Source: Takakia lepidozioides
Lineage: Eukaryota; Plantae; Bryophyta
DNA length: 64,000 nucleotides
Direction of reading: 5' to 3'
Assembly (NCBI GenBank): GCA_030704615.1
Contig: CM060732.1
Coordinates: 21,328,001-21,392,000 of the forward strand
In this document: positions 1 to 64,000 of the stretch, piece after piece
How the letters are laid out: every line of letters begins with the position of its first letter
How positions within the stretch are numbered: the stretch's first letter is position 1
Notes under the pieces: model-generated
Told to the model about the DNA's origin: nothing
The model's database searches: none
Seen by the model: the letters and a program-made list of their open reading frames with translations, nothing else
Position numbers and translations under genes: made by a program

Positions 1-1202
1 ATGCAGTGCGGGCCTTGTTCGACTTCCCGTAACCACGCTTATAAATAAGCTCCTTCACGCTCTTCATGTTAGGGTAACTGCACTCACAACAAATTGAAGA
101 GAAGTGAATAGTGTTATCAGCTATCAACTACTTTTGATCCAACTGAAATCATGACATTCTGTTTGAGCGAGACGAAGAATCACAAGATTTCTTACCCATA
201 TGTGACATAAGGTTCAACCCTGCGCAACATGTTCACGGTGGCCTTGTTGACTTTCATGAACACCCCATTGAAAATCTGTCACCAATCAAACCATGCGTGA
301 GGGCAGTTGGACAATCGAACACAACCGTGGAGGGCGCAATTCAATGCTGAACGAAGGAAGACTCTTCTACATATTGATCATACGTCCATCCACACTAAAC
401 CCTAAGCAAGTGTGTGCAAGCAAAAAAAGATGTGTTTTGCCTCACCTGCCTTAGCCGAAGAAGCTGCAAAATTTTCCGGGTCTTGGGGTGCATGTCATTG
501 ATACTGCATCCAAACAACCAAGCTAATTAGTCCAAGCCACTTGACAGAGAATACCGGCATGTGATAAAACAACACCACCACCACCTGTGTGAGAAGCCTT
601 AGGCCGCACCTTGCAGTAGCCCTGATAGGCTGTGATAATACAAAATACTAACTACCGCAACTCGCAAATGGCCGAGCCAACATGCAAAGGGTTCTCTGAG
701 GATACAAGGACGAGAAGGGAATGGTGGGACATGCAAAACAGTAACACTACGAACGCATATTGGAAAGCACATACCCCCGAATTCTGATGACAAACATAAG
801 CTTGGCCTCAGATTCGACGTAGAACCCACCCTTCAACTTCGCCTCCCGCTTCAGTCTGATCAAGTCTGCCTCCTGCATCTCAAATGTCACATTACAAAAG
901 GCACTAGATGCATATTCACACAGGCTTCGCATGGCAGAGCGATCCACGCCCACATCCCCTGTTCAATGCCTACCAGGAAAACTTGGTAAGTTGATTTTCC
1001 CTAAACCTGAACACACCTGCGCCCTGTACTCCTTGATGTACAGCTCCGCCCGCTTGAAGATAACCTGCCGATTCTTGGCATTCTTCGCCTTGGATGCCTC
1101 GAGCTGCTCCTTCCTGTTAGCAGCCCACAGCTCGTCGCGCTTGCGCTTCTTGAGCAGCGACTCTGGCACACTGGGGGCGGGCGCCTCTGCCTCGCTGCTC
1201 AT
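1..1202 (-). CDS. RPL7: 60S ribosomal protein L7 (uL30), 3' end runs off the window
   Basis: Exons 1202-1017, 872-775, 503-446, 275-196, 77-<1, all GT-AG and in phase. Translation [11 protein letters not shown]...[12 protein letters not shown]...[44 protein letters not shown]...[27 protein letters not shown] is classic RPL7. Confidence 0.96.
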
Positions 1203-2865
1203 CTTGCTCCGATCTCTCTCTCTCTCTCACACAAATCCCTCACAGATCTTCCAAGCGCAGCAGCAGCACACGACGCTGTGGACAAAAGGAACCTCTCTGC
1301 AGGGGCCGCTGCGTTTCTTCCCTCCCCACATCTCTTGCCCTAATTTCTACAAACACTGACCGTTAGATGGATAGCATCCACGCCCTCAACTTGAGTGCAT
1401 CTGAACCGTCAGATCTCAAGAATTACATTATCACCATAATAATATGCAATTGTTTCTTTATCCACCACAGTTGGATCGAGCACTGAGTTGCCCAACACCT
1501 GAGGAGGTAGCAGGATTTGAACCCAGAATTACCGGTATGATCTCCCTTGTGTGTCTTTTTCTCGTTCCACTCTTATGCTTTTGGCAATGACCATCTTGCC
1601 GCAGCAGTTAACGCTGCAGTTGGAGTCAGTCAGACACCCCACTTATAGTATTGAGCTCAAGGTAGTGAGTGGGTCGTGAGCTAGAAGGGATGATCCACAC
1701 AGGGGCACCCATATGAATCATGGCTTTAAGCACTGTAATAAAGGAGGCTACACCTGGAGAGTATGGTGAGACCTACAAAAACTACGTTTATGACAGTATC
1801 AGGAGAGAAAGTGAAGTCTTTGGGAGTTATGCGAAAGCTGCTCATTCTGGTTGGGCAACCAGAAGTGAGTACAGACATTTTTATCAATGAATCAGACAGC
1901 TTTGAGATGATTGACCAAGAATGATGGCATAGAGATTATTCTTGGATCCCACAATTTTACCATTTCAATTCCCCATCTTGGATGACCAAGGGAAAATGTT
2001 GACTTTGAATCTGAGAAGGTGAACCTAAAGGCTTGGGAAGCTGCCTCCTGGGTCTCCAAAACAATAGAGGAATCTTCCTTTAGCACGCAACGCTGCCTCA
2101 GCTCACCAGGTCTACCCCAATTCCTAATCAAACGTTCGGTCTACTTTTTTCCCCGGAAAGTGAACCAAGATTCTGCATTCTTCCATACTAGAAACCCGTT
2201 TGTTAAGACCTTGGATATCCATAGCAGGGGTAATCCTTGTTCATGGCCTCCTGAATCAGCATTGCATTCTCCAGTCCGTCTTCTGTGTTAAGGCTGAGAG
2301 GGCCGACCCCAGTGGATCCAGTTGCATGGAGTGGGCACCTTCTTCTGTGTAGGAACACTGAGAGGGAGATACAGTCCTAGAGGTGAAGGGGAGAGAACTC
2401 TCTCTGACCTGCCTTGAGCCAGAAGCACCAGCCATTGACTCTGCTTGGTGTGCCAAGAAAAAGCCTTTGCCGGAGGAAGGTTTCGACCTGTTGTTCACTG
2501 GGGGCTCGGAGAAGTTCCTGTTGATGCGGTTCCAGGCCTGACCCCTGAGGCGTAGATGAGCCTTACTATTAGGACCCTTTGCAGAAGCTGAATGCAGAGT
2601 ACAGCTGGGTGACAAGAGCTAGGAACAATCAGGATCACTAGGAATGGTGAATTGCTCGTAAAATATTGCGGATAGGCCTGGGAGGGGAGCTCACAGGGAA
2701 TGGGGAATTTGTGGTTAACTGAGCTTCATATAGGTTCGCTTGCCCGAGGAGAGGTTGGCGGCAAGAGGCCGATCAAACTCCATGGTGGCAGAGAAGATTG
2801 GCCATTCTCAAGAAGGTGGCGGCAGCATAGATTGGATAGGGGCAGGGATTAAAAACCTTCATCCC

Positions 2866-5800
2866 TCAAAGCTTGTTGTAGAAGCTGAGTTTTCTGTTGA
2901 CCTCTGCTAATCGTGCAATCATTAATTGCCATTCTTCATATTTCTTGTTGAACTTGAGAAGCCAATCAGGTGCTCCTCCCTGAGTCAGCAGTGCGGTCCC
3001 TTCCTGCACCATCAAAAATCCGGTCTTCACCTCAGGTGGGACTGATAATTCCTCCAGTCTTCTGGTTGCAGTAAGGTCCATGTCCATTGAGTCCAAGTCC
3101 AACCCTGCGGACCTCTTCTCCAACAGGCGCTCCTCGGTATCTTGGAGGAGAGCCTGGAATTAACTGCTCTGTTGCATTTTGAACTCAACCCGCAGTGATT
3201 CCAGCTCACTGTCTGTCATGGCCAGCGAGTGTATTGCACCCTCCTTCTCCAAAAACCTCTTGAGAGCATTCATGAAGATGTCTTGACCACTCTCAGTGCT
3301 TTCATAGATGTTAGATGCCAGACCAGCACCTGAAGGCACGAAACGCCAGAGCTCATTAAAAGACGAGTGCTCTGCAAAGTTGCCAAATGAGGCCAGGGCT
3401 GCATGGATAAGAGCCCAGTGCCGCTCCCTCAATACCACATGATACAGATCCCAAAGGGCTTGGGTTGCTGGATTGCCTGGGTCCTCAGGAATGTCAAACG
3501 TACTCAAGCTAGCAAGAAATTCTGCAAGAGCTGGCTTCAATGCCTTGGCTCCTTATAAGGTGCTGACATGGCCAGATCTCGAATCTTTATGAGAAGATTT
3601 TCAAGTGTCTTTGGGCATGCCTTCTGTTGTAACAAGAAGCAGCTGATGTGCAGGATGGGGATGATGTTGTGTACACTGCAGTATGGATGGCTGCCTCCGG
3701 TTTCTTGTGTAATTGCATCAAGGGTCAGTTTCTTTGATCTCTTGAGTCTTCTTGGCATCAAGCATTCGACCCTCCTTACTGAATTAAACAAAACCCCCCG
3801 TTAGATAGCATAAGATTTTGCAGGAAAGTAAGCCTTTTCCCTGGTAATGGACTGTATATATAAGCAGGAAAAACGTCACATCAACAAGGCAGGCAAGTCT
3901 AGGAGGGACAGGGATGTACCCTTTTTGCCAATGTAGACGAAAATACTTAGGGACTACATCTGCGGGAGGTGGGGGAATGGTGAGGAATAAATCAGCAGTT
4001 GCACTCACCATTGACGAAGAAGCTCAAGTAAACACCACATGGCATCCTCCTTCACAGGAAAAGGACTTAAATCCATGCAATCTATGCTCTCCTTCCTTTG
4101 AGAAAGGCGTCTCCCAGCAGCTAGACAATTTTTTAACAAGCTGATGAAAGAAGGCTTCTGGAGGCTGTCAGGTAGAAGGCTAAAGGAAAAGCCTCCTTCC
4201 AAAAGAGCCGTCGCAACTCTTGCTGACAATGAGGATGTAAAAGGGTCCTTATGCAAGGCAAGGTTGTATAGGTGCGAGGCGATTGCAGAGGGACCAGCTT
4301 GACTGACAGTGCAAACCAACCGAGCGAGTCTCTTAAGTGGCTGCTGTGAAACCTCTCGAGCATCTTGTGATGCCAGAGACTGGAGGAGAGAAAATAACGA
4401 GGAGATGTGTCCTTGAATCAGAGCAAGCTCACTATGCCGTGCAACGAAGCACCAAAGCTCCATGACTAATTCGCCACAGAGAGCACAGGGGTGGAGGGCA
4501 TTCTGGAAGAGAAATTGCTCAATCTGAACCCACACTTCACTGGAGGAGGCAGCGACAGCAGCAAAGGTCTCCAGTGCTCGTAATGTCCAAACATACATCA
4601 GCTGCCATTGTGTCTTCAAAGACGAACGGGGGCTACTTGCAGGGTAAACTTGAAGTTGTAAAATTGAGACGTACATCCCCTCTTCCGCCACTGCTCCTAG
4701 TAACCAATCAAGCCTCTTTGCGAGTTCCAACAGAACATCTGCCCCGTAATCCGTAGAACTCTGCAATAGGTTCAGAAACAGCACCACATGGCCCGCTCTG
4801 AAAAGCATTCCTTCCTGAGCTCTTTCATCCCCACAAGGAAGTATATCATTTGGTTCTTGCTCTTTAAAACCTGAGTTCAGTTGTTCAACAGTTGGCATGT
4901 CCTCGCCATTTGTCACTATGCCTTGCAAGAGCTCGACCTTGAACTTGATGCTGATGTCAGAGTTGAGTAAGCAATGAAGAGAACTAAAGGCCGTTGGTGC
5001 TACGACTTCATGGAGGATCTCCACAGCTGTTTGAGGCATGGCAGGGTCAACGCTAGGTGCAAGCTGCAGCGCCAAGACCTTTGAGACACAAGCTATCATG
5101 CTTTTACTGACAGCAACTGCTTGCTGGGGGTAGCAGCGAGACACACCTCCAGCATTGGAGAGAAAGAATTTAACTAAAACACACAGTTTCCTATAGTTGT
5201 CATCTCTTGGGGTAGAGGCAATTGCCACGGTGCTTGGAGATTGTGAATACCCTGTCTCAGCAGCTTGCTTCAATGACTGTGCAGCATGAGAAATCAAAGA
5301 CGTGATGAGCCCCTGAATATCCACCATTGTCGCAATCAACATGCGACCTTCTTCAGCCTGTGATAACAGAGCAACAATGCTTCTCCAACAAAGATTTAGC
5401 AAAGCAAAGTTCTTATCACCAATAACATGAAGTTGTCCCCATGCTACCCTTGCCGATTGTGTCCCCATCTCCTGGAGAATTTGTATTGCAGATGCCACAA
5501 TCTGAAGAGCCTCTGGCACTACCTGACCATTGGAGTGTTGTGGATCGACCCTTGTTGTGCTCGGAAGGAATTTTGTTAACAGCCGAAGGGCTGATCCGAG
5601 CAGCTCCACACCTGCCTTGTGCATTTCAACTGCTTGAAGGTCGCTTCTCTGCAATCAGACAAGGAAGGGATCATCCAAATCAAAACTTCCCTAGCTGACG
5701 ATCTGTTGTTATTGGATCACATGTATATGTCAAAGCCAAAAAACATGCATTCTTCACCATATAGTTAAAGGCCTGACCAGAGGACATCTGTGCACACCTT

Positions 5801-7888
5801 ATCTACCTATATTTGATACAGTAAGAGAAAAGCATGAGGGCAAATCACTAGCAGCAGCCACACAAGATGGCTAGTGCAAGGTCCTTGAATGCAAACCACA
5901 ACTGTGTGACAAGTCAGTAGAATCACCCAAGCTTACAACCAACTCTTCCAGCCAAGCTGGATCTGGTCCTTACAGACTGAACAAGATTCCCCGAGTCCAA
6001 CTAGAATGCCTCTTAACAGTTCAAAAGCCTAGAGCTGCATTTGCCATCAGTTCACATCATGAGTCATTGAAGCACTAACTCACAATACTTGACCCATTCT
6101 ACTGCAGAATATGGAGTTCCTTAGGGAACTGCAACCTACCTCCATACTTGAGAAACAGAGCACATTGATGAGATTAAATGTCTCCTTGATGAAAACTTCC
6201 ACAGATAGTAGAAATGGCTTCTCCAGCATGTACGAGCACCCCAATGCTGTGGCAAAGGTGGTTGAAGCAAGAGCAATAGTCTCCAAAAGTAACTGGGACA
6301 ACAAGCATCCGACAGGCCGTAGATGAGAAAAACAAGGGCATATGTAGCTCTCTACAACATTTAACTGCGATATGCACAAGCCAGCATCACTACCAAGGTC
6401 AGATACCGTGAGTACCTTCCAATACTGTGGCCAAATGTCATTTGCTAAGTCTGTTGATTTGATCTTACTGTGACTGCAAATGTAGCAATATAACATTTCA
6501 GTAACCTAAATTGAACTCCTGTCCACAATTTGTGGTTTCTGTATTTCCTCGTAAACCTATTTTCAGTACCTTGGCAAGAACGTTATGCCCTGGCCCCTGG
6601 GTATTGCTTTCTGAAACTGCCTTTTCAGAGATGCACTTTCCACACCAGCCACATGCCTGAGCATAATGAACATAGTCAGTATTTCTATTCAACTTTGTCA
6701 ACTCCCCGCCCAGCCCAGGTCCTCTCCCTTTGTTAAGGCATGTGGTGTCTCACCTTTTTGTGTTGTGAAGAAACAGGGAAAGACCCCAGATCTTTTTCTC
6801 ACGCTGAACCTTTCAAAAGCAGAAGTGAGCATCAATTAGCAGCTTTGACAGCAAGCTACCTTAGTGGCAAGCTGAATGTACAGCCTGAAAGTTTGAGGCT
6901 CCGTTTGAGAGGATGGCAGCCTTGAGCAGGCAATTCGACTGATATTTGTTCGCCATTTGCAGTCCCGAATAGTTGAATCTTGATCTTCTTGCCAGCAGGC
7001 CTATCCAGCAGTCAAGAATTCCACCTGAAGCTCTACCGCATCTTCCACAAGGATCTTACAATAACTTCTGCATAAGAAACAGTTCCTATTACAGTCCTCC
7101 CTTACTCTTTCAACAACTCACCTACCCACCATGGGTAAGACATAATGTGGGGATACTCTCAGTGCTTCAGCAATGTGAAGCTGATCCAAGCTGCTCGCAA
7201 ATGACGAGGTAGCCAACTTATCGAGCACCTTGATGCGATCTTCCAAAACCTGCAGCCGCAGCGTAGTAGTGCATTTGGACTCAAGGCTTTGATGCGCAAA
7301 AAGGTCAACCTCTCTGGGGATCCTAGGGCTGATATGTCATGCATGCAAATGGGAACAGTAGACAAAGTTTCAGAGCATCCAGTCTAGATATATATATCTG
7401 TATACATCCAAGCGCAATCTCCAGTAGAGATCGCATGCTTACAAAGGCTTCAAGTGCCATACTTGCCTTGCAAGAATGATGGAAGAGTGAAATTTCGACC
7501 TATTTGACTTGGTCCTTGCCACCATTCTCCCAGCATAAAGACGAAAAGGTGGAAGAGGAAGAATTGCTGACACAAAAAGCATTGACTTCACAGTCTTACG
7601 TGTATGTACAAGGACAGGATATCAATTTTTCTTGGCGCTCGGAGTGAGCTGGTGCATAAGATGGAGAAGAAACATCACAGACCAGTGAACCAGTCGATGA
7701 ATTACTTCGGCATGTCACACAAATTCTGATATAAACTTCTTTCAACACACTGACGTAGCTATCATCTCGGCCAGTCAGGACGAAAGGCTGATACTTGCCT
7801 GCGAGGTTTTCAGCACTTCAAGCAAATGCGCGAGATTGTCCTTTGCTGAATTTTTAGAAGTTCCACCGTCAACAGGACATTTAGACAT
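2866..7888 (-). CDS. FLIP: FIDGETIN-LIKE1 interacting protein (FLIP/FIRRM/C1orf112, DUF4487) homolog; last exon disrupted
   Basis: Exons 7888-7799 (GC donor), 7249-7157, 7000-6860, 6656-6570, 6292-6140, 5648-4009, 3778-2866. The motif LWDLYHVVLRERHWALIHAALASFGNFA...LWRFVP...FMNALKRFLEKE matches the plant FLIP C-terminus as I recall it. Exons 1-6 are open. Exon 7 has a +1 indel near 3730, a -1 indel near 3552 and an in-frame TAA at 3160-3162. Confidence 0.85.
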
Positions 7889-8399
7889 CTGAATGGTCGA
7901 CTTATCCTGCGAAAAGAAACTCAGCTGGACATCGCAGACTAGGAATGATAAAAGATAGTACCCAATGTGAACTAAAAAACAATCTGCTTAGAGACAATTC
8001 TGTCACCGCTTCGCTCATATCACACGAATTGGATTTAATAGGAGGAGGTTCTGGTGAGAGAAACCAACGAGCTGCAACAGAAAATCTCTCACTTCATAGC
8101 ATAACAACGAATCTTTGGACACGGAAAGATCTTTCCACTCAATTAGGAGACGTAATTTATGTCAATCTTCCTTCAAACCATCATAACGCAACCAAATTGG
8201 AGCTCAACAGGCATCACCCGCCCCACTACTCGAATTAAAAACACGTCACGATGCAGAAGAAAATGAGTAAACGAAAGAGACGATCCGTGAGAAGCAGCAC
8301 ATCTACGACACACCCTCATCTCCTTCACACAGCCCGCGGGTCGCACTTGGCGGGAAACAGATGATAGATGGATGGATAAATCGATCATATTTTACATCC

Positions 8400-8811
8400 G
8401 TTGATCTCTTTCATCGTGTGGTTCTGAACACAACGGGGCCATTGCCTGAAACCTCTCATGGGAACAAGTATGTTTTGGTGGCAATTGACCACTATTCGAA
8501 GTGGGTGGAAGGTGCCACCTGTAGCTGATCATTCAGCACTTCTCATAGCTAGATTTTTGGAAGAAGAGATTATTAGCAGGTATGGATGTCCTCGTTTCAT
8601 TCTCACTGACAATGGCACTGAGTAGAAGGCTGAATTTGAGCAAGTGTGCACAATGTATGATATAAAAAGGGAGCACAGTGCCCCCTACTGGCCATAGTGC
8701 AAATGTATGCTGGAGAGAATAATCAAATCTCTAAAGATGAGTATCACCACTTTGGGGGTTGAAAACAGCTCTGATTGGGATAACAACTTGTACCGTGCAC
8801 TCATGGGATAC
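8400..8811 (+). mobile_element. Ty3/Gypsy integrase core (rve) pseudogene, 5' half
   Basis: Translates with stops and a frameshift to GPLPETSHGNKYVLVAIDHYSKWVE...FLEEEIISRYGCPRFILTDNGTE...MLERIIKSLK...WDNNLYRALMGY. Confidence 0.85.
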
Positions 8812-8815
8812 ACTC

Positions 8816-8870
8816 GGGGAGGGAGGGGGACGGGGAGGGGGCGGGAGGGGGGGGGCAGGCGGGGAGGGGG
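8816..8870 (+). repeat. G-rich tract with G-quadruplex potential
   Basis: About 55 nt made almost entirely of G3-G9 runs. Confidence 0.7.
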
Positions 8871-9030
8871 TCACTCCCAAAAATGTAACACGGTACCTAC
8901 ACACAAATGTTTGTACTGGAAAAGGCCTTTTAAAAGCATACAGTTACATAGATATAAATACATAAAGGGGGTTAGTTTTTCAACAAATTACAACTTACAG
9001 ATGGGGGTATAATATTATAATCACAATACT

Positions 9031-9265
9031 TCTTTTTCTTTTTTTTAAATGGAAACACCTGGGAGCGACAGCTCACAAATCAGGCCCCTTGATAGAGAGA
9101 GGAGAAAATAACCTCTTAGTAACCTCGCCGTAAGGCTTTCAGATGCGACACCGCGCAGGGAAGGGGGAACAGAGCGTACCACACCCGTCAAGTAGCAGGA
9201 TTTGACCCAAGGGTCATCCGGATGGCACTCGGTGCACTTTACCAACTGAGCTACTAACTGTTGGT
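9031..9265 (-). mobile_element. tRNA-derived SINE
   Basis: Minus strand has A-box TAGCTCAGTTGG, B-box-like GGGTCAAATCC, a non-tRNA body and an A-rich tail. 8-bp TSD ACAATACT at 9023-9030 and 9266-9273. Confidence 0.85.
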
Positions 9266-10299
9266 ACAATACTAGCTTGTTAACCAATTTGATTGGGTAT
9301 TTCATCTCATATCCTTATGCATATGTGTGACGAATTATGAGTCGATAACAAGATTGCTAAGCAATCTGATTGGGTTTTAGTGAATGGGTAGGATTGAGTT
9401 AGGTTTTGGTCTCCAGGGTGGCGGCGAGAGGAGAGAGGTCTTTCTAGCATTCTATTTGCGATTTCCCTTGTGCTAAGAGGGGCGATGAGGGAACTGGAAG
9501 TTCTAGTCAGTGGTGTATTTTAGTTTATGTTAGTTTGGGATGACAAGGAGGCAACGAGGAGAGAAGACGGTGAAGAGGCAACAAGCTGGAGAAGAGACGG
9601 CGTTGGCACGCCCATGAGAGGCAACCAGAAGAAGAGATGGTGAAGAGGCAACGAGGAGAAGAGACGACGGTGGCACGCCCATGACTAAGGTAGTTTTTCC
9701 TCTTTCTTAAAATACTTGTACTTATACAGTGATCTATAGATAGAGTAGATTGTGAGAAGGAAAAGAGGGGGAAGGAGAGAGAAGAGCTAGAACTATTGGG
9801 GTATGGAAAAAAATAGGATATCTTGTACGCAGGTCTAAAGTTGTGAAGGTCGATAGAGAGGTTATTGGAATGAGGCGACCAGCGATCGACAAGGAGTGGA
9901 ACGAAGCGATTAGTTATCGACAAGGCGTTCTAGCCTCGAGCGAGCTTCCTTCCCAGGGTGCCTTTGTGAATGTACGAGCTCTTTCCATGAGCTCTTTTCA
10001 TGTAATAGATCATAATTTTGCTTCTGTGTCAGAAATTAGCACGTGATACATCTAGGCATCACGCATGTCCAATGACGTCTGAAATGCCTTATTAAAGTGC
10101 ACTGATTTTGCACTGATTTTCTAAGCTCACCAAAGATGACAATCAGATAACCTAGTTCGAGACAGATCAAATGATCTTCCTTTTACATACGAGGATTAAC
10201 CGGTGGACATGATTGAGAAGTACCATAATTCTTCATACAGTGTTCAAGAATCACGGACGAACCGCACCAATATCAAATTCATGATTGCTACGTTATAGT

Positions 10300-11394
10300 T
10301 CGTGATCTAGACTGATAAACAGGTTTTGATGGAATCTTTGGCTGGACAGGGAAGGTTGCAGACGATTTCACGCAAGATATTGCGGTGGATCGGATCAGTA
10401 TCACCGCTATCAGGCATGCTCCCACATTGAACATGACTGCCTACGTGAAATGACCGGGGTTCCTAGCACTGTCAATTATTCTTCTATTATCTTTTGGACA
10501 CCTAGCTTAAACATGCAATTTTGTCCGTTAATAACTTTGGCTTACATGTGAGAACTTGAATAGCAATGTTGCAAATTGTCTTTACTTAACGCAATACTTG
10601 CGAATGTCCTCGAGACTCATGTACAGGAGGATGTTACGCTCGCACATGAAGACAATGGGACTGGATACATATCGCTTCGCAATATCTTGGTCCCGTATTT
10701 TTCCAAGTATGTAGATCTACGCTGTAAGCTTCAATTGAATTTTGTCATGTGCTACATACTAGGAATCAGACTTTGGAGGCACTGGATCCATATTTATTAA
10801 CTATGTCTGGGCTATATGAAAGTTCTGAAATTTCTCAAGCTGGCTCGTGATCCAGACTGATGAACAGTTATGATGGAATCTTTGGCTGAGCAGGGAAAGT
10901 TGCAGACGATTTCACGCGGGATGTTGCAGTGGATCGGATCAGTATCACCACTATCAGGCATGCTCCTACATTGAACATGACTGTCTACCTGAAATGACTG
11001 GAGTTCCTAGCACTGTCAACATTCTTCTATTTTCTTCTGTACACCTAGTTTGAACATGCAATTTTGTCCATCAATAACTTTGGCTTACATGTGAGAACTT
11101 GAATAACAACCTTGCAAATTGCCTTTACTTATTGAACACAGTATGTGTGAATGTCCTCGAGACTCATGTACAGGAGGATGTTACGCTCGCACGTGAAGAC
11201 AATGGGACTGGATGCGTATCGCTTTACAATATCTTGGTCCCGCATTTTTCCAAGTATGTAGATCTACGCTATAAGCTTCAATTGAATTTTGTCATGTGCT
11301 ACATACTAGGAATCAGACTTTGGAGGCTTTGGATCCATACATGTATTAACTATGTTTCGGCTCTATGAAAGTTTTGAAATTTCTCGAGCTGGCT
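10300..11394. repeat. Tandem duplication, 2 x ~545 bp
   Basis: TCGTGATCYAGACTGAT...GAAATTTCTCRAGCTGGCT starts at 10300 and at 10845, with scattered substitutions. Confidence 0.9.
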
Positions 11395-11834
11395 GTAGGC
11401 TGGTTGCATCATCTACCACATGAAGTCAGCGTGTTGGCAAACGGTAAGACGGTCTTATGAACGGTAAGACTGACAACTAACAGGTACAAATTGACATTGA
11501 CACTTCAACAAACAGTGACAGATTAACACTAACGCATTGACACTAATACTAATCCTGACACTAACATTGACACCAACATTAACACTAACCATGATGTGCA
11601 CACTAACATTGATACTGACATTGATAGTATGAGTGCTGGATACTTTAATACACTTGAGTGAGTGCGGGGGTTTGATATTCACCACTATTTTATTTTTTCT
11701 ATTTGTTTGGTGATGTTTGTTACTTGGCTATAGTATATTTTGTTGATATAATGATATCTGTTACCCGTATCTATTTTCTTGTATGATATTTCTATATAGC
11801 TTCATTATAAAATATATATTCTGGTAATGAAATC

Positions 11835-12175
11835 CCCCCTCCACAATGGAGTATTCAAGTCAGCTGGCAAGATTACAACATTAAAGAGGTAAGTTCTCAA
11901 TTGTAATATTATATGTATAGTAGTTTTATTTTTCATCTGCAATGAAGGGCTTATGTCTTATGTGTTTAAAGCTTATTGCTATTAAAAAAAAAAAAATCTT
12001 TCTTTGAGCTATAATCTGGAGAGGCTATTTTTTTTTTTTTCTTATGACAGATATTGTTGGGGTTTGTAGAAATGTATTGATGCAGCTGCTCTCCCCCCAC
12101 AGTGGAGTATTCAAGTCGGCTGGCAAGATTACAACATTAAATAAGTAAGTTCTCAAGTGTAATATTATGTGTAGA
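11835..12175. repeat. Direct repeat of ~85 bp (11835-11920 and 12093-12175)
   Basis: TGGAGTATTCAAGTCRGCTGGCAAGATTACAACATTAAA...GTAAGTTCTCAA occurs twice. Confidence 0.8.
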
Positions 12176-12193
12176 AGTTTCAATTTTTCTTCT

Positions 12194-12644
12194 ATGAAGA
12201 ATGGGGCTCTATTTGGGATAGGGAGTGACTGTGCAGTTTGGTATGAATGACCATTACCATCCACTTCGAAGAAAGCAAGAGTGGGAAAGTCCATTTCCAA
12301 AAAAGCAACCGAGACTGCACATTTTTGGTTGGGACGAGTTCAAAGGGTTCGCAAAAATGTAAATCTTTGTAATGTGACACCGAAGTATGTAGAATATAAA
12401 TTAAGAATTGATCTGACAGACAGGCCTACAGGGATTGAGGTCTTTTGTCGATGGTATCAACCCTCACAAAGGGTTCGTATGTATAGATCTATATGACTTG
12501 ACAAATTATACTCCTGTAAATATAGTAAGTGTCATAGCGTTAGCACATTTGACATATAGACCTTCTAGAAATGGTGAATATGAGTTAGACATAGGAGATG
12601 ACCGGATATTTAAGGACTTTGTAAAGGGCAAATGTAAAGCATAA
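12194..12644 (+). pseudogene. Degenerate protein-coding remnant inside the putative transposon
   Basis: LFGIGSDCAVWY*...HFWLGRVQRVRK...YVEYKLRIDLTDRPTGIEVFCRWY, frameshift, YDLTNYTPVNIVSVIALAHLTY... Reads as a globular domain; family not identified. Confidence 0.45.
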
Positions 12645-12939
12645 GATGTGTACATTTATATATACATTCATCCATTCATCATGTATTCAACAATTTAATG
12701 GACACTGAAACAATTCATATGTTTGCAAATGTATTTATATCAAATACATTGTTTGGTGACCATGAGTACAACTCAAAGAAGCTGTAATAAATACATCGGG
12801 GTTGAGAGAACGACTATAATCCAAGAGACGGGCCTACAAGAATTGAGGTTTTTCAGAGGAAGACTATCACTTATTTATTTAGATTTTATGTAGAAGGAAA
12901 GAGAAAAGACTCCGGCCTAAGTCGGCATAACTAGGAGTC

Positions 12940-14728
12940 GTTTGACCACTTCAGAGCCATTTGGATGGGGAACGGTTTGACCACTTCAGAGCCATTTGGA
13001 TGGGGAACGATTCGTTCGCTACTTGAACCACTTTTGCTTGATCTCATACTTGTCCAGGACCTCTCATATGAACCCTATTCGAACCCTACAACATATTGGT
13101 CAAGTTTGAAAACAACATGAAATCATTTTGATGGGGAACATTTTGTTCGCCCTTTGAATCAATTTTGATTGATCCTATACTTGTCGACGACCTGTCAAAG
13201 GGTATGTATAACATACTAGTAAGATAAAATCATTTAGATGGGGAACGGTTTGTTCCACCTTTAAATCAATTTTGATTCATGATGTCATACATGTCTAGCA
13301 CTTGTCAGATGGTATGTTGAACATAATGGCGAAGGTTGAAAACAACCAATAATCATTTGGATAGGAAATGATTCGTTCGCTACTTGAACCACTTTTGTTT
13401 GATCTCATACTTGACTAGGACCTCTCATATGAACCCTAGAACATATTGCCCAAGTTTGGAAACAATATAAAAATCATTTGGATGGGGATCATTTCGTTTG
13501 CCCTTTGAATCAATTTTGATTGATCATATACTTGTCCAAGACATGTCAAAGTATATAGAACATACTAGCAAACTTGTTTGAAAAGAAGATAAAATCATTT
13601 AAATAGGAACGGTTTGTTCCTTTAAATTAATTTTGATTCATGTCATACCTGTCCAACACATGTCAGCTGGTATGTAGAACATAATGGCAAAGTTTGAAAA
13701 CAACCAAAAATCATTTGGATGGGAAACGATTCATTCGCCACCTGAACCACTTCTGATTGATCCGGTATTTGTCCCAGACCTGTCATATGAACCCTAGAAC
13801 ATATTGGCCAAGTTTGGAAACAACATGAAATCATTTGGATGGGGAACATTTCGTTCGCCCTTTGAATCAATTTTGATTATGGGGAACGGTTTGTTCCAAC
13901 TTTAAATCCATTTTGATTCATGTCATACCTGTCCAACACTTGTCAGATAGTATGTAGAACATAATGACATACAAACAAAAATCATTTGATGGTGAACAAT
14001 TCGTTTGGCACTTGAACCATTTCTGATTGATTTTGTACTTGTCCAGGACCTATCATATGATATGTTGAACATATTGGCCAAGTTTGAAAAGAACATAAAA
14101 TCATTTGGACGGGGAACATTTTGTTTGCCATTTGAATCAATTTTGATTGATCCCATACTTGTCTAGGACCTGTCAAAAGGTATGGAGAATATACTACCAA
14201 AGTCTGAAAAGAAGAAAAAATCATTTACATAGAAAACGGTTTGTTCCACCTTTTAAATCAATTTTGATTTAAGTCATATTTGTCCAGTACCCATCAGATG
14301 GTATGTATAACATAATGGCAAAGTTTAAAAACAACCAAAAATCATTTGGATGGGGAACGATTTGTTCGCCATTTGAACCACTTCTGATTGATCTCGTACT
14401 TGTCCAAGACTTGTTTATATGATATGTAGAACATATTGGCCAAGTTTGAAAACAACATAAACTCATTTGGATGGGAACAATTTGTTCGCCCTTTGAATCA
14501 ATTTGATTGATCCCATACTGGTCCAAGACCTGTCAAAGGGTATGTAGAACATACTAGCAAAGTCTGAAAAGAAGATAAAATTATTTAAATGAGGAACGGT
14601 TTGTTCCACCTTTAAATCAATTTTGATTCATGTCATACTTGTCCAGCACCTGTCAGATGGTATATAGAACATACTGGCAAAGTTTGAAAACAACCAAAAA
14701 TCTTTTGGATCATGGGGAACGATTCGAT
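12940..14728. repeat. Satellite array: ~120-bp monomers in ~360-bp three-monomer higher-order units
   Basis: AATCATTT(GGATGGGGAAC) recurs about every 120 bp (~13121, 13228, 13351, 13472, 13593, 13709, 13829, 13980, 14099, 14219, 14340, 14461, 14579, 14699), with three variants cycling. Confidence 0.9.
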
Positions 14729-15563
14729 TTGAGTTTATTTATAAATTACACATTGACACTTTCTCGTCCAATCAAAAATCTTAAGAGCTATTATAAGTTA
14801 CTCAATGCATTTTACACATCCATGTAAAGGCTTCCTCTAGTTATAATACTTTGTCTATATGACATAACCCTTTTGTATTTTGTATAATAGTTGGGGTGCC
14901 ATCATTTTTTCATGAATTATGTTTGGTGTGAAATATTCAATGAATCTACAAGTGAACTAGTTGTTCTACTCAATTAGTTTTTTCTGCAATCATTTTTCTC
15001 TGAAGTTTGTAATGGTTATGAGAATGGTTATATACCAAACAATGTTATCATACCCTAGTAAAATGGAGATGTCCACCTTCCAAATGAAAAGTAGTAGTCT
15101 TTTGGGATGAAGGGACACCATAAGCTGTCCTTACTTTGACAAGAGTCTTGCTTCTTTTGTAGTAGTAACATGAGAGTGTTCTAATTGAGATAAAGATAAG
15201 GATCATAATGAATGTTCGGGCTTTACATTATTTCAAGCAGTGCCGATAATGAATTGGTTGCTAATGTTTTGGTAAAGTGGAGAGAGCAATATTTAAAACA
15301 TGTAGATGTATCTTGTTGAAAGGGGTATTTTTAATCACGTTGTGAATTACAGAGGGGAAGGAAAATTATTAGAGTAATTTACATGAAGGATTATTCTAAC
15401 AACCTGTTTATTAAAATAATACATAGATAGTGATTTGAAATTTAAGACAGATACATCCATACAGAACATTTTTTTATTCACAGAAGGTATATTACATGGT
15501 ATTCTTTAAATCCCCAATGTTCGCACTTGGTAGTGGACATTTACAAAGAGTGACTCCCCAAAG

Positions 15564-15993
15564 GGGATACAGAATGGGAGTGCAAGCTACTACAAACTGC
15601 TCTCCTTATCAAGAGAGCCAAGGTTGGGAATTGACAATAGGCTGCTTTGCTGGAACCAGCAAAGCAGGATGACTGCCCTGTGGCCATAACAAAGATGATG
15701 AGAGATAAGGTTGTTTTCTTGTCTCAGCTTCATGACAAGGTAAAAGCCAATGTGGCCTAAGGGCCAGAGGCAGCAGGCTCGCAACTATGAAATGAAACAT
15801 TCTGGTCACAAGTACGAGGAGCTGACCCCTGGGAATATAGTCATGATGATCAGACCAGGGAAGCAAGGTGCTATGATCAGCCCATGGGAGGGCCCTTATT
15901 CTTTCACAGGTGACAAAGATCGTGAGAAACAGACACCTGCCAGAGAGTCTGAACGCAAGTGCATGCTGAAAGATGGATCTGGCAAGACCTTCA
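15564..15993 (+). mobile_element. Ty3/Gypsy integrase pseudogene, 3' half (GPY/F region)
   Basis: Continues GY-RMGVQATTNCSPYQ...GNIVMMIRPGKQGAMISPWEGPYSF and joins exactly onto the 8400-8811 fragment. Confidence 0.75.
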
Positions 15994-17542
15994 CAGCTTG
16001 AGTGATGGCAGAGACGAGAAAGAAAGAAGAAAAATAGAACTTTTAATGTTCGAAGGGACGGGAGGAGATTCCCGAAGTTGAACTGGAGAGAGAGAGAGAG
16101 GATGGCAACAAGAGAAAACGAGACATATGCAAAGCTGGAGCTGATGGATTGCAACCATGAACAACAATCCCAAGTTTTGTATGTGAGGGCACTTGGTTCC
16201 CTTTGCACTTCTCGCTTTTGGTGTTGTACGGCGTTTACACTTGGGGTTTTGAATGGTACTTCTGCAAACAAACCACGATAAAATCGCTGAGGCACCTACA
16301 TTGCTGGGAGACAGGTTCTTCCCAGGTGTCTATTTAGGACATATTTCCATGCATGATTTCATGTATCCCTATGTGCCACTAGAGATGCCTTGCATTTGGG
16401 AGGAAGTGAGAGGTCCTTCTAGGGTGTGAGGCAGGCCACCAGATTGCCAGGTACAGACCTCCGAGTTCGGGGGAGGGTGCTGGTGATATTTTCAGATCTA
16501 CGCTTTCTTCACCAAACATTACAAGACAGTTCTTGGTGACTTGTTTGTGAGATTGGGGAGGCCAAGTAGGAAATCTCCAGTTCTGGTCTCGTTCATTTGA
16601 TGCAACAATTCTCCAGGATGTCAATGACTTTGGGAAGAGCTAGACACCCTCATAATCTCCTTGGTAATTGTGCGCAGCTTCAGAAGAGATTGTTGCAGCA
16701 GGTGCCAGGGATTGGAAGGCAGCAGTGGCCAAGTATTTGGACAAGGTGCACATGCACCTGAGTCAACAGCATCCTGGGTCCGCTTATTCCTTCACTTCGG
16801 TTGGCAGCGACAAAATGGCAAGTCGTCCATGTATGTTCAATTCATCAAGCAGCTCTTGGTAGTCAGAAAGAGGACTCCATACTGATACTCTCCTAATAGG
16901 GTTGGGATGGGTTCCTCTTACATGGGTACTCTCCCTTGCTTCTTCATATCTGTGCCTTAATAGTCAGTTTAGGGGTGCTCTGGAGATGAATTGAAAATTG
17001 ATCCTTGTCCACTGATGATATGCAGCTTGTATGCTCTATAATGGACGAGGAGACTGGTTTGCAACATGCTGTGGAGTTGAGGCTGGAGAAGTCCCCAACG
17101 TCTGGGCATGTTGCATTTGAGATGTTTGGCCTCTTGATGGATACCACCACCAAACAAAATGTAAGTATTCTGGAGTCTTGGGTTCTGTAACAAGCTATTG
17201 GATATTCTTCAGCATAGCAATCTTAGAGTTGTGAGACTCTCAAAATGCAATAAGTAATCAAAACCTCAAGAGTATTATGCCACATCCAATTGCTGGATGA
17301 CAAGATGTGCTGCAACACACGAATCCATCTCTCTATGCACTTAGGTCTGGCCACATTCGATACTCATCATCATGGTTTCTAGTGTGATGCCAAAGCCAAC
17401 CCTTAGAGGATCACTCAATTAACTGCCATCAAGTTAATTGTCAGCTGTACAGGAGCACTCTGGAGACTCCAGGTTTATCTTAAAACCGCATCACTCATAC
17501 GAATCCATCTCTCTATGCACTTAGGTCTGGCCATGTTCGATA

Positions 17543-17938
17543 TGTTGGAAACTAGACCTGTCCTCTACCTCCTAGAGATATTGACAGATAGCTTCTAGCA
17601 CAAGCAGCAGTACAAAAACTGACAGCCTAAACCAACCAAAGAGTTAGTACTAACAAGAAGTGTCAGTCCTAACAAGAATTCTCCTTACTGCAAAAAAAAA
17701 GCTTACAAAAGTAGATGCTGGACTTCTCCTCCTCCTCTCTCTGCAATCTACTAGGATAGCACATCCAAAATGCTAGAAGAAGTGCTGGGCATTGCCTCAG
17801 CCTTTTCCTTAAATCCTACATGGGTTCTCTAGAAACTTCTAGTGGAAACGTGGGCTGGAACCTTCTGGTAGAACTATCCCTAGCCGTCAAAAACCCTAAC
17901 AGAACCCTAGCTAACTAAATCTGAGCTGACTTCTAACA
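17543..17938 (-). repeat. Copia 3' LTR (396 bp)
   Basis: TGTTGG...CTAACA termini; first 12 bp repeated at 20400. Confidence 0.85.
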
Positions 17939-17945
17939 CTCCCAC

Positions 17946-19737
17946 TCAGCAAGGATTGAGGCTTAACCCAATCAGTTCCATGCATCTAGAATGCTTTTCT
18001 TTGGATAGAGCCTTTGTGAGTGCATCAGCTGCCATGTCCTCAGTCCTACAGAAAACCAACTCAATCTCCAAACCAATCATTTCTCTAATGAAATGATGTT
18101 TGATATCTATGTGCTTGGTCCGGGCATGAAGAACAGGATTCTTGCTCAGCTCAATGCTGCTCCTGTTATCAGCATGCACTTTCGTTGGCTGTTCTTGACT
18201 GAAGCCAAGTTCACGAAGAAGCCTTCGAATCCAAATGGCTTCTTTAGCTGCATGAGTCAGAGCCATATACTCTGACCCAGTCGAGGATAGTGCAGTGGTC
18301 TGCTGTCTTTTGCTGCTCCAGCTCACAGCACCTCCACTCATTACAAAGCAGTAGGCAGATATGGATCTCCTCTCATCTGTGTCTCCTGCCCAATCTGCAT
18401 CACTGTATCCTTCTAGTGATGCTCCAGTGTCCTGCTTGTTGTAAGTTAGACATGTATCCGCAGTCCCTTTCAAATATCTAATCACCCTCTTGAGTGCTTT
18501 CCAATGCTGAGGTCCTGGGTTGTGCATGAACTTACTGAGCACTCCCACTGCATAGGCAATGTCTGGCCTGGTGCCAATCATTGCATACATCAGAGATCCC
18601 ATGGCTTGCTGATATGGAACCTTAGCCATTTCCTCAATCTCACTTGGAGATTTTGGCTCCATCTCCTTACTCAGCTTGCAGCCGGTTTCCAATGGTGTTG
18701 GTGCTGGTTTGCAGTCCTGCATACCAAACTTCGCAACAACATTCCTGACATACCTCTCTTGGCTCAACTTTATAGTTCTCGCCTGGAATCTGAATTCCAA
18801 GTAGGTAGTTCACGGCTCCAAGATCAACCATCTCAAAGGTTTCACTCAAATCATGCTTCTGCCTGCGCATGGTGTCCTTGTTGTCGCTGATCAGTAGCAG
18901 GTCATCCACATAGAGTGCTATTATCACGACACCTGATGTCATGTAGTAAATGCTCTGATCAGCTGTACTCCTTTCAAAACCTTGGCCTGCCAAGTAGCTA
19001 TTGATCTTCTCATACCCTGTCCTCGATGCCTGTTTGAGTCCATATAACGATTTCTTGAGCCGACACACCTTATCACCTTCTTGGAAGCCTTCTGGTTGTT
19101 TCATGTAGATCTCCTCCTGGAGATCCCCATTCAAGAATGCAGTCTTCACGTCCATGTGTTCTATCTCCCAGTCATGCTTCGCTGCCAATCCCAGCAGACA
19201 TCGGATGGAGGTGAACTTTGCCACCGGGGCAAAGGTTTCATTGTAGTCGAGCCCTGCAGTCTGTGTGAAGCCTCTGGCCACAAGTCTGGCCTTGTACTTC
19301 ACTACCTCATTGTTGGGTCCTCTTTTCACTTTGAAAACCCACTTGCAATCTACCGCCTTTCTACCACCAGGCAGTGTTACCAGCTCCCAAGTCTGGTTTT
19401 TTTTCAGAGATTTCATCTCCTCTAGCACAGCTCCCTCCCACTCATTGGCATCATCCCTTGCCAAAGCGTCTTTGAGGGTGGCTGTCTCCTCTGCATCATC
19501 AAGGGCATGGAAACAACTTTCCATCTGCCCTATATCCATAGTCAGACCAGTCAGTCCTTCTGCCACATTAGCTCCAAACCTTTCTGGGGGTTTGCTGATC
19601 CTTCCTGACCTTCTAGGCCCCCCATCCTTGTCAATAGGATCCTGATCTTCAGAATCTTCATCCTCTTCTGGTTTCTTTGCCACCTTCTCCCTTCGAGTGT
19701 AGACCTTTAGTACTGGTTGTTCCCTTTCTTCTCCCAC
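17946..19737 (-). pseudogene. Copia reverse transcriptase + RNase H, one frameshift near 18795
   Basis: KYKARLVARGF, MDVKTAFLNG, LKKSLYGLKQA, LYVDDLL; YSDADWAGD, RTKHIDIKHHFIRE, ADALTKAL. Confidence 0.93.
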
Positions 19738-19738
19738 A

Positions 19739-20395
19739 TCAGGGATTTGTCACAGGAACGAAGATCCTTGGGCTTTGTCTCTTTCCCAAAACTATCAGGG
19801 CATTGTCCATACTTGAGCTACCCCTAGTCAGCTTGCTTTCTTCCATGATAAGTTGTGAAGTGACATACTTCCAACTCAGTCTACTCTTACCATGAGTAGC
19901 CAATGCGGTTTCCACCATGTCATAACTCTTTGGCAAGGTGCCAAACAAGGTCATGATCTGAAGTGATTCAGTCATGGGTTCTCCTGCATCAATTATCTCC
20001 AGACACATGGCTTTAACAGTGGCAATGTGAACGGCTACACTCTCACCTTCTCTCATTCTCAAGTCCATGAGCTGTTTCCATAGGACATATGCTTTCCCCA
20101 TCGCATCTGTCTCATACACCTCACATAAGCTCTGCCAGACCTCATGAGCAAATGTAAGATTCCTTACCAACACTACCAGATTTGATCTCATGTTTGTGAC
20201 CAGAGCTGCCATTGCAAGCTCATTCTCTTGGATCCATGTGGCCTCCTTCAAGTTATCCTCTGAAGGCTTTTTAGTCACTATTGACCACAGGCCCTTGGAA
20301 GAGAGCAGGAGCTTCATCATGTAGATCCAACTCTTATAGTTGTTGCCATCAAGTGGCTCAACTGTCCAAGTAGTTGTAACGTCTCGTGGGCCCAT
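19739..20395 (-). pseudogene. Copia gag (UBN2-type)
   Basis: LDGNNYKSW...LLSSKGLW...AHEVWQSLCEVYE...LFGTLPKSYD. Confidence 0.85.
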
Positions 20396-20411
20396 AACCT
20401 GTTGGAAACTA

Positions 20412-21990
20412 AATGCTTATGCGACAGGTGAACTATCACATTTCCTCCCACATGGAGATGGAAGGGAAACTGTGCGAAGTATTAGAAGGTCAGATAACTG
20501 TGTAAGTCCCTTGTAGGTTCGATGCCAGCGTTGCTAGAGTTATTCCATTCATCTCCATTTGCTGGACATTTTGGTGTTGAAAAGACTGAAAAGGTTGCAG
20601 GAACAATACCATTATAAAGGGTTGGTTAAAGAGAAATGAAATGAAATGAAATGGTGCTTTATAACGTCCGCGGAAAGCTCATAGAGCTTATGGGACAAAA
20701 TGGAAGAAAACATGAGAGGAACAAATCCATTCAAGCACTCTCCTTGGCCATAGCATCTGTCTTAGAGCCTATTCCAGCCCCCTACACCTGCTGTTTCAAG
20801 AGTTGCGCTCCCTTCAAGCTTGAAGTTGAAACCCCAACTCACATAGGCCCTACAAGTGCTTTTCTTTCACTCCAAGTGGAAACCAGCCCTAGACCTTCCG
20901 TTCTAGCTCTCTAAAGCTTGAAAACAAGAGCCTCAATGGGCTGAAGGCATGCTCCACACATGCCCCACTCTCACCATAAGAGAATCAGCTCCTTTGCTTC
21001 ATTTCTTGCACCCACAAACCTGAAAATACAAGCTTCAGTAGGCTGAAAGCATGCTCCACATGCCTTACAGGGAAACCAGCCCCTTCCTTCCTTTCTTGCA
21101 CTCCCACACCTGAAAGTACAAGCCTTCACCAGGCTGATAGCATGCTCCACACATGCATTGCCCTCACATAAGGGAAGTCAGCCCTTCCATTTTCCTTGCT
21201 TGCCCTCCAAGCTTGAAGATGGAAGCTTCAATGAGCTGAATACATGCTCCACACATGCAACCTCTTCACACAAGAGATATCAGCCCCCTATCTTGGCTCC
21301 TTGGCTCCTTGGCTCCTTGATGCTCTCTAAGACAAGACTAAGCACTCCACAACCTTTGCCAAGCTCCTGAAACCCTAAGGCTTACATTTCCAGCCACAAG
21401 ACACTTCTCTTGTGGTGCAAGAGCTCTTCTTCCAAGCTCTGAAACCCTAGGTGCACATTCCATGGCCTTGCTGCACCTCTTAGCTCCTATTCCAGCCCTG
21501 CTCTTGCCATGACAAGAGCCCTCTATTGAAACCCAATCTCACCATACTCCACAAAGTGCACTGATTTGCCCCAAGCCAAATTAGCCCTTTTCGCTTGGTC
21601 TTGCAATCCTTCACACAATGAAAGCTCGCATTCCCAAGTCCAGTTCTCAGCTTTGCCACCAAAGCCACTATAACCTGCTCTTGACTGGTCTTCTTCCCAA
21701 TCGTGCTTGCTCATGCATGTACACAATCTGAAACCATCAAGGTGCTCTGGAATTACTTGCAGCATGGTGCTTTCATCTCTGAAGCTGAAGATCGAATGCC
21801 AAGGTCTACCACCTCGTAACCCACATCGCCTCCGCTTCTAACAACCAAGAGCTCCACGGTGCTCCTTGCATAACAACTTGGTTTCTCTAAAAGCTAGCTA
21901 TTTCCTAGCTAGTTTCACACTAGTGGTAAAATAACTTGACAACTGATTTGTCACATAAATCTTCTGTACTCAAACATGCTCTCAAGTTCT
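20412..21990. repeat. Repeat-derived, LTR-like segment with internal ~95-bp subrepeats
   Basis: CATGCTCCACA at ~20949, 21050, 21141 and 21243. 20631-20730 resembles 60370-60470 (GAAATGAAATGAAATGGTRCTTTATAAYGTCC...GCTTATGGGA). Confidence 0.5.
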
Positions 21991-22529
21991 CGAGCTTAGA
22001 ATGCAAGCTTACAATTTCGTCAACATGTTGTGCAAAGTACATCATACCAAAGCCGTAATATTTGTCGACCAAGTCCTTCACCTTTGCGGCCGTTTAAAAG
22101 CAGTTTCCAGAAGGTCACTCGTCAACCCCAACCTAGGATGCATTTGGGAAACTGATGTGCTCCGCTTCCTTATATCGTTGTGGGCCAAAATTCTCAGCAG
22201 GAGTGGTGGTGCTCCAACCTTTGGTTTGTTGAGTTTTCCATTTGGCTAATCAAACCTTCCATAATTAATCCTCAAGCTATGTAATGCCAACAATTGGTTC
22301 CTCCTTCATTTCATCATCATGTGAGTCTTGGCTGTCCTGATGAACTTGGGTAAGTCTCCGACCTTTGTTTTTTTTCTGCTTTGGCATGTCAGGATGCCCA
22401 ATGTTCTCCAGATATGCCTTCACTTGATTCAATTCCTCCATCATTAACGGACTGCCCACCAGCTGGGCTGAAAATGCCCTGTGGGCAGTGACAACACTTT
22501 CCATGTCAGCGTTTCTAAGAAAATGTCGA

Positions 22530-22815
22530 CCACCCTGCGCAATACAACGTGAGGGATTACACCATATAGGTGAAAGACAAACAGAGGGTGACACAGAAGA
22601 AGGGTTACACGGAAGGTGGGTTACACGGAAGAGAGATTTACATAAAGGTTACACGGCACAGGTGGGTTACACGGCAGAGGGATTTACATAGGGTTTACAC
22701 ACGGAGGGTTACACATATGAAGGCTTTATGAAGGGGGGTTACGCAGTGTCACAATGAGGGATAACACCGCACGGGAGAGATGAGAGGATGACACAGACGT
22801 AGGGTTACACGGAGG
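22530..22815 (+). repeat. GGGTTACA(C) motif array
   Basis: Repeated (G)GGTTACAC / GATTTACA cores with variable spacers. Confidence 0.7.
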
Positions 22816-22914
22816 TAGACAACAGCACGAAATATGAACAACAGCCAAATGGTAGGGGAAGCTATCTTACAGGATTGTCCGTCGATAAAACCCACTTTGA
22901 TTTGGCAGCTGACA

Positions 22915-23372
22915 CTCCACTCCTCAATCTCTGCTTCATGTCCTCGCCTGAACTCGTGGTAATCGTCCATAGGCGGGTCTTCCAAATGTTGGAACAGTCC
23001 CTTCCACGCCATGAATGGGGTGAATAGCTGTGGATTGCGCATCTGCTGCAAATCACACCAGCTGTCGAACTCCTGGATAAAGTCATCCAACTCGATTGTG
23101 CCCACAGCTCCAGAGTACCTACGAGGCCCCTTGGTAGCTCCATACATCTCCTCCATGTCGTCCCACAACAATGGCGAATGAAAGTGCACACCTGTTGATG
23201 AAGCCTCCGAGTCTGTGTCTGACTCTACAGTAATTGAGGGTGGCGGTGAAGGTGGTCTGAACCGAATACCTCGTCTTGTGAACCCACTCTCACTGTTACT
23301 GCCTGTAGCCGTACTCCCCTCAAAACCTTTGGGTAACTCCGTAATGACACTCACAATGTGCACCTCCTCCAC
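22915..23372 (-). pseudogene. Retrotransposon gag-like N-terminal fragment
   Basis: GPRRYSGAVGTIELDDFIQEFDSWCD...LFQHLEDPPMDDYHEF resembles the P-x-x-(F/Y)-x-G...W capsid start of Gypsy gag. Confidence 0.5.
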
Positions 23373-23811
23373 GTAACACTATAAGGCTCTAGTACTAATC
23401 TAATAGTGACATGGGTGGGCACCTGTTGCAGTTTAAGGGTCATATCCCAATGGCTCAGGGCACCTGCACCTGCATCCACCGCAAGAACTCATATGGTTGG
23501 CTCATCCTGCATAACAAATTTTTCGAAAGCGGGCCAAAACCCCTTATCATTGAGCCCCGGAAAATAGAACTGAGGTGCAAGGCCATGCAGTAGCAGAAGG
23601 ATTGAGCCTGGAGTTTACTTTTCATGTTGAACCACGAGCTCCGGTTTCCAATGTTGATTTTCTTTGTAATAGGGACAGGTAAAGGCGGGCTCAATCGCCG
23701 CTTGTCTCTCTCATTTGTAACATGCCAAACAGAGGAACCAGAAACAGAAACAACAAGAGCAGCAGAAGCGGGAATCGATACAGAAGTAGTAGAATAAGGT
23801 ACAACAATAGG

Positions 23812-24535
23812 TGTCGCGCACCTCACTTCGGTAAGCTCCTTTTGAAGTCATAGTTACTCGCTTTGATGCGCGCGCCTGACTCCCAACCTGGCCGCCGGGC
23901 CAACTTGGAGCTTCGGCTGCTCACCGAGACATAACGGTCCCCCTTCGCTTCCCCGAAAGACCCTCCACCTATTTGGGCCTAGTGGAATTCCCTTTGGTAG
24001 ATGGCAGTCCGGAACAGCTCCCCACTCTTTGGTCGCTTTCCGGCTCGCTCGCTTACTCACTAGTTTTTGGTCACCAACGGGCTTGCACCGTTCTCGGGGT
24101 TACTACTCCCTATATATACTTCTGTAGCTATCCGCGGGGGTTCCACAAACAGCCATGCCATTTTATGGTGAACCACCACGAAGACCCTTGATTCCCGGTG
24201 GTGAGTCGCGGTGAGTCTTGGCCCACTCACCGCGGCCCCAATGGACCGTGATGAGTCCCAAGACTCCCCACGACTCCCACCTCGAGGTCTCCACCCCATG
24301 GTGAGTCCTATGCCACCCCTACTAAGTCCCGCTAAGCTACTACCACCCCTTGTGGAGCCACCCCCACCGCAACCCGGTGTGCGGGGCTCCGCCTAGTGAG
24401 CGCCTCCGCCTCCTTGAGTGCCTTGGGCACTCAAGGGTGCTTCAGCCCCCGTATCTATCGTTGCTACTGCCCCCACCACAGGGGCAGCCCCTTCTGTGTC
24501 CCGACCCCCTGCCCTCAAGGCAAAGGGCCGCGACA
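23812..24535 (-). repeat. Chromovirus 3' LTR
   Basis: About 15 substitutions versus the 5' LTR by manual count. Confidence 0.96.
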
Positions 24536-25440
24536 CACACCCCTACCAACAGGGAGTCGATGTCCTCATCGACTTGTCCATTTTGTAGAAACGAACATCC
24601 AAGTTGTGGCGTCCCACATCAAGGAGTTTGTTTCCGCACCATGGCCTCCCATGACAAAGAACCAAACCCCACACTTGACTCTACTCTCCACTAGCTAGTT
24701 CGGCCGACTTCCTCCAAGTCCCGGCCAAGGGTGGAGCCTCTCCAGCTCCTCCCAGTGCACTCTTCTTGGCCTACTTCAAGGCCAAGGAACGATCCTCCCC
24801 GAGGATCGAATCGCCTTATTGCAATAACATTGCTTGCGATCGCTCATGATGCCGCTTTTGGCATCACCTTGAGCAAGGGTTCACCTGGAACCCTCTTTGA
24901 CTAGGAAGATAACCTTGAACCAATCGTGCGCCCCAATCACTACAATTGGGTCCGCCTTGGAATGCTGGCCTGAGGTACGGGAACACGCCGAAGCCGCACT
25001 ACGACTTCATCCCGAGGCTACACAATTATAGTACGTGAACGGAAGCACGTAGCTTCCGCGTTAGCCCACACTACAAGGCAACCCCCTCGGTAGCGCAATT
25101 ATAGTACGCGCACGCGCCAGGTGCGCACTAGCACGTGAACTCCCAAAGAAGGCGCAAGTTGCCTTGCCCCTTGGATGGGGGTCACCCGATTTCGGCACTA
25201 CGCAAACACACGATTAACCCAATTTACCTCTCCCACTTTTGTAAGCTAGCATGCATTCTACACACTAGCCAACTATACCATGCATCACCATTCCAAACAA
25301 AATAGGACGCACAACATTTGGAAGCCATTTCATTTATAGCAAGTTTTGTACAATACAAGTTTTTGCAATCGGATTCCTGAGCTAGCTAAACCGGGCTAAG
25401 CATGCATTTCCTCCCCCACGCTCCAAGGTTGATGTCCCCA

Positions 25441-28400
25441 TCAACGCTTCTTCCGCTTTTGAGGTCGCCCTTCGAAAGCTGCAACCGCCTCGGACGCGTT
25501 TCCCATTTCTGAGGCACGCACCCAAGATGCCTCCACATGATGATAGCCCTTCCATTTGACGAGATACTCCGTTTCTCGGTTCTTGAACCTCCTCGACTTA
25601 AGTATTGCCTCCACCTCGTACTCAGGTTCATTTTCATGATCCAACAGCGTAGGTGGCGGACGCAACACTTGATGCCGATTCGGACGTGCTTCATCTTTGA
25701 AGTAAGGCTTCAAAAGGGAGACATGGAATACTGGGTGCACTTTGCTGTTTGCCGGCAGCTCCAATTCATACACATCCTCATTCATTCATAACCTTCCGAA
25801 TGCGAAAGGGTCCCGCATACGGAGGCACGAACTTCGGGCTCACTTCAGGAGGTAGTCGGAAATTCTTGATGTTCAACCAGACCTCCGTGCCTGCCTCAAA
25901 CTTCACTTCCCTCCGCTTCCGATTCGCCTGCCTTTCATACCGTTTCCTAGCTTTGGCAATGTTGTACTTTGCGAGCTTCAACAAACGCTCGCGTTCTTCC
26001 AGTACCGCCGCTACTGCCGGTTCCTCAACGTCCTGGGCGGCCCAACTTGTCGGCACCAGAGGTGCTTTTCCATAGACCAATACGAAAGGGGAAACTCCCG
26101 TTGCGGAGTGTTCTGTGTTATTATAACAGAACTCTACCGCGTCTAAGTGTTCCACCCAGTCTGATTGGTCTGTCGACACGTAATTCTGCAAGATCTGCTT
26201 CACTACAGAATTCACTCTTTCCGTTTGGCCGTCGGTCGTAGGTCGAAAGGTGGTGCTCATCTTCAGCCTCGTCCCCCTTTAAGACGTGGGCAAAGTAAAG
26301 TCGCCCTGTCTCCTGCGCCGTTGCCGTCTCCTTGATGGGGATGAAATGTCCCATTTTACTGAACCTATCCACCACCACCATGATTGCATCGAATCCTTTT
26401 GACAGCGGCATAACAGTCATGATGCATCGAGACGCTTTCCCAAGTCCCCTCTGGAATCGGCAAGGGTTGTAATAGCCCCGCTTGCTTTTTGTACTCGCTC
26501 CGGTTTTGTTGGCATGTGGTGCATGTCTTGACATACTCCTCTGCCTCCTCCCTCAGTTTGGGCCAGAAATACTCCTTCTTCAAGAGTGCCGCAGTGCGCT
26601 TGGCTCCGCCGTGGCCCGCAAGCGGGCTATCATGGCATTCTCTCAAGAGACTATCCCTGATCCCTCCCTTCGGCACGTAGAGACGCGTTTGCTTATACCG
26701 GAGCAGTCCATTTTGCAAGTAGAACTGCGATTTAACCCCCATCCTCAAGTCTTGCATCACGGACTTCGCCAGCTGTTCCTTCCGGCAAGCCTTCCGGATC
26801 TTCCTTTGGAGTGCCGTCTCGCCCCTGTGCACCAACATGAGCTGCTGCTTTCTACTTAAAGCATCGCCACCACATTGTCCCGTCCCGGTTTGTACTGGAT
26901 ATCCACGTCGAACACCGCCAAAGTATCTTGCCACCTAAGTTGTTTTGGGGACAACTTGGGCTGCGTGGCAAAATACTTCACCGTGACATTGTCTGTGAAC
27001 ACCTTCACTGGGTTGGAACCAACATAGTGGCGCCAAAGCTCAAGGCAATGCACCACTGCCTTCATCTCTTTTTCGTGCGTCGGCCACCGTCACTCCACTT
27101 CATTCAGTTTCTTACTTTCATAAGCCACTGGACGTCCATCTTGCATAAGTACACCCCCAATCGCGAAGTCCGATGCATCTGTATGAATCTCAAACGGACG
27201 ATCGAACTCGGGGATTTTCAAGACTGGAGCTTCCGCCATCCACTGCTTCAATTCAGCAAAAGCTTGGCCACAAAAAGTATTCCATGCCCAGACTTTGGAT
27301 TTACACAGAAGGTCAGACAGCGGCCCCGCGATCTTGGCGAAATTTCTCACATACTTCCGGTAATAGGAGGCGAGTCTTAGGAATGATCGCACTCCCGGGA
27401 CCGAAGTCGGAGGCTCCCAGTCCAAGATTGCCCTCACCTTTCTGTCATCCATTTTGATCCCACCCTGTATAATCACATGCCCCAAGAACTCCACTTTCGT
27501 GACCCCGGCACTTTGAAGCTTTGGCATACAGCTTCCCTTCCCGCAATTTCTGGAACAGCCTTTTGAGGTGCTCCTCCTTTGTTTTCGAGTACACCAAGAT
27601 GTCGTCGATGTACACGATCACAAAGTCATCCAACCACTCCTGAAAAAGGCTGTTCATTAGCGTGCTAAAGGTCGCGGGTGCATTGGTGAGCCCAAAAGGC
27701 ATCACCAAGAACTCATATGAACCATACCTTGTCCTGCACGCGGTCTTCTCCTCATCTCCTTCCGCCACCCGAATTTGATGGTAGCCGGAGCGCAAGTCGA
27801 TCCGGCTGAAGTACTTCGCTCCTGCCAACCGGTCGAAAAGGTCGTCGATCCTTGGCAAAGGGTACCGGTTTTTAATAGTCACCTTATTCAGAGCCCTGTA
27901 ATCGACACACATCCGCAACGTCCCATCCTTCTTGTCTGCGAATAGCACCGGGGCTCCGTAAGGTGACTTACTCAGTCGGATGTACCCCTTTGACATTAGA
28001 TCCTTGAGCTGAATCTTCAGCTCGACCAACTCTCTGTGGCTCAACCGGTAGGGCGCCTTGGCAGGCGATTCCGATCCCGGTATCACCTCAATCTTGTGGT
28101 CAACTCCTCTTCGCGGTGGCAAGCCGCTTGGTAAATCCTCCGGCATCACATCTTGGTATTTCTCCAAAATCCCCTTGATCCAATCTGGGCTCGGCTCCCC
28201 ATCGCCTTCTCCCTTCACTTCTCTAATGTAAAGCAAAAACTGGGGTTCGTGTGCCTCCTCCACGGCCCACTCCCTTGCTGACAGAAGGTTTATTCGCCCT
28301 CCCACGGATTTGGGCGTTTCCGACACTCGTAAGACCTCGCCACCATTCCCACATGGCAGCGTGACTACTCTCTTGCGGCCATCTATGACCGCTCCGGATT

Positions 28401-29872
28401 TGCTCAAAAAGGTCATCCCCAAAATGAGATCTACTCCATCGATCTCGCAGATGGTGAAGTTCTCACGTCCCTCCCAACTCCCCAGTTGAAGAGGAACATC
28501 AAACGCCAACCTTGTCGCCAACTGTGGTTCTTCTTTGGCAGAACGCACCTCAATAGAGGCCCCCACGTCACTTGTCGGGAGTCCCAGCTTTTGTGCCGTT
28601 GCCGGTGTCATGAAGGAGTGCGACGCTCCTGTGTCCACCAACAATGACACGTTAGTTCCGGATATTATCCCATCCACGAACAGTAACTGACTCCTTTTAC
28701 GTAAGGCGCCAATTTCCTGATACAACTCACAAGAAAATGTGCCTACCTTGCAAGTCCTGGCGACCACCGCTTCCACCAGGCGACTGATGGTATTTTCTGA
28801 CAGCTCTGTGGTCGCCCGAGTCATGTTCAACTGTCGGGGCTTTGTGCACTTCTTGGCCATGTGCCCGGGCTCCCCGCAATTGAAACACACTCCATCAAAG
28901 GTCGCCTTCTGTCCGCCATAAGCCGCTGCACCTGCTTTTCCTTTCGGAGCACCAGGTGCAGCCTTGACGTGTGAAGGCCCTCCCTTCGATTTCCACGTGC
29001 CATTATCGCCGCGTGGCCTATCCCACTTTTTTTTTCCGGTCGGAAAGAGTCACCTTCCCGCCGGGCCTTCTTGTGGTTCAGCTCCGTACGGCCTTGTCTT
29101 TCACCCCTAGGGACATCCGAGAAACATTCCGCCCTCTCAATTGCCTCGTTCAAAGTCTTAGGCGGCTTCTCCTCCAACTTCCGCCTGGCCCATGGGGCCA
29201 ATCCCGCCACAAAGTTGAAGACCATTTCTAGTTCTGCCATGTCCGCGACTTCGAGCAGCAGCACATTGAAAGCCTGAACATAACCCCGAATGTCATCCAT
29301 TTGCTTCAAATTCCTCATCTTGTCCCGGGCAAGCCAGGACGCGTTGAGGGGCACAAACTCTCTTCATCAATTCCTTGAACCCACTCCAGTTCAAGGTTTC
29401 CGGGCTCGGATCTCGGTCGTGAAGGCATTTCTGCCACCATTGTTGAGCATAGCCCCTCAAATAGGTGGGAGCCACTTCCACCCGATCCTCGTCACTCAAC
29501 TTGGCCGCCCGGAAGTACTACTCTAGCTCCAGGAGCCAGGTGTTGAGTGCCTTCCGATTTCGGACGCCCTCGAAGGTGTCGGGTTCCTTAGGCTTCACCT
29601 TAAACTTTGCCTTAGTGGAAGTGGCATTAGCCGCCTTCAACACGTCTTTCAACGTCCCGCCAAACTACGCCAACAACCCTTCCCAAAAGGCTGCCGGCAT
29701 GGGAGGCATCTCTTGGTTTGTCGGAGCTCTCAAGGATTCCTCGGGCTCCGACTCCTCGAGCGGCCTCGTTTTCGGAAACATGCATCGTTTCCTCAAACGG
29801 CCGCCTCGGTGACACGTTGCCCCCATCTGGCTCACCAGGATCATCATCTTTTGGGCCGTTCCGCTTCCGCTT
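25441..29872 (-). pseudogene. Chromovirus gag-pol, multiply frameshifted
   Basis: [14 protein letters not shown]; [10 protein letters not shown]; [11 protein letters not shown]...YIDDIL; TDASDFAIGGVL; HDSPLAGH...CTTC; DGQTERVN; chromodomain EYEVEAIL...YLVKWKGY (25441-25785). Confidence 0.93.
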
Positions 29873-29945
29873 CGGCTTGCCCGACCCCATGATGAGGCCA
29901 ATCCCAAGGACGATCGCGTACTGAACTCTAAGCTCTGATACCAAG

Positions 29946-30669
29946 TGTCGCGCACCTCACTTCGGTAAGCTCCCCTTCAAGTCATAGTTACTCGCTTTGA
30001 TGCGCGCGCCTGACTCCCAACCTGGCCGCCGGGCCAACTTGGAGCTTCGGCTGCTCACCGGGACATAACGGTCCCCCTTCGCTCCCCCGAAAGACCCTCC
30101 ACCTATTTGGGCCTAGTGGAATTCCTTTTGGTAGATGGCAGTCCGGAACAGCTCCCCACTCTTTGGTCGTTTTCCGGCTCGCTCGCTTACTCACTAGTTT
30201 TTGGTCACCAACGGGCTTGCACCGTTCTCGGGGTTACTACTCCCTATATATACTTCTGTAGCTATCCGCGGGGGTTCCACAAACAGCCATGCCATTTTAT
30301 GGTGAACCACCACGAAGACCCTCGATTCCCGGTGGTGAGTCGCGGTGAGTCTTGGCCCACTCACCGCGGCCCCAATGGACCGTGATGAGTCCCAAGACTC
30401 CCCACGACTCCCACCTCGAGGTCTCCACCCCATGGTGAGTCCTATGCCACCCCCACTAAGTCTCGCTAAGCTACCACCACCCCTTGTGGAGCCACCCCCA
30501 CCGCAACCCGGTGTGCGGGGCTCCGCCTAGTGAGCGCCTCCGCCTCCTTGAGTACCTTGGGCACTCAAGGGTGCTTCAGCCCCCGTATCTATCGCTGCTA
30601 CTGCCCCCACCACAGGGGCAGCCCCTTCTGTGTCCCAACCCCCTACCCTCAAGGCAAAGGGCCGCGACA
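29946..30669 (-). repeat. Chromovirus 5' LTR
   Basis: Adjacent to the tRNA-iMet PBS. Confidence 0.96.
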
Positions 30670-31348
30670 ACAGGTACTACAACAGGAGTTGCAACCTCAC
30701 CCAAAGACACATCCCTATTTTGCAGAATCCATGTATGATATGCATTAACAGACGAATTTGGAACAAAGTTCACCACATTTTCAACCGTCATGGCATGCTT
30801 GTCTTCCGCATCAGGAAAGGGTTTTGTTCATTTTGGTCTGGCCATATAAGCGGCCGTTCCATCGACAATATGCCAATTTAACCTGCTCTTATCTACCTTT
30901 ACTTTCCCACAGTCAGGACATTTGAACTTAGGCCATCCCTTTGCTCCTTCCACCTAGCCTCTCTACACCTGGTGTGGCAGTAGGCGATCATTGTAGCATG
31001 CTCATGCTCAGTGTACCAGAAGCGAACTTGTTCGCCATCCCTCTTCAAGTGATCATATGGAACATTTACAGCCTCTCCAGGGAACAGATAACAAGCAGCC
31101 ATGGCAAAACAAAAAGCTGGCCAAACCCCAAGAGAAGAGAAGAGAATAGCAAGAGCAAGAGAATTGCGAAGAGAGCAGAGCAAGGAACGCGGGAAGGAAA
31201 CGAAAGCACTGCGATAAGGCAAAAAGTGAATAATGAATGTAACAACGAAGCTAACTAGATCTGACCCGTAAGGCACATCAGTTAAGCAAAAGACGACGGT
31301 TCATTTAAATCTGGCGGAAAACATTCAATTATATCCGCACTTGCTCAC

Positions 31349-31890
31349 ACGTGTGAGCGTGACACTCCGACTGTAACCTGGAAAGGTGGGGTGTAACCCT
31401 AAACCCTAAACGTGTGAGGGCGACAATCCGACTGTAACCTGGAAAGGTGGGGTGTAACCCTAAACCCTAAACGTGTGAGGGCGACAATCCGACTGTAACC
31501 CGCATGTGAGACACGTGGAGTGTAACCCTCGATCATGTAGCCCTATAGGATGTAACCCTTCAGCACGTAATATTCCTATGAGAAAAATGATACCTCATGT
31601 ACCCCTAGTCTATGTGACCCCCGAACACAACATCCATGTAACCTTGTCATATATACCATCAGTATGTAATCTCCACTATGTAACCATGCTCAATGTAACC
31701 CCCGACCATGTAACCCTAGCCTATGTGACTCCCTGTCATGTAAACCATCAAACATGTAAACCCCGCGTAATCCTCCATTACTAAACCCTCTACCATGTAA
31801 CCATGCACCATGTAGCGTTCCGTTGAGAAAAAAAAACACCATGTAACCCCCTTGGTGTAACGATAGCACTGACCCTGTCATATAAACCAT
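31349..31890 (-). repeat. TGTAACC motif array, starting with a 61-bp tandem repeat (x2.5) containing (CCCTAAA)2
   Basis: Units start at 31349, 31410 and 31471. CATGTAACC cores continue to ~31890. Confidence 0.8.
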
Positions 31891-32259
31891 TAAACATGTA
31901 ACTGATTGACAGTGATTGCAGAACACGAAGGATTCGATATGTATTACATCCAAAATAACGATGAGAAGGTTGCCCTGGCTTGTGTGTGTTACAAAGATAC
32001 ACAAGAGTAGAGTGATTGGGCATAACCTCCATTGAGTGGTTGCGTGTTGGCGTAGACCAAAACGAACAAAACCATTTCCTACTGCGGATCTCAAGAATGC
32101 CATAGCCATGAGGGAGAGAATGACATAAAGAAAGAAAAGGATAGAGACAACCGTATCAAACGCCGTAGTAATACATTTCCGGATTGCTGCGTGGAAAGCA
32201 TTGTCTTGCATGTTGTTGGGAGGAAGATACCACTGTTGGGCGGTTCTTAGTTTTTTTAA

Positions 32260-32830
32260 ATATCCGCTGGGTCCGGATACTTGACAAATTAGAGAATGAT
32301 ATATCCTGCGGATCCGGATATTAGAATAATTTGTATTTCTAATATCCGACGGTTATGCATAGTGAAAGTTTTTAAAAATCTGCCGGATATAAATAAGTCC
32401 AGATATTTAGATTTTAATATCCGGCTGTTATAGAGTAATCCGGATAAAAATAATCATGAAATATATATATTTTTTTAAACAGGGGGATTGTAGCCCTGAT
32501 TTAACTTTATTGAGATTTACTCGCAATTTGTTTCAATTTTTTAATCAATTTAAATTATTAAAATTCTAATAAATTATTAATATTTTATTTTATTTTCTTG
32601 TATCCGGTTGAGATCCGGTATTTTGGCTACATATCCGGATACAGTCCGGTTATTAAACTTTTTTATATTCGGTGGGTAGGATCCTATCCGGATCCTCCGT
32701 TTTATGTATCCGCCGGATATTAATAATAGCCGGATATCAAATAGTTGCCGGATCCGGATCTGGATACATTGATATCCGGGTTGATATCCTACTATTGATA
32801 TCCTGATGACTCTATATCTGTCCAACATGA
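32260..32830. repeat. ATCCGG/CCGGAT motif cluster, typical of non-autonomous DNA transposon subterminal repeats
   Basis: Dense (T)ATCCG(G) and CCGGAT(A) cores in both orientations on an AT-rich background. Confidence 0.6.
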
Positions 32831-32899
32831 GTAATTAGGGTTTCGGCCTCCATCCACCATTCGGCCGTCGGATACTTGACACCTATATGGATTGGATGA

Positions 32900-33890
32900 A
32901 ATGAGAGGTTGTTACATGAGGAGAGGTTACACATGTGAGAGGGTTACAGAAGGTGGGGTTACATGGAATGGAGGGTTCGTGGAACGGGAAATGGGGGTTA
33001 CACGGGCCACAGAGGGTGACAAGGGCCGGGGGTCAGAGTGGGAGGGTTACGGGAGGCTATGGTTACACGTCGGGGTTACAGAGGGTGACACAACACATGG
33101 GGTGGTGATACACGGTGAGGGTTACATGTCGGGGTTACAGAGGTTGACTCAACACATGGGGCGGGGGTACACGGTGAGGGCTACATGAGCGGGGTTACAG
33201 GGGCTGACCTTCATGGGATTACATGGGGTGTCACGAGATGGGGGTTACACTGACTCAGCACATAGGGCGGGGTTACACGGTGAGGGTTACATGAGGTGGA
33301 GTTACAGGGGCTGACCTACAACGGGTTACATGGGGTGTCACGAGATGGGGTTACAGGGAACTGGCGGGTTGGCGAGCTGGCGGGCTGGGGTTACACATCG
33401 AGGTTATAGAGGGTGACTTAGCACATGGGGGAGGGTTACACAGAAAGGTTACATACTGTGGGGTTACACGAGGTGGAGTTACAGGGGCTGACCAGCATGG
33501 GTTTACATGGGGTGTGGGTTACAATGAAGATGGGGTTGCAAGGAACTGGAGTTACACGACGAGGGGTACACGGTGAGGGTTACATGAGGTGGGGCAATAG
33601 GGTGAGGGTTACACGTGGTGGGGGTTACATGGGATTACATAACGGGAGGGTTATATGATGCGGGGTTACATGGGGTGGGGTTACAAGGGCTGATGTGCAC
33701 GGGGTTACACGAGGAACTGAAGTTACACGGAGAGGGGTACATGGGGCGGGGTTACACAGGAGGGGCAGGGTTACATAGAGTGGAGGGTTACATGGAGTGG
33801 AGGGTTACATGGAGTGGAGGGTTACACTACAAGGGCTGACGTGCACGGGGTTGCATGGGGCGTGGGTTACAAGGAGGATGGGGTTACAAG
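32900..33890 (+). repeat. G-rich GGGGTTACA motif array (~1 kb)
   Basis: Dozens of G2-4TTACA cores, strongly strand-biased. Confidence 0.85.
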
Positions 33891-34268
33891 GAACTCAGGG
33901 GCTGGTGGAACCAGCGGACTGGTGTTGTAGGACGTCGCCGCCCCCGTCGATGCCGATGGAATGAGAGCGGGGTGGGGAGGATTTGACCGAGCCCCGCCGG
34001 CTCGTTTTCGATGGCTGCCGGAGGCGGAGATCCGGCGGTATCGGGTGCCAGGCCGGGAAGGGCCTGATGCGCTTGCATTAAGTTGTTACATTATTCCTAT
34101 TATCTTCCTCAATCGCCATACCATTACCTACACCTCCACCGTCTTCCTCGTTTGAGTATTCTACCAGGGCCACTGTTCCTGTTCACCAAAATATATATAT
34201 GTATATTAGTAATATAAATATTTATGTATTATATGTACATTATTTATATTTACTGTATTTTACAAAGA

Positions 34269-35042
34269 TTTTTTTTTTTAAATTTCTTGATATTTTATTA
34301 TGTGAGGGGAAAAAATAAACCCCTGTGGGGCCATAAGGCAAACACACCTGACGGTGAGGGACGAACCCAGAGTACTCTTAACGGAGAAAAATCCATCCAA
34401 GAGGATGAGGTGGAATGCTACGATTAAGAACAACAGCTAGGAGAGATTTATCTTTGGATACTTGATAATTGACATAATTTTAATAAAAAATGGCACTTGA
34501 ATGATACTGGTATTTACATTTGAGATCAGCTTGTATTGTGATCATGGTCTCTTTCTGCTTCATAGTTTGTTGGCTGGTAGTCCTTGGTCATGGGGAGGTT
34601 CCCCCTCTGTTAGCCTTCACGGTCCCCCCTAGCTGGTTATTTTTCCACCTTTTTGTATCTCTTTTATTAATTTGATTAAAAGGGCCTATGTTCCCTTTCT
34701 TTAAAAAACAAAAACAAAATCATGATATTCAGTACTCATACTAGTGTCCAAATAAAATTCATCTGACATTATATATACTTGAAGATTGGTATGACATTTG
34801 AACCAAAAAAAATAAAATGTTGGGGCATTCAGGAAGGCACATTTAAAGACCCAACAGTGCTTTATAATTCTGATAATCTAGATTTACACTAGGGTCTTGG
34901 ATCATGGCAAATCCGTAGGAAACTGCGGTGTGTGTGCCTCATGGTGTAAAAGGGGTTTTAATTTTTTCCCCCGAATAATTTGCAATAAATAACCAGGGAC
35001 TCTGTCCCCTGGTCATCATATTAAAAAAAAGAAAAAAAGAAA
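34269..35042. mobile_element. Cluster of short 5'-truncated retroposon (LINE/SINE) 3' tails
   Basis: AGGG..CCCT hairpin + poly(A) at ~34680-34720 and ~34990-35042. 34295-34345 is an inverted relative of 34930-34985, with poly(T) at 34268-34279. Confidence 0.5.
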
Positions 35043-35431
35043 TTGGGGGAGACCTTTGGTACTCATACCAGGCTAGTATATCCTAAACTTGATACCAGAC
35101 CAATACTGATGCAGTCCACCTATTGCCAGCTTCACTCAATTCAAATTTATCCTGCATCAAGAATCTGGGGAAAGAAGCCTCCTTGATCTTCTCCTGTGTC
35201 ACTAGATGTTCTCTTGACATGTGAAAAAGCGTCAATGCATTTGTGCACCCTGTATATGGAAGAAAAAAGCCAAACAAATCGGAGGCCCTTAGGGCTTGCA
35301 AGAAAGGCACGTTATTGTTCCTATCTGCGTGTCGAAATCAGCATCAATTTGATGCTTGGTGGTATAGTCTGTTCCAGTTCCTGCTCCTACTGCACCATAC
35401 TCTTTTAATTATCCTAGCCCAGAGCAGCGCT

Positions 35432-38400
35432 TTACGGCTCAACATGTCCAACCAGCATGGAGGTGCTCTTAGCTTTTCGAGGAGGCTGACATGAGACTCG
35501 TCTGCATGCCAAGTCACTGTCGACTACCCAAAGATCCAATGCTTTCAGTCTAGGAATGAAACTAGAGGGTTCACATTTTGCCAATTCATCTAGTAACACT
35601 ATATGTGTCTCTGCCATAGACAAGTTCCCCAAACTGGGTAAATCTTCAAACTCAACTAACAAGTTTGGCACTAGAGCTTTCACGCGGACATTCTCCTCTG
35701 ACTGTACACTCCACGAGAAATTCTGCCATGCACTCTTTCCTTGCTCGATCTGTTCATTTCCTGGAGCAGCTTTTGCTGCTGCTAGAAACTCATCCACTAA
35801 CTTGCCCCATATTCTTACCGCTTCTGGTGAACTCCGTATGTACATAAGACCCAAGTTATATGTGTCTCCTGATTCTATGCCTGCAATGTCAGCCTTCACT
35901 TCTTCGATGTGGGTGCTAACAGAAGCGAGTGCATTTCTGATCCAAATGGCATCTGCCCTTGTAAGCCACACACTGTAACCCAGTTTCAGCACTGACTGTA
36001 CAGCTTGCACAGCAATCAAATCCCGCACAACATCATTGATCCCTTCTCTTTGATCTTTACCAAAATGTGCTGGAATCTGTTTCATGTCTGTGCTTAGCTG
36101 GGAGCACATCACTGCATGCCCTTGCCTGGCCAAGTCCTCTGCAAATTCTCCATCCTCACCGAGAATGATATACTGATTTATTCCAAGGCCTTTCATCTTG
36201 CACACCCAGTTTCGAACCAGCACTTCGGTCACCCCCACAATGTTCACCATTAGCACTGTCCCCTTCACCTGGATGGAGGCCACAGTGGTATCAAGCTGGC
36301 TCAGGGTCTTGGCAAGCCTCCCTCTCTTGACTTCACTGAAGCAGTAATCATAGCTTTGCATCAGCTTCAGTGGTACCATCTCCCACAAGCTGATATTACC
36401 TAACTTCTCTAAAGTGATCAACTGAGAGTCAGGCCCCGCATTTATGTTGTAATTAACACCTGCGTCCCTGTGGGAGACGCTCAGGGCTCTCTCACTCTGA
36501 AAGTTGGTGTAGAGGTTGAAGTAGCTCCGTGAATACACAAACTTCACAAACCACGGTGTCCAGATCCTCTCTCCCAGCTTCTTGTACCACCCATTGGTAA
36601 CCATACCTTTCAAGATAGGCTTTACTCCCTTGCTCTTTCGGTTGTCGTACCAAAGCCGAAACTCCTTCCAGGGCTTTGGGAAGAACAATTGTCCCCATGT
36701 GCCCACCATTTGATACAAAAACAAGGCGTTCGTACTGTTCACGTCGAGTGGATTCCCCCCCTTTCCAGGCACAAAGCGGGGCCGCTGGAGAGAAATGCCA
36801 TAGATGGAAGGATCGAAGTTGTGGGAGTCGTAGTAATATGTAGCAATAATGCTGCGTAGATAGCGGTAAAAGAAGGGAGAAAGCTCCAGGTCGTCTTCCA
36901 GGATCAAAGCAAACTCGTCGTTGCTCGAGGGCCACCAAGCCTCCACCCATTGCCCCTGCAGCCCGACATTTTGGCTTCGATAATGCACGTCCTTCGGGCC
37001 ATGCACCCACTTGAAATCGTCAACATACTTGAGGATTGCATGGGCTTCCATTAGATCTTCATCTATGGGCTTGGATTTGTTTCTCTGTGAGAAGTGCTTG
37101 CCTTTCCGAGTTTTCTCCTTTCCTGCACCCTGTTTCTGAGCTTCCACTTTCGCATCATACTTTCCAGCCAAGCTATCTTGGAGCTCTTCCTCTGTTCCGT
37201 CTTTCGAATTATTCTTCTCCGTGTATTCACTCGGCATTCGGGAATTTCCTTCCTCAGCATCCCCAATTTGCTCCCTTTCTATGTGGAAAATTTGATGGTC
37301 GATCCCCACAGGCCCGGAATTTCCGGGACCGGACGCTGTCTGTACATCACCCTCGCCCGGTAGACTGCTTAGAACACCGGAGTTCGTATCCGACTTTTCC
37401 TCTTTCCTTGTTAGTTTTGCTATTTCTTTGTGAAGCTTCCCAGCTCCGGTTTCCCCTGTCTCTCGGTCTAAGTCTGTGAGAAGATAGCCATCATCCGATT
37501 CCACCTTTGCATCACCCCCTTCAGCACCTGTCAATGTCCCTTCCGATATTTCCCTCAAGTTCTCCTCCTTCACAACAACCCCAGCTTTCCCGACCTCCTT
37601 CACAGCATCCACATCATCTCCCCTCAGGAAAACAGGCCCACTTTCACTTAATTGTTTCCCACTAAGACTCCCCAGTCGCAAACTACGGTGCCCCGGCCCA
37701 GTCTCAGCGACCCCATTGTAGCTGTTCCCTTGAGTGGGTCCTTTCTGTACAGACACAACAGTCCTCAAATCATCTACGGGACCGCTCTCCTCACCCGTCG
37801 CATTTCCTTGCACTTCAACCGTTGGGAATTCCAAAGACTCGTCAAACCTAAAATGGTCAACAAGAATGTGAAGCTTCACCGTATCCCCCCCATAATCTGC
37901 TCGTGCCAGAGATTCGAGGCACCGGGTCAACGAGCTCAGCCTGTTGAAAGCCAACACCTTGATTAGCATCCGAAATTCTTTGGGCACTACACTTGACTCT
38001 ACGAATATTTCAGGCGGGACTTGCTCTCCAGGGAAATCCTTCTCGATTGTTGACCTTGCGGACTCCCCATTTCCCACAATGAGTAGTTCAGATGGCACTG
38101 GTTTCTGCACCTCGCTTCCTTTGGAGGTACTATTGCAATCAAGGGTACACAACCCATCGTCCTTTCTGTATTGCCTTCGTTCTCTCTGCTTCTCTGAATC
38201 TGTGTCTTCCGTTGACAGACCCTCTTTCGAACGACCTTCAGACAAGCTCCCATGTTCACTACCCTCAGACAGGGCGGCGTCAGCTTCGGCAGTGATGGTG
38301 GGACCCTTGGTGTAAGTAGCAATGTGATAACCTGTCAGCAGAAAAAGCAACACCCCAACAATCAACGCAACGAAACTACGCGAGTCGATCCTCTTCCTCA

Positions 38401-38467
38401 ACCGGGACGCAGGTGAGTGAGTCGCGGCCACAGGCATTGTGGAAGCGTCCAGACAACCTCTGGTCAT
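35432..38467 (-). CDS. Intronless type II membrane glycosyltransferase (GT-A domain + C-terminal nucleotide-diphospho-sugar transferase-like domain), At5g12260-like
   Basis: 1011-aa ORF. N-terminal TM (FVALIVGVLLFLL); IKVLAFNRLSSLTRCLESL, GLQGQWVEAWWP, LILEDDLELSP; C-terminal RNWVC...LGYSVWLTRADAIW. Confidence 0.88.
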   Translation of the reverse strand: MTRGCLDASTMPVAATHSPASRLRKRIDSRSFVALIVGVLLFLLTGYHIATYTKGPTITAEADAALSEGSEHGSLSEGRSKEGLSTEDTDSEKQRERRQYRKDDGLCTLDCNSTSKGSEVQKPVPSELLIVGNGESARSTIEKDFPGEQVPPEIFVESSVVPKEFRMLIKVLAFNRLSSLTRCLESLARADYGGDTVKLHILVDHFRFDESLEFPTVEVQGNATGEESGPVDDLRTVVSVQKGPTQGNSYNGVAETGPGHRSLRLGSLSGKQLSESGPVFLRGDDVDAVKEVGKAGVVVKEENLREISEGTLTGAEGGDAKVESDDGYLLTDLDRETGETGAGKLHKEIAKLTRKEEKSDTNSGVLSSLPGEGDVQTASGPGNSGPVGIDHQIFHIEREQIGDAEEGNSRMPSEYTEKNNSKDGTEEELQDSLAGKYDAKVEAQKQGAGKEKTRKGKHFSQRNKSKPIDEDLMEAHAILKYVDDFKWVHGPKDVHYRSQNVGLQGQWVEAWWPSSNDEFALILEDDLELSPFFYRYLRSIIATYYYDSHNFDPSIYGISLQRPRFVPGKGGNPLDVNSTNALFLYQMVGTWGQLFFPKPWKEFRLWYDNRKSKGVKPILKGMVTNGWYKKLGERIWTPWFVKFVYSRSYFNLYTNFQSERALSVSHRDAGVNYNINAGPDSQLITLEKLGNISLWEMVPLKLMQSYDYCFSEVKRGRLAKTLSQLDTTVASIQVKGTVLMVNIVGVTEVLVRNWVCKMKGLGINQYIILGEDGEFAEDLARQGHAVMCSQLSTDMKQIPAHFGKDQREGINDVVRDLIAVQAVQSVLKLGYSVWLTRADAIWIRNALASVSTHIEEVKADIAGIESGDTYNLGLMYIRSSPEAVRIWGKLVDEFLAAAKAAPGNEQIEQGKSAWQNFSWSVQSEENVRVKALVPNLLVEFEDLPSLGNLSMAETHIVLLDELAKCEPSSFIPRLKALDLWVVDSDLACRRVSCQPPRKAKSTSMLVGHVEP

Positions 38468-39240
38468 GCCAATTTAGACACCCATTACGACATAGCAATG
38501 GTCCGTCGTCGGTGTGTCTATGAGCATCTCCGTCTCCAAATTGGAGAGACACGGAGAGACGTCGACCCAGGAGGACCCAGACAAATGACGGGGACCCTAC
38601 AAACCCACCAGCCAAAACTACCAATGAAGACAACGAGAGCGGAGGGAAGTGAAGAGGAAGGGAATGCAGGGAGCAGTAGGGCGGGAACCATCACTGTACC
38701 ACTCCAGCAAAGTACACTGGGAAGACTCTAGTCCGTAGGAAACCGTTCAGGCAGGAGAAGAAGACTTGATGAATGAATATGATATCAGAAACTGGATGGG
38801 TGCAATGCAGGATGAGTGGATTCTGACAGGCTTCATACACTCTTTGTTTCGGTATTGAATGCTTGGCATAAGGGACGTGTGGCAGGAGCAAAGAGGAGAG
38901 TGCCAACGTCGTAACATAGGTGCGAGTTGTGTGAGAGAGCTGAACAATCACACCAATGATGTGATTTAGTACCATAGCTCACCATTTCTCTGTACAGTGG
39001 CCATGATCTTAGGTATAGAAGCCCAGGAAGGTACTCACTTGATCAGGGTAAGAATTACTCCAACTAGGAAGTGCAGATCCACCATCTTTTTTCATATACG
39101 TCTTCATATAGAAAAATGGAACAGAGTCATGCGTGGTGCAAGCTTTGATTAACATCCAGTCTCAAATGGGACAATTTGTTAGCTGTGGTTCTCCATGTCC
39201 TTCATTTCCACAAACCCAAAGAGGTCCTAACAGTCTTTAC

Positions 39241-39809
39241 CAGTGTTGGCCGGGTATGGCATCTAGACATGCATATCCGGCGGTTATTTGCCGGTTAAGC
39301 ACATATGCATAAGCGGAAAGTGCAGCCTCTGCAGGAACCGGCTATGGAAGGGAACCAGCAAAAGCCATCAAGCTTCCTAGCTGGCTAGAGAACCGGCATC
39401 GTGATTGTAAGGGTGTTATAGCCGTAGAGGCGGTTCTAGATAATACAGGTGTAGGGGTTGGTGATGACAGGCCAATACACGTTTGAACCCCAAACCCACA
39501 GGCCAATACACGAGTGTCTTACCACCAACCCAGAGTCCTCTTGTGTAGTTTTACACATACACAAAAATGCTAGAAAAGTTTTTCTAAAAAAAATGGATGA
39601 ATCCCATAACCGGTATCGTGGATTCGGCATTTTTGTTTTGGCATAACCGGTAGATTGAGAACCAGACAAAAACAAATTCATGTGTGTAATGAGAACCTGT
39701 AACCGAGATTGTTTTCAAACCTATTGGTATACCCTACCTCGGCGATCCCTTTTTTTAGGCCATACCGGAACCGGAAGAGGGCTCAAAACATGGTACCCAG
39801 CCAACACTG
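39241..39809. mobile_element. hAT-type MITE (569 bp)
   Basis: TIRs CAGTGTTGGCCGGGTA / TACCCAGCCAACACTG. Degenerate 8-bp TSD GTCTTTAC / GTCGTCAC. Internal ACCGG/CCGGT motifs. Confidence 0.8.
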
Positions 39810-41274
39810 GTCGTCACCTATTCTCCATGCATCTCTGCTACTCTTTAAGCGGCTAATTTGATTACTGTGAGAGGTATGTCTGCTAGGTTTGGCATCTAGG
39901 TACACTGTAGTTTTAGGAATTCATGGCCACCAGCTTTTGTGCTACACAAGGCTCTTGCTAGCAATATGTGTAATAAGGATCATGGGTATACACAAAAATC
40001 ACTGCCAAGCAACCTGCTGTACTGAATTCATTTAACCGTCATTCTGAAGGCAAGTGTACCCAACCACTTCTACTGTCAAATCTGGATATTTCTCAAAGAA
40101 CTTTGATTCTCATTGCATACATATCCACAATTTCAATCTGCAGATCCAGTGTACGACAGCCTTGCAATCACTCAAGTCACTCTTGCCTCGAGTTACTCTC
40201 GCCTCGAGTTATACTGGGCTTCTGGTATGAACCCTGCATTGCTTCTCTAATCGCAAAGCTCCACTCCCTGCCAATGTTCTGGATTACCACACAACAGGGA
40301 AAGAAAAATCTGGCCGAGACTATACCTGCAAATGGTATTGGGTGTGACATTATGGCCGAAGCCGGATGGTTCCATACGTAGCCATTCAACAATGAATAGA
40401 AACCTGTACCACTAACTGGTGAAATTCCATAAATGGAAATTCTCCATCTTGAGCCTGGCGGTCATGTCTGTAATATAAAAGCTTACTATAACTGATTTCA
40501 CATGTTACCAACCAAGACATGTGATGCAGATAAAAGATCCTATGAGCACTCTAAATCATGGGTACAGACTACACAGCAATACATAAGATACCTGAGGTAA
40601 CAAGGTTATCACAAGAAAGTCTGAAATCAATGTCAAATTCCAGCCATCAAATACAAAACGTACTAAAATTAAAAACCTCACCCAAGATACCTGAAGTAAC
40701 GAAAAATTATCAAATCAATGCGTAGTTAGTAACAAATGCAAATGAAGAATTATCAAGTGGATGTGAAGCTAGTAAAAATTACAAATGGAGAATTATCAAT
40801 TGAATATGAAATGAGTTGAAAAGGGCCTGTAAAGAAAGCTTAAAGACACCGCTCCTTGGAAATAAATCACATCCAATTTCTACTCTGCAACGGTCTGGAT
40901 AATGCCTATGGCCAAGGAATGAATGACTGACATGCAGGCGGAGTTCTCACCTAGATGGTCATTTCAAGAGAAACCAGTAAGCTGATCCATCCTTGTCTAC
41001 ATCAAATTATGGAGGCTGGATATCAGAGGAGGTGGAACTGATGTTCAGACATAAGGAAAGAAGGGCTGGTGGGAGAGGCATTATAGGGAAGAGAAAATGG
41101 AAGAAGGGAAGGGGTGAGAAAGAAAGAGTGACTGAGGTTGCTGGTCGTCCACAGGATGACGAAGGTGAAGAGGAGGGTTTGGGGGGTGGAGAGGATAGAG
41201 CAAGAGTGTGTGTATAAAGTGCTGGATGAGAAGGAGAGTAAGGGGGCGGGGGGGGGATGAGACACAAGAGACTT

Positions 41275-44200
41275 CTATTGCGACTGATGTAATGAGACCA
41301 TGGAGTCCAACCTAAGACGGGCAGATGCTACAATCTCTCTCTGAGCCTGAAGTTGCTCCAGGAGTGCGGAGAAAGCAGGGAATGTATCTTCAACTGCAGG
41401 GGCTTGGAAAAAGGCAACATCATGCTGTAGCTGCTCCAAAGCAGCAGTGGCATTCTGGAGCTCTGCCCGCTGCAATTCCACTTGCTCCAAAGTGACACCC
41501 ATGCTTGCTTGCACCTGTTTCAATCACAACCCCTCTGAATTATATTGGACGTCCTTCACACAGTGCTGGTGAGAAGAACATTGTATGTGCCAATCTGGAC
41601 AGATGGAACCCTCTTTGGTAACCTGTTACTCACATTGGTCACATAGGAGTTGATCTAAGGTGATCAATGGATTGATGTTGATAGGTTTTGGGCCAAATTT
41701 ACTTGATCCATTTCACGGTTAAAGATCCCCATTCTGGCTTGTTCAGGCCATCAGAAGGATTATAATACACGAAAGCTACTTGATATGTAACTGACAAAGT
41801 GAGCATGAAACCCACCGGTACTCTTTGTTTTAATAAGAATGGCGGAGAGGCTATCACAAAAAGATAATTACCACAGAAAGACAGTGCCTTCTTACCTGTT
41901 TCATCACCTTTAAACGATGGCGTGCATTATTAGCTTGCAAGCTCAATGAGGCGGCTCGTTGAGCATGCTCCTTGGCTTCAGTTTCCGCACGTTGGATTTG
42001 TTGACACAGCAAAGTGCGTTGTGCCTCTGCTACTTTTTCAGTGCGCACCCATGCTTCGTACTCCTGTTTGGCTTGCTTCTGAAGTGCAATCACTTTTCTT
42101 TCCTCTTCAAGCCAATTTATGTCCTGTACGCCCTCCAGCACTTCTCGTGCCCATTCCCCATCTTGGCCTGCCCATAAACAGTCCAACAGTAATCAATCAC
42201 CCGAGTCACAGCTGATGATCCGAAGGTTACAAGGCCATATTTGTGGTACAGAGCTGACAGGATAGGCTAAGCAAACCTGGCAGAAGAAACCCCTGGCAGC
42301 AGCCATAAGGGCGGTTCCAGCTTCTTTTGTGTCCAAGTTCACATTGCTTATACTGAAAGCAGTTAGCAACACTGGTTATGATATAGATTTATCAGTCATT
42401 GCCTAATTGCATTGACTTCAATGGCCACTGCACTCTGACACAATAAGAAGCGAAAAGGTACTTCTGTGTTGTGGCACTTCCTTGATTAATAACAGAGAAA
42501 GATCTTCCACCTAGCAATTCCAGGCTTTTCCAAAAGGCTGCTATACAGCTCATTCCTTGTGGGAACCAGCTACACCCAAGCATACGGACTAAGTGTTTCA
42601 AGACTAGGAGGAAGCCAAAGACAACATATGCTGTGATAGGAACAAATATGGTTTGGTCAATCTGTGCTAATGTCACCAAAGCCACTTGTGACTAGAAATA
42701 CAAGTAGTCATTCAATCTTCTACATTTTTGGACCCAGTTAGGACCAGGGAGAAATATGTACTCATGTGTCAACTATCTGGTATAGACAATAGAAATAGCA
42801 GGTGATGGGAACTCAATCCAATGTGCTAAACTACAAGAGGATGGGGACATGAGACCCAAATGGCTGTTGACGTCGCCAAGGGCATCAAGCTCCTCCTTAA
42901 TAAGTTGCAAGACATCATATACTTCGGTACTGAGAGAGCTGCGCTCTTTCACCAACTTGTGAGCCTCCATGACTTTCTGCTGCAAGGGCTGATACGAGGC
43001 CCTCTCGGTGTCTCTCAACACCAGTACTGCCATTGAGAGTTGCTTCTCCATCTCCTCCAAGTCAATGCTGCTCACTGCACACTCCAACCTCTTCTTCCAA
43101 AAGTTCAACAAGTCAGACTTTTTACTGCAACCAGGACACTGAAACTCTCCATCCAGCCCAGATTTATTGGACACACCCGCTTGTTGGGCTTTATAAGCAC
43201 ACAAGAAGTGGCACGTGTGAGAACATGCTGCGCACTCAAGCACCTTCCACTTCTCATTGGGCAAAGATCCAACCTTGCAGAAACTGCACATACATCCTCG
43301 ACAAAAGGACAGATCATCAATGCAGATCTTGCAAAAGCAAGTGCTGCCTGCTTGCTCAAATTCTCGTCGTGTCAAACGTGATATGCTTTGGCTTTGCCTA
43401 CCACATTCAGTCTCCTTCCTTGCTTTTTCTCCTGATACTCTCTCGTCTCCCTGTCCTCCACCAATGTTGGCCAACTGTGCATTTACCGGTCCACCTTGAT
43501 CCTCAACCTGTTTATTGATCATTGGCGGGCATATGCTTTCTGAGACCACCACAGCTGCTTTTACGTGTTCAATATGTCCAGAAAGCTTGTGGTCATGGGC
43601 TACTTCTCCAGCCTGCATAGGCAGCACATCTTCTTTTTTGGTCGACTCCAGAATTCCAGTTGTGGCGAGTGCTGCTGGTGGGCTCTCTACAGGTTTTAAG
43701 TTCTCAACGGTGATGCTGGAATGCAAAACAGAACCTTCCTCTGCAAGCACAATTGCTGTTGTCATTGTGACCACTTGATGCGGATCCAGATCATCCAATT
43801 CATTTCTGCCCCCTTGATCACATAAGAGCACTGAACTGCTGGATGGAACAGCCACTTTAGGAAGCTTGTCGGTAGGAGACTGTATCTGGCAGGCCACCAG
43901 CGGGCTGCCACTGGGGTCAACAGCCACCTTCTGAAGGGCATGCACTGGAGACTGCACTTGACCAACCTCCAGCAAGCACCAATACCGCTTGTGCTTACAC
44001 CGCCACTCAGCACACAGGGAAGCAAGTTCAATCTTGCCTAGGGAAGCAGGGGGCTCCTCGTTTCTTAAAATTGAAACAAACACACGGAGCACATGGGCAT
44101 GATAGCGAACTAAGTTGCTCACCTCCAGATTCCGTTTCAGCAAGAGCCCCCGAAACTCAGCCATTTCTGCTGGACTCTTCATCTTCAATTGTCCTGCTTC

Positions 44201-45570
44201 CTCCATAAACTGTTGAAAGTCGGCATTCTCATTGTATAGCCATTTGTAGCTGGATGCACTTGACAGAATAGACCTGAAGGAATGTGTGAGAACACCAGCG
44301 GATCGTGCTTCCATTTTCTTCTTATTTCCGGGTAAAAGGTTTGATGGAGCAAACGGTATCACTTTATGGGGAATGCTGATTTTTGGGAATATCCTCGTCT
44401 TGTCAGTTTGCACCTGCAAGCATCCACTAACCCATGCTGCCATCAGATGTGCACATCCTATGTTCCACTTGAAAGCCCCCAGTAACATCTCCTATCTCCT
44501 ACCTTTCCCACCCTCCACTCTCAGCCTAGTACCTGCAGATGTGAAAAGCAAGAGTCCATCACTTTCTTAATAAAAGTGTCTGCCAGGAAACATTCTCAGC
44601 AAGCATATAAGGCAGAAACAAGTTCCGCAGGACTTCCTTACCACCATGAATTGGCGTGCTTGCACACTTAGAACTAATCCCAATCCAGTGTCTGGTAGAT
44701 TGGTAAGAGCTCAAAAAAAGATCCTACTAAAACCAAAAAAAAAAACAAAAAAATTGCAGTATGTTGCTTGCTTTGGAATAGTTTCCCTCCAAAATTTATA
44801 ACCAATCACTGACAAGTGTGCAGGAATTAGGACAACTGGCTATGGCTTCACTGAAAGAGAGGAGTTGCCTTGAGAGGTGAAAGGAGTGGAGACTCCTTCT
44901 TCTTGCGCTTCTTCTGGGAAGGTAAATCATAAGCTTGAGCTTGCCTCCGCCGTCTTTTGGTAGTATCTAGGACTCCAGGCAACGGCCCGTCCTTGTATTC
45001 TTAGGCACAACAACACATTGTACAGATTTCACTTGTAGCCCACATTGAAGAGAAGAGAACTTGTGAGTTCACACTATGCATCCATATTTTTGTGACATTT
45101 ACAAACAGAAGCCTCATAGGGCAGGCTCAGGATTTTTAGTTTTCCCAGATAGAAAGAGAGACATGTGAAGGATCCCCTCCACTGGAATTAATTCTACTCC
45201 CCAGAAGTTAACACCCACTAGAAAATCCGATCAACTGCTCGTCAAGTACAAACATGTTACCCCTGATCAACGGTTGCATTGGTATACTGTATACCATAGA
45301 AGTTCGATCTACAACTCAAACAAAGAAAATTTACAGTAAACAATTACCATCGGGGGATATCCGCCAGCAGAAATCTTTGAAGGGAGGAGGGTTGGGTAGA
45401 GTGGAAAGGTAGTCCTGCAGTTGTATCTGTGAGCGAATGCGCATTCCTTCAGGCGAGATGAAATACATGTCCGACAGCCTTTGACCTGCTTTCCATTTCC
45501 AATCCTTGGGTGCAAAAGGGGCCCCGTCTCCCGTTCGCCCTGCTAATGGATGGGGAATATCATGCGACAT
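41275..45570 (-). CDS. MBD-like domain + Oberon-type PHD finger + coiled-coil protein
   Basis: Exon 45570-45348 (GAPFAPKDWKWKAGQRLSDMYFISPEGMRIRSQIQLQDYL). Probable exon ~44999-44869 (KKRKKK NLS, GC donor). Large exon 44413-~42860 (CFCKIC...FCRGCMCSFC...CAACSHTCHFLC...LDGEFQCPGC). Coiled-coil exons ~42166-41896 and 41514-41275. Middle junctions are uncertain. Confidence 0.8.
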
Positions 45571-46606
45571 TGTCTCTCTCTCTCTCTCCGTGGACTTTAT
45601 AAAGTCTCTCTCTCCCTCTCCACACACTTCTTACTTCTCAAGGAGGGGCAGGTAGCAGATAATCAGATCAGATGCTATGCTAAGAGAAGGAAGATAGTAG
45701 ATCTCCTCTCAAAAGCCGAATTAGGTTTCCGAAGGTCTAAATACCGAGCAAACAAAGGATAATGTAAGGGTAGTCGCGGGTTGTAATTAAAATCACAACA
45801 AGAGCAGAGATACAAAATGCAACTTGGAACAGGAATCCTTATGAGGACACCTTCGTATGCACACTCCTAGGATTCTTGAACGTGGGTCGACCCAACGAAT
45901 TCCACGTACATTGAGGAGAAAGACAAGTAATGCGGCATCTACCGGCCTTCTCCAGGCAAAGGATTTCAAACAGAGACGATTCCACAAACTGCATCAAATT
46001 CTACTCCACCATTCAAACCTTCCATACACAGATGCGTGTGCAGAACCCACCCCGTCCAACCCTCTTCTGACGAAAATCCGTTGCACTAATCCTCCTCAAC
46101 ATCCAAATCCCCCCCTAACAAACACCAAACACCAAACGACAGCCCCGCCCTGATTCACAATCAAGAAGCTTGCATCCCTCTCTCTCTCTCTCTCTGTCTT
46201 GCTTGCGATTGTTGAGAGGGAAGCAGCCGCTGCACGGTTTGGAAGTTACAATCGTTTGCTCCAAACGGCCCGCGCAGTGAAAGTGAAACCAACACAAGGC
46301 ACGAATATTAACCCTCATAGTAACACTGGACCACGGATGAGAACTGTTCCATTCATTGACAGTTACTCCTGGATGAACGAATCTCCGAGCAACGACTGCG
46401 GCTGAGGAACGAGTTTCGTCGAATCGAATTTCTGAATAAATGTAATTAACATTTCCAGCAAACCAGCATATGCTAAAAATAATGTTTAAAAAGAGAAAAA
46501 GAGTCTTTTCCCCCTGCAGAGGGAGAAAGACTGCAGCATAAACAAGAGCCCACTTGTCCCAGCAAGCCTTCTTTCTTCCCCTCGCTTCTTTCGAGGGTGG
46601 GTTCTG

Positions 46607-47335
46607 TCATATGAAAATCCTTTGATTGCAACAAGCCTTTTTGACATGGTAAGCGAAATTTGGATCCAAGAAGTCCATGAGGTCCTTCAAGAGGATTTGA
46701 ATGTTTTGAAGACGTTGGCTTGCAAGATGGTCCCCCTCGTTGGCATAGAGCATAAAAGAGTCGCGAATGGGTTGCACCCATTGCTTCAGAAGCGGCACTG
46801 TGTCTGTTTGCAGACTTTCTCTGAACTTGGCATACCCCATGCACTGTGAAACTCCTGGCTCTTTCTCGACAATCATGAGCTCTCCAAGAGCTGCCTGATC
46901 TCCTCCAAAGATTCTGAAAAGTGGAGGGAAATCAGAAGTGGTGAACACTTCTCGAATTTTAGCAAGAATTCCATTCAGCCTCTTGGTCTTCTGCGTGTCC
47001 CCCAAATCGAGAAATTGAATATCCCTACGAATGATCTCTCTCCAAGCCAGGAACTGGCAGATTAGATACACAGTGTTGTCCACAGCATAATCCTTCTCAT
47101 TCTCGTTACCGTGTGTCCATAACATCACACAGAAGTCCTGGTGAAGAATATTATGAAGTCTGTAGTACAACTCCTTGGCCGATGAGATCAGTGGGTCACG
47201 AAACTTAGACATCGTTTTTATCGACTCCACTCGTTTCCCTCTGTTCAAGAACCATAGTTGCCCCAACAGGTTGGCAAGGGTGGTGACGCATGCTAAAACA
47301 GCTGCAATAATTGCAGCTAAGACTGTTGAGTCCAT
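46607..47335 (-). CDS. Uncharacterised 242-aa protein with N-terminal TM helix and intronless CDS; bacterial-like ('lysogenic protein'-type), HGT candidate
   Basis: Clean ORF MDSTVLAAIIAAVLACV...FRDPLISSAKELYYRLHNIL...NTVYLICQFLAWREIIRRDIQFLDLG...FRIFGGDQAALGELM...CMGYAKF...RLQNIQILLKDLMDFLDP. Motif pattern recalled from bacterial proteins; not searched. Confidence 0.75.
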   Translation of the reverse strand: MDSTVLAAIIAAVLACVTTLANLLGQLWFLNRGKRVESIKTMSKFRDPLISSAKELYYRLHNILHQDFCVMLWTHGNENEKDYAVDNTVYLICQFLAWREIIRRDIQFLDLGDTQKTKRLNGILAKIREVFTTSDFPPLFRIFGGDQAALGELMIVEKEPGVSQCMGYAKFRESLQTDTVPLLKQWVQPIRDSFMLYANEGDHLASQRLQNIQILLKDLMDFLDPNFAYHVKKACCNQRIFI

Positions 47336-49385
47336 CACAATCTTTATAAGAAATGTTGCACAATTGTGAAACCACCATGGAATCTGTAAGTCACCCCAGC
47401 ACAATGAATACAACATTAAGCTTAACAATTAACTGCACCCGGATAGAAAAGGACGTGCACACACTCAATAACTCTGCAAGCAATCTAGTTGGAGCAAGGA
47501 AGCTTCCTCTACCATTTTGCGTCACTGGGCCAGTAATCAATCATGCAAGGTTTCAGCTAGAGACTACCTATTGCTGGAAAGAGTATCATTTGAAGTCATT
47601 GCACTAGTGTGTACACAAGATGACCCTCAGTTGAGATCCCTGGAAATAGATTGCTGTGCCTAACCCGAAATGAAAGATTGAGTAATTTTATCGGTTTAAT
47701 AGCACACTAGCCACTTATTGATGCTGCTCAAGGACATATGCCAACTGAAAACTGACAGATCTTTTAATCTTCCCTACTGTTGTCATGTGAGGAACAGAAA
47801 TGATGGCAGAGGTTTCATCAATCCAGACGTGCCCCAGTTTCACAACTAAGACTACTGCCTTTAGGAATGTTTTCCACTCCTGTATGCAGGAATGATCCCT
47901 GCAAACACTTGCAAATGCTTTAGGACATCTCAGTAATGATGGAAGTTCGCCTGGTGACTAGCAAGATTTATCTGTATTCAAAATCTGTCAAACTCCAGCA
48001 TGTTACTCTAGGAAACCCACAATGGCTGTCTAGGTATCTGTTTCCAACATTTTGGAGATGGTGGTGAGAGGAGCTTACACCACAGCAGCAGCAATCTCCA
48101 AAATCCCCATACCAGAAGAACCTTTGTGGCAGTGTAAATGATGAAAACTTTACAAGGACTTCAGATCTGACATTTGTTAGCAAACAACGGAATCACTCCA
48201 TGCCTAGTAGATGAGTGTCTGCCAAGTGAAAAGCAAATATGCCACCAAAACAGATTAAGCTGTCATCCAGCAGCTCGTTGGGGTCCAGGTCCGGTTGAAG
48301 CCACAAGAGAAAGGGCCATGGTCTAAGGGACACGTCTCGGAGCCTGGGAGAGCTTCGCTGACCTCATGGTGCTTCACAAAGCGAGTGCAATTCACACACT
48401 TTGAGCAAGTTTTTTTGGCCCAAAATATGTGGTTGCACTTGTCTCCTCGTTTTAGATGTCCAAACTATTCTAGAACTCTTTCTCAACCTTCCTCTTCCAC
48501 TGCATTGACCACTGTAGGCTTGCAATTTTGTTAGGCAGAATTCGTCTGTCAGAGACCGAGTCTGGGGGGAACTTGCCACAATCCCTCCCCAACTACCTTG
48601 TTTATAGTCCCTCTCCCTACTTCAAGGCTTTGGATGTCACAAATGAGTAAATTTGGGGAGGGGGAACCAATGGATGCTCCAGCACAAGGGAGGCCATTAG
48701 AGCATATGAACCCTCCTGGATTACGTTTTAATCCACCAGATATAGGAAGAGGCCGTGGGTGTGAGATTCCTCTCTTTCTTTCCTTCGTATGGACAAGTAT
48801 GCAGCGAATACAAAATGCAAGGGAGTGGCAAGAACAATTAGGATGTAAGTTTAACCACCAGGTGATTAACATCTGCAGACAGCTGGAGAAAGAAAGAGAA
48901 AATATCCTTATTAGTATCTAGATATCTCCATACTTGCAATTAATGGCAGCCAAAAAAGCAGTACTAAGAAGCTCTGATCTACGGTTAGAGGGCTTCTCAG
49001 AAGAGAAAACCAGAAACAAACAGCAAAGAAAAGAAAAACCGAGACAGGATAAAAAGAAGCAAGGACACAATAGACACAGATACAAACAGAACAACGAACA
49101 CAGATTCGAGAATTTCGGTATGGACTTGGTGACTCTCTCTCACCAATCATGGACCAAGTAGAACAACAACATGTTCGGTATTGACAAGCCACAATCACTT
49201 CTCCACAGACTTCGTCAGCTCCGGACAGTGGGTATAGGTGTAATGCACAGAACACAACCAAAGTACTGTACTGAGTTTCTGTCAAGTAACGAGAAAACTC
49301 AGACATGTTGTTGGCTATCACGTAACCAAAGTGCCAGGAAACAACAAAGAAGACCAAAAAAGTAAAGAAGTGAGGGGATAAGAAC

Positions 49386-49420
49386 GAAGAAGAAGAAGAA
49401 GAAGAAGAAGAAGAAGAAGA
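49386..49420. repeat. (GAA)11 microsatellite
   Basis: Directly visible. Confidence 0.95.
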
Positions 49421-51577
49421 GAAAATAAAACAGAGAAGAGAAGGAGGATTGGATAAAGGGGTAAGCGAACTCCCTGTAGAAAGAAAGAGAGAAAGATAGT
49501 TTGAGGGAGAGAGAGCAAACCGCACCTGATACTACACATGCTGGCTGGACGTGTTAATACACTCCATGTGCACGATCGAGGTGAGATGCAAGTTCCCTCC
49601 AGAGTAGATCAGCTCCTACATGAACATGCTCCCTTCAACCATGAGCCACTGTGTCAATGCTAGAGCCGCCATAGCCGGGCTATTCAAATGTGATAGCATT
49701 TGTGGCAGCTACAGTGAAGTGAGCCCAAAGTCAACGAGGCAGTGCAAACAGGGTCAAGCCAGGGAGGGCGTGACTGTAAGCTTGAGAACATTTTTTTCCA
49801 CCTGAGTCTTTGACTAGATGAGAGACTAGAGTATACCCGATTCAGGTGTTACGCATCAAAAAATCAAAAGCAGCAGCTATCCACAGAAAGGTGTGCGTTG
49901 CTTATCTGAATGCCCTTCGATGCTATGACAAGGGGGGTGTCGGACTGATTTCTCTCCTGCTTTCAACAATTATGCCACCTTTGGAAATGGAAGATGTGAG
50001 ATGCTCTAGAAAGCTACGACTGCTTCACTTTTGCACAAGCATGCGTGTGTTTTGGATGCTTGTTGGGCTGCGTTGATGCTTGCTAGCAAAGTGTAGTATG
50101 ACTTGCTTGTAGGTCTCCCGGAAGAAAGAGACCTCGCCATGTTGCACTAGCATGGGTATGGACGCCTAGACTGTTCTCCACAGAGGCAAATTGGTCACTT
50201 GGCAGGGGACTTTCAATGTGAACATCCAAGCAAGGGTCCGAACTGAGAGAGATGAGGATGAGGAAACCCCGAAAAGTTAGTAGATTGGGAATCTGAAGAC
50301 AAGCCTATACAACACTATTGCTATCAACAAATTTTCAGACAACGAGTTTCTATTGCGTTACAAAGGGCACAAGCCATTTCTATTTTGCGTTAGGCCGGAA
50401 GTGGCAGGGGCGGCTTCATCTCGCCTCCCAGCTCTTTCCGATCTACTTACTTCAGGCAGTAGGTGATGCTAGATCGGTTGACTGGCTTTGTTGTCTTCCT
50501 ATTTCCCTTTCTCTATGGTGTTTCATTTCTCCACACGGAGGTTCTTGTTGACTCTTGCTCAGTCACCTCATTTCGGTCTTTTATAAAGCTTTACAGAATT
50601 TTGTAAGGAAGATAAGTTGCACAACAGTTGAAAAATCTGATTTCCACTCCCTAAACCTAAAGTTGAATGCCTGCAAACTATTGCCTGCACCCTAAGTATA
50701 GACAATAAGCTTTTAGTTATTAGCTTCCGCCATCTCTCTTCCTGACACTACTAGTACCATTCTCTGGAGTCCTTCATTTTCACAGATCCAAGCAGCTTCC
50801 TCATCTCTATGAAATTGTCCTCACCTCTCCACACGGTCCTGCATTTAGGATTTGTTTTCAGTGGGTGGGGGGTTGTGTCCCTGTGCCACAGTATTGTCAG
50901 ACAGCAAGTGTCACCCAGTTTCAGCTTAAACAAATGGACTTAGTTTCACAACTGGGAGACACAATGTATGATAAACCACTGACACTTCTTTCAAACACAG
51001 GTGACAGTGCATTACTTCAATACATCATCAGTGAAGGCCAAATGTACTTGGAAGAGCTCACAACCGTTCATATCGCCGGATGTGGATGTCGCTCAGAAAT
51101 CTAACCCTCACTGCGTACATATCAGCCACAACCCACCAATTTAATGCGCTGATCCAGTGTAAACTAACCCTTGCCTTAGGTTCCCCATTTCTGATGCCTC
51201 TCTCTCTCTCTCTCATATAGACTCTTTATTTCTTTTTTCTTTCTTCTCTCTCGCCACCGGCAAAGGTTATGTCTGGAAGCAGCTAGAGTAAAGTTTTTGG
51301 TCAAAATGGGAGAGCCACCACAGCTCCTTACTATCTGGCACCTGTTGGGTCCATAGCTGCACCAATGTCATGGCCAACCACAAAGTGTACCTCTCTCAAC
51401 AGCTGCAACCAGCTGCCTCCCATTCTTTTTCTGTAGACCCATTCCTTCCTCTCCAGCTTTCTGTGATCCCTCTCAAAAACTCCAATATGGATGCATGGCT
51501 TTCACAGAAATAATTGGGCCCAAAGAAAAAACGCAGATGGTGGCCTAGAGGAGGTTGGAGGAGTCTGCCAGTGTGAA

Positions 51578-54063
51578 CTAACTTTTGTGTCGTACATTCG
51601 ACCTCTCCTTTTTGAAAGCTTTATAGAGCCCTTGACCAAGAAGCACATTGAGCAAATTGAGACCCAACATGCCCATGAACGCCATTGGCCACTCAATTCC
51701 CTTAGGAAATTTTGAAGCATCAAATATGAGCTTCAGCGTAATGAGAATGTGCAGACACACCCTGGTTGTGACAAATGCTGTCCAGTTCAATACCCAGATC
51801 ACTGTCACCCCTGTGCTCTTCCCCGTCCTCACGCCTGATAGTTTTCGAACTTTGCGCAGATGCAAAAAAACTGAATGCACCTGCCAGTTAGAGAGAACAT
51901 TTATTAATTCTACAGTTGTAACTAGAAACCAGGTTTGACCAAGACTCAAGGAATTCTACAGAATGCACTTTCCCCAGCATCCATTGTCCCCACTGCATTC
52001 ACTGCCAAAGACTTGTATTCATAAGCATCATTTCTTCTGTCATCCTACTAGTTGGCGATTGAGCACGTATATCATTTGGAACACTGATGGCACTGAACAA
52101 TTATGCTTCCCAAAATTGCTGCCAGTTGCAACAGAAAGCTAAACTCTGTATGAAGGGTGTTCCACAGGGCACTTTCTCTATGGGTTGGCCAGTAACTTGG
52201 ACTTTACTCCTACACCTCATGCCAGGAAACACCAAGTGCTGGGGAAGTCAGGCTAAAACAAGGATTGTTAGCTGTATTTGGATTCACATAAGGGAATTGG
52301 CATTCCACTGAATTTTCTAAACTGCCCTCACAGGATCCCTTGTTTGATTCACAAATGTTCTCCACAATCCATGGCCATATACAATGGAGATGGGCCGAGG
52401 ATAATGTTGCAAGGACCTACTCAGAACAAGATGGACGTTACACATCCTACTTTTGGATGCAATAAACAGAAGCACTATGGCAACATGTGGCAGAGCCACC
52501 CTTACAAATAAGCTAAATTCAAGCTAGCTGAAATACTGGATGTCAAATGCATGGTTAAAGAAAGCTGGGACTTAGTGTGCAAATTTCCCAGATTTGTAGA
52601 GGAAAGGAGAGAGAATCTGCATAAGCCACGAAACTACCTCACAAACAAGGGTGAGGATCAAGTAGTTGACGGTGACATTCCGAAACAGAGCAGGCGTGAA
52701 GCAGGCGAGAAGAACTGCATGATGGACAAGGAGAGAAGGTGCTCTTGGCGTATAAAGATGCTTCCGCAACATATCCCATTGGTCATAAGCAAAGTAGCCA
52801 CAGGATGCCGCCAACACCGTGTACGCCCCCTCCCAAGGTTTGCTGAAGAGAACATCATGAGACAGCATCGGTTCCAATTGGGTCACTTGGGCCTCCCTCA
52901 TGATCAATCCCACAACTGCATTTCCCAAATTTCTTCTGTTAGTCGTGTCTTTGAAGTCTGTAAATTTTCTCTCTAGCCAAAGGACGGCACTCTGCCATTT
53001 CTTACTAGAGTGTGGTTGATACAGTTCAACCATCAATAATAGAGACCAATTTCCATTATTGTTGGCATTGTGCTAGAATCTAACCCTGAATTCAACATTC
53101 AATAAACGCTGTCTGTAGATTGCCTAGAGCTACGTACAAGCACCATGCCACCATGAATCTGCTGAGGGTTTACCAGGCCGAATTTGGTAAAACACTACAT
53201 CATGTTTTGTGTCATTAAGCAGGCCTACAATTGTATTGTATTTAGTTGCACTGGCGTGTGAAAGATTTGTGCAGTGATTCCCTTGATGTATTGAAAAGGA
53301 TAGACAGGCAGATGAGGTAGCTAGAAGGAGGAAGGACCAGAGCATTTGTTTTCATTGTTTGCTTCACAAGGAGGTTCAAGTCAATGTGTGACAGGTAGGG
53401 TCTGGAACATGGCAAGGGTGGGGGAGCTGGTGAGAATGAGATGGGACAGTGCCTGCATATGAGGGAAGAGTTGTGGGAGAAAGAGAGGTTAGTTAGAGAC
53501 GTCACTGGCAGAAGGTTGGCGTTTACTGTAGTCCTTTGTATCAGCCCAGTGTGGATTTCAGCCTCTTGGACAAGTGTCTGATAGATTGACAATTGGGTGC
53601 CTACTATTGATGGTTGCACTGTATTAACCACACTATAGTTAAGAAATGGCATAGTGTAGTCTTTGGCTAGGAGAGATTGACACATGGAAAAAGAGGAAAG
53701 AGAGAGAGATATAACACATACCTTACCTGACAGAGAGACAAGGGTTGAATGCAGCAGAGATATGGATGTGTTCAAAAAGTCTGAGCGAGACTCGGAGGCG
53801 AGCCCTTGAAAAAGCCCCTCATTGCTCCTTATGAAGAAGGCAAGTGCCTTATTAGAACCCTCAAACAATAAAAAGCTTGCAAAGATTGGCCATAGCTCCC
53901 TGGTTCCCTCTGTTATCTTCATGGTCACCACCAAAAACCACAAGGCAAGAAGGAGCGCAAAGAAAATTCCTGGGGCATCCTTTCTCCACGCACTTGCGAT
54001 AGACTTCTCAACTGACATCTTGACCTCCTTCCTACTCTCGACTACGGAGTCCGATGGTGCCAT
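51578..54063 (-). CDS. TLC (TRAM/LAG1/CLN8) domain membrane protein
   Basis: Exons 54063-53727, 52915-52638, 51880-51578, in phase. Motifs SISLLHS, SCGYFAYDQWDML, LVHHAVL, TLVCEVHSVFLHLR, FVTTR. Confidence 0.92.
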
Positions 54064-56573
54064 GTATGTGTAAGAGAGAGAATATGACCTTGATAAGAAG
54101 AAGAAAGTACCAGAGAACGAGCGACAACGGGTGATACAGAAGCGGAAGAGAGCGAGAACTTTGCAATGACACACAAAGGGTGCGTGTACTAAAGACACAG
54201 AATGCTTGAAACAGGGACACAAGACACCTAGGCAAATGCGATTCAGGGAAGCGGGAAACGATTGTGTGGGTTATAAACAGATGCAGGGTATGTAAAGTTT
54301 CGGAAAGGAGAGATGACAAACAACAGAAAGTGAACAAGACGGGGCAGCGATAGATCTATGGTAAACGCAATACTACCTGCGCAAGGGAGAAAAAGAGACA
54401 AAGAAACAAGAGAAGAGGGTACAAGAGACTTGTAAAGTCCACGATGAGTGAGGAAATTTAAAATCAGAGCTCCGACGGGTGTGAGACAATCAGGTTGGAA
54501 GCCCAATGAAAGAGAAAAGAAGATCCAGAGGGACCAGTGCAGAGTGCAAAATGCAAGTAGGGAGAGAAAGAGCGAGAAATACTCACAAACCTTTTTAACA
54601 ATTCACGTTAGAGGGCCAGAGAGGGAGACAAAAGAGCGGAGTATCATACAGCGCAGAAACGGAGAAAAAGACGGGAAACCCAGAGGGCCAGATGGACCAC
54701 AATATCAACCCTCTACGTCAAACTCTTGCGAAAGGGAATGAAGGTTAGATGAGAAAGAGAGCCCCACAACAGCGATCTGTCGTGACCCAAGTACGCTACG
54801 ATGCTCCAGAGAGATAGGTGGAAGGTGCAGGCAGCACCAGCATGGCATGCCCCCCTTCTCTCCCTCTCTCAATCAGTATCACCACTATTGATTCCCTTGT
54901 CGGCTGAATCTCCCCTAAGTAAAACACGATTGATAGTCGCACTGTACGTAGTGCTGAGGAATCTGTAGGCCCAAATTAGGGTCCGATTGAATCTTCAGAT
55001 TGTTATATATAATCCAACCCTTCAGATACACAAGGGCATTCCACGATTTAACCCTTGAAGTGGGCAGGCCCATTTTCACGACATGCTCTGACAAAAGGAC
55101 CCCGGCCCACTAAATCTTTTTTATCTCCTAGATTTCTGAGTCCCTGTAAAAGTGACCGTTGAATTTACTGCCCACCACCTAAGTCACCCAAACTACCACC
55201 TCGAAAAGTTTCAGCCCTATCCACCTGCCAAATTAGAAGATTATAATTTGCAGATGTGGCCCAAAACGAATCCTTCTTAAAAATGAAGAGCATAAAAAGC
55301 AAGAAATTTACCAAATTTGGGAAATGTTTTCGTTGCATGATATGAGAGTTGTGTACCTCACTTGATGCCACCTTCCCTGAAATTTTCGCTTTTTTTTTAC
55401 TTGTTGTCGTGTGGGCTGCTTAGTCCAATTTGAAGCGGGCATACCAACATTTGAGCTTCGAAAATTACGGTGACACATCTATCGTTCAATTCTCAATCGC
55501 TCTGGTCCATGTCATCCTTGTATGCAGAGGTTGTTGCAGAAAAGAACTTCAATCCAATTGGGAAATGTTTTGGGCAATTTTCGGGCCCTGCCGGTAATTC
55601 CTAGCCCAACCTATATTTTTACATGTAGCCCTACCATATTTCCTACTCTAGCCCTTGTACCGAGCGGGTTTTGAGACGGTTTCGCCACTCATTCAGGGGA
55701 TGAAGTTCGATTGCGGACCCCAACCCCTCGCTTAGGTTTGGTGCCACCCCCACACCTTTATAACTATATTTGAACTTTTCTCACCTCTCTTGAGTTGTCC
55801 TGTCTAAGTTGAATGGGATTTTAAATTTGATTTGTCCCCTGTTCTGTAGGAAATAAAAAGTTAGAAAGTAAAACATTGCAGCCTCTGAAATGGCCAATTC
55901 CAGAATTCTTCCATGTGCAGCTTTGGACTTGGGAGCCTACCCACCGCCCAACCCTCGGGTGGCTGCCATGCAGGTTGCTGCATTCAGAGGGTATTGGGAT
56001 GCGTGTAAGGTGGAAACCCTTCCCCTAATCTGACCGTGGTTGCCATGTAAGCAACTCCGGCAAGATGACGGAGCAAAAATATGCCAAAAAAGCCGAGTTA
56101 ACCCCAGGGGATCTTACTCCGTGTATATACTTATTTCTTTTTCGAAACATACGTGTGTAAGAGTTTCTTTTCCTACCTAATGAGCTTAAATCAGAGTTAA
56201 CCCCAATAAGGTTAAAGAATCGTGGATTGACGGCGGGCAGGGGCCTTACCGAACGTGAAGAACGGCTCACAATTTTGGTACAATCTGCAGAATGTTCCTC
56301 CAATTTGAGCGGGAGGCATATCGGAACCTTGAATCATATAGGAAAATTCTGGGCAGTTCTTGACGGCCTATGCACGCCTTTGAATGTTTTCGTTCGTTTT
56401 GTAAAGATCGTTGGTTGTTGTAGCTTTTCAGATCTTGTGCCTGGGTGCTGGGAAAGAGGCGAGGCTACTCAGGGTTGAGGGGTTTTATGTGAGGCAACCA
56501 TTGAGTTGGGTTCTGTGGAACCGAGACTCTGATTGAGCAGGTGACATTGGAGACAAAATCTGCAGGCTTCACG

Positions 56574-57581
56574 ATGCTGCTGGCCAGGGTTTTGCGCCGG
56601 CCACTAGTGGGTGCTTCGCAGAGAGCACGCACAGGCCTCGCGGACTTCTTCGAGGCAGGGCGTGATCCTGAATCTGATCAGCAGATGACTTACGGTACAC
56701 TCTTGGAACCAAATCATGTTTTTCTCCACTCTCTCTTCCTCTGCAGTGATACTGCTTGCAAGCACGGGCCAGGTTAGAAGTCCTGGAATTAACGTCAAAA
56801 TGTGAATGAGCTCCTATATCGCCATTCAAATCAACCCTGTATATGTCAGCTGCGCACGAAGCCATGCCAGTCTTCGGCACAATTTCATTTCGAAACCCTA
56901 TGACTGGCTTTGGGTGGGTTCACTATCGCAGAGGGTTCCATCCTCAAGGAGTCTTCTTGCTGTTAGTAGGGGTTTGAAGTGAGCGGGATTGTGGGTCAGG
57001 CCGCAGCTGGAAGGCTTCGGATTTGCGGAACAAGTCGTGGGAGGACCTGCATCAGCTGTGGTATGTGCTGCTCAAGGAGAAGAACATGTTGCTGTCACAG
57101 CGCCAGATGCTCACCTCTCAGAACCTCAGAATGCCCAACCCTGAGCGCTTTCCAAAGGTCTGTTCTCAGTCTTCGTCTATCTTATATGCCCCTCTCTCTA
57201 GCTCACATCCTTGTATGAGTGGTGGTAGTAATCTCTTTCTGTCTAAGACAATGTAATGGCAGGCCAAAATCATCTGCTGCTGTGCATAAGTGCATTGGCA
57301 ATTCAGGCACCCATTTTTATACTCTGGAAGGTGAGAATCCTGCAGTGGGTTAGTATCTCATACTTGTCGTAGCCCATAGCCCATACTCAGAAGGAGAGAT
57401 TGTGTCTGCTGAAGGATGGACATAAATATTAGGGCACAGAAGTTAAGTTTGGGCAGGTGGTGTTCAACTGCAGGTTCGGAAGTCAATGTGTCGCATCAAG
57501 CAAGTGCTCACAGAGAGAGCCCTGGCAGAACCAGATGCAAGCAAGCGCAAAGCGTGGAGAAGAATGATCAATGCCATGTGA
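56574..57581 (+). CDS. MRPL47: Mitochondrial ribosomal protein L47 (uL29m)
   Basis: Exons 56574-56694, 57000-57157, 57474-57581. Arg-rich presequence, [54 protein letters not shown]. Confidence 0.95.
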
Positions 57582-60500
57582 GCTGCTGAAATGCCTTCCT
57601 GCCTTTCTCCTTCCTTCTGTATGCGAAAGAGGCTTGTTCCCACTCATGTGATCCACATTTCTGGCACAGTGGTGAGATTGTGGCATGGGTCCATTCGAGT
57701 ATGACCCATAATTGTTCAGAGATGGACATTGTGTTACTGCAAGTAGAATCCTACCAATAGTGCTGAGTTAATCCAGTACGCATTAGTCTGGCCAAAGCAG
57801 AAACTTCACCAACAGTTTATACAAATCAAGCAATCCTAAAATTTTGGATCTCCGTCTCCAGTAAGAGTTCAGTTTGACGTGCATAGCCCAATTGCACTTT
57901 ACATAAAATTCACCTCTGAAGCTTCAGACATGCCGTGGTTCACTAGACTTTCTGAACAGATGTCTCAGGACGCGGCAGAATATCCAGCTGTGAGGCACGA
58001 GGGTTGATGGATGTTGAGGGAATGTAAACTTAAATCCGCTGGAGGCCCAGTTCCTGTGACCCGAAGGGGGTGAAGATGACCACACCAGCCGCTTAAAGAT
58101 CAATATCTATAACTCATTTCAGACCAGTCAAATGTCGACAGTCTCATCTCAGGAGAAACTAATGCATCTTACAAGAGGAATGCTATGCAATATGAGTGTC
58201 TTGCCAGCTAAATCCATGGGAAACAAAGAGGATCCATTGGAAGGGATGGGGAGGTGAAAGCTGAATTGGTAGAAAAGATATAGCCATTGGAGTTCCAAGT
58301 TTGGAAGTACAGAAACAGGTCGACGATAGAAACACTTAGAAGTCTGAAACATCAAGGTGAGCCATCTCTCAGTGTATACCCCCCAATACTCCCAGTTCCC
58401 CCATCATACTTCGGCCATCTGCTTCCTCCTCCTGCATCATATACAGCTGCTGTAATCTTGTCTCCTCGGCTGCTATATGCTCCTCATTTGTAAATTTGTG
58501 TGCATCTTTTTTGAGTCCATTAAACCCCCTTGCCTCACTGTAGCAGCCTCGTTGTACTTTTGCAGCTCTTTTGTATCATGCGTGGGAAAGATATCACTGC
58601 ATCAAATTGCAAATATCACTGGAATTAGACCAGATGCAGATTCTGAAGTAAGTGTTGATTGCAAGGTGGGGCCTCCCTCGAAGTTTGAGGAGAGATGTCA
58701 ATCTAGCAACCATGTACAACACACATTGTGAAGACGCAAATACTACGAAGTTTCTCGTCTTGCAGTCTCTCATTCTGATGAGTAGATATCTCAGAATTGA
58801 AGCAGAATCTGAAGGTGAAATAGTCAGACTGGTCAGTTTGAATACTTCAGCGATCTCCAAGTTTGGGTGTACCTGGACAGCTAACAGACATGCCCAATAC
58901 GATTGCATGCCTGGCAAGGGTGGAGTGGAATGTACTACTGCGCCTCTGAGGAGATCAGGGTTGCAGCGCATATATGTGACAGCCCATATGCCATAAAGCA
59001 GCACTACTACTATCACAAGAACCGACTTCAAATTCCAAATTCTTTGTTGGCAATGAGTATGTATCCAAAGCATCCCTACCCACTGCCCTGCATAATCTCC
59101 TCAAGTTTCCTTCAGTGATCTCGCACTGGATGTGTTTTCCAATTCAAGTTAGCCCTTTCATGAATCGATGATTCCTCTCAGCTCCCCTCTAGCTCTTTGG
59201 TTGACCGTTCTTCCGATCTTCCGACCCACCCTTATAGTAAAACATCTGCTCCTCATAAACTCAAATTAACGAAAAGGTGGGTCTGGGAAGGAGACGATGC
59301 AATTGGCATGGTGGCCTGGCTCCGTGGATTACCGGCTTTATCGCATGACTAACTTAAAGTCTCTCTCTTTGGGGACCACCAGCAACTTATGGATGAGCTA
59401 AGTGAGCTGCGTGCAAGCTTCCCTTAATTTTTACGCCACCGTTAATCCTACGAACAAAGTCAGATTTGCATCTCTCGACGCGAGTGTGTTTGAACAAACT
59501 GTCATCCATCTCCAAGTCTCACGCTTTCTTCCCTCTCCGCGGCAAAGGGGATGGCAGCAAGGAGTTGAGCTGTCGAGGGGAAACGGGTATCTCTCTCAAC
59601 AAAATCGATCGAGCCCACACCTTCCCCAGTGATGATTATGATGTATCCACAGCTAGCCTCCAGGGACACCAAGAGAGGTACGTATACGGAAACGTTTGGA
59701 TTGTTTTGTTGGGTGAGATCGGATCCTGATGTTGATGGAGGTTACCTTTTTGGGCATATGAAGTGTGTGCATCTATGCTTCTTCACGTTGCTTTCGACCC
59801 ATGTTAGCAGAAAATAAAGCCATCCTGGTCAAAGAAGCTTGCCCTTGTCTTCGTCCCATCAGCGAGGGTAGTAGCAATAGGAAGGCTTCAAAGCGAGATG
59901 GTATCATCTTTGTGTCCTTTCACTCTGCATCTACTGTATGGGCGTCATGGATGAAGGCTATCACTGCTTTGAACCCATGAGTCAAGATCATGGCGTCACT
60001 GCCAAAATGGAGTATTTGGGCTGCTTGGTAGACCCGAGCATGCAGGGTGAGAGAGAGTTCTTTGTTAACAAAATGTCAATCGAACCAGTTACTGAAGGGA
60101 GGGGTGCCTTTTGCTGCCAACAGAATTCCTCGCAATTTAGATGTTACATAACAAGCGGAAAAATCCTTCTCAAGGACCAGAGCAGATTGCAACTTGGGTT
60201 GTTGTCAAGCATCTATTCGGCTACTGGCAGGTGAACCTGGTGGATACATTTAGCTGAACTGTATCCACAAATTGAGGAAATTCATGGTGATGAAGACCTT
60301 GTCTGGGTGGGATGATGGACGCCTGGGAATTTGGCTGACACCCCCTCTGTAATGCATGAGGAACAGGAGGAGAAATGAAATGAAATGGTACTTTATAATG
60401 TCCATGAGAAGCTCAAAGGGCTTATGGGATAAGAGGAAGAAAGAAACAAGAGAGAAGGGCCAAAAACAACTAAAGCTCAAGGGATTGTCTAAGTGACACT

Positions 60501-61637
60501 TCATGCAGGTAAGCTGCCAAGCTCGTAATGGAAGACCTTCATGAGAGATTGATTATCCTGGAATAGACAGTTGAATCTCCCACGGATGTCATAGTAGGCA
60601 GTGAAACAAGAAATGTTCTTCAATTTCAATTTACCTTCAGTTCCCAACCCTAGGAGAAAAAGGAATCTTTGTCACCAGAGTGAAAGGCTTTTGGGCTTAT
60701 CAGCATTCCCCCTGAGGCACCTATCTGTATCATCAAGAGCATGACACTAATGATCGCCACAATAACTAACTCCCATTTTTAAAATGGTGACTCTGAAAGA
60801 AACTGTGGGGCCTCAAAACGAGGGTGTTAAGGAAAGAATTCATTAGTATTATTGTGAAACAAAAGAGGAATGTTGTAAGGAATGATTCTGGTCATTGCAC
60901 GCAAAAGTCATTACTCCTCGTTTTATAAGCCTGCTGATATGGAATGTGACCATGAAAATGAAAATTAGGAGGGACCCCTTCTGGCTCCCACAGATCTGAA
61001 TCTTGAGTTGAACGCGGCCCGCGAGCCACCTCAAAGCTTGTTTCTGCAAAATGTAAACATACAGGGCGCGGCACCACCTGTTCCGAAAGGTGGCTGTACC
61101 CCCACCCTCTCTCTCTGCCAAGCATCCCATATCGATTAATCTCAGTGTGCTTCAAAACTTGTAGTGCCCCCAGGCTGTGTGGGTTAAGTGATCTGTGGAC
61201 AGTGTCTTGTGGAGATTCTATAACAGAGTGAAGACTTGTCGATGGATGATGGATGATGATAAACCACGACGAATGGTATTGTATGGATGGAAGACCTTGA
61301 TTTCAAGACTGTTTATTTTCAAGTTTCAAGTTTCTAAATCAAAAAAACAAAAAACAAAAATCAAATCTTTCCAGTGGATGGAAAGTCGAAGATATGGATG
61401 ACAAAATGCACCCCGTGAGCACGAGGGAGGGGCCGCTGCGTGGTTAGTTGCGATGTAATTAGTTGCCCACCAACGATCGTGGAGGCGCAGAGATTCACGT
61501 GAGTCCAGAGCTGAGAGATAAATTTGTTGCAACGGGTGGCGGAAGCTCTCGACATCACTGTGATCGATTTGTGCTCATCGATTCCAGGAGGTGAGGAGGG
61601 TCTGACCGAAGCACAGAACCTGATTGACGCTGCCACG

Positions 61638-62650
61638 ATGAAGATTACTGGAGCTCATGTACTGACCCTGCTCATGCTTCTGGTACTGCTCTCACTGACC
61701 TCGTTCCCCAGCATAGGACTGTGAGAGTCTTCAGTTATGTCAGATGTATCAGACTATATCGTCAGCTCATATTTATCACACAACCGTACACAACCGAGTC
61801 TCATGTCTATATTGCTGATCATAGATGTAAGGTCTGATCTGTGTAGCCCACTCACAGTTCATCAAGTGAAGAAGGGTGAGATAGTACAGGGGCATGTCTA
61901 GTATCGTTGACGTATTATCTGGAAATGAATGTTTACTGCGGCGGAACTGCATCCTCAGTTGGCAGGTGTGCCAAAGTTGAAGCTTTATAAAGGTTTTCAA
62001 GCTGGACTTGCAGTCCATCTGCTGTAGAGGGTAGACAACGGGGAAAAGTGAGGGGGTTGAGGGATTGAGAGTTTGTTTTTAAATTTACAGCTGAGAGAGG
62101 CGGGGCCGAGATTTAGCTCGATGTACGTACGGACTAACTGGATTGGGACCATCGTGAGACAAAGAGCAGGTATCTATATTTCTCGTGGTAGAAGGACCTA
62201 CACTACTAGCTAAAGCTCTATGTAATGTTAATTTGTTGAACATTGAGCCTGCAGCTGGGAACTTCCACGATCATTTGGGCAAACGCAAGTGAGGCAGATG
62301 TGTGTGATGAAGCTGTGCTGCAGCTGGTTCCATGTTCTGATTCCATTTTAGGCGAGGGTTCTGTCACTCCAAACGATGAGTGCTGTGTGGCTTTGCGAGA
62401 ACTCATGCTCACCCCAGATTGTCTGTGCTTTGCTGCCACAAATGCCCAAGGATTTGACAAGAGAGAGGTGCTTGGTCTGCCTCATGCATGTAGGTTACCG
62501 GTCAAATCGGGCCAGACCTGCGATGGTATGTTCCACACGCTGGAGTAGCTAAGCTACGCTGGTAACCAGTAGCATTGTGAATTGACGTGAATTACGTGAT
62601 CTGTCCGCACAATCATTGCTCTTTCAGGAGCGACTAAGTTCTACCTATGA
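61638..62650 (+). CDS. Non-specific lipid transfer protein (8-cysteine motif), secreted, no GPI tail
   Basis: Exons 61638-61682, 62255-62525, 62628-62650. Signal peptide followed by C-x9-C...CC...CLC...C...C. Confidence 0.85.
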
Positions 62651-62933
62651 ATGCAGGGTCGATAAATGCAGAGAGATGAGGAAGAATCAAACTCTGTCCA
62701 GTTTTTACACCTGCATCCCCGTCATTTCGTCTCTGCCATTTGTAGTAGGATTTTGAACTGACGTGCTGCATGTGAATGGATCTGTTGCAGGTCTCCCTAT
62801 CCCAAACTAGGGGACTCAGAGGACAATCATCCAGGTTAAATAACGGGTGTGCTTCGGGAGGTAGAGGCCTCACGACTACAATTCGGATGTATATTGAACT
62901 GCTGTTCTCAACTGCTATTTGAAATGAGAGAGT

Positions 62934-63090
62934 ACAATGTGCAAAGGTGCAGGCCTGGTCTAGTTTTGTAAATGCTCTTTAAAAAACTCAGTAACTTGAC
63001 GAAGTTTGAAATTGTCACTGATCATATTACAACACAATGTCGCAAAGGTGCAGGCCTGGTCTAGTTTTGTAAATGCTCTTTAAAAAACTC
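62934..63090. repeat. Direct repeat of ~56 bp
   Basis: GCAAAGGTGCAGGCCTGGTCTAGTTTTGTAAATGCTCTTTAAAAAACTC at ~62941 and ~63042. Confidence 0.9.
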
Positions 63091-64000
63091 TCACTGATCA
63101 ACAACTTTGTAATATGATACCTCTCTCCAACCCCTCCTTGAGACATGCACTACTCTGTGGGATTCAATGTGTTGTGCACATCTTCGCTTCGGATCCTGTT
63201 AAACATCATTGCATAGCCATGTAACGTCGAAATGAAACAGGAAAACTGCATCGTAATTTCGAGCAGAAAAATCGGCCATGTCGAACAGCTCGTTTCATGT
63301 CCACCCTTTCTTTTACCCCATTTTGGGTGGATTCAATGTTAAAATATTTGGAGAAGCCGCACAACTCTAATGCTCACCCAATGCAAATTACAAATGAGAC
63401 ACAATCCTCTAGATTAAATACTCATATTTACCAGTTGTGCACAAATGTGGTGTAAAAGACCCCACATCCAACTTATCGTAGATAACCACTTCACTCGTGC
63501 TTGTGGGTTCAATTGAAACCACACAAAGCGGTTGTGTGTTGAAGGCAGTAGTCCGTGGGTTGAAGTGACACCATAAGTTACGCTTGCTTCCACAAGAATC
63601 CACATTTTTTATTTCTAAAGACCCTGAAAACGGAAGACAATGATGTTGGGAGCTGGGCCTCAGAACGACAAGATCAAGATAAGAGGGTCCAAAGCTCTAT
63701 AAGACCTGTGCAATTACTCAAGAGTCAAGGGCATAACGGACTAGCAACCCTGTATTTAAGTGGATTTGCAAAGGAATTTTCCGGCTCGAATCATCCAATC
63801 ATTTTTCAAGGAATTTTTTAGATTATAAACTATAACTAGACCTAAGGGAAAAAACGCTTTCAAGAGTCTTGGGACCTTCAAGACAATTGGGAGATGGGAT
63901 CAAAGCCAGCTACCCACTTTCTCTACTGTGGTATGTATCATCTTCTCCACCTTCCCTTGCCCGACAGCTGTAGCAAACAGGGACGAGTCCCTCTGCTTTA

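Follow-up and report, generated by a model that had tools for sequence, protein, structure and literature searches.

How does an intronless, bacterial-looking reading frame for a membrane-anchored protein come to lie among the spliced genes of the moss Takakia lepidozioides, and what might its product do there? A sequence-only reading of this DNA had proposed a horizontally acquired, possibly defense-derived gene. We have examined that proposal at the locus itself, within the 64-kb stretch that surrounds it (64,000 nucleotides, hereafter the window), and in the wider protein family. The account that we favor, with a probability of roughly 0.75, is that of a genuine moss nuclear gene, acquired by horizontal transfer and spliced, which encodes a membrane-anchored member of PHROG 5606 and goes back to a single entry of the family into eukaryotes.

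The reading frame is intact and comprises 242 codons plus a stop, all within one exon (Table 1). In the ORF list, the longest open frame at the locus runs over 46607..47428 on the minus strand, and its first ATG, at 47335, gives the 242 codons; this is the first possible start because an in-frame stop is met two codons beyond the splice junction on the 5' side. RNA-like contigs of the same organism from two further studies (runs X5 and X6) are collinear with the genome over 46502-47383 and 46410-47383, respectively, so that no intron lies inside the coding sequence, just as the sequence-only reading had stated. The coding sequence of these contigs shows zero differences from the assembly, and in the 3'UTR both carry C>G at 46592. 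The splice joint 47383/49526 is crossed by one contig in X5 and one in X6, and one X5 contig extends exon 1 past 50200. The X1 DNA contigs, unbroken over 44300-49026, lack this joint. The gene is transcribed and has acquired a eukaryotic structure, with a noncoding first exon and a 2.1-kb 5'UTR intron. Over the repeat within this intron, the summed depth of the X1 contigs climbs from 26 to 88-355, and partial contigs and loose ends are numerous there. An ORF called mechanically at 48911-49525 falls inside the intron repeat, has no Pfam family, and does not count among the genes of the locus.

Table 1. Features of the locus, numbered from the first letter of the window
Feature	Position	Strand	Source
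Coding sequence	46607..47335	-	ORF list and RNA-like contigs of X5 and X6
Predicted N-terminal membrane helix, residues about 4-30 (27-residue anchor)	47246..47326	-	Kyte-Doolittle hydropathy and structure model
Conserved helical domain, residues about 42-228	46652..47212	-	PHROG 5606, PADLOC RTasTM, alignment, ESM Atlas models
Exon 2: 48 nt of 5'UTR, coding sequence, and about 197 nt of 3'UTR	46410..47383	-	X5 and X6 contigs
5'UTR spliceosomal intron, 2,142 nt, GT..AG	47384..49525	-	Joint 47383/49526 in RNA-like contigs
Exon 1, noncoding 5'UTR, minimum extent	49526..50072	-	X6 record 16; X5 records 11 and 13
High-copy repeat within the 5'UTR intron	48831..49421	not assigned	X1 contig depth

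The surroundings of the gene are those of a plant chromosome. Its downstream neighbor is a PHD_Oberon gene, whose introns at 44413-44867 and 45000-45347 are seen in RNA contigs and whose best named matches, at 44-45% identity, are from Sphagnum; the earlier description of spliced plant genes as flanks is thereby confirmed. That the coding sequence is intronless and that its nearest relatives are all bacterial might nevertheless be taken as signs of bacterial contamination or of a chimeric assembly rather than plant DNA. This explanation, to which we assign practically no probability, is already refuted by the contigs: RNA contigs of two other studies contain the GT..AG junction between the coding exon and another exon lying 2.1 kb upstream of it, and a 9.2-kb DNA contig, free of mismatches, extends from the Oberon gene across the ORF and on into the intron. 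Bacterial sequences reach no more than 45% identity to the gene product, and the base composition is the same as that of the flanks. Physical integration thus follows from the intron observed in two studies, the continuous DNA contig over 44300-49026, and the plant-type neighbor. Since RNA-like contigs splice the gene across the intron and its neighbors are spliced plant genes, it is not a contaminant, which, misassembly aside, was also the position taken from the sequence alone.

By sequence homology, the window protein is a member of an uncharacterized bacterial family, known as PHROG 5606 or the "lysogenic protein" family. The PHROG 5606 profile matches residues 35-227 at a level well above chance (E 7.9e-26), and phmmer identified 960 cluster representatives of the family, 550 of them at an E value of ≤1e-10. 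The best identity of any representative to the window protein is 43-45%, with none above 45%, and neither the protein itself nor a relative closer than 45% was found in a collection of 15 billion proteins. In species genomes, the family is represented by 173 bacterial loci, which are spread over Cyanobacteriota, Actinomycetota, Acidobacteriota, Thiotrichaceae, and further groups, the nearest bacterial members being 36-45% identical over their full length. The motif series and the family name, both given in the sequence-only reading, proved accurate: the former is common to the 31 bacterial and metagenomic proteins that are nearest to the window protein (alignment A1), and the latter is the annotation of the Escherichia coli members (P2-EC58 ORF1).

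A1 has 39 columns with at least 90% conservation, of which 33, among them every one of the 14 that are invariant, are kept by the window protein. The family motif consists of R46, R59, N62, Y83, E100, R103, D110, Q147-R148, E152, and C165-x-G167, followed in the C-terminal part by R208, Q213, D218..D224-P225, and an R-F-P..R end motif. From this end motif, R229, P231, and R237 are lost in moss; the window protein also lacks Q57, A93, and the near-invariant R148. Conserved polar residues, in which the sequence-only reading had seen a hint of an active site, do exist in the family, and one of them, R148, is missing from the moss copy. Most members have a charged (coiled-coil) linker of about 20 residues, which the window protein lacks, as do the family proteins P0012, P0013, and P0023. 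Among 26 longer members, the only domain fusions, to a NAL1-like protease (2), GerE (1), and DUF6424 (1), were not informative.

The product is predicted to be a single-pass membrane protein, in which a 27-residue anchor directly precedes an all-helical domain of about 190 residues, and hydropathy and modeling thus agree with the N-terminal hydrophobic helix and helical domain proposed before. The protein has only one hydrophobic segment, at residues 1-30, with Kyte-Doolittle windows of 19 residues exceeding 1.6 only at starts 1-12. Because the basic residues R32, K34, and R35 follow the membrane helix, the predicted orientation puts the C-terminal domain on the cytoplasmic side. Apart from one small hairpin, the AlphaFold2 model is all-helical; it contains a single long helix over residues 3-65 and has a mean pLDDT of 89.9. 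The same helix-plus-domain layout is found in the bacterial members by alignment A1 and hydropathy, and ESM Atlas models of family clusters superpose on the model of the window protein with TM scores of 0.78-0.84 over 215-228 residues. The structural comparison suggested in the sequence-only reading was thus productive within the family but returned no solved structure; Foldseek found nothing in the PDB at an E value of ≤0.001. A sequence search of the PDB gave no match, and Pfam has no family for the protein.

Several weaker resemblances were set aside. An NCBIfam HAD match (E 0.21) is at chance level. The top matches of a wide VIA-align search, FliD and ClyA (Z 8.4-8.6), are at the background level of helical bundles and were not used; the scores to the ClyA pore protomer (8.4) and to XaxA (6.5) fall in the range below about 13 that the tool's own note calls uninformative for such bundles, and ClyA reaches a Foldseek E value of 0.3. 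A two-copy homodimer prediction scored 0.01, which is uninformative either way.

The phylogeny places the moss gene within bacterial diversity, in line with the bacterial origin by horizontal transfer suggested earlier. In an IQ-TREE analysis (LG+C20, 65 rows) rooted on the E. coli copies, the root itself not being inferred, the window protein forms one clade with L007 and P0206 (support 98/96) amid bacterial rows. The nodes that enclose this clade have a support of 95/98 and otherwise comprise bacterial rows only. The sister nodes, which bear on the donor lineage, have support values of 84/83 and 79/67, and the clade joins two long branches of 0.93 and 1.22. The only other eukaryote-like copies come from metagenome contigs of an intron-bearing organism (among them the ENA contigs ERZ26858887 ctg241914 and ERZ25067493 ctg163933) and share about 40% identity with the moss copy. 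The contigs L007 and L088 are both eukaryotic, as L007 carries a U6 snRNA gene and L088 split PDT exons; for the PDT exon of L088, the ESM Atlas returned only bacterial fragment clusters. Upstream of the U6 gene of L007, there is no element matching what we take to be the land-plant-type motif. Between the L007 and L088 copies, and thus for the metagenome eukaryote rather than for the moss copy, dN/dS is 0.26. Given that the moss copy and those of the other eukaryote fall into one clade, the gene appears to have entered eukaryotes once, and this entry would be either old, with many later losses, or followed by a later eukaryote-to-eukaryote move.

It might be argued instead that the green lineage has had the gene by vertical descent since an early date, and that its bacterial look results from reverse transfer or from sparse sampling of eukaryotes. 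An old split would fit the three eukaryote-like copies, which form one clade and share only about 40% identity with the moss copy. We regard such a history as very unlikely: the eukaryote clade is small and lies within hundreds of bacterial representatives of many phyla, and no synteny was detected between the eukaryote copies, whether of the window with L007 and L088 or otherwise. Moreover, three protein searches, NCBI and UniRef among them, gave no named plant match to the window protein, even though annotated Sphagnum proteomes are present in the database. The sequence-only reading had known of no seed-plant counterpart, and these searches, too, returned no annotated plant counterpart.

A horizontally acquired gene that is transcribed may still be on its way out. 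The 5'UTR, with a length of no less than 595 nt, contains 11 upstream ATGs (in exon 1 and the 48 nt of exon 2), one of which, in a CCATGG context, opens an out-of-frame 57-codon upstream ORF that overlaps the main start; such a leader would argue against efficient translation of the main ORF. One could therefore view the locus as a transcribed relic, with an open frame in a spliced transcript that is little translated and drifts towards loss. The six strongly conserved positions lost from the protein, R148 among them, would be in keeping with this view, as would the lack of the protein or any relative closer than 45% in the 15-billion-protein collection. JGI metagenome contigs, searched with patterns of the eukaryote clade and with the window protein's own peptides, likewise yielded no close relative. 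Yet all 242 codons are still open, and the 33 conserved columns, with every invariant one, have been kept despite about 60% divergence from every relative. The structure model is of high confidence, the coding sequence, unlike the 3'UTR, does not vary among three accessions or studies, and GC3 is in line with the host (0.52 compared to 0.46-0.53 in neighboring plant exons). Decay towards loss is thus a possible but unlikely description of the locus. As the moss copy retains the fold and most of the conserved residues, we consider it to be a gene whose product probably retains a membrane-associated activity, a prediction made from sequence and model.

What this activity might be is best approached through the bacterial members. 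Among 5,426 complete E. coli genomes, 413 (about 8%) carry a member of the "lysogenic protein" family. One of its representatives is ORF1 of the P2-EC58 Z region ("putative lysogenic protein," CAD54907.1), which is 31.6% identical to the window protein over residues 47-225 (E 4e-20); further prophage copies include WP_087889723.1 and WP_000536231.1. Some E. coli copies are flanked by the tail sheath and tail-fiber-assembly genes of P2-like prophages, at the P2 Z/fun hotspot, and others lie in the accessory (moron) region of lambdoid prophages; a copy from a P2-like prophage is found in NZ_CP043217.1 at 1178730-1179428. The association with prophages and defense islands that had been envisaged is therefore seen in E. 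coli but does not extend to the nearest relatives of the moss protein, which are stand-alone genes amid housekeeping genes. Phage collections are nearly devoid of the family, with 1 of 50,697 GenBank phage records and 1 IMG/VR locus.

A search for partners among ORFs within five genes of the homolog at 72 bacterial loci, clustered by BLASTP, gave carboxyltransferase, biotin carboxylase, histidine kinase, amidohydrolase, Dus, and ThiL-like proteins as the largest neighbor families. None of these occurs at more than 7 of the 72 loci, which argues that the family has no operon partner, and neither a reverse transcriptase nor a conserved partner stands beside the family genes at these loci. GmrSD/AAA_15, Zeta-toxin, or STAND NTPases were noted near some of the nearest bacterial relatives.

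A link to defense is nonetheless suggested by a distant similarity. The PADLOC models for RTasTM (PDLC03799 and PDLC03013) were matched, in the case of the window protein over residues 74-191 (profile positions 89-200 of 229); this match is significant but weak (E 3.4e-8, 31 bits) and the model has no curated cutoff. The same similarity was detected in 29 of 32 family members tested, with a best E value of 5.6e-10. From the model name and the label "DRT," we take RTasTM to stand for one-helix membrane proteins encoded beside RT-nitrilase genes. The matches weakly suggest that the family is a distant, same-sized, and collinear relative of DRT1b-type one-helix membrane proteins. P2 hotspots house antiviral systems, and an RT-nitrilase + 1TM system has been validated (PMC9122126); TM partners of UG1/UG5 (PMC9226505) and drt1b (PMC13275509) have been described. 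For the membrane proteins of such RT systems, a role as suicide effectors has been proposed (PMC9122126; PMC13275509). No UG1/UG5 RT-nitrilase gene is found beside the moss gene in the 64-kb window or at the 72 bacterial loci, and the sole reverse transcriptases in the window are of the LTR-retrotransposon type, 17-28 kb from the gene. In the literature searched, we found no tested anti-phage phenotype for any family member. The origin from a defense-type effector proposed in the sequence-only reading is thus only weakly supported: the RTasTM match and the E. coli copies at the P2 hotspot and in the lambdoid moron region point towards it, but the lack of a partner or reverse transcriptase at the 72 loci and the rarity of the family in phage collections point away.

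In bacteria, members of the family would act at the inner face of the membrane in conflicts with phages, either as stand-alone sensor-effectors or as membrane perturbers. Extending this scenario to the moss, the protein might be an immune or cell-death executor, co-opted from an anti-phage membrane effector of the kind that has DRT1/UG5 reverse transcriptases as partners, and the domesticated effector would disrupt membranes or signal on pathogen attack. The distant, family-wide RTasTM homology, the hotspot location in E. coli, and the suicide role ascribed to the membrane proteins of such systems would all suit an executor, and so would the fact that the gene is kept and expressed in a eukaryote, with sister eukaryote copies under purifying selection. 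We nevertheless consider this role rather improbable, given the partnerless setting of the close bacterial relatives amid housekeeping genes, the disappearance of R148 and the C-terminal motif from the moss copy, and a leader laden with upstream ATGs that disfavors efficient translation; the likeness to the ClyA pore protomer lies within helical-bundle noise. The broader proposition, namely, that a bacterial family of phage-conflict membrane effectors was captured by at least two eukaryote lineages and serves as a membrane-acting immune or cell-death protein in moss, is one that we hold to be quite improbable.

Many bacterial gene families have been reported to be fixed in bryophyte genomes by horizontal transfer. 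Since bacterial genes in moss genomes are known, the transfer itself is unsurprising. The present case is a sound and new one, its bacterial ancestry, gained 5'UTR intron, and expression all being drawn from data, and we found no description of a PHROG 5606-type family in a plant. It concerns a family with no Pfam model or known function that is common in filamentous and soil bacteria. As the gene was kept in eukaryotes, the activity of the family should work without a bacterial partner, which in turn would make it a tractable single-gene target. If the family does consist of defense effectors, the moss gene would be a further addition to the few eukaryotic genes that stem from anti-phage systems, and a captured conflict effector with an immune role in moss would constitute a further, undescribed link between bacterial and eukaryotic immune genes.

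Among known systems, the RTasTM-type proteins resemble the window protein in their N-terminal membrane anchor, and their profile is of the same length class as the family (229 positions) and collinear with it over positions 30-213, at E values from 3e-8 to 6e-10. These scores are far below those of an RTasTM member, so that the two may be sister families at best. In addition, an RT-nitrilase gene adjoins those of the RT-nitrilase partners (DRT1b; TM clusters 85/1858 of UG1/UG5-large; "RT-nitrilase + 1TM"), whereas neither a reverse transcriptase of this kind nor a nitrilase is encoded near the moss gene or at any of the 72 bacterial loci. P2-EC58 ORF1 shares with the moss protein its size (232 versus 242 amino acids), the N-terminal helix, the motif series, and the status of a single gene without a partner. 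The E. coli copies, however, are prophage accessory genes, retain R148 and the C-terminal R-F.. motif, and form the most distant rows of the tree. The chromosomal members of Nostoc, Thiomargarita, "Ca. Marithrix," Streptomyces, and Catellatospora are the nearest in sequence and are alike in architecture and fold, but most of them have the charged linker of about 20 residues between anchor and domain. They are, furthermore, bacterial genes with housekeeping neighbors, a few of them fused to NAL1-like protease, GerE, or DUF6424. Finally, when compared to other horizontally acquired genes of bryophytes, the moss gene differs in that its family has neither a known function nor a Pfam model, but it follows their pattern, with an intronless bacterial coding sequence that has gained UTRs and an intron, is expressed, and lies between ordinary plant flanks.

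The focal gene, whose 242-codon open frame was present as the sequence-only reading had claimed, is a transcribed plant nuclear gene of bacterial ancestry that has acquired an intron and encodes a membrane-anchored, all-helical product. We compared the contigs of four sequencing runs with positions 44300-50200 of the window. A 9,245-nt contig of the DNA run, which probably stems from the source sample, spans 44300-49026 with zero mismatches. In one contig each of two RNA-like runs from the same organism, generated in two other studies, 49526 is joined to 47383, skipping 2,142 nt bounded by GT..AG on the minus strand. Since the DNA-run contigs lack this joint, the joined contigs represent spliced transcripts. 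Reading the frame across the junction reveals an in-frame stop two codons ahead of the splice site, which makes the upstream exon non-coding and places the coding sequence entirely in the second exon. The coding sequence equals the assembly in both RNA runs, and both differ from it at 46592 in the 3' untranslated region. The transcript ends near 46410, although contigs, as the read data were, fix transcript ends and expression levels only approximately. Contamination or misassembly of the locus is excluded by the spliced contigs, the continuous DNA contig, and the plant genes on its flanks.

Coordinates of the focal frame, its downstream neighbor, and genes beside the two metagenome homologs (L007 and L088 are metagenome loci)
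Feature	Location	Strand	Details
Focal open frame	window 46607..47428	minus	from ORF listing; first ATG at 47335, giving 242 codons
Downstream neighbor, PHD_Oberon gene	window 42773-46165	minus	571-codon exon; RNA-contig introns 44413-44867 and 45000-45347
U6 spliceosomal RNA gene	L007 6556-6655	minus	89 bits; 3.2 kb from the L007 homolog
Two tandem prephenate/arogenate dehydratase genes	L088 5353-9274		short exons; just upstream of the homolog
YchF/OLA1 C-terminal exon	L088 1839-1985

The PHD_Oberon transcript begins near 46165, with only about 245 nt separating it from the focal transcript's 3' end, and the best named relatives of its product are from Sphagnum fallax and S. magellanicum (44 to 45% identity), which places the source of the window among moss-grade plants at some distance from Sphagnum. 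Elsewhere, the window encodes a Nucleotid_trans protein, a DUF4487 protein, and LTR retrotransposons. Around the focal frame, GC content is 0.45 in 2-kb bins and composition is flat across the region; its GC3 of 0.52 falls inside the range of three neighboring plant exons (0.46 to 0.53). Upstream on the minus strand (51578-53036), two frames (52572-53036 and 51578-51949) resemble, by eye, exons of a multi-pass membrane protein that is possibly TLC-domain-like. A short (GA)n/(CT)n microsatellite (46185-46215) separates the focal 3' end from its neighbor's 5' end, and DNA reads are apparently cut there (46166-46209). Copia-type (RVT_2) retrotransposon frames occupy 17946-20395 and gypsy-type frames (zf-CCHC, aspartyl protease, RVT_1) 25778-29354, the latter coinciding with a rise in GC to 0.52-0.55 at 24-30 kb.

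The intron in the 5' untranslated region contains a high-copy repeat (48831-49525), where the depth of DNA contigs climbs from 26 to a maximum of 355 and many contigs are broken. A mechanical 204-codon frame within it (48911-49525), with a long serine run and no Pfam match, is probably transposon debris. Contigs at 3-4x from a run labeled "plant metagenome" match the intron and its flanks almost perfectly (44833-49476), differing from 47497-47911 by one mismatch and a 9-nt deletion, and probably derive from this species or a sister species sampled from the environment. None covers the focal frame, which at such low depth says little about its presence.

Hydropathy analysis detected one hydrophobic segment in the focal protein (residues 1-30), after which come R32, K34, and R35. 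An AlphaFold2 model built from a 32-sequence alignment is confident (mean pLDDT, 89.9; pTM, 0.80), showing a single long helix (residues 3-65) that joins the membrane anchor to a helical bundle, and one small hairpin (residues 155-165). Family-cluster models from the ESM Atlas fit onto it with TM scores of 0.78 to 0.84, and no solved structure searched resembled it above background. By the positive-inside rule, the conserved domain of the moss protein and its bacterial relatives is predicted to face the cytoplasm. The plant protein keeps 33 of the 39 columns with 90% or more conservation among 31 bacterial sequences. The losses are Q57, A93, R148 (the arginine in the motif E-Q-R-A-I-G-E), and, at the C terminus, R229, P231, and R237. 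A charged linker of about 20 residues, found in most bacterial members, is absent from it and from three bacterial sequences. These lost residues are compatible with an alternative in which the plant copy is a transcribed yet poorly translated relic, as is a leader of at least 595 nt with 11 upstream ATGs, one of which, in a CCATGG context 44 nt upstream of the start, opens an overlapping out-of-frame uORF. Such a leader is a caveat on expression of the gene.

Neither Pfam nor NCBIfam holds a model for the focal protein, while PHROG 5606, a family of unknown function, matches residues 35-227 (E = 7.9e-26). A word-indexed search of 5.8 billion proteins returned 32 relatives, the best 41 to 42% identical and the few named ones from Streptomyces and Catellatospora. 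An exhaustive HMMER search of 1.84 billion cluster representatives returned 960 at an E value of ≤0.001 (top identity, ≤45%) and 550 at ≤1e-10. Scanning one genome per bacterial species yielded 173 relatives, with genera including Nostoc, Leptolyngbya, Phormidesmis, Thiomargarita, "Ca. Marithrix," "Ca. Manganitrophus," Streptomyces, and Catellatospora, and with Acidobacteriota and Chloroflexota also represented. That other plants apparently lack the family is judged from protein databases, and the focal protein itself is not in those two collections. Two bacterial members, P0036 (622 amino acids) and P0043 (557 amino acids), continue at the C terminus into an extension that shows a weak NAL1_N match and a G-D-S-G motif of trypsin-like type; they are fusions of the membrane-anchored domain to a NARROW LEAF 1-like serine protease.

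Two further eukaryote-like copies came from metagenomes. P0053 belongs to a 1.55-Mb ENA contig (locus L007) on which gene calls are few and short; the full frame there has 283 codons and its own N-terminal anchor. The nearby U6 gene has a TATA-like box at about -30, and no land-plant-type element was seen upstream of it. A profile of the moss protein and this frame retrieved P0206 (E = 3e-99), far above every bacterial match, on a 38-kb contig (locus L088) where it adjoins a prephenate dehydratase gene in several exons. Both contigs have a GC content of 0.54 and no synteny with the window; their copies are 73% identical as nucleotide sequences and 67% identical as proteins, a similarity confined to the gene, with a dN/dS of 0.26 at a dS of 0.85. 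JGI metagenome contigs held no further copy. The moss protein and these two copies have in common derived features that depart from the bacterial consensus: F-G-G before the Q-R/A motif, C-M-G-Y-A, and A-Y-H replacing the C-terminal R-F-P. They form one group (ultrafast bootstrap, 98; SH-aLRT, 96; IQ-TREE, 65 rows, LG+C20 by PMSF) inside nodes otherwise wholly bacterial, the root being assumed, not inferred; FastTree with 168 rows gave the same pair. Long branches (0.93 and 1.22) occur in the 65-row tree. Closest among the bacterial rows is a short metagenome contig (84/83), followed by a group with Thiomargarita and Marithrix (79/67); these values do not fix the donor lineage. Together with the acquired intron, this nesting supports the horizontal transfer proposed earlier.

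Among GenBank phages, tblastn matched one record, ORF1 of the proviral Z-region of phage P2-EC58 (31.6% identity; E = 4e-20), annotated "putitive lysogenic protein," and the E. coli protein as query still returned one. The gene occurs in 413 of 5,426 complete E. coli genomes, its closest copies annotated "lysogenic protein," so that the name given in the sequence-only reading was right; the motif series listed there likewise appears in the family alignment. E. coli copies occupy the Z/fun variable locus of P2-like prophages, between tail sheath and tail-fiber-assembly genes, or the accessory region in a prophage of lambdoid type. Published work documents the variable loci of P2 and P4 as reservoirs of antiviral systems (PMC9122126; PMC13586616), and we found no literature test of this gene. 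Outside E. coli, clustering frames within five genes of the homolog at 72 loci showed the largest neighbor families at no more than 7 loci, with housekeeping enzymes and histidine kinases recurring and no reverse transcriptase. GmrSD/AAA_15, Zeta-toxin, or STAND NTPase genes lay within a few kilobases at some loci, unsystematically. IMG/VR held the family at one locus among 2.9 million contigs, and four plasmids carry it. Considering this near-absence from virus collections and the housekeeping neighbors, the description as a prophage family holds only for the enterobacterial branch.

The PADLOC profile RTasTM (described as "DRT") matches the focal protein (E = 3.4e-8; 31 bits). Among the 32 aligned relatives, 29 match it too, as do the E. 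coli copies and the bacterial rows that lie nearest, and in every case the match is co-linear over most of the profile's 229 positions. From its name and label, we take RTasTM to represent one-helix membrane proteins beside RT-nitrilase genes. Such proteins in published work are TM clusters 85/1858 of UG1/UG5 (PMC9226505), the membrane component of the validated "RT-nitrilase + 1TM" system (PMC9122126), and drt1b (PMC13275509), the last being dispensable in the DRT1 system studied and of conjectured role. The proposed defense derivation stands as a hypothesis, favored by distant homology and the E. coli prophage setting, and opposed by the lack of reverse transcriptase neighbors at the 72 loci. 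On the former two grounds, we give a probability of roughly 0.4 to 0.5 to the reading that the bacterial family would act alone at the inner membrane face in phage conflicts, as a sensor-effector or membrane-perturbing protein; a defense or cell death role for the plant copy is unlikely.

Mosses are well known to have fixed bacterial genes in their genomes, and the focal gene is a further case. What distinguishes it is an uncharacterized family kept in at least two eukaryote lineages and apparently related, at a distance, to the membrane partners of reverse transcriptase defense systems. Unlike RTasTM-type proteins, its members lack the defining RT-nitrilase neighborhood, and their scores fit a related family rather than membership.
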